Below, in pieces: positions 1 to 64,000 of a DNA stretch of 64,000 bases. Numbering within the stretch: the first letter of the stretch is position 1; the number at the start of each line of letters is the position of its first letter. The stretch comes from Hemiscyllium ocellatum (lineage: Eukaryota), in assembly GCF_020745735.1 (NCBI RefSeq), contig NW_026867526.1, forward strand, positions 722,416-786,415, in the 5' to 3' direction. The position numbers and the translations under genes are program-made. The notes below the pieces were generated by a model. The model worked only from the letters and a program-made list of their open reading frames with translations, ran no database searches and was not told where the DNA came from.

Positions 1-2071
1 AGAAATAACATGGAAATCAACACCAATCCCTACAGAACACCAGGAGACATCGATTTCCAGTCATGCAGACACCCGATGACTATTACCTCCTGCTCCCATC
101 ACTCAGCCAGTTTTAGATCCAATCTGTCAAATTAACTCGGATGCCATTGGCTCTGATTATTGCTATCATATGGACATCGAGTTATCTCTCTGAAGACTAC
201 TATCAAATTGTTACACATGACTTTCTCTCAATAAAACCGTGCTGAAAATTGTTGATTTATCTTCCAAATGAAGACTAATTTCACTTTTCAATAGTTTCCC
301 TACCACTGAGACTAGCTTGACAGATCTGTGTTTTCATTATTTATCCCTTCCTTTGTCCTGCGTAACAGTGCAACATTGGCTGATCTACACTCACTTGGCA
401 CAACTGCTGTGGCCAGACAGTAATTCTAAATTATTGTCAGCGACCCAACTATTTCATCCTTTGCATCGCTCAACCGCTTGGTATACTTTGCATCTGCCCT
501 GGAAATATAACCACTTTTCATTCAGCAAGACAACACAGAACATCACGTCATGTGTCCTAATTTCTGAAAGTACATCACAACACCCCTCCATGATGTCTGT
601 CCCCACATTGTCCGTCTTACTAGTGAACACTGACACAACACATTCGTTTTGACCACAACCTAATCCTCCGGCTCCACTCCAATAATAACACTTAATGGGC
701 ATTACTGTTTCCCGAATCATTCTTTTATTATGAATGAGCCTGTAACTTTTAAAAATATTTTCCTTTATTTTGACTGCTATTATTTTCTCATGGTCCCTTT
801 TGCTCTTCTAATTCCTTTGTCTTTCAAACTCTCCCTTGCACGTTCTGTACTCCATACTAATTTCTATTGTTCTGAGATTTCAGTATAGACCGGAAGCTTC
901 CCTTGTTTCTCTTTATCTCACCCTCCATGCCCTTTGGTGTCCAGAGCCCGCTACATTCTTGGTCCTATTCAGTGGCTTCCTGGGAAATGTCCTCCCTGTG
1001 ATTTTCCTCTTTCTTAAATGTGTCACACTGCTCTGACTCAGATTTACTAATAAGTGTCAGCTTCCAGTCCACTCTGGTTAAGTCATTACCTGATCTTACT
1101 AAAATTGTCCTTCCCCTTTTCAGAACTTTGGGCCAATGTCTATTCCTTTGCAGTACAATCTGAAATCCAACTGATTTACAATCACTGTCTGCAAAGTGCA
1201 CCACCATTGATGTTTTACCCACTGGGTCGACTTCATTTCCAAAAGTTAAGTCCAGGTTCACCCCTTTCTTGCAAGGTCTGGATTAAAATTCTCTGTATTA
1301 ACACATACTTTGTTAAAATATTCTCCTGGGGGCATTTTCAGAATTGTGCTCCCTCTAAACTTTTGACACAATGAATATCCAAGCCTATGCTGAGGAAGTT
1401 AAAAACCTCTTTTCTCATTCCCCTATTTAATTAACATTTCTCTGAAATTTGCCCATGTCTTTGCCCTTGGTCTTTTGGACCTATAGTAAGGTCTATCGTG
1501 CTCTCCCAGTAGTTATGTTTGCTGTATTTTGGTTTTGAAGTACTGTCCATTTGCCTTTGTTCGAGGAGGTATCCATGATTTCATTTCTCTTTACAGCCTA
1601 AAATACTCTTGCCAGAATTGCGACAGAAGCAACATTCTGTGCCGCAAACCCCCGCCCCTATCCTTTTCCATCTTTCCCTGTCTCGCCTGAAGGCACTAAA
1701 TCCTGGAATATTGAATAGCCACTCCTGCCCGGCTCTCAATATGTCTCCGTGATAGCAACCGCATCATTTCCTCATTTATGGCGGTATTTCATCTGCCTTG
1801 TTCATCAGACTCTGTCATTAAAACGAATACCAACCAACATTCTGATGTTACCGGCCAATCGTTTCTATGCCTCCTTGACTCCCTTGCTGTGTCCTATAAT
1901 TTTAGCCTTTCACATTGTCCTGCGGATCTTTCTGTGTGGATCCCAGCTTCTCCAGCACTCTGCACAATTATGATTCTTGTATCCATTAACCACAAGAAAC
2001 CTTGATATATGAGAACTGATTGTATTTGTTATGAAATTCATCAGATAATTTATGCGATGTGTTTCCTAAAG

Positions 2072-2383
2072 GTACAGGTCCTCTCCCACCAACTCTTCTT
2101 CTAACTGTCAGCTCCAGTGAAGAAATCGCAAGCAGCAAGTTTGCAACCATTGTCTGTTCAATCATCGATTTCCATCCGAAGTCAATCTCCGTGAGTTGGT
2201 TGAAAAATGGCCGACTCTTGGATTCTGGCTTCTTCACGTCTCCCGTGTGTGAGGCGAACGGCAACTTCTCGGTGACGAGTCGGCTGATGGTCCCTTATGG
2301 TGAATGGTACAACAGCGCTGTCTATACCTGCCAGGTCACTCATAAAGAGAACATTCAAAGTAAAAACATCACCGCACTCCAGG
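2072..2383 (+). CDS. IgW: IgW heavy chain constant exon, third from last (CH4 in 6-domain numbering)
   Basis: Ig C1-set pattern ...[24 protein letters not shown]...YTCQVTH. Acceptor AG at 2070-71 (in-frame alternative at 2076-77) and donor G|GTAAG at 2384. Both junctions are phase 1. Confidence 0.88.
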
Positions 2384-4083
2384 GTAAGAGACACAGACTG
2401 AGAGAGCTACGAATCACTCTGAACTCTGATGTGAATCAAACACACTAATTTATCAGGCGTAGCAAACAGCACGGTACAGCTTCTCGTTTCCCAACATGTC
2501 ACATATCTCATTTCAGTTTGAGTGTTACATGAGCATTGCTCATAATTCAACATTTTGGCAACTCAGAAAAGCATGTTTCTTCTCTGTTGAAGATAGATAT
2601 ATAGACAGTGAGCTTTGTTAAATAGTTTGTTGCCTGACCATGCTGGGAGAGGCATTCAGAGTGCTGCAGAGGGCTGTGGAGACCAGGCCATTGTGTATAT
2701 TCAAGCCAGAGATAGTTCGGCTCTTGTTTAGTGTGGGGAGAAGACAGTAGAATGGCTTTAGCCAGAAACGTCGATTTTCCTGCTCGTCGGATGCTGCCTG
2801 ACCTGCTGTGCTTTTCCAGCATCATTCTCATCTAAACTCTGGATTGGCCGAACAGCCTTATGATGTTGTGGTCTCAAAATGACATGGTTAAAATATGCAG
2901 TGACCCTTACTTGAAAATATATCAAAATGCGTTCACTGCTTCATTCCCTGATCAGGAATGACCTGTTGGCCTTGGACATTGTACGACATCGATTTTTATC
3001 TTGTACTGAGCTCTTTAACTTCATTTATGGGATCAGACCACAGACCAAGTGGGTATCACATTTGATGAACTGGGATAAACGTGATCTCACTGAGCTTCTT
3101 TAAGATGCTTTCTGTAAGTAGTGGATGAGGGAGGAGAATAAATTCTGGTAAGAATGCTACAATAGGGATGCATGAACTAGGAACTCGAGACAGGCTGATT
3201 TAGCCGGGTTTGGGGTGGCGATGTTTACACAGTGGGTAGTGGATGTCTATAAAATTAGTGTACATTTCCATCACGTTTGTAGATTAATTTAAGACTCTTT
3301 TGTTTTTTTTTCTCCCCTGCTCTATGAAGAAATTAAAAAATGCAGCTTGGTAAATAGAGTGAAAGTACAGACCAGTCATGAACGAACTGAATGGAGGGAA
3401 AGACTTAAGGAGATGGGTGTCCTTCTCGATATCCAATGCTGTACTCATTGTCTTGTTTTCAGATCTACTCCAAACTCAGCCTATGAGGGACAATGACATA
3501 AATTAGAGAATGACATCACACCAATAACGCAAAGTATTTTTGATCACGTTAAATATAATGAACAGAATTTCCATGGATATTCACTGCTTCTGTAACACTT
3601 TAGAACTCTGCAAAGAGAATAATTATAATTTATTATAATTTGTCCGAAATTTGGGATGTGATTTGGCAGTCAGCATGACCAGCAGCACTTGCACCTAAGG
3701 GTTGTGAACATGGAATTGAAATCATTATATTCAGATTACTCTTGTCACAAGTATCAATAGATGGTCTTAAGTGAGAGACAAACTCTGAAAGAAAGGTAAT
3801 TCCATGGGTTACATAATAGTATCTTCGATGATTTTACTTTTTTCACAGGTGTCACTTGTTACAACGCCAGTGTTCTTTAGGAATAATGACACAGGGTATG
3901 TCATAGGTAATCACAAATGCTTTCACAAATCAAAATACATCAACAATAGTAAGCATTGTTTCAGCAATGGTTGGAGTTGCCATTTTGAAGGTGGTGTCTT
4001 CACCCTGTGAAGAAGTAATCTGAAGATTGGGTGTTTGTATCATAAAGGGGCATTTTTCATTGACTTTGATTTTTGTTTCATAG

Positions 4084-4392
4084 AAGATACCGAGTGCCAC
4101 CCTAACACCGTTAAAATCCTCCCACCGCCAGTAGAACAAGTCTTACTGGAGGCGACGGTGACGTTAACCTGTGTTGTGTCCAATCTTCCTTCTGGAGTCA
4201 ACGTGACCTGGAAACAAGAAAAGAAGTCTCTGAAATCAGAGATTGCTGACCAGCCTGGACAGAATCCCGACAGCGTGATCAGCAAATTAGACATTTCTAC
4301 TGAAGCCTGGCTGAGTGGCGTTACTTTTGAATGTGTGGTGTACCATCAGAATCTACCGACTCCACTGAAAGACTCCATCCACAAGGAGAAAG
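4084..4392 (+). CDS. IgW: IgW heavy chain constant exon, penultimate (CH5)
   Basis: [33 protein letters not shown]...VTWKQ...FECVVYH. Acceptor tttgtttcatag at 4083 and donor AAG|GTGAG at 4393, phase 1. Confidence 0.9.
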
Positions 4393-4847
4393 GTGAGCGG
4401 TGAGATTAAAACACAAAGCATCCCATGTGTAATCCAGATCCAGTTACATCAATGGCAGGCTTTGATTGGTAATGAACAAACACCGTTGGGAGCATTAATG
4501 ATGCATCTGAAGGCAGGATAGCTAAGGAGCTGATTAAGCAAAAGACGGACCAAAGGATATTGTATTCTGATTAAGTCAGATAAGGTGGGAAGAAACCTGG
4601 GTTGTGATGTCACCATCAGCAATGACAGTTGGACAGAATGCCCTTGTTGTGGGCTGGAAACATGGAGGCAACTTTCACATTAAACTTTACTTTTTTTACT
4701 GAACAGAATGTGTACCATACTGCTCCTTTAGAAAAGGAAAGTGAATAAATCCCAAATTAAAAATGGCATATTTTAATATTTAGTGTAATTGTGATATTGG
4801 TTCAGGATGTTTTTGGTTGATTTATCTTTGTCTCAAATATTCTGCAG

Positions 4848-5239
4848 TGATTAATCCGCTGGAGCCATCAGTGTCGGTCCTCCTGCCACCAACAGAAGAA
4901 ATCTCCGCTCAGAGGTTTCTCTCCCTCACCTGTTTAGTGAGAGGTTTCTCCCCCCGAGAGATCTTCGTCAAGTGGACAAACAATGACAAGCAGGTGAATC
5001 CCAGTAACTACAAGAACACCGAGGTGATGGTGGAGAGTGACAACACTTCCTTCTTCATCTACAGCCTGTTATCCATTACAGCGGAGGAGTGGGCCAGCGG
5101 TGCTTCTTACTCCTGTGTGGTGGGACATGAAGCGATTCCATTGAAGATCGTCAACAGAACAGTCGATAAATCCAGCGGTAAACCGAGTTTCGTAAACATT
5201 TCACTTGCACTGATGGACACTGTTAATTCATGTCAATAA
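4848..5239 (+). CDS. IgW: IgW last constant exon (CH6) plus secretory tailpiece
   Basis: [17 protein letters not shown]...YSCVVGHE followed by tailpiece [20 protein letters not shown] (NIS sequon, penultimate Cys). As I recall the shark isotypes, this tail matches IgW rather than IgNAR or IgM. Acceptor tctgcag at 4847. Internal donor AGCG|GTAAA at 5178 would serve membrane splicing. Confidence 0.9.
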
Positions 5240-5281
5240 AAATCTCAAAGTTGCATTTAATAATTCAACAGAAGTAATAAA
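5235..5281 (+). promoter_or_regulatory. Poly(A) signals of the secreted IgW mRNA
   Basis: AATAAA at 5235-5240 (overlapping the stop codon) and at 5276-5281, followed by a T/GT-rich tract. Confidence 0.7.
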
Positions 5282-6159
5282 GTTTCCTTTTCCTCCGGTT
5301 GTGAGTTAAATACTGAATTAGTTGTTTCTCTCTCTGACTTACACTGCCTCGGTGTAGTTAAAGTGGGTTATTAGCAGGTCTAGGACAAGTGTCTTGTGCA
5401 GTTAATGTTCTCTGCTCAGATACACCCTGGGTCAGAGACAGAGTAAAGCTCACTCATTGCAGGATTCCGCCAAGTCCCTTATCCATCCTAAATCCCTCTG
5501 TGACAAAATCTGACAATGTCCATTTTATGTCAAGGGTAGAGCACGAGTTTTGAACTTGGTGTTCTTGATTCCCCCCATTGGACATTCTTACAAAATTCAT
5601 GTCAGTTTTGAACTGCCACATTGCACCAATTGGAAATGTAAATTTAAGACACTTTAAAATTAAATTTGATTGGAACATACCAATCGTAAAGAGTGCAGAA
5701 CAGTTTGAATGTAACCTTTGTTTCTGGGGAACTGCCAGGGATCTTGCGCCAGCGCATGAGTTGACAGAATGTATCTTCACTTTCACACCAAAGAGAATCG
5801 ACAGATAAGTTGTCGTGGAGCAGAGGGGAGGGGAACAATGAATGGTCTGTCCTCTTGCTCCCTGTGCAGAGTTTTCATGGTCGATGTCCTCTGTAATGTA
5901 ACCCCGTTACTAACAGGAACAGTCAGCTTCTTGCTTACTGTCCAAAGATTGAACATTTCCATGCAAAATAATAACTTTGAAACATGTTGGACATACTTGG
6001 CTCTGTTAACAAATGATTAACATCGATTCCCATAATCCAAAACTGGTGTTTGCATCATCCCGGTTTGAATTCCATAGTTTTGTCTCAGTTTTCTGGAGAC
6101 ATGGGATCAATTCTGGTATTCGAATACATGATATGATATTGTTTCACATACAGAACACA

Positions 6160-6262
6160 AGTAGACATTTTCTAATAAACATATTCAGAAATGTTATCTC
6201 TGGGGCAGTGGGGATTTGAACTCACGCCTTTTCTCTCAGAGATAGAAATTCTATCACTGCAA
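6160..6262 (-). mobile_element. Old tRNA-derived SINE head remnant
   Basis: The minus strand reads ...ggcgtgagttcaaatccccactgccccagagataac..., a B-box-like GAGTTCAAATCC. Confidence 0.4.
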
Positions 6263-6379
6263 CAGAAGAGTTGCTCATAAAATGCTTATCTCTCCACGAC
6301 GATGGGAAATGTTTCCTACAACACCAAGGTCAAATCTAATTATGGGCAATCCATTAAAATTAGAACAATAAATTAGAAT

Positions 6380-7520
6380 AATAAAAATTGCAGTCTGGTA
6401 TAAGAACAGATACAGAGAGATGATCACAAATGCACATGTAATGACACATATATGGGCTCTTACCTAAAGACACATATTTATGTGCACACTCAAATGTGCA
6501 TATAGATAAGATGTCACACACGCATACTCGCACAGAGCCACACACTCACCTAAGCTCATACAAAAACTCACATACACCGAAAGAAAATTATTTGCACAAA
6601 TGAACAGGGGTACTCACACATAACCATGAGAAATATAGACACACGGTAACACACAAATGGGCATGAATACATATACGTTCATACAGCAAAATGCGTACAG
6701 ACATACACGCAAGAATACACAGATACAAATTCCGAAAAATGTCCTCCCACATGTCAACTCATACAAGCACGTAAGTGCACAGAGATAAATATTAATATCA
6801 TTATTTTCCCATTTTCAGAATCACAAACATACGATGACAGAGGCAGCTTAATTAGTTATTTTTAAACCACATTGATCAACGTGTATACAATGTCACAGGT
6901 ACACACAAATTCAGAGTCTCACATGCAGACACACAAGTGCATAGATCACCAAATAGAAGGGCGTTTATTAAATAAGGATAATGGGCACAAGCATCAGCAA
7001 GCATCCACACACAGTAACACAAACAAGCTTCGCAGGAGATGGTTTGGGAAAGATTGCCACACAAACAAACATCATCATATAAATACAAACATCCATCAAA
7101 ACATAACATTGCATGCTAACATTTATTAAGCATAAACATGAAAATAACCTAGTTTAGGTAGGACCTGAAACAGACACATAAGCACACATTTTGGATAGCA
7201 CTAATGAAAAGTGAACACTCACAAAGACATTACAAGATAAGCATAGGCAGCAACAAAATGGCATATTAGCATGATGATGCTGACACAATGTGAAAAGACC
7301 AAAATTTCGGTGCCCAAACACATGAGCACACCAGCAGTAAAGGAACAGGAATATGTTTATTCATGCACAGACTCCAACATGGGCAAGAGTGAAGTAAGAG
7401 ACTCTCATAACCACATACACAAACATTAAAGGGAAACCAAACACACCAAGCAGTAGGTCAAATAAATTAAGGGACACATGTACAAAAACTTATTCCTAAA
7501 GATACAGATCCTACAAACAA
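6380..7520. repeat. Degenerate CA-rich low-complexity tract in the CH6-TM1 intron
   Basis: Dense acac/cacat/caca motifs with no fixed period. Confidence 0.6.
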
Positions 7521-7988
7521 AAAGATGAAGCCATGTCCTGACTGTGATGTCACTTATATTCATGATTTGCCAAGCAATTGGTCACCAATACATAAAGGTG
7601 AGAATCACATTTGAACTTTTATTCAGTGATGGCCACAATTTTCAACTAAAGTGCTGTCACAGCCTATATTTAAAATATAATGATATAATTGAAATAATCA
7701 TTTGTAATAAGCATTCCTCAAATAAAACCCTTAAATAATAGATTAAAAGAAAAATAATTTAAAACGTTCTGACATGGACAATGAAGAAAGAACATGTGCA
7801 ATTAGAATTTGTAATTTCTTGCTGAGAGTCAATAATGCACTGATGGATACAGATAAGAGTCACACTTGAGAAATACCTGACTGCTTTATGAAGATGTAAT
7901 GGTCTCTAATTACATGACTTGGATACACATAGATCGATCTGGATCAATAAACGATCTAAATGCGTTCCCTCGGCTTTATATTCATAGA

Positions 7989-8115
7989 TTCAATAGATCG
8001 CACTTGGATTGAAGACTATGACGATGATAACAGCAACATCTGGACAACTGCTTCCATGTTCATCACCTTGTTCTTCCTGAGTATTCTCTACAGCGCTGCC
8101 GTCACTCTGGTGAAG
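7989..8115 (+). CDS. IgW: IgW transmembrane exon TM1
   Basis: (D)SIDRTWIEDYDDDNSNIWTTASMFITLFFLSILYSAAVTLVK: acidic spacer plus the conserved antigen-receptor TM motif. Acceptor attcatag at 7988 (phase 1) and donor AAG|GTGAGA at 8116. Confidence 0.92.
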
Positions 8116-8254
8116 GTGAGAATAATCACATCTTTCTCACGCCAAACAGTCCAATATGTTTTGTGAAATCTCGAAGTGTGCCATTGAATAAACATTAAAT
8201 CTGAAAGTCCCTGATCATAAATATCTGCGTCATTGCTTTATCTCTCTTTTCCAG

Positions 8255-8263
8255 GTTAAGTGA
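8255..8263 (+). CDS. IgW: IgW TM2 exon (VK*)
   Basis: tctctcttttccag|GTT AAG TGA gives the classic KVK cytoplasmic tail. Confidence 0.88.
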   Translation, partial: VK

Positions 8264-8692
8264 ATGAATTGTGGACTCCTTTGATTTTCCTGATCTGCTT
8301 ATCAAGGTCTCTGAATTCCCAATCTACAATCTGTCCTGTTGCTGACTCTAACAGTGAGATCACTTCAGTTTATCAGTGTGTAACTGAGACAATTATTGAT
8401 GGATTTTCGTTTTTACTTTGATATCTTTGAGATGGTTGTGGTTGGAAGAATTTGTAGCTTCCCTGTTGTTTGATGCCCATTTGTTTTGTTTTTATTTGTT
8501 CCTTACTCAGAATGGTTGCCTACCCTTTCTGATGAGCCTTTGTATTCCCTTTCTTGTGACTGTTACTGATGTACAGAAAATTCCCACCTCACAGCGCATG
8601 TGTTCTCGTCTCAATGTGGCAACCAGCCATTATATTCACTTCTGTTAGCTTTTACATCAACTTTTTGGATAAAAATGCTTTCTGAAATGGTT

Positions 8693-8698
8693 AATAAA
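8693..8698 (+). promoter_or_regulatory. Probable poly(A) signal of membrane IgW mRNA
   Basis: First AATAAA downstream of the TM2 stop (~430 nt away). Confidence 0.55.
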
Positions 8699-10149
8699 TC
8701 TCAAATGAATATGCACTAACCTTGAGTTTGCTTCATTCTTTCTTCAAGGCCAGTCAGTAATCATACATTTTCCCACATCCTACTCCTTTCCCAGCCAAAT
8801 ACTTTCACTTGTTCTGTTTGGTTGTGTTTCATCCAGTCATTTAGTTTAATGTTGCGCTGCCATGCCGCCCACTAATGTAAATACATCTTTCACACGAAAT
8901 GCCTGATGGAACACTCCAGAGGCAGAATGATGAGAGAACATTTCCTCTTATGCACCAAGGGTCACAGCCTCGGGTCACGTAATGATACAAATTAGGAGCT
9001 TTGCTCCACCAGAAGCCTATAAAAGGCAGGCAAAGGAGTTTGAAAGTTTACTCTACACCGTCTAACCACATGTACTCCCAATGTCCGGACAGCCTGGGTT
9101 AGTAATGCATAAATTGGCACCTAAAATGCCCGACGAAACATTCAACAAATGTTGACCAAAAATGTCAACGTTCAGTCAGGTAGTCAATCCAAGGGCTGAT
9201 TCTCAGAACTGGAGTTTTTCTCACACATAAATCTCATGGAGCACAATTCCTGGGATCTATTTGACACACCACACCTGTCAAATCCCAGGGAATGAGACTG
9301 GGATCTATCTGATACAGGGATATTACTGAACAGCAACCCTCAAAAATAATAAATCAGAGGTCGATGTTCATCAGAGCTCATGAGTCCCTGAAATATTCAG
9401 CCATTGGGATCTCTATGACACAAGACGGAATTGAGAACCTATCATAGCAACTGTTCACAGAGTCTGGGAACTATCAGCAGAGGAGAACATTCTCAATTTC
9501 TCAGAGATGGTGAGGTGTATCATCCCGGGAATAATGTTGTGAATCAGTCACGCACCCAATCTCATAACTTCGCATTTTGTCAAAAATGTGGCACCTGAAA
9601 CTAGATGCAATATTCCAGGTGAGACAAGAGACTGTTTGATTTCAGTTTAACATAATTGCTTTGTGTTTGTTCTCTACGGTGTTATTGATAAAGTAGGGTT
9701 TATTTGCTCTTCTGTCCACGTGTCATGGTCCATTCCCTGATTTGTGCACATACACACGGAGGATCCTCTGCTCCTTCACCCCCTTTGGGTTTACCCCCTT
9801 ACTATTGTATGTTCCCCTGAGTTCATCACAAAACAAAGAAGCACGTCACCCCTCCCTGAGACGGAGATCTATCTGACACACCGATATTAATGAATAACAA
9901 TCCTCAAAAATGATCAATCACAGGTTGATTTCGATCAGAGAAGGCAGAGATCAGAAGTTCTGGAAACTCTGCTGCTTTCCACGTCCTTTCCCGCTACCCC
10001 TCTGTCAAACTTGATGCTCTTAGCTGTTCTTCCAATATCCTAACATTTTACCTTAAATTGCTATTAATATTTTTCTGTAAATTTGCATTAGAGACCAAAG
10101 CACAGGTTGGAACAACAAGGACTCCAAACACTGAACTCTGAGAACGTAC

Positions 10150-11395
10150 ACGATAAGGCAACCTACATTCTGTAACAGCAAACACCCGTTAACAAATGGT
10201 TGGCAAGTACAAAACAGTGGGTGAGATTAACTTGAACTCATCAAAATAAAAGGAAAGTACTCTGGAGGTACAGCGGTGTAGGCAAGACCTGGGCAGACAG
10301 AGTGGAGTTCGTTTTTTAAAATTCTTGTTTATATCCAGAATTTTCCTTCCACACAATGTAACCTTTTATTTCCCATCACCCAAGTCCCCCATAGTATCTT
10401 TATTTTCAGCTACTAACCATCACCAGTAAATTGAATAATTTATATTCAAAGCCCCTCCCACCATCAAAGGTACTGCAGAAGTAGGAAGAGCTAGAAGAAA
10501 ATTGGAGTCAATTTTTCTTGTGGTGAAACATTACTGCTGTTCTAACACAAGGTATTTCTGAGGGATGGTCCAGTGAAGCTATGTGGATGGAACTCAGAAA
10601 TAAGAAGGGCATGGTTACTTTGATGCAATTGTAATTGTCCCCCCAGTAGTTAGAGTGAAATCGAGTAACAAATATGTGGAGAGATCTTATTTATACTTAA
10701 GAATAATAGGATTGTAATAATCACAAATTTTAATCTTCCAAACATAAAGTGGGACAGCCATGGTCTTAAGAGCTTGGATGGTGAGGAATTTGGTAAGTGC
10801 TAAAGTCAATTTTCTGCATTAATATGCAGATGTAACTATCACAGAAGGAGCAAACCTGACCTACTCTTGTGATATAAGGCAGGGCAAGTGACTGAATGGT
10901 TAGTAGGGGAGCTTTTTGGGGCCGGGGTCATAATTCGATTAGTTTAAAACATCTATGGAAAGGATTGGCATTTTATATAAGTTAAAGTTCTTAATTGAAC
11001 TAGGGCAAATTTTGATAGTATGAGACAAAATCTTTCAAGAGTTGATTGGAGTAGACTGTTTGCAGCTTAAGGGACGGCCGGCAAGAGTGAAGCTTTCAGA
11101 AGTGAGATAACGAGAGTTTGGAGGCGTGATGTTCCTGTTAGTGTGAAGGTAAGGCTGGTAAGAGGAGGGAACACTGGAGGAATAAAGATATTGAGGCTCT
11201 GGTTCAGATTAAGAATGAATCATATATTAGATATAGATAAATGAGATCAAGTGAATCTCGAAGAGTACAAGAGGTGCAGGGACATTCTCAAGAGGGAAAT
11301 GAGGAGGGCAAGAAAGGAAAATGAGATAGCCTTGGGAGATAATGTTAAAGATAATCCAAAGAGATTCGACTAGTACATTAAGAGCAAAGGGGTAG
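10150..11395 (+). mobile_element. Highly decayed CR1-type LINE ORF2 fragments
   Basis: Patches resemble CR1 EN and linker sequence (e.g. gataatccaaagagattc...tacattaagagcaaagggg). No long ORF. Confidence 0.5.
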
Positions 11396-11835
11396 ATCAT
11401 AGAGTCATAGAAATGTACAACTTGGAAACAGATCTTTCAGTCTCACTTGCCCATGCTGACCAGATATCCTAAAGTAATCTATTCACATTTGCCAGTACTT
11501 GGCCTATATCCCTCTAAACCCTTCCTATTCTTATACACACTCAGATGCCTTTTAAATGTTGAAATCGCACCAGCCGCCACTGCTTCCTCTGGCAGTTTAT
11601 TCCATATACACCATCCTCAGCATGAAAAAGTTACTCCGTAGGTACTTTCAACTTTTTCCCCTCTCACTCTAAACCTATACTCACGGTTTAGATGAGACTC
11701 CACCCATCTCAGGGAAAAGACCTTGTCTATTCACCGTATCCATGCCTCTGATGATTTTATCAACCTTTATAAAGTCATGCCTCAGCCTCCAACGTTCCAG
11801 AGAAATCAACCCCAGCCTATTCAGCCTCTCTCTAT
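11396..11835 (-). mobile_element. CR1/HER1-type LINE 3' end
   Basis: Begins with the reverse-complemented tail (gatcatagagtcatagaaatgtac) and continues into typical CR1 3'-terminal sequence. Confidence 0.75.
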
Positions 11836-12239
11836 ATAACTCTACATGGCTGTGAAAATGTATACGCCTAGAGGGATGGCTTCATAAATCATGTTGCATT
11901 TTATATAAATGCTGTTTTTTTAAATTATCGTTTAGTTTAAAATGGAGGATGGGTGCCTTTTCAATTTCATATCAGTAGCACAGAAAGACCTGGGGAAATA
12001 TACTGCAAGAAAAAAATGGATAAAAAGTTATTGCACTACGGATCATCTCACCATATCATTTGTGTAAAAAATAATTCGCTGTTTTGACCGTGAAGTTAAT
12101 AGAGTCTATTAATTAGTCCTGTGTTGGTAATAATTTTCATCTATCCATCATTCTATATTTAGTTGTTATAGTTAACGTGTGGATTACTGCACCTCTCTAA
12201 ATATTCAAAACAAAATAAAGTATAACTGCAAATTAAATA

Positions 12240-13130
12240 TTGCATCTGATTACGACAAAAAAATTAGCAATTCAATTACACCAAATTGGAAAGGAATGTT
12301 GAAATGTAGCCAATTCTGAGAACTACAAGAAGTTGCAAGAGATCATTGATTAATTTATGGTATGTTCAAATAATTAGCAAATGAAGATCCACACAGATAA
12401 ACGTAAGATGTTACATCTTGGTAGGAATAATGTGCAGGTCACTTATTCAAAGATGCACGTCTAAGTGAGGGAGACAAACAAAGGGATTTCAGACAATTAC
12501 ATCAGTCACTAACAATTTCACCACAGGTTCCAAAGGCCATAAAAATGCAAACAAAGCTCTAAATTTTATCTCTAAAGGGATAGATTTGAAAGTAGGGTCA
12601 CTATAAAAATTTGGTTGACTATAATTCAGAGTATTGCCTGCAGTTCGAGTTGACATATTATAGAATGTATGAGAGAGAGTGAAGAGATGATTTATGAGAA
12701 TGCTACACAAGTTTCTGGCTGTGTATATCAAGGAAGAATTGTTGTGCTGTTCACTTCTCTCTTGAAAAGAAGGCTGACAGTTCTAAAATTAAGAAAGGTT
12801 TTGAAAAGAGAAGGTAGAGAGAAAACATTTCACTGTGGGATAGAATATAACTCGAGGCTGTCAAAATAAGACGGTACCTCAAGAAGTCCAAAAGGGAATT
12901 CAGAAGAAATGATGAGAATGGGGAATATGTGACCAGACGGAATAGTTGAAATCAGTAGTTTAGATGTATTTCAAGGAAACTAGGCGAGCACTTGGAAGGG
13001 ATGGGAATAGAGAATTACAACGGGTGATTTAGATGAGGAAAGATGTGAAACACCTTGAGTAGAACATACACACTGGCATAAACTGATTGTGCCAAATGGT
13101 CTGTTTTTCCTCTGTAATCCTATGTAAAAA
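12240..13130 (+). mobile_element. Decayed CR1 RT C-terminus and 3' UTR
   Basis: Decayed KCKVLHLG and RRLRG-type motifs, ending in ccaaatggtctgtttttcctctgtaatcctatgt. Confidence 0.6.
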
Positions 13131-13751
13131 ATCACCATTGTATGAAACAAAAAGTGCATTAAGAACATTTAGAAGAATTATAAAGTTTCTCACAGAAAAG
13201 TCTCAAGTATCCAGCACTGAATGTAAATGATTTTATCACATGGCCACACTTCACTATTTGCTTGATAGCACTGAAAAAGCAGTAATCACAGTACTCTTAC
13301 TAGGAGTACAAGTAACCCATCGTCCATGCACCAATTGGGGGATCTCAATGACTTACTAATGGCCTCAGTAGGAGCTGCCAACCTGGTCTTGGGAATGTTG
13401 TGAACACTCTCGCCCTCACGGCTTCTGTCACTCACTTACTCTGATTTCCAGTTCCCGTAGTGATCGCCACCATGGACAGGGGACTGTTCCAGTGTGCAGA
13501 TGGGATACCCTGTTGTGAGCCATAAAGTACTTCTTTAGGAGGGACATCCTCCAAGTGTGTCACTAGGATGCAGGGGGAGGTCTCCCACACAATGGAGGAC
13601 CTTACTGCTAATAAATTGCCAGCATTGGCGGGAACACACTTACATTGACCACCTGAGTGGCCATCCTTTCCCGAATTTGGGATCAATAAAATACTACGGA
13701 GGTGGAAATATGAGAGCCCCTGAAACTGCTTCCTTCCCTTATCATCTTCCA

Positions 13752-13872
13752 GGAGAAAGTGAGGTCTGCAGATGCTGGAGCCTTCCTGATGAAGGTTATG
13801 CCCGAAACGTCAAATTTCCTGTTCCTTGGATGCTGCCTGACCTGCTGCGCTTTTCCAGCAACACATTTTCAG
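13752..13872 (+). mobile_element. Mini PLE derivative (inverted pLTR end plus pLTR with hammerhead motif), 14-bp TSD
   Basis: TSD CTTATCATCTTCCA at 13738-13751 and 13873-13886. Contains ctgatgaaggttatgcccgaaacgtc. Confidence 0.85.
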
Positions 13873-14273
13873 CTTATCATCTTCCACCCTATTATCCACC
13901 TAATGAGCTTGCAGCCTGTCCCTAGAGGGCTGATAGAACCCAGTCTCATTCCAATATTCAAGAACATGAAGAGCTGGCAACCTGGTCAAAATTGATAAAG
14001 CTTAAAACAGACAGTCTTGGCCTGACTGTCAAATTCTAAAGTGTAACTTGAGATGAAGGTTCAATAAAAATGGCAGAAGTACAGAAACAACCACTTCCAT
14101 CCATCAGAAACAAATGTCTATGAATGGGAACAGGTGGTCCGCTATTTGGAATGGAGCAGTGCATTTGAAAAGTGAATGAGGAGCAGCAATGTTTTGTGTT
14201 GGACGTGTGCACAGTCTGAAGCTGTTTGCTGGTTCAGTTTTGCTAAAGGTTTGGCAGATACATTCCAATTAGA

Positions 14274-14425
14274 GGAGAAAGTGAGGTCTGCAGATGCTGG
14301 AGATCAGAGCTGAAAATGTGTTGCTGGAAAAGCGCAGCAGGTCAGGCAGCATCCAAGGAACAGGAGATTCGACGTTTCAGGCATAAGCCCTTCTTCATTC
14401 CTGAGGAAGGGATATGCCCGAAGCG
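14274..14425 (-). mobile_element. Mini PLE derivative (pLTR on minus plus short inverted hammerhead segment), 14-bp TSD
   Basis: TSD ACATTCCAATTAGA at 14260-14273 and 14426-14439. Confidence 0.85.
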
Positions 14426-14492
14426 ACATTCCAATTAGAATCAATTAAATCTGCCAAAGTGGATATGAACACTCACATTTTTGAGATGCTTT

Positions 14493-15255
14493 AACATAGA
14501 AATAGAACATTGTGGGCACAGTATTTGGCACACAACAGTGTGCCGAGGTTTAATTCTAATGTAAAATATAATAACAACCCATACACCTCTCAACTCACTG
14601 CTAAACATTTGCATGTCCAGCAGTCACTTAAATGTCCCTAATGACTCTGCTTCCACCACCACTGCTGGTAAAGCATTCCATGCATTCACAACACTCTGCA
14701 TAAAGAACCTACCTCTAACGTCTCCTCTATACCTTTCTCCGAATATCTTAAAACTATGACCCCCTCGTACTAGTCAATCCTGCCTTGGGGAAAATTCTCT
14801 AGCTATTGACTTTATTTATTCCTCTCATTATTTTGTATACCTCAATCAGGTCTCCTCTCTTCCTCCATCTCTCCAGAGAGAAAAGTCTGAGCTTATTCAA
14901 CCTTTCTTCATGAGGCAAGCCCTCCAGTTCAGGCAGCATCCTGGTAAACCTTCTTTGCACCCTCTCCAAAGCCTCTATCTATTGCTTGTAGCAGGGCGAC
15001 CAGAACTGGACACAATATTCCAGGTGTGGTCTCACCAGGGACTTGTAGAGCTGTAGCAAAACCTCGCAGCCCTCACACTCGATTCCCCTGTAAATGAAAG
15101 CCTAAACGCCATATGCTTTCTTAACAACCCTATCCACTTGAGTGGCAACTTTGAGGGATCTATGTACTTGCACACCCAGATCCCTCTGTTCCTCTACACC
15201 GCCAAGAATCCTGCCTTTAACCCTATATTCAGCATTCGAGTTTGACCTTCCAAAC
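14493..15255 (-). mobile_element. CR1/HER1-type LINE 3' portion
   Basis: Tail aacatagaaatagaac at the left end. The ORF at 15102-15356 reads FGRSNSNAEYRVKGRILGGVEEQRDLGVQVHRSLKVATQVDRVVKKAYG (CR1 RT C-terminus). Confidence 0.85.
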
Positions 15256-15599
15256 TGGAAAAGGATGCACCGAACGCCAAACAGGAGAAGGTTGTTGGCA
15301 TGTATCAGAAGAGTTAGGACCAATGACATGAAACTGGCTTTTAAGCAAGCTTTCAAAGTGAGAATGAGTACCAGAGGGCATGTAAGGAAGTTTATCAGTA
15401 AAGTACATCTAATTCAGGGGACTTGACCATACTCATGGACAAAAGCAATCAGAGAACCAAAGAACAGAGTGTGTATATAAGGGGTACAAGAGACAGTGTG
15501 GATCAAGGCCTTGAAGAATTTAGATACAGACACAAGTTTAAACTCAATACATTAGATGATAATGAGCCAGTTAAGATCTCAGTCCTTTCTCTATAAGCA

Positions 15600-16000
15600 C
15601 AAGTTTAAGTTTACCAGTCTTGTCCAGGCCAGCATTAAATGGGATTTCTATGAGGCTCATAGAACAGCATATAGTTATCCCTATTAATTGACCAAATAAT
15701 AATTAACAACATTATATTTGATCTGCTTTATTTCCCATTACTGACTGCAATGAATCTACCTCATGGGATACAGAAACTCACCAATGTGAGTAAAATCCTC
15801 TCAAACTTTGGGCAAAATCCAGGCTATTGACTTAAGAGAATAAACTCCATACAATAATGCAACAAAGAAAAGCAAATTGAAGTCAAATAATGCACAGGTT
15901 TGATGAAGAGCAAAACCCCCTCTACCCCAGCAGGAAGGCAAGTAGAAAAGTTGTGCATTTACATAACACCTTAATGCAATCTCAGAGTATCCTAAACATC
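15600..16000 (+). mobile_element. Possible very old L1/Tx1-like RT fragment
   Basis: Translated patch SKILSNFGQNPGY resembles the post-YADD FG..SGYKIN motif. Heavily decayed. Confidence 0.3.
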
Positions 16001-16859
16001 TCTTTCCAGATCTCTGAAACAAGTGCAGAACCCCTGGGACCACTGTCAACTATATGCTATCAAACCCAGGGAATCATAGATGGAAATATCAGCATGTGCA
16101 CATGCAACAGTTTAAAATGAGTGTTTAATACCTCCGCTCGAGTAACTCGCAAAATTGTTTCGCGGTATGAACAATAAATGAGAATAGGTCACTTGGCCCT
16201 TCGAGCCTGCTCCGCTATTCAATAAGATCCTGACTGGCCTGATTTTAACAAGCTTATAAAACATTCAGCTGACAATATCTCACTTACGCTTCTCTTATTC
16301 TATCATTTTAGTATATTCCACTACATATCTATTCTAATCTGGAGAATAATTCTCCTGCTGTTAATCACTGATCCACACTGTACTGCTCTCCTCATGCACT
16401 GTTCTTTTCCTCAGTCTATTCTTTAGACAAGATAAAATAGATTGGAACAGACTCCACTGTTTGCTGGTACTTGACACAATGAGAACGATTGAAATATTTC
16501 AATCCACTCCTTTGGTGGAAAATATAATTTGCTTTGAGACTTTAAAACTGGTTCCATTTATTTGATATTTGCATTGAATGGTATTAGTTTGATCCAGATG
16601 TTAGTACAAAGTGAAATATTACAGCACTGAGCTTTATCTCATTCTCATTTGATGGAAGTTGGGAAGGAGTGTTTTCTTACAGCAGAGAGTGAAACATGAA
16701 CAACCAAGTTGAGTAACAATCCATGCAGGTTCTGACAAAGTCAATTTTCAATCAGAGATGTTCTTTACAACAACTGAAGTACTTTTGATCATGTAGTCAC
16801 ATGTCAGAAATGTGATATCTAATTTGTGTACCATGAGAAAAGCAGGAAAGAGATGATGA

Positions 16860-17105
16860 CCAGATCATCTGCTCATCGGGATTGAGCGATAAGTATTGGC
16901 CGGGACACCAGGTATAATCTCCTCACTTTAATTCAAAATAAGGGTCCCTTTAGATGGCAGAGTGGCTTTGGTTTAATGCCTCATATATATCTGATGTGGA
17001 GGATTATCTCAGGACTGCACTGTTGTGGCAGCATCAATTAGTCTATTCTAAACCCGATGGTAGGTCTTGAACTCTCCAACTCAAAGGTCAGCACACTACT
17101 CAGTG
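16860..17105 (-). mobile_element. Old SINE remnant (Deu/core type)
   Basis: Contains ggctttggtttaatgcctcat...ggactgcactg, typical of ancient shark SINE bodies. Confidence 0.4.
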
Positions 17106-17267
17106 ACACCTGAGCAACACCCAATACTCTGACAGGCGGCTTATTATTTACATCCCCAGGGATTAATGAAGCAATTAAGGGACATTGCATTGATTCTGTA
17201 TGAGATGCAAAACTGGCTTATTATGGTAGAATGATAGTCTCCCTACCCCTAGATCAGTAGGCTTAAG

Positions 17268-17397
17268 TTCCTGATGAAGGGCTTATGCCCGAAATGTCGA
17301 ATTTCCTGTTCCTTGGATGCTGCCTGACCTGCTGCGCTTTTCCAGCAACACATTTTCAGCTCTGATCTCCAGCATCTGCAGACCTCACTTTCTTCCT
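17268..17397 (+). mobile_element. Solo PLE pLTR with hammerhead core
   Basis: ctgatgaagggcttatgcccgaaa at 17271-17294. Flanked by an 18-bp direct repeat with one mismatch (agtagg[c/t]ttaagttcctg at 17256-17273 and 17409-17426). Confidence 0.85.
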
Positions 17398-17819
17398 AGA
17401 TTAGACTTAGTAGGTTTAAGTTCCTGTCCTACCTATTCCAGAGGCGTGTCATACATCGCTGAACATTTTAATGTTAAAAAAGGAAAGCTTCTTCAACCAA
17501 TGGGCTGTTGTCATTTGGAAAGTGCTAATTAGGAATCAGCAGTTTGAGTCACCTTTGCTGATTCTCTGTGTGTTATACGGGAGTCAGTAATTTCTATCAG
17601 TGTCCACCGTTACAGCTACAAAAAGTCCTCTAATATCTCTCCTCAATGGGTCATTCTTCCCTTTTGAATATGGGCAGTGAGCACTCAGTCCTATCTCTTC
17701 CTTAGCAACAAGTGGCTGCCATGCTTCCAGCCTACTGTCAGCAAGAGGTTAACTTGCACTGTCAAAGTGTGGCAATACTGAGAATAACCCTCCCCATTAT
17801 GACCCAGGCTAAGATCACA

Positions 17820-18170
17820 AGATGCAGCACAAGTCAGTGTTTATATCCAGAATTAGATAACCAGGAAGGATGTTCTCCACGGCTGGGGAGTCCAGAACCA
17901 GGGTTCACGGTCTACAAATACTAGCTCGGGCATGTTGGACTGAGATGAGGAAACCTTTCTTCACCCTGACAGTAGCAACTCTTTGGAATTCACTGTCATA
18001 GAAATTGATTGAGTCCAAAACATAATAGTTTTTTTTCTGGCTAAAGGGATCAAAACTTATCGAAAGAATGATGGAACAGGGTACTGAGTTAGATAATCAG
18101 CCATCGTCATTTTGAACAGCAGCGCATGCTTACGGGGCTAAATGGCTTACTGTTCCACCTATTTCTGTGA
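17820..18170 (+). mobile_element. CR1 3' fragment
   Basis: accagggttcacggtctacaaata...gagatgaggaaacctttcttcaccc...gggctaaatggcttact. Confidence 0.65.
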
Positions 18171-21100
18171 CCATTCTGTGGACTAAAGAGATGTGTTTTG
18201 TTCAAAAGCTATTTTGATAGGAAAACAAAAGAGAATGTGTTACTGGCTACAACACAGAGTGACAAAACAATTTCAGATGATTGTGAATTGGACATTCCTC
18301 AAATTAAATTGAACAATGAGCAAGTTCTGGAAAACTGGGGAAAACTGCTGAGTTACCTTCCAGATGAAAATTGAAATGACCTGAAAGAGTTAGTATAATC
18401 ACATGGGGAGATATGTGGGAATAACCTGGGAATTACTAATCTCACTACACACAATATTGATTGCGGATATGCTGTTCCAATCAAGCAACATCCTATAGAC
18501 CTAACCTTTGAAGGTTGGCACAGGTTCAGAAAGAGACTGAACACATGCTGAAGCATAACATGGTCATACATTGGATCAAACTTATTTTTTGACTGTCACT
18601 TTCTTTTCTTGTGAACTTAAATTGTCAACTTCCTCAGATTGCAGATTGAAGATAACATTAGGATTTTGAACATTATAAATAGGACTGTGGCATGCAAAAT
18701 AAGGAAATTATGACAAATAGTTATAAACATGCTTTTCCCTCATGTCTAGTATTTATGCAGCACGCTTCAGGAAGGGATTTGAGAAGGTGCTCAAAAGGTA
18801 CACAAAAATGGTACCAGAGACAAGCAACTGGAGAACTATGTGGATAGTTTGAGAACAGAAGATGAAGAATTCATTTTAAAAGTGTTCAAAATCATGAGGG
18901 ATTTGGATAGAGTAGCGTAAAAGGGTAGGAGAATGCATTTGGATTGGAGGGTTGGTGTGGATTTGTTGGGCCAAGTGGCCTGTTTCCATACTGTGCGCAT
19001 TATATTTTAAAAGGGCTTGAGAAGAAAAGGATCAGTGGATCTAACTTGATCAGCAAAAAAAAAGAAAACAACGGTTACAAGGAAAACTGTTCTTAAAAAT
19101 AGCATTGCTCGGAAACTGGAATGTTCTGCCTGATAGTTTAGTGGTGGAGGCAGCTTCAACTGAGGTCTTCAAAAGGAATCTACAATTTTCATAAGGAGAG
19201 GTTTTGCAGTATCACATGGTAAAAGGACTTGGGAGTGAACATAGGCAAGTTCCTCTTTGAGAGCTGATCAAATCATTGTCTCTGAGTTGTTACCATTGAC
19301 CGTTGTATAACATTGCACAAACTACCAGCTCACCAGTTATTTCCTAATGGTTTGTCATATTCTGATATAATGACTAACTTAGTCATGTATGCGACTAAGC
19401 TTACTTTGCAATTACTTCACTTTATCCAGGAGAACCTGCATTCCCATTTTCCTCACTGTTTGCACTGACAATGTTTCCAGAACAGCTATTCATCAAAGAG
19501 TACAAATTAAGTCATTTAACATCAGTAAACTTATTCAGAATTAAGTCCAAAGCAATTTAACAAAAAGAAATCACAGACTTGAGATTCAATATTCCAAGCT
19601 TGGTCAACTAGTTTTCCTAAGTTAGTCAATGACTGCAATTTTAATAAATTTCATTATTTTGCCATAGTGATAATAAAAGAACAGAGATATCCATGCAAAG
19701 TCAGAATCAGGTGGAACAGACCTTTAGCTGATAGTTGATCTGTTAAAAAATAGAGATTATAGACATGAAAGGTCCTTTCAATGTAAGTCTAATGAGTTGC
19801 TGCAGTTCATTCTGTAGAATGTAAGTGCTAGGTGGCCCAACATCGTAGCTCAGTGATGGTGAAGGGAGTGGAAATTAGGTACGTTAGTTCTTTTGCCAGT
19901 CAATAAAACTGCTCTCTCTTTGATCATATTGAGCTTCTTGACTATTGTTGCAATTAAACAAATCACCAGGTGAGCAGTGAGGATTCCAATGCTCCTGATT
20001 TTAGCCTTGCAATGGTGTAGTTAATGAGGGGGTAATGACAAAGCAGTATACCTTGTATCCCAGTCTTGTAATCTTGTTAATGTAACTAGTTATTGCTGCC
20101 TTCACCACCCATCCCCCTGGAGTGTATTGACAATGCTGTCCTATGATCTAAAAAATGCTGCTGGGATTTTATTTGTTTTCAAGATGCATCATGAACCATC
20201 TTGGTCGTGTTGGTATGGGGTTCTTTTGACTTCCACAGGATGTCTACAGTACACCACAATGAGGGAATGCAGGGGTTGGGGTGTGGAAGAGACAGTCCAG
20301 AGTGAAAAAAAGAGAAAACCATTTCTTCAGTATGTCACAGTACGTCATCCTTGTTTAAAGCCATTTCTGGGCTATGCAATACCTTTACACTGAAAGACAG
20401 GCAAAATTCAACGGATCATTGAAAACCTTTGGATGTTTTATGCTGATTTAAGATTGGTCTCTCAAAATAAGCCTAACATTTCTGAACCAGTCAAGCAGTT
20501 GTTTTCTGTAATTGTTCTCATCTGTGTTTGTGTTCACCACGCTGCCATGGGATGCCTTCGTGAGGCAATCCTGACACAATCTTACAACAACTGCCAGCAC
20601 TTCCCTTTCTCATTATTGGATCCCTAATATAGCAGATTTAATCTGAAATTAGACCAAACTTATTTGCCAATTTGTTCCCTTTAGTTTCTGACAAACTTAG
20701 ATTTCCACGTAATTCACAGTGTGAGGTGTCAACATTTTCACAGCTGCAACTGGTCATAAAATACCAGTTAAATCATTTTAAATATGTGCATGATCACAAA
20801 GTTAATATTTGGCACTTCTTAACTAAAATCGAGAGTTTTGGCTGTGAGGGCAGGAGCTGGTGGGTGGAAAATAAAGAGGTCAAATAAAGACTTGTCTGCA
20901 CTGAGACAGAGGGAAAACGTCGCAAATGCAAGGATTCAAGTTTAACTTTCTTATCTCGGAACAAGAAACTCAAGGTCTTTATACACGATTGCTAATTTAA
21001 CCCTTACAAGCACAATTTGTAACTAAATGTTTGATTCAGGATCCGAACATAGTAATTTCTCATTCAAATTTACTGAAGTTTCATGTCATATTAGTCAGTA

Positions 21101-21559
21101 TTGGCTGTTTTGTTGAAAAGAGAATTTTATTCCTTTTCCTTGCCTGCTCCTTCATCCATTCGCAGTTTACTGAAAGATCTGACCATAATAAACCCAGGAA
21201 TAATTACAGGTCTCTGACCCAGAGCAGTGTAATCACTTCAGTATTTAGACTTCTGTTAATTGATGACATCAGTGAAACGGTGTGGATGTGATGCTGCCTG
21301 TATTGAATTTGCCATGAAAACACTTTATAAGCTTGATTCAAACAAATACCTATTACTAGGGAAAGTGCCTGACTCCGTGGATACACATGACCTCTGGCCA
21401 ACTTAAATTCTAAAAAGTGCAAAGCATTCAATAGTGACATTGTATGGGAGATAGACCAAGGCAAGGAGACCAGGAGCCGGTCCTAATCCGTAACCATATT
21501 TCTTCAAATATGTAGGCATATTTCATCAAATGTCACCAGACTCTGGAGACCCATGGCAA

Positions 21560-21880
21560 TGATTTTGGAGGGAGTGAAGAATGGGGGGTGGGCGGGAAGG
21601 AGCTTGAATGTTCCCAACCCTTGTGCTTGAGCTTGTGATAAGAATAAGCAAAAAATAGTATAAAGAGAATATGTGAAACTTGTTCAGGGCCCTTATATAA
21701 TACATTTTTGCCAAATCTATTAGCCCCCTGTAGAGGTTACAATAAAGCTTTGTCTATGCTCTTGCTAGCATTTGAGTCGAGTCAATTTAACTTCCATGAC
21801 ACCAGCTACTTGGCCCCTGCTGAGATATAACATAAGCCAGTGTCCAATAGGAATAATCGACTTCCAATAGGTTCCTAATG
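21560..21880 (-). mobile_element. Possible old L1/Tx1-like ORF2 fragment
   Basis: The minus strand reads GG*.DLAKMYYIRA, resembling the GGL.LP.L..YY.A motif. Confidence 0.3.
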
Positions 21881-22014
21881 CCAGGCACAGACTTCTGTAG
21901 GTGTTCTACTTGCATCTACTTTTGACTAATGTGCCTGAGGTCACAGCAATGGAAAATGTGAGTGATGTTGTGGGAAAGGGGAACATGATATAGGTTAATT
22001 ATAGTTCAAGGTCC

Positions 22015-22540
22015 TAAACCATAAGAAATAGGAATAGGAACAGAACATTTGGCTCATTAAGCCTGCTCCATCGTTCATTAGGATCATTGCTAATACGACA
22101 TTCCATACTATTTACTTTTCTGTATTTTCCTATTACCTCAATTCTCCTCCTGCTCAAGAATTTATCTCAGCCTTAAATATAGACAGGTACATTACTCCCA
22201 CAGCTCTATGTAATGAGGAGTTCCAAAGACTCTCAAACATAGGAACAAATTCCTCTGCATCTCAGTCTTAAATTGTCAACCCTTTATTATGAGACCATTC
22301 CCTCTGGTCCTCGACTCTCCCGTGAGGGATAATATCCTCTCAGCATTTACCCTGTCAAGTCCCTTAAGAACCCTATATGTTGCAATGAGATCATATCACA
22401 TTCTTCTAAATTCTCAGCCTGTTTAGCCTTTTCCTCTTGATCAGGGATCACCCACATCAATGTTCTGGAACTGCCTCCAATGAAATAATAGCTTTCCTTA
22501 AATATTGGGTCCAAAACTACTCACATGCAACTGTGAAGAT
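22015..22540 (-). mobile_element. CR1 3' end
   Basis: Reverse-complemented tail (accataagaaataggaatagg) followed by CR1 3' UTR and ORF2-end sequence. Confidence 0.7.
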
Positions 22541-22559
22541 GCTAAAAGAGGGAGAGATA

Positions 22560-25090
22560 TGCACTTAGTCAAGGATGGTGGCAGAAAGGACATTTGAGGA
22601 CTCAACTACTGAGGTAGCACGAGCTGAGGTAAGCAACAGTAAAGGAGAAAGCACTCTGTTGGGAGTTTTCTCTCGGCCTCCGAATAGTTCCAGTGATGTA
22701 GAGGAAAGGATCCCAAAGATAATTCTGGATAGCAGCAAGAGTAACAAGATAGTTGTTACGGGGGATTTTAACTTTCCAAATATTGACTGGAAATACAATA
22801 GCTCGAGTACTTTAGATGGGTCCGTTTTTGTCCATTGTATACAGGATGGTTTCCTGACACAGTATGTAGACAAGCCAACAAGGGGCGAGACCACATTGGA
22901 TTTGGTACTGGGTAAGGAACCCAGCCAGGTATTAGATTTGGAGGTAGGTGAGCAATTTGGTGACAGTGACCACAATTCGAGTTATGTTTACTTTAGTGAT
23001 GGAAAGGGATAGGTATATGCGGCAGTGTAAGAGTTATTGCTGGAGGACAGGCAATTATGATGCGACTAGGCAAGATTTAGGATGCATCGGATAGGGAAGG
23101 AAACTGCAGGGGTTGGGCACAGTTGAAATGTGAAGCTTTTTCAAGGAACAGCTACTGCGTGTCCTTGATAAGCAAGTACCTGTCAGGCAGGGAGGAAATT
23201 GTCGAGCGATAGAGCTATAGTTTTCTAAAAAGGCTGAATCTCATGTCAAGAAGAAGAAAAAGGCTTCTATTAGGATGAGACACTTTAGGGCACTTTAGAT
23301 TTACAAGTCAGCCAGAAAAGACCTAAAGAGAAGGCTAAGAACCACCAGTGTCCTCTAAAGCGTTCTCTGGGTATATCAGGAATAAAAGAATGACTGGAGA
23401 AAGATTAAGGCCAATCAAGAACCGGAGTTGGAAGTTGTGGGTGGAGTTTGAAGAGGTAGGGGAATTGCTAAATGAATATTTTTCATCAGTATTCACACTG
23501 GAAAAAGACAATATTGTCAAGGAGAATACTGAGAAACAGGCTACTAGATGGAATTCAGTTCACAAAGAGGAGGTGTGAGCAATTTTGGAAAGTGTGAAAA
23601 TAGATACGTCACCTCGGTCGGATGGGATTTATTCCAGGATTCTCTGGGAAGGCAGAGAGGAGATTGCAGAGCCTTTGGCTTTGATCTTTGTGTTGTCATT
23701 GTCTACAGGAATAGTGCCAGAAGACTGGAGGATAACTCCCCCTTGTTCAAGAAGGGGAATAGAGTCAACCCCGGTAATTATAGATCAGTGAGCGTTACTT
23801 CAGTTGTGGGTAAAGTGTCGGAAAACGTCATGAGAGAAAGGATTCATAATTACCTGGAGAGGAATAAGTTGATTAGGGGTAGTCAACACGGTTTTGTGAA
23901 GGGGAGGTTGTGCCTCACAAATCTTCTTGAGTGCTTTAAGATGGTGACTAAACAGGTGGATCAGGGTAAGGTGGTTGATGTGGTTTTCAGTAAGGCGTTT
24001 GATACGGATCCTCATGGTATGCTATTGCAGAAAATAGCGAGGCACGGAATAGAGGGAAATTTAATGGTTTGTATCAGAAATTGGCTAGCTGAAAGACTGA
24101 AAATTGACTCGCTGAAAGGTGTTGGTTGATGGGAAAGTTTCATCCTGGAGTTCAATTACCAGTGGTGTAATGCAAGGATCTGTTTTGCCGCCACTGCTGT
24201 TTGTCACTTTTATAAATGACCTAGATGAAGGTGTAGAAGGATAGGTTAGTAAATTTATGGATGACACTAAGGTCAATGGAGTTGTGGACAGTGCCAAAGG
24301 ATGTTGCAGGTTACAGAGGGACATACGTAAGCTGCAGAGCTGGGCTGAGGTGGCATATTGAGCTTAATGCAAAAATGTGAGGTGATTCACTTTGGAAGGA
24401 ACAACAGGAAATCAGAGTACTGGGCTAATGGTAAGATTCTTGGTAGTGTAGCTGAGCAGATAGATCTCGGTGTCCATGTACATGGATCCCTGAAAGATGG
24501 CACCCAGGTTGATAGGGTTGTTAAGTTGGCACTCAGTGTGTTAGCTTTAATTGGTAGAGGGATGGAGTTTCAGAGTCATGAGGTCGTGCTGCAGCGGTAC
24601 AAAACTCTAGTGCGGCTGCACTTCGAGTATTACTTACAGTTCTGGTCACCGCATTATAGGAAGGATGTGGACATTTTGGAAAGGATGCAGAGAAACTTTG
24701 CTAGGATGTTGCTTGTTATGGAGGGAAGGTCTTAAGAGGAAAGGCTGAAGTACTTGAGCTGTTTTCATTAGAGAGAAGGTTGAGAGGTGACTTAATTGAG
24801 ACATACAAGATAATCAGAGGGTTAGATAGAGTGTACAGTCAGATAGTGATGGCTGGCACAAGGGGAAATAGCTTTAAATTGGGGGTGATAGATATAGGAC
24901 AGATGTCTGAGATAGTTTCTGCTTGCAATAGGAGTAGACTTGCCAACCTTTAGGGCATTAGAATGGTCATTGGATAACCATCTGGATGAAAATGGAATAG
25001 TGCAGGATAGATGGACTTCAGATTAGTTCCACAGGTCAGTGCAACATCAAGGACCGAAGGGCCTGTACTGCACCATAATGTTCTATGTTC
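22560..25090 (+). mobile_element. 5'-truncated, frameshifted CR1/HER1 LINE (EN C-terminal half, RT, 3' tail)
   Basis: EN motifs LGVFSRPPNS, VVTGDFNFPNIDW and SDHN. RT motifs NPGNYRSVSVTS, SQHGFVKG and FSKAFD. Tail ...gaagggcctgtactgcaccataatgttctatgttc. Confidence 0.92.
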
Positions 25091-25349
25091 AATCTAAGTG
25101 TGTGGAGACATCATTTATTTGCATTCTGAGAGTGGACTTCACAATCAGCATGGATGTGGAGAGCATCGTGGAAGACCACCCCAGGTGACCAGCAGGAGGA
25201 AGTGCATCTAACTGGAGGAGCTGTGACATTTCTCATTTGCATTCTGGAAGTGGACTGTACGGTGTCACATCAAATAAACAAACAAAACATTGGACTTGGA
25301 TTCTGCCAAAAAACGGAAGCAAAATCCACTCTTGTGTGCAAATACTAAT

Positions 25350-25563
25350 AGGTAGATATATTTGAGAAACTGCCTCATTTATGTAACTATTAGTATTGCA
25401 TATCTTCGAGAAGTCTTTGGGTATTTGGACAGGTCAAAGTCCAATGTTTTGTTTGCTTATTTGATATGCAACTGTATAGAACTGAACCGCACTTGTGCCA
25501 ATGTATTTATAAAGACATTATGAGATTTCTTATGAATAAATTTATTTTTGAAATTAAAAAAAC
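25350..25563 (+). mobile_element. Probable L1/Tx1-type LINE 3' end
   Basis: Ends tatgaataaatttatttttgaaattaaaaaa (AATAAA plus A-tail). Confidence 0.4.
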
Positions 25564-25729
25564 TATTTTGGGAGTGGACTTTGCAGAGCATCGTGGACCA
25601 ACCTGGTGTTAAGGAATGGTCAGCTCCCTTCCTCCTCTAACTAAAAAACAAAAGAGCAAGGTTCAGAAGAGAGGAGAGAGAGAGAGAGAACATCAGGAGA
25701 GTATTGATGGGACCGCATCAAGCCATCAA

Positions 25730-26449
25730 CAATTGCAGACTGTTGGTACAATAGCTTGTGTCTTGGCAGCCGTGCCAGTGAAGTGGACACCCGTTCAGAA
25801 CAAAGCATAACCACTGAAATCACTGAAAACTGCAGACACCTGGGTTTAGGAGACTTTGCAGAGACAGAGATTGATGCTTGGGTGAACTCTGACAATGAAA
25901 TTGAAACAGAGACATTCTCCGATGATCAAATAGTCAACGTAGTCACAGAGGAACAGCAGGACTGTATGAATGGTGTGGATAGTAAGGAAATTCTGATACC
26001 GGCACCACCTCCAGTTAATGAAGCTATTGACAGTTTGCGACTTTTCATGGAGTGGTATGAAACACAAGATGAAGTTGATGCTGTTAAATTGATGCATCTT
26101 CGTCACATTATTGTTTGGAAACAAAAAAGAGACAGCACTTCCTCAAACAACAGCCGCTGGATAATTTCTTCGGAAATAATAAATAACCTCCACCTCAATG
26201 ATTTTTTTTAATTGTACAAGTACATAAAAAGTGATCTGAGTTGTAAAATGTCATGAATTTTTAAGCAATATGCAGTGTTGGTGAAGATTTTAGCGATCAA
26301 ATGAAATAAACACACTGTTAGCATGCTTTTTAATGCAATTATGGGCAACGCAGCTTCAATTGTTTAACGTCAAATCAATTTACCGAATGATCAATTACCT
26401 GAATGAAAACCTGCTCGCCCGAGGACTTTGGATAATCGAGGTTCCACTG
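25730..26449 (+). mobile_element. Tigger/pogo-type DNA transposon, 3' part with right TIR
   Basis: ORF 25756-26211 (EIDAWVNSDNEIETETFSDDQIVNVV...PPPVNEAIDSLRLFMEWYE) resembles a Tigger/TIGD C-terminus. TIR ...ggataatcgaggttccactg ends at 26449. No left TIR seen. Confidence 0.7.
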
Positions 26450-26984
26450 TTGAGGGATATGGATCCTGTGAGGATGGTTTTAGCATAGAAGGGCAAAATG
26501 AGTTGGCGCAGACTTGGAGAGCTGAAGGGCCTTATGGCCAGGCAGGCCACTCAAAATGGTGGACTTATGAGAAATGGACAATAAGTGAGGCATGCTGGGA
26601 AATTGAGACAAGCTTTAACCAAAAGTGCAGAATCCAGGCAGACTGCAGCTACAGACAGACAGTATACAATTGACTCAGCAGCTGTAGACAATACAATATA
26701 CACTTGAATTTCAATTGAGTTGAATTTACCTGAATACCATCCCAAGGACAACTGAAACAATTAAGCTGTTTACCATATACAGGGGTGCCTTACGCCCTTA
26801 CTTAGAGATGGCTTCCTGATCAATGTATTGGTGGATGCTGAAGTCTTTATACCCTTTTGGGAGAATCCTCAAAGTGTAAGGATCATTGCAAGACCATCCT
26901 CAGGAGCGGTAACCTGAGACCAACCACGTGAAGACACGCCTGAAACCAGCAGGAAAAGATGACTAGATGATCATCATCACGTAG

Positions 26985-27280
26985 ATTATACAACATAGAG
27001 AACATAGAACAATACAGCGCAGAACAGGCTTTTCGGCCCTCGATGTTGCGCCAACCTGTGAACTATTCTCAGCTCGTTCCACTATCCCAAAATCATCCAT
27101 GTGTTTACCTAAGGATTGTTTAAATCCCTAATGTGGCTGAGTTGACTACATTAGCAGGTAGGGCATTCTACACCCTTACCACTCTCTTTGTAAAGAACCT
27201 GCCTCTGACATTTGTTTTAAATCTATCACCCTCAATTTGTAGTTATGCCCCCTTGTACACGCTGACGTCATCATCCTAAG
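26985..27280 (-). mobile_element. Relatively young CR1 3' end
   Basis: aacatagagaacatagaacaatacagcgcagaacagg tail, reverse-complemented. Confidence 0.8.
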
Positions 27281-27949
27281 GTTAATTAGAGTTAAGCTCA
27301 AGCACAAGACAGTTCATTAGATTTATAGTGTAAATTGTTAGTTTGCATTTTGTTAATATCGTATTAATTGTGTTAAATGAATAAATATTAGGGTTTATTA
27401 CTATGAAGAGTTTCTTTCCCAGACATGAGTTTAAGCACACTGTGAAGCAGGCACAACAGCAGAATTCAAGGAGAGAAAAGAGTTGGCATTTCAAGTCTTG
27501 TAACTCTCCATCAGACACTTCTGAAGAAGGAATATAGGATCAGGATTGGCCATTCAGCCCCACAAGCTATTCTGCCTTGCAGTTATGTTATGGCCTATCT
27601 ACACCTAAGTGCCAAAGCTGCCTTTGGTCAACATCCCTTCATAACAAAAAGTTACAGATTGAAAATCAACTAATCTAACATTCACTGCCATTTGAGAAAA
27701 AAGCTCTAAATATCTCCCACCTTGTATGTAGAAGTGCTTTTGAACATCTCTCCTGAGTTGTCAGGCCCTAATTCTCAGACTATGTACCCTAATTCTAGAA
27801 TCCCCAATCAGTAGAAATAGTTTATTTTAATTTACTCTGTCTTTTCCTGGTAATATCACAAAGATCATCCTTTAACCTTCTAAATTCTCAAGAAAATTCT
27901 CAAGTAATAATCCGCTCAATGAAGCCCAGTTTGGATTTCACGAGGGTCA

Positions 27950-29420
27950 CATAAGTCCCTAACCTCATTACAACCTTGGTTCAAACATGGAAGTGAAGCC
28001 AAAGTGATAGCCCTTGACATCAAGACCATGTTCAATTGTGTGTGGCATCAAGGAGCTGTAGGAAAACTGGAATATGAGGGGTGGATGGCAAATTCTCTGC
28101 TGGGTAAAGTCATACCAGGCACCCAGGATACACTGCAACATGAACTGCACAAATTCACCAAAGAGTCTTAGTCTGCACTTATAATCGAGGGAACATCATT
28201 AATGGTGCAGCTGAAGATGGTTGGGCTTCAGACACTACACTGAGGAACTCCTGAAGACACGTCCTGGAGCTGAGATGACTGGCCTCCAACAATCACAATC
28301 AAATTCATATGTGCCTAACATGATTCATCATGTAAAACCACTTCCATCCAGAATGACAAGGGCAGCAGATTCATGGGAACACCAACACCAGCAAGTTCCC
28401 CTCCAAACGACTCGCCATCCAGGATTGGAAAAATATTACTATTTGTTCAGTCACTGGATCAAAACCCTGGAATTTCTTCCCTAAGTGCATTGTGGATTCA
28501 CCAACAGCTTATGGACCTTTTATTCATTTGTAGTATGTGGGCATCACTGGCTGGCCAGCATTTTACGCCTGTCCCTAGTTGTCGTTGAGGAGGTGGTGGT
28601 GAGTTGCCTTCTTGAACCACTGCAGTTCACCTGTTGTAGGTTGACCTACACTGACATGAGGAAGGGAATTCCATGATTTTAACCCAATGACAAGGAAGAA
28701 AAGGCAATGTATTTCCAAGTCAGACTGTTAAGTGGACGTTAAGAAGGGAACTTGAAGGTGGTGGTGCTGCTCTTCTCCTTTGAGATAGAAGTGGTCATGA
28801 TTTTGGAAGGTGATGTCTGAGGATCTCTGGTGAATTTCTGCAGTGCATCTTGTTGACAGTACACACTACTGCTATTGAGCATAAGTGGCAGAGGGAGTGG
28901 ATGTGAAGCCAACGAAGCAGGCTGTTCTGTCCTGGATGGTGTCAAGCTTTTTCAGCATTGTGGGAGCTGCACTCATCCAGGCAAGTTGCCCTCCAACCGA
29001 CTCCAGACTTGTGCCATATTGATAATGATCAGGCTTTGGGAGTCACAACCTGAGATACTTGCCACACTATTCCTAATCTCTGATCTGCTCCTATAGCCAC
29101 TGTGTTTATGTGACAAGTCCAGTTGAGTTCCTGGTCAATGGTAACGCCTAGGATGTTGATAGTTGGGGATTTGGTGATGATAATACAATTGAATACCAGG
29201 GGATGATGGTCAGATTGTCTTTATAGGTAATGGTTATAGCCCTGCATTTGTTTAGTGTAAATATTACTTGTCACTTGTCAGCCTGATTCTGGAAATTGTC
29301 CAGATCTTGTTGCATTTGAATGTGGACTATTCAGTACCTGAGGAGTCGCCAATTCCAAACACTCTACAATCATCAGTGAACATCCCCACTTCTGACCTTA
29401 TGATGGATGAACCAGCAACA
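27950..29420. mobile_element. Two tail-to-tail fragments of another CR1/L2-type LINE family (+ 27950-28505, - 28515-29420)
   Basis: The + copy ends aaaaccctggaatttcttccctaa...gtggattcacc. The - copy starts with the reverse-complemented 3' end (ttattcatttg...gtgggcatcactggctggccagcatt...gccttcttgaaccactgcag). Confidence 0.6.
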
Positions 29421-29469
29421 TCAACTGCAGCAATTCAAGAAGGCATACTACCACCGTCTTCAGGTAAAA

Positions 29470-29592
29470 AATGAGGTCTGCAGATGCTGGAGATCACAGC
29501 TGAAAATGTGTTGCTGGTTAAAGCACAGCAGGTTAGGCAGCATCCAAGGAACAGGAAATTCGACGTTTCGGGCATAAGCCCTTCATCAGGAA
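29470..29592 (-). mobile_element. Solo PLE pLTR with intact minimal hammerhead ribozyme motif
   Basis: The minus strand reads AUUC-CUGAUGA-A-GGGC-UUAU-GCCC-GAAAC-GUC-GAAU (plus 29558-29592). Confidence 0.85.
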
Positions 29593-30776
29593 TAAACTAC
29601 AAGTCTCATTCTTGTAAACATATTTTGTACTCACTACAAGCCAATGTATCCTTCCTCAGACCTGATGTCCAAATCTGTTCTCAGTACTCCAGGTAAGGTT
29701 CAAACAGTTTTGAATACTCACAGCGTAACTTCTGCATCCTTGTACTGTCATCCTCTCGTTATAAAAGTTGGCATTTGTTTGATTATAATTTTTTTCTGCA
29801 TCTATTCATGGCATTTTAAAGATCTATTCACCTAAAACCAAAGTCTCTTTGGACTTCCACTATACTTAACTTCATACCATCTTGAAAAACATCATGATTT
29901 ATCCTCCGTCAGTCCAAAATTGATACCTCACACTCACACTGAACTCTCTCTATCACAGTTTTGCCTATCCACCTAGTCTATGAATATCCCCTTGTAATTT
30001 TATGCCATCATGTACACCAGTGTTTCTCAACGGTGGTGGAAGTGCCTCCTGAGGGGCGTTTGCCTTCCTTCGGTCGGCGTTGAAGTCAAAGGGGACGGCA
30101 AGGGGTCACTGAACGACTTTGTAGAGAGCTTACCAATCACTTGGAAGACTGCCATGTCCTTGAAAGACTTTGCTGTGTGCAGATGGACAGTCGCATAACA
30201 CGAGTCTGTTATTTTCCCTGCACCCATGGAGGAGTGCGCTCTGATTGGTTCCTGAGCTATTATTGATAGTCTTTTCCGTGAATAGCAAACCATTTGAACC
30301 CGTTCGCAGTTGGCACTGATTCTACTGTTGAGATCAATATCACCTAACTCGTGTCGCTTCTAAGATGGCATTCTGCTCGGGTGGCAGAATGAATGCACAT
30401 TACAGCTAATTAGCCAATCAAATTTTGCCACTTGTCTGAGCGTCGTAAAATAATTGTGATAAGGTAATACCCATGATTCCATTAGGGTATTCGAGCAACA
30501 GTGTAAAAATGGCCTCATTGAGTAAGAAAAAGTGGAGTATAGCATGGGGTATAGCATGCAGTATAGCATGGACTATTTGTGATATGGCTTTATTCAATCT
30601 CTATCTAATAAGCAATTACCACTGTGCTTGCTCTGTCTGTGAACAAAGTTTTTCCAACGAGGCCATGAAGCCTTCCTATCTTATTAAACATTTGGAAAAG
30701 AAACAGTGACAAAAAGGACGAAGATTTGGCATATTTTCAAGCATTAAGAATAAATTCAATCAGCAACCAACGATAT

Positions 30777-30935
30777 TGGCCAATTCACCTGAACTGCACA
30801 CTCTGGATTATGGAAGGAAACCACAGGGAGAATGTGCAAACTCCACATAAATAGTCATCCGAAGCAGGAACCGAGCCCTAGAACCTAGCACTGTGAGGCA
30901 GCAGTGCTAACCACTGAACCACCATGCCACCCACC
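30777..30935 (-). mobile_element. HE1-type (V-SINE) tRNA-derived SINE, 3' part cut off at the insert junction
   Basis: Reverse complement of gtggcatggtggttcagtggttagcactgctgcctcacag...tttgcacattctcc...gtgaattggcc. Confidence 0.8.
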
Positions 30936-30949
30936 ATGCTTTCATTCTA

Positions 30950-31470
30950 CAGGGCATTGTACCTATCTATCTTAGATGCAGCATATAGTTTTGGTCTCCT
31001 TATTTAAGGAAGTATGTAAATACATTAGAGTACATTAGAAGTGGATCTCAGGGAATGTATTAGATTGATACTGGAAATGAACTGGTCACCTTATGAGGAA
31101 AGGTTGGACAGATTAGGCTTATTTAGAGGAGTGAGAAATGACTTGAGTGAAGTGTAAAAGATCCTGAACTGTCTTGAATTGATGCTTCTTCTTGTGAGTG
31201 ACCCAGAACTAAGGGGCTCTGTTTTAAAGTTAGGAATTGTCTTTTTAGGACGGATATAGGAATTGTTTTTTCCTCAAAGGGTTGTACTGCTTTGGATCTC
31301 TGCCTCAGAGCAAGTCAGTAAATATTTTTGAGGTAAATACGAATACATATTTGTACGGCAGAGGAATCAAAGCTGATTGGATTAAATGGAAATTCAAAAC
31401 ACAAATAAATCAAGGATGACAGAGGAAGATTGATGGTCTGAATGGCCTAGGTCTGTTCCTAGTTCATTTG
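30950..31470 (+). mobile_element. Old CR1 3' fragment within the captured intron
   Basis: tttggtctccttatttaagga...tatgaggaaaggttggacag...gatggtctgaatggcct. Confidence 0.7.
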
Positions 31471-31796
31471 GTTGCATGAGCTCTTCTAATTTTTGATGTG
31501 TTTTAATCTCTTCATATCCTCCAATGGTTCACATTATTAATTTTGGTATTGATCTTCCATTTTTCTAGCCTGCTGTGAGGGATTGGAATCCATTTTCTTA
31601 AGAACACTAGCTTGAGCCTGGAGTTTACTTGTCCAATGCCTTTTGCACAATATCTGGTATCTCCAACATTAGGATAATTTGTGTCCAGCATTAGGATAAA
31701 TTCAAAGTTAGAACCACCTCTTAAAACTTTAAATTTCAAAAATAATCCTATGAAATGAATGGTTTTGTTCAAACATGATCTCTCTCTCTATTACAG

Positions 31797-31963
31797 CTAA
31801 TGTGGCAGTGATTGTGATCCTGTCTCAAAGGAGATGTGGCCTCTCAAAGTGTATCACTTCTTATCTGGTGTCAATGGCAGCGACAGATCTTCTGGTCATG
31901 GTTACGGCTGTAATATTAAACCGGATTGTTGGGATTTATTATCCATCCAGTTTCCTCTCTACT
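31797..31963 (+). pseudogene. Fragment of a class A GPCR (shark GPR139-like family): start of exon 2, TM1-TM2
   Basis: Acceptor tctctctctctattacag then phase-1 (A)NVAVIVILSQRRCGLSKCITSYLVSMAATDLLVMVTAVILNRIVGIYYPSSFLST, with the TM1 Asn, CGLS.C loop and TM2 MAxxD. It stops abruptly at a CR1 tail. Confidence 0.8.
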
Positions 31964-32130
31964 GGGGGCATGGAATGCGCTGCCAGTGGGAGTGGTAGAG
32001 TCAGAATCATTGGCGACCTTTAAGCGGCAATCGGATAGGTACATGGATGGGTGCTTAATCTAGGATAGATGTTCAGCACAACATCGTGGGCCGAAGGGCC
32101 TGTTCTGTTCTGTATTGTTCTATGTTCTGT
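31964..32130 (+). mobile_element. Young CR1 3' end with (TGTTC/TATGTTC) tail
   Basis: About 7 differences by eye from the reverse complement of 51538-51708. Confidence 0.9.
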
Positions 32131-32544
32131 GATATCTATTGCTTTTTCAAAGATAGGAACCACGAATGTGGATGGCCTTGTGGCATCATACAACATAGCT
32201 AAGCTAATTGCAAAATGTGGTAAACCTCATTCCGTTGGTGAATTGTTGGTGCTTCCAGCTATTGCCAAAATATTATCAACTGTGCTACATCAGGAACTAT
32301 CAATGACTATCAAGCATATTCTTCTTGCACCTTCCGTGAGAAGGTGCGTCGATGAAATGGCCTCAAATCTTGAGGATAAATTATGTTCCCTCTTGATATC
32401 GAAAGAAACTGCCGTACAAATTGATGAAAGTACTATATGTGAATTCAAGCTTTACTTTTGGGAGGCGTTGCATGATTTCAAGGATAAGAAGGGGGCTTTG
32501 AATAGGGAAAGGTTGAGAAACGCTGATGTACATGTCTATAATGC

Positions 32545-33100
32545 CATCTAATACGCATTGAAGCTGTCATCTAGATAGGAGACAAAAATGTCAGCAAATC
32601 AATTTCCCAGCTCAGCGATCATACCCACAACCATGGCAACAGGCACCTGAGCTACAAATCTTTACACAAACCTTGAATACCTAACATTGTGTCATCAGCA
32701 AATTTGGATATATGGTCATTGTGTCATTGTCCGATTAATCAATAAATAATGTGAATAACTGAAGCCAAACACAGATCCCAACAGGACACCACTGGTCACA
32801 TCCTGCCAAATCTGAGTTCCTATCCATTATCCATCCATGTCAGTAATTTGCCTTCAATTTCATAGGTTTCTGACTAAGACTATTATGTGGGATTCATCAA
32901 ATGCCTCCTGGTAGTCCATGTAAGCACTGCCTCTGTTGACATTGCCATGTCCGACCTCAGTCATCTCGTCAAACAATTCAGAAGTTTGTCAGGCATGACC
33001 TACGTGTCATGACGCTCATTGATTAACTTAAAAATGTACAAGATATTCAGTGACCCCATCCCTGATGATAAACTCCAACACTTAGACTAACTGCTCAGTG
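32545..33100 (-). mobile_element. Decayed CR1 RT fragment
   Basis: Reverse-complemented RT motifs (cagcaaatttgg; tcaaatgcctcctggtagtccatgtaa; tttgtcaggcatgacc). Confidence 0.6.
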
Positions 33101-33249
33101 TGTCCCTGGTTTTCCTCGGAGTGGTGTTATTTTCCGATCGAGAATACTCTGCAATGATTATAATGAGGGAATTTCCTTTAACACACTCGGATGGTAACGA
33201 GCAAATCCCGGGGATCTCCACTCTTTAAATCCATTACCTCCCTTATTAC

Positions 33250-33530
33250 CAGAGTTCTCCTGATAACTGACCGACTTAATCCTAAACCCAGCGCCGCTCA
33301 ACAACCGCTGCCACTGCCGGCTCTCGGCAAGGAACGTCAGGCGGGGGAAGGCATTTACTGCGCATGTTCCCTCCCAGGCCACCACCTACTGCGCATGCTC
33401 TGGCCAAGAGCGGGAAGGTTAAACGGTTCAACGGAAAGTTCTGGAACGTGGTGAGTGACGTCATCGGGGCTGGGTGTGGTCGCGAGGGAAACGTGTCTGC
33501 TCCAGTCAGTGAGATGTCAGGGTGAGCTCC
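33250..33530 (+). promoter_or_regulatory. CpG-rich promoter and non-coding first-exon candidate
   Basis: ACTGCGCATG twice (33357, 33388; NRF1-like), AACGGTT and CAACGG (33422-33434; Myb-like), TGACGTCA (33456-33463; CRE). Donors GTG|GTGAGT at 33451 and CAGG|GTGAGC at 33522, followed by a G-run-rich tract. Confidence 0.6.
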
Positions 33531-34015
33531 TGAGGAGGGGGCAAGGGGGAGGCTGGTTTCCACTCCAACCAGCACAATATTGTGTAGTCGGTGGGGTGTG
33601 AGGGAGAGAAGGTCAGGGTCAGTGTGGGCTCTGAGGAAGATGTTGAGTTGGGTTCAGATCAGATGAGGGTTGTGGAGGAGTCTGGATGGGGTGGGGGGTG
33701 TGAGTTGGAATGGGGGATTGGGATGGGAATGTTGCTCTGGAGCCCAGAGATAAAGTGGATTTCGCGATTACCAAACAGTTGGAGAACGTTTTTCAACTCG
33801 GAACTTTTTGTTGTGTAATTATTAAGCTTGAGTAAGTTAGAATCCTCTGAAAGTTAAAGTTTCCAGTTGCACAGAGATTACCCTGACAGAATTTTCAATT
33901 TTTCAGGAAATTCCCTTGGCTTCAGCCACATCTCCAAAAATTCCATAGACCCCACAGTGCAATTACAATTTATACTGCTTCAGTGACTAGCGAGAGACTT
34001 TTATATAAACCAAAC

Positions 34016-34178
34016 CCTGTAGATGTTGGAATCTGAAGTAGACAAACAGGAGGCTGGAAGAACACAGCAAACCAGGCAGCTTCGGGAGGTGGAGAAGTCA
34101 ATGTTTCAGGTATAACCCTTCTTCAGGACCTGGGTGGGGGTAAGGGGTGCTACAGATAGAGAGGGAGGTAGTTGGGGT
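34016..34178 (-). mobile_element. PLE 3' UTR/pLTR with hammerhead motif (probable 3' end of the minus-strand PLE)
   Basis: The minus strand reads ggtcCTGAAGAagggttatacctGAAAcattg...gctgcctggtttgctgtgttcttccagc. Confidence 0.75.
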
Positions 34179-34179
34179 C

Positions 34180-35428
34180 CTAGCTCCCATCCTTGCGGTG
34201 TCTTCACCATTCCTCCAGACCTTCCCCTCACTAGGGACGAATGTGTCGTCGTCACTAAAGGCCTCACCTTTATCCCTCTACGGTCCCAGTTTAATGAGTT
34301 CGACACAAGCTGCAACCTTGAATGTTTCTTCCTCTGCCTCTGCATTGACTGTTTTTTAACCGAGACACCTGCACATCCACGGGGAACCCTCTTGTCCCGC
34401 CTTCAACACACCACATCCATGGACACCCCATGCTGGCCTGTTACCTGTGCTTGACCTCTTCATTTCAAACTGCTACCATGACATTGACTGCCTCAACTTG
34501 TCCAACCACCTCACTCACTCCAACCTCTTTCCCTCTCAACATACAGTCCTCCACTCCTTCCGCTCCAACCCCAACCTCACCATCAAACCTGCGGGCGGGG
34601 GGGGTGGTGGGATTCATAGTAGTCGTGTGGTGCACTGACCTCTACACTACTGAAGCCAGGCACCAACTTGCAGACTCCGCCTCCGACCGCCCCCTTGCCC
34701 ACTATCTCACTTTCCATCACCAAGCCATCATCCCCCGGACCATCCATAATCTCATCATCTCTGGGGATCACCCGTCCACAGACTCCAACCTCATTGTCCA
34801 TGAACCCTGCACTGCCTGATTCCACCTCCTTCCTAAGACACTCAAACCTGACTGCCCTGGTCGACCCATTGTCTCAACCTGCACTTGTCCCACTGAACTA
34901 ATGGACCACCAAACGGACCCCACCACCAGAAATATATTTCCCGCCCCACTCTTATCAGCTTTCCAAAAAGACCATACCTTCCGTGACTCCCTCGTCAGGT
35001 CCACATCCCCTACCAGCCTACACCCCACTCCTGGCCCTGTTTCCTGCCACCACAGGAAGTGCAAAACCTATGGCCGCACCACTCCCCTCGCCTCCATCCA
35101 AGGCCCCAAGGGATTCTTCCACATCCGTCAAAAATTTAACTATACCTCTACCAGCAACATCTACTGCATCCGTTGCACCCGGTGTGGTCTCCTCTACATC
35201 AGGGAGACAGGATGTTTTCTTGTGGATCGTTTCGGAGAACATCTCTGGGACACCTGCATGCACCAACCTCATCGTCCCGTGGCTGTACACTTCAACTCCC
35301 TCTCCCACTCCATCAAGGGCATGCAGGTCCTGGGCCTTCTCCACTGCCATACCATGACCAGCCGAAACCTGGTGGAGAAACGCCTCATATTCCGCCTTGG
35401 GACCCTGCAACCATATGGGATAAATGTG
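34180..35428 (+). mobile_element. PLE copy A: N-terminus and GIY-YIG endonuclease, RT core deleted
   Basis: KGLTFIPL, LTIKPA, FHLLPK..KPDCPGRPIVS..CPTEL joined directly to DPTTRNIFP...NIYCIRCTRCGLLYIRET...HFNS..HS...LIFRLGTLQPYGINV. Confidence 0.9.
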
Positions 35429-35429
35429 A

Positions 35430-36835
35430 AAGGGGATTTGGGGCATGGGTGGGCAGGTTATTTGAAATTGGAGAACTGTGTTGAGTTCTCTAGGCTGTAG
35501 GCTGCCCAGGTAGAAGATGCAGTGTTCCCCTGATTCACTGCGACAATGGAGGTCGAGAATTAACGCGTAAGGGAGGGAGTGGGAGGCGGAATTGAAATGG
35601 ATGGTGAGTAGGGGCCAGGCTGACCCTTATTTTACTTTGTTTGGTCCCACCAATGTAGAGAGTACCACATCAGGAGCACTGGATGCAGTAAACTAGATTG
35701 AAAAGAAGTTCACCTGCAAGGACTGTTTGGGGCCCTGGATGGAGGTGAGGGAAAAACTGGCAAGTGTTGCATCTTTTACAGTTCTGGGGTGGATATATTA
35801 GATGGGTTTGGTGGGAGTGTGATGTGACCCAATGATTGGTGATGGGAACTGCCCTAGTGGAAAGAAGAGAGGAGTAGGGAGAAGAACACTTTCTGGGTAA
35901 TGAGGTTTATTTGGAGATGGTGGAGGATGATATGTTGGATGTGGAGACTGATGAGTTGGAAATTGAGGACAAGGGGAACCATTTCTTTGTTTGGATGGGA
36001 TGGGCTTTAGAGCAGTCAAGTGGGGAATGAAGGAAATGCAGTGGAAGGCTGTCTGGATGAACGAGGAGGAAAGAAATCATTGTTTGAAATAAGAGAGCAT
36101 CTTGGATGTTTGGGAGTGGAACATCATGTCAGAGCAAATGTGATGGAGATGGAGGAATTGGAATAATGGGAATGGAATTCTTACAGGAGGAGGTTCAGTC
36201 TAGGTAATTACAGGAGTCTGTGGATTTATTGTAAATGCTAGTCTGTAAATGTACTGGAGATGGAAGCAGAGAGTTCAAAAAAGGGGAGGGAGCTGTCTGA
36301 GATAGACAAAGTGAATTTGAGGGCAGGGTGGAAGTTGACGATAAAGCCCAGTTCAGCCTGGGTGCAGGATGCAACACTGCAATCATTAATGTAATGGCAG
36401 AAGAGTTGGGGAACAGTACTGGTGTATGTACTGAAGAGGGACGCTTCGCGACGCCTGACAAAGAGGCAGGCATAGCTAGGACCCACGCAAGTGCCTGTGG
36501 TGCCCCCGTGGATTTGAGGAAAGTGGGGAAAAGTTGATTGAAAAGTTATTGAGTGTGAGGCGGAAGAAGGTATTGATGGTGGGGGTCGGGGGGGTACTAA
36601 TTGGGTCTGTTGGAGAGGAAATAAGCTGAGGACCTCCAGGCTGTCCTTGTCAGGTATGGATTTGTAAAAGGACTATCTGTCCATAGTGAAGATGAAGTGC
36701 TGGATGCGAGGGAACAGGAAGTTTCCAAAGAGGTAGAGGGAGTGGTTTGTGTCTTGGCTATAGGTGGGAAATGCCTGCACCAAGGGGGAGAGAATGGAGT
36801 TTGGTGAGATTGGAGCATGGAGACGATGAGCTGGC
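35430..36835 (-). mobile_element. PLE copy B: 5'-truncated RT core and GIY-YIG, decayed
   Basis: ILSPLVQ..PTY..DT.H, IFTMD, MGPSYACLFV, YINDC, FHPALKFT, then EN remnants ending LGSLQP. Confidence 0.88.
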
Positions 36836-37584
36836 TGTGGTAGTTGGGCTTGTGGATCCATTTTGGCAGCTTAGGTATGCTATTTAGAAAGGGATAGTCT
36901 TACAAATAGTGACGTTGCCAAGAAGTAGCCTTTTGGAAGTGAAAACACGGATTTCATTGTTTAAAGTCTTGGCAAAGAATAATCCCCAGTGAGACGTGTT
37001 GCTGACATGTGCAGCGTTCCGATACTCTACCAGTGTCTGGCTCACCGATGGCTCAACAGGGAGGACTGTCCGATTAGTGTACGTTTCCCAGACTTCAGCT
37101 GATGCCAAATGAAGATGCATCGCATAGAGAAACAAAGTTTGGCAGGAATCTTTGTGTGAGAACGTTCAATCAATACCTTTCTACGCATACATTTGAAACA
37201 GTAATGGACCCAAACCCTTGTTAAGATGAGCTGAAGAGGACAGGGCCATCCCACTTCTAGGTTCTGGTCAAATTCAGCCGTGAGCTGTTATTAAGTGCAT
37301 ACAATTACAAGTTGGAACACCAAGCAGGCGGTCAAGTGGTTAATGCCTGAAGCCAACTCCCAATAATGGATACACTGGAAAAGTCTGTTCTGGTTTTAAA
37401 CTTTCTGCACACCCTTCCAGTCATCTCTGACAATTTCCGATTAGAACAAGGTCCCGTACTGGTGAGAAAAAAGAAACAACTGCAGTATTAGAAACGAAAA
37501 GATCATCATAAGCAGGATTGAATCGTTTGTGGATCTGGTGAGATCAGATGGCCACTGAAAACTGCATACTAATATGGGGAGCAA

Positions 37585-37678
37585 GGCTGAAAAATGTGTT
37601 GCTAGAAAAGTGCAGCAGGTCAGACAGCATCAAAGGAGCAGGAGAATCGACGTTTCAGGCATAAACCCTTCTTCAGCT
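37585..37678 (-). mobile_element. PLE pLTR insertion in Gypsy remnant
   Basis: gctgaaaaatgtgttgctagaaaag...cgacgtttcaggcataaacccttcttcag. No TSD found. Confidence 0.75.
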
Positions 37679-39133
37679 CCAGCAGGGTCATCCTGTGATT
37701 TCCAAAATTAGGATGTTGATAAGAATTTATGTTTGGTGGCCAGGATTGGATGCTGTGATAGCCATGTTGGTGGGGCAGTCGCCTGAGTGCCAATAGGGAC
37801 AAGAATTGACTGGCCAGATATAACCTGGATTCAGTTATATTTTGACTATGCCATCACATCGCCTTGCCTCACGTCTCTGCACATCGCATCGCGTCGCGTC
37901 ACATATCGCATCGCCCCTCCCCTCCCCTCGGCTGAGCCCCCCCCCGCCAGGATCCCAGTTTGGCTTTCAGCCAGAGAGTGATCCATTGAATATGATTTTC
38001 ACTGCAGTATATGGCCTTCTGGGATCTTTAAAAAGGCCTTTAACATCATCAATCGGGAAGCATTTCTGGAGCATTCTTCGTCGCTTTCGTTGCACCATGA
38101 TGTTTGTCACCATCCTTCACCTGCTCCACAATGATGTATAATTCATCAAAATGACAAACAACTTCAACACCTACTCATTCGCCCTCTGAACCGGTGTCGA
38201 GCAGGGTATGTCATCACCGCAACACTTCTGAATCTACCTCGCTGCACAACTTCACTTCCGACAAGCTGCCCATGTTTGATCCAAGGGGGCTTTAGTTGTG
38301 GTTCTGAACCATTGCTGTCCCAGATGCTCTTAGTGGGGATCAGTGTGAGTGATGTCTTATTTTTAGTTGAAATATACAAGTGTACTTTCTCTGAATTTTA
38401 AACCGTTATTCTTCATTTCCCAGGAGTTTTCAATTTGCGACAGAGCAGAGATTTATTTAATTGAAAAGAACATTTAATTAATTAGTTTTTTATTTGGTTG
38501 AAAAGAACAAATGCTGGCGAACTCAGCAGGTCAGAGAACATCCACGAGAGAGGGCAGCTAGTATTTCAAGACCAAATGAGTCCTCATTAGAGCTGTTCAT
38601 GTGTTGTTTAATTTGCTTGAGAATATTTTTATTTTGGCCCCCTGTAGCCCCTGCCCACAAGTGGTTGGTGGGGCAGGGGAAGCCAGTTTTTGCCTGTTAA
38701 ACAAAAAAAGGCACTATTGCTCTGTGGAAAGCCAGAAATAAATAAACCAAGTGAAAGCAGTTTAATTTCTGTTTTGAATATGCACAACATTTTTCCTGGT
38801 GATGTGTCTGTTCCAGGAATGTCTGATGCAGGCAGTATCAGGGGATCTTGGTTTTATTTTTTCGTTTGCATCTTTGGTTTTAAAAGAGTTGGAGGGTTGT
38901 TTTGCAGACTGGAGGCCTGTGACAAATGCAGGGATTGGTGCTGGGTGTAATGCCATTTTTCATTTCGGTAAAGGATTGGAATGTGAATATGAATGTGAAT
39001 ATTCAACTGCATCAGGAAATTCAATGCCGGCCACAAAACTCCTCTTTGCGCGTGAGGCAGTTTACTACATTGGACAAAATGTGCTGTTTAAACCATTGGA
39101 ATGGCATGCATGGGGAAGGGGCATGGTCGAAGT

Positions 39134-39348
39134 AAAAGGAGAAAGTGAGGACTGCAGATGCTGGAGATCAGAGCTGAAAAAGCGCAGCAGGTCAGGCAGC
39201 ATCCAAGGAGCAGGAGAATTGACGTTTTGGGCATAATCCTTCTTCAGGAATCAGGAATGAAGAAGGGCTTATGCCCGAAGCGTCGATTCTCCTGCTTCTT
39301 GGATGCTGCCTGACCTGCTGTGCTTTTCCAGCAACACATTTTTCAGCT
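39134..39348. mobile_element. Mini PLE: two head-to-head pLTR copies, 12-bp TSD
   Basis: TSD CATGGTCGAAGT at 39122-39133 and 39349-39360. Confidence 0.85.
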
Positions 39349-39653
39349 CATGGTCGAAGTTAAGGGCAGGTCCCATGATGTCGGAGAGGCGGTCCTGAAC
39401 AAATGTGAGGATCTCATGATAGCTGTAACCCGCAAGTGGCCAAGGGCACGGCATAACCAGCTCCTCAGAACATGTGGCAAGGATGTTCTTGCCTGTGGGT
39501 TCTCCTCATCCTGCCAGTGTAGAAGATTTGAGGGCAAATGTGGCAGCCTTGATGCCATTACCAACTGCAGAAGAAGACAAATTTCTGCTGTGATGCAAAT
39601 GGTGGTTGACAGTCCAGCACGTGGCGACAGGAACCAAGCTAGAGTCTGAGGAA

Positions 39654-39804
39654 AAAATGAGTTCTGCAGATGCTGGAGATCAGAGCTGAAAATGTGTTGC
39701 TGGAAAAGCGCAGCATCCAAGGAACAGAAAATTCGACGTTTCGGGCATAAGCCCCTCATCATTCCTGCCTGACGTGCGCTTTTCCAGCTACACATTTTCA
39801 GTTC
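39654..39804 (-). mobile_element. Mini PLE: pLTR plus short inverted piece, 12-bp TSD
   Basis: TSD GAGTCTGAGGAA at 39642-39653 and 39805-39816. Confidence 0.85.
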
Positions 39805-41235
39805 GAGTCTGAGGAAGTTGATCTAGTGGGAAAATGGTTATGGCTGGTCACCTTGTCCAATCAGGGAGTCCTGATTGGCAGATATGTCAGGGGTCCTGCT
39901 CGATGAGTCATCTCTATGAAAGCCAGGTCAGTGTTGTGTACTGTGCATGTGGAAATTCTTGAATTGCATCCAGTGGCATATTGCACTCAGGGAGTTCAGT
40001 TATCGCCTAGCCTTGATGAAAAGGCAAACCTCCAGCTCAACAACAAAGCTGCAGGTGCAAGTGGTATTCCCCCTGAAGCATTGAAGTGTGGAGGCACTGA
40101 GCTCCCAGTGTAACTGTATGTCCTTGTGTGCCCTATGTAAAAGGAGGAGAGGATCCCAGGGGGGCTCCCAGATGCAAAAGTTATTAGCATTGTCAACAAA
40201 GGGAACGTGTCAAACTGTGGTAACTGCAAGGTCAAATCCCTGATGTCAACCATTGGAAAACTCATCGCCAATGTCCTTTTCAAGTGGCTCCTCCCTGCGT
40301 TTGAGGAACTCCTCTCTGGAGTCTCAGTGTGGCTTTGGCCCCAGAAAGTTACAATGGACATGTTTTTCACTGCTGTCTTGGACCCTCATGGAGCTTTGAC
40401 ACAATTAATTGAGAAGCATTTGTGAAGTGTTCTTCTCCAATTTAGTTGCAGTCTTTGGTCTGATCCACAACAAAGTGTAAGTCATTATAATGGCAAACAG
40501 GGTCACCACCTGCCCATTTCCCCCTCTGAACCAGTGTCGAGCAGGGCCAAGTCATCACCTGAACACTGTTCTGAATCTGTGTTGCTGCAGGATCTCAATG
40601 CTGACAAGCTGACAACTTTTGCCCCAATAGGACTTTAATTGTAGTCCTACATTGTCGCTGTCCCAGAAGCTCTTGATGGGGATCAGTGTGAGCTGTAAGT
40701 TATGTACAGCTGTACTTCCTCTCGATTTTATGCATCATTGTTCCTTTCCATGGAGTGTTCAATCATGACAGTGCAGAGAGGATTCATTTATTCAGTTGAA
40801 AAGAACAAATGCTGGAGGTCGCAACAGGTCAGACAGCATCCATGACAGAGAGAGCAAGCTAAGACTTTGAGTCTAGCTGACTCCTCATCAGAGCTGTTCA
40901 TTTATCATTTGTTTTCTTATATTTGCTTGAGTTTATTTTTATTTTGGCCCCCTTTGGCCACTGCCTAAAGCGGGTTGTTGCAGACATTGTCAACGGTGAG
41001 CCAATTTTTGTGAGTGTGTTTGTTTTTGCCGTTCCCTAGAGTCATAGTATCTTCATTTTTGGTTGACACACTGACAGTTGCTTTAATTCTTGTTTTGAAG
41101 TAGCAGAGTTAAAAAAAAATCACCAGGCTCATCCAAATGTTTGTTTGATAATTCAATTTTTTTTGGAACGCTGTCCAATGAACATGGTGGATGATAATGT
41201 GTTGAGCGATGTTTAACTTTGTTGACCCCACTCCA

Positions 41236-41546
41236 AGATTAGATTACTTACAGTGTGGAAACAGGCCCTTCGGCCCAACAAGTCCACACCGACCCGCCGA
41301 AGCGCAACCCACCATACCCCTACATATACCCCTTACCTAACACTACGGGCAATTTAGCACGGCCAATTCACCTGACCCGCACATCTTTTGGACTGTGGGA
41401 GGAAACCGGAGCACCCGGAGGAAACCCACGCAGACACGGGGAGAATGTGCAAACTCCACACAGTCAGTCACCTGAGGCGGGAATTGAACCCAGGTCCCTG
41501 GCGCTGTGAGGCAGCAGTGCTCACCACTGTGCCACCGTGCCGCCCC
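41236..41546 (-). mobile_element. Full-length HE1-type SINE
   Basis: tRNA-like head (ggggcggcacggtggcacagtgg...gggttcaattccc), V-domain core, and CR1-like tail ending (taatct)n. Confidence 0.92.
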
Positions 41547-42044
41547 GTTTCCAACATTGGGCCCCACCTAGTCTTGAAAGAATAGAGTGTTTCACCCGGT
41601 GCTGTGCCTGTTTTGGGATTTTCTGATGCAGGAAATATCACAACTGCAATATTTAAAAGGCATCTGGATGGAAATATGAATAGAAAGAGTTTTGATGGAT
41701 ATGAGCCAAGTGCTGGTAAGTGGGACTGGATACATTTAGAATATGTGGTTGGCATATTGAGTTGGGCTGAAGAGCCTGTTTCCATGTTATACGTCTCTGT
41801 AACTCTGTGCTTAGTGATTTTGCAGATGTCACCAAGTTTGCCGTATAGTAGATAGTGAAGTAGGTGATCAAAGATTCCAAATGTATCCTGATCAAGTGGG
41901 CCAATGGGCCAAGGAGAGGCAGATGGAGTTTATTCTTGATAAATGTGAGATGTTCCATTTTGATTAGATGGACAGGGCAAGACTTTCACAGTTAATGGTA
42001 AGGCCTCTGGAGAATTGCCGAAGAGCAACCTAAGGTTTGGTAGA

Positions 42045-44700
42045 ACCTCTATAATGCAGAAGCCGGCCATTTGGCCTGTCGAGTTCACACAACCAATACC
42101 ACTTGATGTGCGTGCAAATGTAGAGGCAGCATTCATGAGGCTGGAAAGTGAAGCAATAATAAAACCACTATATTTACTGTATCCACTGTCATGGTCGTCG
42201 CCATTGTGGGTCAGTTTGCCTTTGTGGAGATTTTGATGAAACAGTGATCTGTATTTTGCAGCCAGATAAATAACCGATCCATCACATTGAGGAATTAAAT
42301 GCAAAACTTTATAGGCTTTGTACTTCATGAAGCTGGATATGAGCCATGTGAAACTGCCATTGTGATTTGATGAAGATTCCCATCAATATGTTACAATTAC
42401 CAATATCCGAGACTGCTTTTTGTGTTGGGATATCATCAACTTGTGAAATTGTCCAGTGAACAATGGAGAACGTTTCACTAGGTGTACCCCAGGATACAGT
42501 CGTTATGAATAATGTACGAATAACCGGGAAGAGGATTTTGAGAGAGTGTGCACAGCAATTAAATGGTTCTCCAGGGTCTTAGAAGGAAAAATGTGTATTC
42601 CAAGGCATTCCAAGTAACCTCCTTGAGCTATAGCATCATCAAGACCAGGTTAAACACATTGGAAAATTAAGTGAGGTCAATCAAGGGTGCCCTGGCACCC
42701 AGCAGAGCTTCGATCTTACCTTGGTTTGGTGAAATATTATGGATGCTTCTGTAATGTCCTGGCTTCCATCTTGGCAGCTTGGATTTGCTATTCAGAAATG
42801 ATCAGCATTGCAAATGATCTCATCGCCCAGAAGTAATCTTCAGGGAAGTGAAAAAGCAGGTATTGTAGATGGTGTTGGCACACAATAGTCCCCAGTGAGA
42901 TGTGGTGCTGTCATGTGATGCCTCCCAATACAGTTTGAGATGACTGCTGGCTCACTGATGCCTTGGCAGACATGGTGTATGTTTGTCAAACTTTGTCTAA
43001 TGTCAAATGAAGACATGTCCAGATAGAGAAGGAAGGTTTGGTGGTAATCCTTTGTGTGTGAAAGTTCCACCAATACCTTTTAGGACATCAATTTGAAATA
43101 TAAATGGACCACAAACCGTTGCCAGGGAGACCTGATGGTATCAGGGCCATCACACCTCAAGCTTCAGGTCAGATTCAGTGGGCTGTCATGCTGAGTGCAT
43201 AAACCCTCAGAAAACTGTGTGAGCAATCATGTGTTAAATGCAGTTGCGTGAAGCCTACTCCCTCTGGTGGATACACCATGGTGGGTGCCAGCAGTGAAAG
43301 AGTCTGTTCTGTTTTTAAACATTGCGGGCATGCTTCCCATCATCTCTGACAATCTCAGACTGTGGGTACAAAAAGTTCCCTTCCTGGTGAATGACAAACA
43401 GCTGGTGGTGTTGGAAATGAAAGGAGCATCGCAACCAGAATTGAATCCTTTCTGGACTTGGTGAGACTAGATGTCCATTGAGGATGGCATAGTAATACGG
43501 GGAGCAAGTGTGTTTCTCCCAAGCAAAGGTCACTGTCAGATACTGGCTGAACTCCACCAGGGTCATCCTGTGATTTCCAAAATGAAGATGTTGACAAGAT
43601 GTTTTGTCTGGTGGCCGGGATCAGATGCCGACGCAGCCATGTTTGTGGGTCAATGGCTGGAGTGCCAACAAAGACAAAGATTGCCACCAGCAACTGCACC
43701 CCATCCATAGAACTGGTCAGGTAACATCTGGACACAGTTGCACGTCAACTGTGCCAGTGCTTTCATGGTGGTTATCCATTTAATCATTGTGTACACACAA
43801 TGTGGTTGGATGTGCATGTCGTGCATTTGTCAAATGTGGGGATGACAATTGAAAAGTTGTGAGGATCTTTTACAGTACACAGAAACTGGACATGCTGGTC
43901 CCAGCTATCATGCTGGCCATCATTTAGCAGGAGGGAGCCTTGTGTCTTTCTTAAAGTGGAATGATATTCAGCATGTAAGGACAGCTGCATCTGTTGTCTG
44001 ATAGTCTGGGGGAAAGAGCAGTTCAAACATTGAAAGAAAGTTTAAAGATACAGCCTGCAACTTTAGTCAATACACAAGTGTCCCAATTTGTGATTGATTA
44101 TAGAACCAGCACTCACACAAATACAGGAACAGAAGCATTGGTATTGCAGAGAAGACTCCACTCCAGATTAAATCTGATGTTCTTCCACCTTGTGGAGTGT
44201 GTGAAAAGGTGTCATGAACACCAATGCTGGCCGGAAGGTATTTCTATACGAGAGAGGCAGTTTAGTCCAGGAGACAAAATTTGCTGTTAAAGCGATTGGA
44301 ATTGCCATGTATGTGTAAGAGGCATGGTCGAATGATGTACACTTCTCAAGGCAGAGAGGTGATCCTGATTCAGTATTTGTGTCAACCGATACCTATAACA
44401 TCAAAAGTGGGGCAGGAAGAAAACATACCCAGCCACACGGAACATCCAACAGGCTGCCAGAAACTGTGGGTTCTCCCTGTCCTCCCAGTGTCCAAGAAAC
44501 CTCTGAGGGCAAGATTGACATGGCAGATATCGCAGCCTTGATGCCATTACCACCAGCAGAAAAAGATGAATTCCTGCTGACTTGCTCAATGGGCAAGAGG
44601 TAGGCAGCAGTCCAGTACATGCCAGCAGTATCTGCGCCAGACTCCGTGGAACCAAATCTGGTGTAAGCATGCCCCAGGAGAGGCAACAGCAAACAGAATG
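42045..44700 (+). mobile_element. Decayed Gypsy (Ty3/K02A2.6-like) pol within a monomer, least-deleted copy
   Basis: RT start QPIPLDVRANVEA...EAIIKP, RNase H remnant (CDAS), integrase zinc finger ELHQGHPVISKMKMLTRCFVWWPG, GERAVQTLKESL. Confidence 0.85.
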
Positions 44701-45632
44701 GGCCTTTTTCTCAGGACTGCAGAGTGGTGGACCTCACTGGATATGATTTCCCCGATTGGGGCAGTTAACCTGGTCCAATCAGGCAGTCCAGGCAGACAGA
44801 TGTGTTAGCAGTTCTGCTCACTTGAGTTTCCAGCTCTGTAAAGTCTTGCTGAAGTATTACACAGTGTGCATGTGTACATTGTTGATTTGCTTCGCCCAGC
44901 ATATTACACGCAAGGAGCTCAGCTTTACCATATCTTGGATGGAACAGAGATGGCCATCCACCCGATGAGGAAGATGACAGCTGCAAATGGCTCTTCCCTT
45001 GAGGCATTGATGTGTGAAGTACTGAGCTCCCAGTGCAGTTGAATTCCCTTGCCTGAATGATCTGGAAGGAGGAGGGCACCCCAGGAGAGCTCCCAGATGA
45101 CAAAGTCATTAGTGCTTTCAAAAATGGCAACATGTCAGACTGTTGTAACCACAGGGGATTATTCCAGATGTTGGCCACTGGAAACTCACCATCAACTGTC
45201 TCTTCCCTGTGGCTGAGGAACTCCTCCCAGTGTCTCAGCGTCAGTCAACCATAGTTAAGCACAATGGACATGGTTTTCAATGCTGTATATGTCCCTTTTG
45301 AACCTTATAAAGGCCTTTGACACCATCAGTTGGGAAGCATTTGTCGAACATTCTTTTCCGCTTAGTTGCAGCTTGAAGTTTGTAACCATCCTTTGACACT
45401 TCCACAAATGTCTATAAGTAATCGTAATGACAAACTGCTTCAATACTTACCCAGTTGAGCAGGGCTGTCTGATCAACTCAACACTGTTCTGAATTGACCT
45501 CGCTGCAGGGTGTCATTGCTGACAATCTGCCCAGTTTTGAGCCCAGGTGGCTTTTATTGTAGTCCTGCATTTTCGCTGTCCCAGAAGCTCTTGTTGGGCT
45601 TCAGTTTGAGGGTTAAGGTACTTTTCTTTGAA

Positions 45633-45943
45633 GGGTGCGGCACAGTGGTTAGCAATGCTGCCTCACAGCGCCAGAGACCTGGGTTCCATTCCTGCCTCAG
45701 GCAACTGTCTGTGTGGAGTTTGCACATTCTCCCTGTGTTTGCATGGGTTTCCTCTGTGTGCTCCAGATTCCTCCCACAGTCCAAAAATTTGCAGGTTAGG
45801 TAAATTGGCCATTCTAAATTGCCATTCGTATTTGTTGAGGGGGTAAATGTTGAGGAATGGGTCTGGGTGGGTTGCTGTTTGGAGGGTCGGTGTGGGCTTG
45901 TTGGGCCGAAGGGCCTGTTTCCACACTGTAAGTAATCTAGTCT
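45633..45943 (+). mobile_element. Full-length HE1-type SINE inserted in segment U
   Basis: gggtgcggcacagtggttagcaatgctgcctcacagcgcc...ccacactgtaagtaatctagtct. Confidence 0.92.
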
Positions 45944-46659
45944 GTGAGCAGTTGTAGGACCTCTGGGTTTTAACAAGTATTGTTCCTTTCCCAGGAGTGT
46001 TCCATAGCAACAAAGCAGAGAACATTTTTAAATTTCGTTGAAAAGAGCAAATGCTGGAGATCACAGTGGGTCAGACAGCATCCATGAGAGAGAGCAAGCT
46101 AAGTTTTAGTGTCGGGATGTCTCCTCATCAGAGCTGTTCATTTATTGTTTGTTTTCTGTGATTTGCTTGAGGTTAGTTTTATATTGGCCCCTTGTGACCC
46201 CTGCCCACGAGTGCTTGGTGGGGACTGAGGCCAGGGATAGCCAGTTTTTGATTATTTATTTCCTTCTGACTTTGCCCAGAGGGAATAGTTTTTTTTTGTT
46301 TTAGAAATTGACAGCAGGTTTAGTTTCTGTTTTAAGAGCAGAGTGTATGCCACAGTGTGGTGCCTGATCTGGGAATGTCTGTTGCAGGCAGTGGAGGTTG
46401 TTTTTCAGGCTGGAGGCTTGAGGGGAAGACAGGAATGGATGCGGGGTCCAATTCCATTTTTCATTTATGTAAAAGATTTCAATGAGAATATAGGATGCAT
46501 GGTTTGTGAGGAATGGCAGTTCGAGTTTAATTTTAATAAATGCAATGTGGTGCATTCAGGTAAGAGGGACAGGACAAGGTATACACAGTTCATAGTAGGG
46601 CTTGTGAAGTGTTGTCAAACAGAGAGACCTCAGAGTTGGCAGAATGTCTTGGTGGCCAA

Positions 46660-47320
46660 GTACATCGATCCCTGAAATATCCCACCCAGGTTGGTAGGCC
46701 TGTCAAGAAAGCTTACGATGTTAGCTTTCTTGGTAGAGGTATTGAGTTTCTGAGCCATGAGGTCATGTTGCAGCTGTAGAAAACTCTGGTGTGGCCACAC
46801 TTGGTGTATTGTGTGCTTTTTGGTTACTGCATTATAGGAAGGATGCAGATTGTTTGGAAAAGGTTCACAGGCAATTTATTAGGATGTTGTCTGGTCTGAA
46901 GGGAAGTTCTTTTGAAGAAAGGCTGAGGGACTTGAGGCTGTTTTCATTAGAGAGAAGGTTGAGAGGTGAATTAATTGAAGTATCTGAGGTAATCCGAGGA
47001 TTCAGGGTAGAGAGTGAGAGCCTTTTTCAACGGATAGTGATGGCTCGCATGAGGGGACACAGCTTTAAATCGAGGAGTGATTGATACAGGACAGTTGTCA
47101 GAGGTAGTTTCATTACTCAGAGTTGTACGGGTGTGGAATGCCCTGCCTGCAACTGTTGTAGACTCACCAAATTTATGGGAATTTAAATGGTCGTTGGATA
47201 AACTATGGATGAAAATGAAATTTTGTGCAGAATAGATGGGCTTCAGATTGGTTCCACAAGTCATCGCATCATCGAGGGTTGAAGGACCTGTGCTGCGCTC
47301 TAATGGTCTCTATTCTATGT
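46660..47320 (+). mobile_element. CR1 RT C-terminus and 3' tail
   Basis: ORF 46791-47084 HYRKDADCLEKVHRQFIRML...LFSLERRLRGELIEV, with tail ...gctctaatggtctctattctatg. Confidence 0.85.
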
Positions 47321-50300
47321 CCTGAACAAACGTGCAGATAACATGATAGCTGCAAATTCTCATGTAGCCAGTCTCAAAACATACCCAGCCACTCAGAACA
47401 TCCAGCACGGCTGTCCGAACCTGTGGGTTCTCCCAGTCTCCCCAGCCTGGAAGAAACCTCTGAGGGCAAGATGGATGCGGCAGATGTCTCAGCCTTGACA
47501 CCTTTTACCTACCAGCAGAAGAAGAAAAATCTTTTCTGCGACGCAAGAAGTTGGCCACTGTACAGCACTGGCACCATTGGTCAAGCCAGAGTCCGAGGAA
47601 GTGGACCGAGTGGGAAAGTAACTCAGGAAAGTGACAGGAAAGAGAATGGGCCCATGTCCCAGGGCTTAGAGGAGGATGGAGGTAATGATTGGAACGTAGT
47701 CACCCAGTGAATGTCATGAAGTATACTTCCCCTGGTTGGGCTCATCCCCTGGTCCAAGCAGGGAGACCTGACTGGCAGGTGTGTCAGGGGTTCTGCTCAC
47801 TCGAGGAGACATCTGTGCAAAGACTAGGTCAGTGTCATGTCCTGTGCATGTGTAAATTGTTGACGTGCACCCCGCAGCATGTTGCACGCAAGGACCTCAG
47901 CAGGAATCAAGCCTTAGATGAGACAAAGAAGATTGTTCTCCATCTTAAGAATGAGACTGCGGGTGCAAGTGGTACTCCCCCTGAGTGCGGAGATACTGAG
48001 CTCCCAGTGTAGCTGCATGCCCTTGTCTGTTTTACCTGGAAGGAGGAGAACATCCCAGGAGTGTTCCCAAATGCCACAGTTGTGAGTGTTATCAAAAAAT
48101 GGTACACGTCAGACTGTGGTAACTCCAGGGGAATATCCTCAATGTCGAGCATTGGAAAACCTATCGCCAAGGTCCTGTTCAACTCTCTCATTCTAGTGCC
48201 TGAGGACCTCCTCCTGGAGACTCAGTCTGGCTTTCTGTCACAGAGGACCAGAAGGGACATGATTTTCACTGCTGCATATAGCATTCTTCGACCTTATAAA
48301 GGCGTTTGACACCATCAATCAGGAAGCATTTTTGAAGTGTTCTTCACCACTTTAGTTACAGCATGACATTTGTCACCACCCTTCTCCTGGTCCACAATGA
48401 CAGATGTCATCATTATGACAAATGGCTTCAACACCTGCCCGTTGCCCCTTTGAACTGGTGGCGAGCAGGGTTGTGTCATCACCACAACACTCCTGAACCT
48501 AAGTTGCTGCAGGACCACTCCACCGACAAGCTGCCCACATTTACTCCAAGGGGGCTTTTGTTTTAGTCCTGCACTGTTGTTGTCCCAAAAACACTTGATG
48601 GGGTTCAGTGTGAGTGATAAATTATTTTCAGTTGAAATGAGCAGGTGTACTTCCTCTGGATTGCAACCCATTGTTGTTCTTTTCCCAGGAGTGTTCAATA
48701 GCGACATAACAGAGAGGGTTTATTCTTTGAAAAAACCAAATGCTGGATATTACTGCAGGTCAGACAGCATCCATGAGAGAGAGCAAGCTAGGATATAGAG
48801 TCTAGATGACTCCTCAGCAGAGCTGTTCATTTATTGATTGTTTTCTTTGATTGACTAAAGTTTCTTTTTATGAGGCTACAGGTGCAATAGGTATTCCCCC
48901 TGAGGCATTGAGGTGGATGGGCACTGAGCTCCCAATGCAGCTGCATGCCCTTGTCTGCCTTACCTGGAAGGAGGGGAGCATCCCAGGAGAGCTCACTGAT
49001 GCCACAGTTGTGAGTGTTTTCACAAGAGAACGTGTGAGGCTGTGCTAACTACAGCAAAATCTCCCTGATGTCGACCATTGGAAAATGTATCACCAAGGTT
49101 CTTGTCAACTCTCTCCTGCCTGTGCCTGAGGAACCCATCCCGGAATTTCCCTGTTCTTCAGCGCCAGACGGGAACAAAGGACATGATTTTTACTGTTATA
49201 TACGGTGCTCTTAGAACTTCCAAAGTCCTTTGACACCATCAAACAGGAAGCATCTGTGGAGCATTCTTCTCTGATTTAGTTGCGTCATGAAACTTGTCAC
49301 CATCCCTCACCTGGTCCAGAACGATGTGTGAGTCATTTTAAAGACAAATGGTTTCAACACTGACCCATTCTGCCTCTGACCCAGTGTCGAGTAGGGCAAT
49401 GTCATCACCACAAAACAGCTCTGAATCTACTTCACTGCAGGACCTCACCTCAGATAAGTTGCCCACTTTTAGACCAAGGGGGCTTGTATTGAAGTCTTGC
49501 AATGTCGCTAAACAGAAACCCTTGATGGTAGTCAGTGTGAGCAGTACATTGTTTTTAGTTGAAATGAGCAGGTGTCCTTCCTCTGGATTTTTAACCATTC
49601 CCAGATACCCTCCTGAGGAATGTTCAATATTGACAGAGCAGAGAGAGGTGATTTTTAACATAATTTTTGTTGAAATGAACAAATGCTGGAGATTACAGCT
49701 GGTCAGAGAAAATCCGTGAGAGAGAGCAAGCTAAGATTTTGTGTTCAGATGACCGTGCATTTGAGCTGTTCATTTGTTGTTTGTTTTAGTTGACAACCTT
49801 GACTTTATTTTATTTTGACACTGTGTGACCCATGCCCAGAAGTGGTTGGTGGACACAGGGAGAGCCAATTTTTAATTGTTTATTTCCTTCTGTTTTTCCC
49901 TCAAGGAGAAGTGTCCTTTTTGTTTTATAACGTGAAAGCAGCTTGTGTTTCTGTTTTGGAAGTGTAGAGTGCTATGTCTATTTGGATGAGCGTGTTGCAC
50001 AGACTGGGTGTTGGTTATCAGTCTGGAGGCTTGTGATGAATATATGAATTGGTGATGTGTCCGGTGCCGTTTGTCATTTATGTAAAGGATTTGGTTGAGA
50101 AAATAGGGCGCATGGTTTGTAAGGAGTGTTAGGCAGATTATAATTTTGATACATGCAAAATGGTGCATTTAGGTTTGAGGAACAAGCCAAGACCTCATTT
50201 GGAACGGCCTGTAGAGTGTTGTCAAACAGAGAGTCCGAGGGTTGACAAAACCTCTACAGTGCGGAAGTAGGCCATTTGGCACAACAGACCCACACTATCA

Positions 50301-51825
50301 GTCTCATTTCCCTTACGTGCAAAAGTAGAGGCACACATCAAGAGCCTGGAAAGCTAACGATGATCAAACCACTGCAGTGTGCCCTATGTGCAGCACTGTT
50401 CGAACCCATTGTATCAATTTGTCTATGTGGAGATTTTAAAGATTTGATGAGAGAATTTTTGAAGCCAGGTATAAAACTGATGCATCATGTTGAGGACTTG
50501 GCTGGAAAACCGTAGATGCCTGGTCATTGACAAAGCTGGATATGTGTCATACGAATGTAGCATTATGCTTCAATGAGGATTCCCGTAAATATGCTACAGT
50601 TAATACCCATAAAGGGTGTAACCACTGTATTTGACTGCATTTGTTTTGGGATATCGTCAGCCAATGTATCGTTCCAGTGAATGGCCAAGAACTGTTTACA
50701 AGGTCTACCCATGGTCCCTATTTCTATGAAGATTTGCTAATCACAGGGGAGATCAATAAAGATCATTTAATGTTTATCCAAGACCTTAGGAAGGAAGAAA
50801 ATGTGTTCCAAGGCACCCCAAGTGACGTAATTGAGCTACTGCATGGACAAGTGGGTAAGACAGATTTGAAGATAAAGCGAGGACAACCAAGAGTTCATCG
50901 GCTCTTACGTCTGCATTGGAGCTTCAGTCTTTCCTTGGGTTAGTGAATTATTACGGAAAATTGTGTAATCACCTGGCCTCCATTTTGGCAGCTGAGATTT
51001 GCAATTGAGAAGGGCCTGCATTGCAAATACTCACATCGCCAAGAAGAACCCTTATTGGAATTGAAAAAGCAGCTATCATCATTTAATGCCTTGGCAGAGA
51101 ATGATCTCCAGTCAGATGTGGTACTGACGTACAAAGCGTCACCATCTGGTATCCAGTTACTGCTAGCTCACCGACAGAAGGGATTGCCTTGTCTTACGTG
51201 CTTCCCAGAGTTTGGCTGATGCTGAATGAAAATGCATCCAGATGGAGATGGAATGTTTGGCAGTAACCTTTTGTGTGAGAAAGTTCAGCCAATAGATTCC
51301 TGCAGTTATCTTTGATGTAGCAATGCATCACAAAACCCTGCTAGAGCTACCTGGAGAAGGCAGGGCTATCCCACTTCCAGCTTGAGGTTAAATTCAGAAG
51401 TGAGCTCTTATTCTGAGTGCATGGATTTACAGCTTGGAACACCATATCTGCAGTCAACTGGTTAATGCCTGAAGTCACCATGGCACGTGCCACCAAAGGA
51501 AGAGTTCATTTTAGTTTTAACCATTCTGCATCCCTTAGAACATAGAACATAGAACAATACAGCACAGAACAGGCCCTTCGGCCCACGATATTGTGCCGAA
51601 CATCTATCCTAGATTAAGCACCCATCCATGTACCTATCCAATTGCCGTTTAAAGGTCGCCAATGATTCTGACTCTACACTCCCACGGGCAGCGCATTCCA
51701 TGCCCCCACCACTCTCTGGGTAAAGAACCCACCCCTGACATCTCCCCTATACCTTCCACCCTTCACCTTAAATTTATGTCCCCTTGTAATACTCTGTTGT
51801 ACCCGGGGAAAAAGTTTCTGACTGT

Positions 51826-53245
51826 CTACTCTATCATTTCTCTGATCATTTTATAAACCTCTATCAAGTCACCCCTCATCCTTCGCCGTTCCAACGAGAA
51901 AAGACCGAGAACTCTCAACCTATCCTCGTACGACCTATTCTCCATTCCAGGCAACATCCTGGTAAATCTTCTCTGCACCCTCTCCAAAGCTTCCACATCT
52001 TTCCTAAAGTGAAGCGACCAGAACTGCACACAGTACTCCAAATGTGGCCTAACCAAAGTCCTGTACAGCTGCAACATCACTTCACGACTCTTGAATTCAA
52101 TCCCTCTGCTAATGAACGCTAATACACCATAGGCCTTCTTACAAGCTCTATCCACCTGAGTGGCAACTTTCAAAGATCTATGTACATAGACCCCAAGATC
52201 CCTCTCTTCCTCCACCTGACTAAGAACCCTACCGTTAACCCTGTATTCCGCATTCTTATTTGTTCTTCTAAAATGGACAACCTCACACTTGGCAGGGTTG
52301 AACTCCATCTGCCATTCCTCAGCCCAGATCTGCATCATATCTAAGTCCCTTTGCAGCCGACAACAGCCCTCCTCACTGTCCACAACTCTACCAATCTTGG
52401 TATCATCTGCAAATTTACTGACCCACCCTTCAACTCCCTCATCCAAGTCATTAATAAAAATTACAAACAGCAGAGGACCCAGAACTGATCCCTGCGGGAC
52501 TCCACTTGTAACTGGGCTCCAGGCTGAATATTTACCATCCACCACCACTCTCTGACTTCGACCGGCTAGCCAGTTTTCTATCCAATTGGCCAAATTTCCC
52601 TCTATCCCATGTCTCCTGACTTTCCACATAAGCCTACCATGGGGAACCTTATCAAATGCCTTACTAAAATCCATGTACACTACATCCACTGCTCTACCCT
52701 CATCCACATGCTTGGTCACCTCCTCAAAGAATTCAATAAGACTTGTAAGGCAAGACCTACCCTTCACAAATCCGTGCTGGCTGTCCCTAATCAAGCAGTG
52801 TCTTTCCAGATACTCATAAATCCTATACCTCAGTACCCTTTCCATTACTTTGCCTACCACAGAAGTAAGACTAACTGGCCTGTAATTCCCGGGGTTATCC
52901 CTATTCCCTTTTTCGAACCGGGGCACAACATTCGGTACTCTCCAGTCCCCTGGTACCACCCCCGTTGACAGTGAAGACGAAAAGATCATTGCCAACGGTA
53001 CTGCAATTTCCTCTCTTGCTTCCCACATAATCCTAGGATATATCCTGTCAGGCCCAGGGGACTTGTCTATCCTCAAGTTGTTCAAAATGTCCAATACATC
53101 TTCCTTCCTAACAAGTATCTCTTCTAGCTTACCAGTCCGTTTCACACTCTCCTCTTCAACAATACAGTCCCTCTCGTTCGTAAATACTGAAGAAAAGTAC
53201 TCATTCAAGACCTCTCCTATCTCTTCCGACTCAATACACAATCTT
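51826..53245 (-). CDS. CR1 ORF2 reverse transcriptase domain (open frame, frameshifted near the C-terminus)
   Basis: KSPGPD, NPGNYRPVSLTS, SQHGFVKGRSC, YMDFSKAFDKVPH, GVPQGSVLGP, KFADDTK. Confidence 0.92.
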
Positions 53246-53640
53246 GGGGGGCCTATAGTAAACACCCAACAAGGTGACTGCACCTTTCCTATTTCTGACT
53301 TCAGCCCATACTACCTCCAAAGGCAGATCCCCCTCAAACTTCCTTTCTGCAGCCGTTATACCATTTCTAATTAGCAATGCCACCCCCCTCCTTTTTTACC
53401 ACCCTCCCTAATCTTACTGAAACATCTGTAACCAGGAACCTCCAACAACCATTCCTGTCCCTCATCTATCCACGTTTCCGTGATGGCCACAACATCGTAG
53501 TCCCAGGTACCGATCCACGCCTTAAGTTTACCCACCTTATTTCTGATACTCCTTGCGTTGAAGTATACGCACTTGAGCCCATCTCTGTGTCCGCAAGTAT
53601 TCCCTGTCAGTGCTACCTTCTCCACAGCCTCCCTACATTC
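53246..53640 (-). pseudogene. CR1 ORF2 APE endonuclease N-terminal half (rest deleted)
   Basis: LKCVYFNARSIRNK...DVVAITETW...GGG, a frameshift in a G-run, then GVYYRPP fused directly to RLCIESEE. Confidence 0.88.
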
Positions 53641-53713
53641 TTGGACATCCTGACAAACAGCTAGCTTACTTGCTGGACTACAAGTCCGGATCCCATCCCC
53701 CTGCCAAATTAGT

Positions 53714-54640
53714 TTAAACCCCCCCCCGAAGAGTGCTAGCAAACCTACCCCCCAGGATATTGGTGCCCTTCTGGTTCAGGTGCAACCCGTCCTGTTTGTA
53801 CAGGTCCCACCTTCCCCAGAATGCAATCCAATTGTCCAAATACCTGAAGCCCTCCCTCCTACACCATCCTTGCAGCCACGTGTTCAACTGCACTCTCTCC
53901 CTATTCCTTGCCTTGCTGTCACATGGCACCAGCAACAACCCAGAGATGACGACTCTGTCCGTCCTAGCTTTTAGCTTCCAGCCTAACTCCCTGAGCTCTT
54001 GAATGACCTCCCCGCCCCTCTTCCTACCTATGTCGTTGGTGCCAATGTGTACCACGACTTCTGGCTGCACACCCTCCCCCTTAAGGATTTTGAAGACACG
54101 GTCCGAGACGTCTCGGACCCTGGCACCCGGGAGGCAACAAACCATCCGAGAGTCTCGCCCATGTCCACAGAACCGCCTGTCCGTCCCTCTAACTAGAGAG
54201 TCTCCTATAACTAGCGCTCTCCTCCTCTCCCCCTTTCCCTTCTGAGTCTCAGAGCCAGACCTCACGCCACAGACCCCGTCATTGCAGCTTACACCTGCAA
54301 GGCTGTCCCCCCCAACAGTTTCCAAAGCTGTTTACTTATTGTTTAGGGGAACGACCACAGGGGAACCCTGCACTGCCTGCTTCTTCCCCTTCCCACCTCT
54401 AACTGTTACCCAGCTACCTCTGTTCTCCGGCGTAACTATGTCCCTGTAGTTTCTATCAATCACCCTCTCAGCCTCTCAAATAATGCTCAGTTCATCCAAC
54501 TCCAGTTCCAGTTCCCTAACTCGTTCGGTGAGGAGCAGGATCTGACTGCATTTCCTGCAGATGATGTCGGCAGGAGTATCGGTGGTCACCCCTACCTCAA
54601 ACATCCTGCAGGAGGAACATTCCACTGCCTGCGCTGCCAT
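53714..54640 (-). pseudogene. CR1 ORF1 (zinc finger/leucine zipper plus SGNH esterase), two premature stops
   Basis: MAAQAVECSSC...CRKC...RVRELELEL, then VIGDSLVRG, HIGTND and DGLHLN. In-frame stops at 54476-78 and 54332-34. Confidence 0.9.
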
Positions 54641-57424
54641 GACTGTACACTTTGTCTCCAAAACAAGAACACTGAGTCAATAACACTGAGTCGCTTACCT
54701 GTGGACTTTAAAGTTAGGTTAGAGGAGGAGGATGGGAGGGAGGCCCTACGAAGTAGGGCCTGGGGTCTAGAACACACCCACTCAAATACCAATCACTTAC
54801 CTTCCCGACCAGCTCTGCATTCCAACCTCACTTCCGCCCAGCTCGCGCCGCTGTCTGCGGTGAAAGGGCCGTTGGCGTCGAGGTCATCTTCTGGTCATCT
54901 CTGACAATATCACACTGTAGATACAAGAATTTCCTTTCCTGATGAAACAAGAACCACTGGTGGTGTTCAAAACTGATGACGATCATCATAACCAGGATGG
55001 AATTCTTTCTGGAGCTGGCAAGACCAGATGACAGTTGAAGATGGCACGCTTATGTGGGGAGCAAAGATGTTTGTTACAGACAAAGGTCATTGTCAGATAC
55101 CACCAGACTCCACCTATGATTTCCAAAATGAAGATATTGGTGAGAGGTTATGTCTGATAGCCAGAATTGGATGCCGATGCAGCCATTTTGGTGGGGCAAT
55201 ATCCACAATGCCAAGGACAGAGGACAGAAATTGTCACCAGCAGTGCATCATTTTCATGGCACTGACCAGGTAGAACCTTAGCTCAGTTACAAGTCGAATG
55301 TGCCGGTCCATTATGTGGGATCTGTACTTTAAGGATGTCGGTCACAGATAAAGGGTATTCATTTGCCAGCAGGTAGTTTAGTGTATTGCCTAAAATCGAA
55401 TGGCATTAGCATGTAGTGACAACTGCATGCGTTGTCTGATTGTATGGTGGAAAGTACAGTCCAAACATTGAGGGCAAAGTTAAGTAAACAGCCAACAACT
55501 TCACTGGATGTCAAACTGTCCCACTTTCTCTCTGATTATAGAAACACCACTCACACAACTGCAGTGACAACGCCACCAGAATTGCTAATGTGAAGAAGCC
55601 TCCAAGTTAAATCGGATCTTCTCGGATGTTGTGGGGAGAGTGACACGGCATCAGGAAGGCCAATGCCAGTCACAAAACCCCTCTTTGTGGAAGGCAGTTT
55701 ATTTCATGGCACAAAATGTGCGGTTGAATCGGTGGGAATGGCCCTGAATGTGTTCAAAGTGAAGTCAGGTCACAAGATGTGCAATGCTTATGTCACACTA
55801 GAAGTCCTGAACAATTTTGAGGATCGCATGATTGCTGCAACCTCAAGACTTGGTCAGGAGCACAACATACCCAGCCCCTCACAACATTCAGCAAGGCTGT
55901 CTGAACCTGTGGGTTCTCCCCCTCCTCCACTCAGTGTGGAAGAATCCTCTGAGAGTGAGATGGACATGGTAGATGTTGCAGCATTGACACCATTACCACC
56001 TGTAGAAGAAGATACATTTCTTCTGAGATGCAAGAAGTGGGCCACAGTCCAGCCCAAGGCGGCGGAATGCACCCCCGAGTCCGAAGAAGTGGATCTTGTG
56101 GGAAAATGACTCATGATATGTCCCAGGAATTAGAGGGGGACGGAAGTGAACCTCATTGAATATATATTTCCAGGTTGAGGCTGTTCACCTGGTCTAATCA
56201 GGGAGACCTGACTGGCAGATGTGTCGGCGATCTGCTCACTTGAGCTGTGTCGATGAAGGCTAGGTCAGTGTCATGTACTTTGCCCATGGCGAATTTTGGA
56301 GTGCATGCCATAACATGTTACATGCATGGAGTTCAGCAATATCTAAGCCTTGGATCAAATAGAGAAAGTGGTCCTCCAGCTCGAGAACAGGGCTGCAGTT
56401 GCAATTGGTATTCCCCCTCCAGCATAGAACTGCGGAGGCTCCGAGCTTCCAGTGCAACTGAATATCCTTGTCTGCCTTCTCTGGAAGGAGGAGAGCATCC
56501 CAGGATAGCTCCCAGATGCCAACATCAGGAGTATTTTCAAATAATGGAACATATCAGACTGTGGTACGTTCAGGGCAATGTCCGTGATGTTGACCACTGG
56601 ACAATTCATCACCAAGGTACTTTTCAACTGTCTCTTCCTTATGGCTGATGAACTCCCTCTGCAGTTTCAGTGTGACTTTCGGCCTCAGATGGGCACATTC
56701 AGCATGACTGCGTAGGGCCTTCTTCAACCTTACAAAGGCCTTTGACACCATCAATCAGAAAGCACTTGTACAGCATTCCTCTCCACTTTCGATGCAGCAT
56801 GAAGTTTGTAACCATATGTCACCTGATCCACAACAACGTGCAAATCACCGTAACAACAAGCGGCCTCAACACCCGTCCATTCCCACTTTAACTCCGTGTC
56901 GTGCATTGCTGTGTCTTCACCACAAAACTGCTCTGAATCTACCTCACAACACCGATGAGAGAGAGAGCAAACTAAGATTTTGAATCTTGATGACTTCTCA
57001 TCAGAGCTGTTTATTTATTGTTTGTTTTCTATGATATGTTTGAGTTTGCTTTTATGTTACCCCCTGTGGACCCTGCCCATGAGTGATTAGTGGGAACAGA
57101 GTCCAGCAGAGTCAGGTTTTGATTATGTCTTTCTACAGAATAATAGTGTCTTTTTTGTTCAACTAGTCGCTTTAGGTTCTTTTTGAAAGAGCAGAGCATA
57201 TGTCATGGTCTTGTGCCGGTTCTGGGAGTCTCTGATGCAGGCAGTGATAGTTGTTTATCAGATTGGAAGCCTGTGATGAATGCAGGAATCGGTGCTGGGT
57301 CGAATGCCGTTTGTCATTTGTGTAAAGGATTTGCGTGAGAATATGAGATGCATGGTTGGTGAGGATTGGCAGGTGGAGTTTAATTGGCAGGACCTGTGTT
57401 GAACCGAGAGTCCCAGGGGTTGAC

Positions 57425-59950
57425 AGAACCTCTACAGTGTGGAGGCAGGCCATTTGACACAATAGGTCCACACCACCAGTGCCATTCGCCTTGTGTGCAA
57501 AAGTAGAGTCATGTGCCTGGAGCGCTGAGGGATCATCAAACCACCGTAGTTTGCAGCACTGTTGATATCCATTATTGGTCGAGTCGCATTTGTGCCAATT
57601 TGAAAGAAATGTTGAGCCAGTTTTTGAAGCCAGATAAATAAACAGTAAATTGCATTGAGGAGTTTTACGCAAAAGTGCACGGAACTTGTTTGTCACAATG
57701 CTGGAAATGAGCTGTGTGAATGTGCCATTGTGATTCAGTGAGGATTTCCATAAACATGCACCAATTAATACCCATGAGGGATGGAAACAATATCCTTGAC
57801 TGCCTGTCTTTTAGGGTATCAGCAGGCGGTGAACAGTTCCAGGGAATGAGGGAGAACATTTTCCAAGGTCTACTGCAGGTCAATATTTATCTGAATGATG
57901 TGCTAGATACAGTGATGATCAATAAAAATGTGTTTAATGTTTCTCCAAATCCTTAGAAAGGTAAAAAAAGCAGGTGGGTTCCAAGGCATCCCAACTGAAC
58001 TCATTGAGCGTCAGCATCAACAACAGTGGGCTACGCACATCCAACAATAACATGAGGGTATCCAAGGGTTCCTCAGTTCCCACATCTGTATCAGTGCTTT
58101 GGACTTTCCTTGGCTTGGTGAATTATTACGGAAAATTCTGGAATGAGCTAGCATTCATTCTGGCAGCTTAGATTTGCTATTCAGAAAGAGCCAACTTTGC
58201 AAGTAGCCGAGTCACCAAGATGTAGCTTTTCAGGAGTTGAAAAAGCAGCTATCGGCATTTAAAAGTTTTGCACAGACTACTCCCCAGTGAGATGTGGTGC
58301 TGACATGCGAAGTCTCCCCACACAGTATCCAGTTGCTTCTGGCTCACCGACAGCTCAGCAGAGAGAACTGCCCAGTAGTATATGCTGACCAGGCTTTGGC
58401 TGATGCCAAATGAAAATTCATCCAGAGTGAGAAGGAAAGGTTGGTGATAATCTTTTGTGTGAGAAAATACATCCAACCAATATATTCATTTTACATACGT
58501 TTGATGTAGTAATGCACCACAAATCTCTACTAAGGCTACCCGATGAAGACAGGACCATCCCACTTTTTGCTTCACGTTCGAATTCTGATGTGAGCTTTTA
58601 TTCTGAGTGCATGGAATTACAAGTTGGAACAGCATACGTGCAATCAAGTGGTTAATGCCTGCAGCCAACTCCCTACGGTGGGTACACCATGGTGAGTTCA
58701 ACCTAAGGAAGAATCCGTTCTGGTTTTAAAATTCCTGTACACCCATCTAGTCATCTCTGACAATATCACACTGTGGGTACAACTGATGTGTTCAAAACAA
58801 AAGGGTGATCACTACCAGAATGGAATCCTTTCTGAACCTGGCGAGACCAGACTTGAAGACTGCATATTAATGTGGGGAACCAGTGTGTTTGTCACAAGCA
58901 ATGGTCACTGTTGGATACCAGGTCAACTCCATCAGGGTCATCCTGTGATTTCCAAAATGAAGATGTTGACGAGAAGTTATGTCTTGTGACCAGAATTGGA
59001 TGCCGATACAGCCATTTTTGTGAGGCATTACCCACAGTGCTAACAAGGACAGAAATTGTCACCAGCAGAGCACTATATTCATTGGAATAGCCAGGTATTA
59101 CATTGGATCAGTTACGCATTCAATGTGCCTGTCCATTTACGGGATGTATACTTGTAATGATGTTGGTCACAGATAAAGGGCATTCATTTGCCAGCAGGGA
59201 GTTTTGAGTATTTCCGAAAGTCGATTGGGATTTGGCATGGAACGACAGCTGCATCTGTTGTCCGATAGTCTGGTGGAAATAACAGTCCAAACTTAATAGG
59301 CAAAGTTAAGAAAACAGCTGACAACTTCACAGGATTCCATTCCATGATAAATCTCATCTTCCCAGACCTTGTAGGAAATGGAAAACAACATCTAGAATGC
59401 CAATGCCGGCCACAAAACGGCTCTTTGTGAGAGAGACAGTTTACATCATGGGGCAAAATCTGCTGTTGCAGCCATGGGCAGAGACTTGTGTGGCTAAGAG
59501 GCATATAGTCAGGGTGAGGACAGATTCCATGATGTACAATGCTTGAATTGGACAAGCAGTACTGAACAAATGTGAGGATCACGTGATTGCTGTAACCTCA
59601 CAAGTGGTCAGGAGAAATACACACCCAGTTGTTCTGAACATCCAGATATTCTGTCCAAACGTGTGGGTTCTCTTGGTCCTCCTAGTGTGGAAGAAACCTC
59701 TGAGAGTGAGATGGATACAGCAGGCGTTGCAACATTGTGGCTGTTACCATATGTGGAAGAAGGTAAACATTTTCTGAGATGCAAGAGGTGGGCTGCCGAC
59801 CAACACATGCCAACATTAGCCAAGCCAGAGTCCAGGTTAGTGGACCTCATGGGGAAATGCCTCAGGAGATGCTTCAGGAAAAAGAAAGGGCCTGTAGCTC
59901 AGGACTTAGAGCATGATGGAGGTGATGATTGGAACGGAGTCAGCCAGGTA
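57425..59950 (+). mobile_element. Decayed Gypsy pol, PPT and LTR start of a monomer
   Basis: QLHQGHPVISKMKMLTRSYV at ~58920-58985. PPT-like ttagagcatgatggag at 59906. Confidence 0.85.
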
Positions 59951-60173
59951 ACAGTTGTGGCTGTTAATCTGATCCACTCAGGGAGTCCTGGTTATCAGGT
60001 GTGTCAGGGATTCTGCTGCACGTGAGGAGCTGTCGCAAAGAAGGCGAGGTCAGTATCATATACGTGCATGTGCAAGATCTTGTACTGTATCCCACAGAGT
60101 ATTAGACGTAAGGAGCTCAGCAATCCCCAGTCTTGGACGAAACAGAGAAGGCTGTCATCCAGCTTAAGAATGA

Positions 60174-60378
60174 GATTAGATTAGATTAGATTACTTTCCG
60201 TGTGGAAACAGGCCCTTCGGCCCAACAAGTCCACACTGACCTGACGAAGCGCAACCCACCCATACCCCTACATTTACCCCTTGCCTAACACTACGGGCAA
60301 TTTTAGCATGGCCAATTCACCTGATCTGCACATCTTTGGACTGTGGGAGGAAACCGGAACACCCGGAGGAAACCCACG
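60174..60378 (-). mobile_element. 5'-truncated HE1-type SINE with (ATTAG)n tail
   Basis: attagattagattagattactttccgtgtggaaacagg...ggaggaaacccacg. The tRNA head is missing. Confidence 0.88.
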
Positions 60379-61678
60379 TTTGAGGTGGAGGCACAATTGG
60401 TATTCCCCCTGAGACATTGAAATGGAGGGGCAATGAGCTCCCAATGCAACGGCGTGCCCTTGTCTGCGTCATCTGGATGGAGGAGAGCATCTCAAGAGAG
60501 CTCCCAGATGCCACAGTTGTGAGTGTTTTCAAGACAAGAGAATGTGTCAGACTATGGTAACTACAGCAAAATATCCCTGATGTCGATCATTGGAAAACGT
60601 ATCGCTAAGGCCCTTGTCTACTGTCTCCTGCCTTTGCGTGATGATCCCATCCTGGAATTTCTGTCCATACTTCAGCCACAGATGGGCACAAAGGACAGGA
60701 TTTTACTGTTATGTAGGGTGCTCTTAGACCCTTCAAAGCCTTTGACACCATCGATCAGGAAGCATATATGGAGCGTTCTTCTCCACTTTATTTGCATCAT
60801 GCAACTTGTCACCATCCATCACCTGGTCCATAATGACGTGTAAGTCATCTTCATGACGTGTTCAACATATTGGTTGAACTTTGTCAGGCTCAACATTCCA
60901 TCTCCATCTGAATGCATTTTCATTCGGCATCAGCCAAACTCTGGGAAGCAAGTACTATCAGGTGGTTCTCTCTGTCATTGAGCCAGCAATAACCGGATAC
61001 CAGATGGTGAGGCTTCGCATGTCAGTGTCTCATCTCACTGTAAAATCCTGTCCTTTGTGCCCAGCTACTCCACCAGGGTCACCCTGTGATTTCCAAAATT
61101 AAGATGTTGATGAGAAGTTATGTCTTGTTGCCAGAATTGGATTCTGATACAACCATGTTCGTGGGGCATTTCCCACAGTGCCAACAAAGGCAGAACTTGT
61201 CACCAGCAGTGCACTATATTCATGGGAATGGCCAGGTATAACCTTAGCTCAGTTACACATCAAATGTGCCAGTCTGTTCTGTAGGATCTGTACTTGTAAT
61301 GATGTTGGTCACAGGTAAAGGGCATTCATTTGCCAGCAGGTAGTTTTGAGTATTACCTAAAATCGAATGGCATTCAGCATGTAGTGACAGCTGTATCCAT
61401 TGTCCGATTGTCTGGTGGAAAGAACAGTCCAAATATTGAGGGCAAAGTTAAGAAAACAGCTGGCAACGTCGCTGGATACCAAACTGTCCCACTTTCTGTT
61501 GATTATAGAAACACCGCTCACACAACTGCAGTGACAACTCCACCAGATTTGCTGATGCGAAGAAGACTCCAAGGTAAATGTGATCTTTTTGGATGCTGTG
61601 GGGAGAGTGAAACGGCATCAGGGAGGCCAATGCCGGCCACAAAACCCCTCTTTGTGTGTGAGGCTGTTTACTTCATGG

Positions 61679-61890
61679 CTGCAAATGTGTTGCTGGTCAA
61701 AGCACAGGGTTAGGCAGCATCTCAGGAATAGAGAATGCGACGTTTCGAGCATAAGCCCTTCATCAGGAATAAGAGAGAGAGAGCCAAGCCGGCTGTGTGC
61801 TGTGTGTGGAAGGAGGTCAAGGTGAGGGTGATAGGCCGGAGTGGGGTGGGGGCGGAGAGGTCATGAAGAGGATTGCAGGTTAGGAGGGCG
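61679..61890 (-). mobile_element. PLE 3' UTR/pLTR insertion with hammerhead core, 13-bp TSD
   Basis: TSD GTTTACTTCATGG at 61666-61678 and 61891-61903. The minus strand reads CUGAUGA-A-GGGC-UUAU-GCUC-GAAAC-GUC. Confidence 0.88.

Positions 61891-64000: not shown

What the first reader, a model, noticed from the sequence alone, without database searches (positions are those of the whole stretch)
30772..32135. Chimeric retro-insertion: GPR139-like pre-mRNA (intron plus exon start) fused to a young CR1 tail, inside a transposase
Seen: the 1354-bp insert (30777-32130) is flanked by GATAT on both sides. Removing it and one GATAT restores the transposase frame exactly (cag caa cca acg ata tct att gct ttt tca aag = QQPTISIAFSK...GLVASYN). 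The insert starts in the middle of a SINE. It runs through ~1 kb of intron-like DNA and a splice acceptor into 167 nt of GPCR exon, then switches at TGGGGG to a 167-nt CR1 3' end with its tail. That tail is near-identical to the young CR1 at 51.5 kb. Inference: the CR1 RT primed on its own RNA and template-switched to an unspliced receptor transcript. CR1-type LINEs are considered stringent and rarely retrocopy host RNA, so this route to exon shuffling, possibly feeding the large shark GPR139-like family, is unusual. It also implies germline transcription of the parent receptor gene.
Basis: partly seen in the sequence, partly recalled or inferred. Interest (0 to 1): 0.85.

Follow-up and report, generated by a model that had tools for sequence, protein, structure and literature searches.

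The report
CR1 tail fused to receptor pre-mRNA copy
A shark jumping gene (a CR1 LINE) pasted a 1.35-kb block into a dead transposase: its own last 168 bases joined to a copy of an unspliced piece of a GPR139-like receptor gene. This is a one-off, non-functional example of a known kind of copying accident, and the exact route could not be settled.

Summary
A 1,354-bp insert (30777-32130) is flanked by GATAT on both sides. It interrupts a decayed hAT-type transposase frame, and other copies of that transposon in the same and sister species run straight across the site.

The insert has three parts:
- 1,185 bp of genomic-style receptor DNA: an antisense SINE piece, an old CR1, intron, splice acceptor and 55 codons of exon 2. 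It is colinear with an annotated two-exon GPR139-like gene of Stegostoma, whose exon continues past the break.
- One unassigned C.
- 168 nt of a CR1 3' end with hairpin and repeat tail, 95.8% like the CR1 at 51.5 kb.

A composite that ends exactly at a CR1 tail inside one duplication pair indicates one CR1 target-primed reverse transcription event.

The parent locus in this genome could not be reached. A read-through transcript from a parent copy that already carried this CR1 tail remains a strong rival (about 0.35).

The fragment is dead on arrival. The receptor family visibly grows by DNA duplication, so retrocopying does not feed it.

The scan has noted other CR1 chimeras in this genome (5S-tRNA-CR1), so this is a further member of a known kind. 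Interest is modest.

The parts
30772..30776 (+). left target-site duplication, GATAT
   Evidence: Sequence read directly. Paralogous transposon copies have a single GATAT here (joint 30771->32131).
30777..30935 (-). 5'-truncated start of the insert: a fragment of a tRNA-type shark SINE, antisense to the receptor gene
   Evidence: 79-87% matches to SINE copies at 41.4, 45.7 and 60.3 kb. Very high depth in all four runs. Absent from the homologous Stegostoma intron.
30936..31796 (+). receptor-gene intron, including an old decayed CR1 3' part (about 30990-31480), ending in the acceptor ttacag
   Evidence: Colinear with L001:11808-12678, the intron of an annotated two-exon Stegostoma GPR139-like gene. 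Identity is 80.5% over 982 columns including gaps. Single-copy-depth contigs in two sister species cover 30990-31880.
31797..31961 (+). first 165 nt of GPR139-like exon 2 (55 codons, TM1-TM2 region), open frame from 31799
   Evidence: 7tm_1 at E=0.002. 92.6% amino-acid identity to P0218 and 91.8% nucleotide identity to L001 exon 2. Homology to three Stegostoma paralogues stops at 31961.
31962..31962 (+). junction base C, matching neither the Stegostoma exon (T) nor the CR1 (G)
   Evidence: Alignments. It is either untemplated or a substitution in the true parent.
31963..32130 (+). CR1 3' end: 168 nt, with hairpin 32087-32102 and an (ATGTTCT)-like repeat tail at 32103-32130
   Evidence: 95.8% over 166 nt to 51708-51544(-), which continues upstream into an RT ORF. 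The hairpin UGGGCC-GAAG-GGCCUG is predicted in both copies.
32131..32135 (+). right target-site duplication, GATAT
30509..30771 (+). upstream part of the interrupted, decayed hAT-type (FAM200/ZBED5-like) transposase relic
   Evidence: Frame continuity across the excised insert. Multi-copy depth. There is an in-frame stop at KKQ*.
32136..32551 (+). downstream part of the transposase relic
   Evidence: The protein-atlas nearest clusters all carry FAM200-ZBED5 RNase-like or DUF4371 domains, with score 0.87, which is lead level only. Pfam gave no hit.
51544..54900 (-). reference copy of the young CR1 family, a dead copy: ORF1 with esterase, an APE remnant, an RT ORF and the same 3' tail
   Evidence: Pfam RVT_1 at 9.8e-35, Exo_endo_phos at 1.2e-4 and Lipase_GDSL_2 at 2.3e-13. 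Sequence. The 5' limit is approximate.

Best explanation
A CR1 reverse transcriptase made one target-primed reverse transcription event at a nick in a dead hAT transposase copy, giving the GATAT duplication. It began on a CR1 3' end (hairpin plus repeat tail) and copied 168 nt of it. The same cDNA then continued on the sense strand of an unspliced GPR139-like transcript: 165 nt of exon 2, the acceptor, about 860 nt of intron and part of an antisense SINE. It stopped there and was joined to the target.

My preferred version, by a small margin, is a template switch in the nucleus from CR1 RNA onto an unspliced, possibly nascent or broken, receptor transcript whose 3' end lay 165 nt into exon 2. 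The lone C at 31962 would be an untemplated or acceptor-end base.

Shown: the insertion boundaries, the composition, the colinearity with a real gene structure, and the CR1 tail at the 3' edge. Inferred: that the host part came from RNA rather than DNA, and that the two parts came from separate RNAs.

The product is a dead fragment with no function.
For: - One TSD pair bounds the whole composite, and paralogous transposons are intact at the site.
- The 3' edge is exactly the CR1 hairpin plus repeat tail, 95.8% like a CR1 with RT, APE and esterase ORFs. Hairpin plus terminal microsatellite is what CR1 RT is thought to need (PMC5729268, citing Suh 2015).
- The host part has the same orientation as the CR1 tail and is colinear with the intron and exon 2 of an annotated gene whose exon continues as ...FLS-ITPVCSF.
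- The unspliced state fits a nuclear RNA partner, as for the nuclear partners of L1 chimeras (10.1101/2025.02.02.635956).
- CR1 template switching has been proposed for SINE genesis (PMC5729268).
- The scan notes a 5S-tRNA-CR1 chimera in this same genome (s1-146952, unchecked by me).
- Sister species show the host segment at single-copy depth, against about three-fold relative depth in this species. This fits a recent, lineage-specific copy (an inference from contig depth).
Against: - The parent locus of this genome was never seen, so separate origin of the two RNAs is unproven.
- The switch would land at an internal exon position rather than at a natural RNA 3' end, unlike classic U6/L1-type chimeras.
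- No microhomology is visible at the joint when it is judged against the Stegostoma exon.
- The CR1 tail carries about 3-4 private changes in 166 nt (two are CpG decays). The host part differs by only about 1% from the closest same-species contigs. This slightly favours a tail that had already aged inside a parent locus.
- There are about three copies of the host segment in this species, where a single switch predicts two.
Confidence: 0.45

Rival explanations
1. Co-transcript, or 5'-transduction-like, retroposition. A GPR139-like gene copy or pseudogene in this genome already carries a 168-bp 5'-truncated CR1 in sense orientation inside exon 2. A transcript reading through intron and exon into that tail was recognised in trans by CR1 RT through the hairpin and repeat tail. 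It was reverse-transcribed from the tail and 5'-truncated in the SINE. No template switch is needed.
For: - This route predicts the same TSD, tail and orientation.
- Stringent LINEs mobilise any RNA carrying their 3' tail (reviewed in PMC3747384 and PMC4176376).
- The tail looks somewhat older than the host part.
- There are about three copies of the host segment in this species against one in the sister species.
- No intact annotated protein more than 93% identical to the exon piece turned up in two family searches, as expected if the parent is broken. This is weak, because the species may simply lack annotation in the database.
- An L1 precedent exists: an intronic source driven by the host promoter (10.1101/2025.02.02.635956).
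Against: - The template is unspliced for at least 1 kb, while trans-recognition by a LINE protein is usually thought to be cytoplasmic.
- The extra copies all seem to span at least 30957-31819, with no 5'-truncation gradient. That looks more like segmental duplication than a set of retrocopies.
- The Stegostoma homologues have an uninterrupted exon.
Confidence: 0.35
2. DNA-templated capture. An ordinary 5'-truncated 168-bp CR1 insertion whose 5' end was repaired by copying or ligating 1.19 kb of genomic DNA from a receptor locus as filler DNA, or by microhomology-mediated synthesis. No receptor RNA was involved.
For: The host part is indistinguishable from genomic DNA: intron, antisense SINE and old CR1 are all retained. 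Nothing in the sequence proves an RNA intermediate for that part.
Against: - The host part lies in sense orientation within a gene and in the same orientation as the CR1 tail. This is expected for RNA copying but only about 1 in 2 (orientation) times the genic fraction for random DNA.
- Filler of more than 1 kb is unusual.
- There is a clean 5-bp TSD without deletion.
Confidence: 0.1
3. The feature is not real as described: either two nested independent insertions, or an assembly artefact.
For: Window-private letters and the three junctions of this copy were not seen in the listed contigs of two same-species runs. No run held all 7 sampled words across the exon/CR1 joint.
Against: - A perfect 5-bp TSD bounds the whole block, and frame restoration is exact.
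- Assemblers do not create TSDs.
- Logan contigs drop minority variants of multi-copy sequence, which explains the missing letters.
- Nested insertion would leave a second TSD pair, and none is present.
Confidence: 0.04

Closest known systems
L1 chimeric insertions (U6/L1, snRNA/L1, mRNA/L1) formed during TPRT
   Same: One TSD pair surrounds a composite whose 3' part is a 5'-truncated LINE and whose 5' part is a sense-oriented copy of another cellular, often nuclear, RNA. The candidate mechanisms are the same: template switch, RNA ligation or splicing, and 5' transduction (10.1101/2025.02.02.635956).
   Different: - The enzyme here is a CR1-clade, 3'-tail-specific ('stringent') LINE, not poly(A)-primed L1.
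- The partner is an internal piece of an unspliced pre-mRNA, not a complete small RNA or spliced 5' exons.
- There is no poly(A).
CR1 template switching proposed for SINE birth (TguSINE1 to PittSINE in passerines)
   Same: The CR1 RT starts on a CR1-type tail with hairpin and microsatellite. It then continues on a different RNA, giving a head-plus-CR1-tail chimera flanked by a TSD (PMC5729268).
   Different: There the new head is a tRNA with its own Pol III promoter, so the chimera became a family. Here the head is promoterless intron and exon, so the copy is a dead end.
LINE 5' transduction, or host-promoter-driven intronic LINE source (e.g. RAP1GDS1/L1PA2)
   Same: Host sequence upstream of a LINE part is carried along because transcription started upstream in the host gene. 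This is the rival reading here.
   Different: - The known cases involve coding-competent L1 and usually spliced exons.
- Here the LINE part is only a 168-nt non-coding tail, so mobilisation would have to be in trans.
- The host part is unspliced.
Processed pseudogene (retrogene)
   Same: It is a reverse-transcribed copy of part of a protein-coding gene, placed in a new location with a TSD.
   Different: The intron is retained, there is no poly(A), only 55 codons are present, and it ends in a LINE tail. It is not a processed retrocopy.

Membership tests
LINE-mediated chimeric retro-insertion (single TPRT event) | One pair of target-site duplications bounds the whole composite, and the empty site is otherwise contiguous | tested here: met
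   GATAT sits on both sides and frame restoration is exact. Paralogous transposon copies skip exactly 1,354 + 5 bp.
LINE-mediated chimeric retro-insertion (single TPRT event) | The 3' part is a 5'-truncated LINE ending in its canonical 3' terminus directly at the TSD | tested here: met
   31963-32130 is 95.8% identical to the 3' end of the CR1 at 51.5 kb. The hairpin and repeat tail abut the GATAT.
LINE-mediated chimeric retro-insertion (single TPRT event) | The 5' part is a sense-oriented copy of another transcript | tested here: inconclusive
   Same orientation and colinear with an annotated gene's intron and exon 2. An RNA rather than DNA origin for this part is inferred, not shown.
Template-switch chimera (as opposed to co-transcript) | The source locus of the 5' part lacks the LINE part at the joint | not testable with these tools
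   The parent locus of the window's own genome could not be fetched. The only evidence is that the Stegostoma homologues (80% and 71% alike) have an uninterrupted exon.
5' transduction / co-transcript retrocopy | A source locus carries the same host/LINE joint, and often there are several offspring with different TSDs | not testable with these tools
   Junction words were too few in the run index. Contig depth hints at about three copies of the host segment, but not of the joint.
CR1-clade LINE (the element supplying the tail) | APE plus RT ORF2, an ORF1 with esterase, and a 3' hairpin followed by a short repeat tail instead of poly(A) | tested here: met
   RVT_1, Exo_endo_phos and GDSL esterase hits on the 51.5-kb copy. 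Hairpin and (ATGTTCT)n-like tail. Clade assignment is by domain architecture only; no RT phylogeny was made.
GPR139/GPR142-like class A GPCR gene (the source of the host part) | Sequence membership, and the conserved intron just before TM1's ...AN(L/V)AVIVILS | tested here: met
   98 library hits. 92.6% to Stegostoma 'probable GPR139' P0218. The acceptor position is identical to that gene's exon-2 start.
Processed retrogene | Introns removed, poly(A) tail | tested here: not met
   About 860 nt of intron plus the acceptor are retained, and there is no poly(A).
hAT (FAM200/ZBED5/Buster-like) transposase (the host of the insertion) | A recognisable hAT/RNase-H-like transposase domain | tested here: inconclusive
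   Pfam gave no hit for either piece. The protein-atlas nearest clusters all carry FAM200-ZBED5 RNase-like or DUF4371 domains at score 0.87, which is only a lead. It is multi-copy in three species.

The most novel reading that the evidence does not exclude
A tail-specific CR1 reverse transcriptase in sharks switches templates in the nucleus onto unspliced, perhaps nascent, host transcripts. Together with the 5S-tRNA-CR1 chimeras noted elsewhere in this genome, this would be a recurrent way for a 'stringent' LINE to move exon-plus-intron pieces of host genes. That would be a route to exon shuffling in genomes thought to make almost no retrocopies.
Probability: 0.3. Interest if true: 0.55.

Novelty: new member of a known kind. 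Interest (0 to 1): 0.35.

Why it matters
CR1-type LINEs recognise their own 3' tail, and this is the usual explanation for why birds, reptiles and fishes have few retrocopies of host genes. A clean, TSD-bounded case in which 1.2 kb of an unspliced host gene rides in on a CR1 tail shows that host sequence can still be moved by this machinery.

If the parent locus proves to lack the tail, this would be direct genomic evidence for CR1 template switching onto pre-mRNA. If the parent has the tail, it would be a natural example of trans-mobilisation of a Pol II co-transcript through a LINE tail.

Either way this copy has no function and does not explain the expansion of the receptor family.

Tried and rejected
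**1. Finding the parent by protein.**
- The 55-aa exon piece found no short fragments.
- The representative search and two family searches seeded with P0004 and P0170 gave 247 shark and ray GPR139-like proteins.
- The best match was 92.6%, from Stegostoma, which is a different species: repeats in its loci are only 70-82% like the window's.
- There was no near-identical parent.

**2. Fetching loci of Hemiscyllium and Chiloscyllium proteins.** This was meant to identify the species. No DNA was served.

**3. Reads.**
- The single read-laying run used Logan contigs that break at the SINE, at the conserved receptor exon (31879/80) and at the CR1 tail.
- No listed contig bridges the exon/CR1 joint or shows an exon continuing past 31961.

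**4. Run index at the joint.**
- A 60-base stretch had fewer than 2 sampled words.
- A 93-base stretch had 7 words. Same-species runs held at most 5. Sister-species low-pass runs held 4, evidently family-conserved words.
- No verdict came from this.

**5. Exact look-up of the 82-aa ORF spanning the joint.** It is not on record.

**6. Our-findings look-up by sequence.** Blank.

**7. Rejected readings.**
- Processed retrogene: the intron is kept.
- Nested double insertion: there is only one TSD pair.
- Window = Stegostoma: rejected on repeat identity.
- Retrocopying as the source of the receptor family: paralogues share the intron and its old CR1.

**8. RNA folding of the tail.** The predicted energy is no better than shuffles (z of -0.03 to -1.7). 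Only the small conserved hairpin is noteworthy.
Full report
**1. What is in the sequence**

GATAT occurs at 30772-30776 and again at 32131-32135, and 1,354 bp lie between them. Deleting the insert and one GATAT joins the flanks into one open frame...FNQQPTISIAFSKIGTTNVDGLVASYNIAKLIAKCGKPHSVGELLVLPA....

That frame is a relic. It has an in-frame stop 23 codons upstream of the site and ends 137 codons downstream. Pfam does not recognise it. A protein-language-model search places the downstream piece among FAM200/ZBED5/GTF2IRD2-type hAT-derived proteins, at lead level only.

The strongest support for the boundaries comes from public reads:
- In Logan contigs of two runs of the same species, a contig joins 30771 to 32131, skipping 1,359 = 1,354 + 5 bases. 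Its depth is several times that of single-copy contigs.
- In two sister species a contig joins 30774 to 32140 with six other letters between.

These are paralogous copies of a multi-copy transposon, not the orthologous empty site. They still show that the family consensus runs straight through the point where the window has the insert.

**2. Anatomy of the insert**

From left to right:
- A fragment of an abundant SINE in reverse orientation, 30777 to about 30935.
- About 860 bp of non-coding DNA containing an old, decayed CR1 3' part.
- A polypyrimidine tract and ttacag.
- 165 nt that translate without stops as NVAVIVILSQRRCGLSKCITSYLVSMAATDLLVMVTAVILNRIVGIYYPSSFLS.
- One C at 31962.
- 168 nt, 95.8% identical to the 3' end of a CR1 at 51544-51708(-).

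The 51.5-kb element continues upstream into an RT ORF, an endonuclease remnant and an esterase-type ORF1. It is therefore a CR1-clade LINE by architecture. Both tails share a small hairpin, UGGGCC-GAAG-GGCCUG (32087-32102), followed by an (ATGTTCT)-like repeat that abuts the right GATAT. A hairpin plus a terminal microsatellite is the signal CR1 reverse transcriptase is thought to require (PMC5729268, citing Suh 2015).

**3. The host part is a colinear copy of a real gene structure**

A search of 1.8 billion representatives with the 55 residues found GPR139/GPR142-like receptors. Two family searches recovered 247 shark and ray members. The closest is P0218, 'probable GPR139' of Stegostoma tigrinum, at 50 of 54 residues.

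Its locus L001 has a short exon 1, a 2.6-kb intron and an exon 2 that starts at exactly the same AG|CTAATGTGGCAGTG as the window.
- Window 30936-31961 aligns colinearly to L001:11808-12843, at 80.5% with gaps. The exon part is 91.8% identical.
- The alignment includes the old CR1, so that element was already in the intron of the ancestral gene.
- The SINE is absent from the Stegostoma copy.
- Homology stops at 31961.
- The Stegostoma exon goes on TCTA|TCACACCAGTGTGC (FLS-ITPVC). The window reads TCTA-C-TGGGGGCATGG, and the CR1 reads GAGTGG-TGGGGGCATGG.

Two further Stegostoma paralogues 40 kb away share the same intron architecture and also stop matching at 31961. The family is a tandem array that grows by DNA duplication with the intron retained, not by retrocopying.

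**4. What kind of event**

The composite ends exactly at the 3' terminus of a CR1 tail. It sits inside a single 5-bp duplication, with the host part in the same orientation as the tail. That is the signature of one target-primed reverse transcription event by CR1 machinery. I put about 0.8-0.85 on this general statement.

The alternatives fit less well:
- Plain DNA duplication does not end at a LINE terminus with a TSD.
- Nested insertions would leave a second TSD pair.
- An assembly artefact would not create a TSD or exact frame restoration.

One caveat applies. No listed contig bridges this copy's own junctions. Several window-private letters (31252, 31261, 31265) are absent from both same-species runs. 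Logan contigs drop minority variants of multi-copy sequence, which probably explains this, but read support for this copy remains unverified.

**5. Which route**

Two RNA routes give the same product:
- (a) Template switch. RT starts on CR1 RNA, copies 168 nt, then jumps to an unspliced receptor transcript.
- (b) Co-transcript. A parent gene copy already has a 168-bp truncated CR1 in exon 2, and a read-through transcript is recognised in trans through that tail.

It would instead point to (b).

The decisive datum is the parent locus in the same genome, and I could not get it:
- The protein route reached only another species.
- Contigs break at the SINE, at the conserved exon (31879/80) and at the CR1.
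- The run index had at most one sampled word across the joint.
- The junction-spanning ORF is not on record.

Indirect evidence points both ways.

For (a):
- The partner is unspliced, as expected for a nuclear RNA met at the integration site.
- A nascent or broken transcript would explain both the retained intron and a 3' end 165 nt into exon 2.
- CR1 template switching is already invoked for SINE birth (PMC5729268).
- The scan notes a 5S-tRNA-CR1 chimera in this genome (s1-146952, not checked by me).

For (b):
- Tail-dependent trans-mobilisation is the defining property of stringent LINEs (PMC3747384, PMC4176376).
- The tail has about 3-4 private changes in 166 nt, against about 1% between the host part and the nearest same-species contigs.
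- Relative contig depth suggests about three copies of the host segment in this species, against one in each sister species. This uses contigs of other old-CR1 loci as single-copy controls. The tool warns that depth is not copy number.
- The extra copies seem to span the whole segment, which fits segmental duplication of the receptor array as well as it fits (b).

A third route, DNA-templated filler at the 5' junction, cannot be excluded, because nothing proves the host part passed through RNA. The sense orientation within a gene argues moderately against it.

My split is template switch 0.45, co-transcript 0.35, DNA capture 0.10 and other 0.10.

**6. Age**

- Sister-species contigs differ from the window by about 3.4% and share indels that all same-species contigs lack.
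- Same-species contigs differ from the window by 0-2%.
- The copy therefore probably arose after the split from those species. This is an inference.

**7. Comparison with known systems, and novelty**

The structure is the CR1 counterpart of L1 chimeric insertions. The same mechanistic alternatives are debated for those: template switch, RNA joining and 5' transduction (10.1101/2025.02.02.635956). It also parallels the tRNA-plus-CR1-tail chimeras that founded bird SINEs (PMC5729268).

It differs in two ways. The partner is an internal piece of unspliced pre-mRNA, and the enzyme is tail-specific.

It is not a processed retrogene. I rate it a new member of a known kind. The scan has already met other CR1 chimeras in this genome.

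The suggestion that this route feeds the GPR139-like family is not supported. The copy has 55 codons, no exon 1 and no promoter, it lies in transposon debris, and the family's paralogues keep their intron.

**8. Verdict**

Interest is 0.35. It would be higher if a genome-wide survey showed many sense-oriented host-plus-CR1-tail chimeras whose parents lack the tail.

Noticed in passing
window 51544-54900 (-): A young but dead CR1 copy. It has ORF1 with a GDSL-esterase domain, only about 60 residues of endonuclease, a 485-aa RT ORF and an intact-looking 3' hairpin and repeat tail. It is about 3.4 kb, so it is internally deleted.
   Followed up: partly
window 54950-57440 versus 58780-63999 (+/+): Two long same-strand blocks are 67-85% alike over about 2.5 kb. 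This is a dispersed or tandem repeat unit of unknown type next to the CR1.
   Followed up: no
L001 and L002 (Stegostoma tigrinum CM060520.1, 77.68-77.75 Mb): A tandem array of at least three GPR139-like genes or copies all share an intron carrying the same old CR1 fragment. The array therefore expanded by DNA duplication after that CR1 inserted.
   Followed up: partly
window 30400-30776 and 32136-32600: The hAT-like relic belongs to a multi-copy family. The empty-site contig depth is about 7-9 times single copy in this species and about 12-18 times in the two sister species. The sister-species copies carry TTCCAC where this species has ATCTAT.
   Followed up: no
window 30922-30935 and 32128 (joints, 'opposite strands'): Many contigs join the SINE head end to a CR1-type tail end on opposite strands, in three species. 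This may reflect SINE and CR1 copies that commonly abut, or a shared tail. It is not explained.
   Followed up: no
window 31900-31945: Four of the 7 sampled 31-mers of this exon stretch are present even in very small (74-185 Mb) contig sets of a sister species and in RNA runs. The AVILNRIVGIY-coding stretch is therefore kept nearly identical at nucleotide level across many paralogues, and it is transcribed somewhere.
   Followed up: no
   Followed up: partly
window 23548-24129 (+): A 193-aa ORF with a reverse-transcriptase domain (RVT_1, 5.5e-10) is part of an older CR1-like copy, about 70% like the 51.5-kb element.
   Followed up: partly
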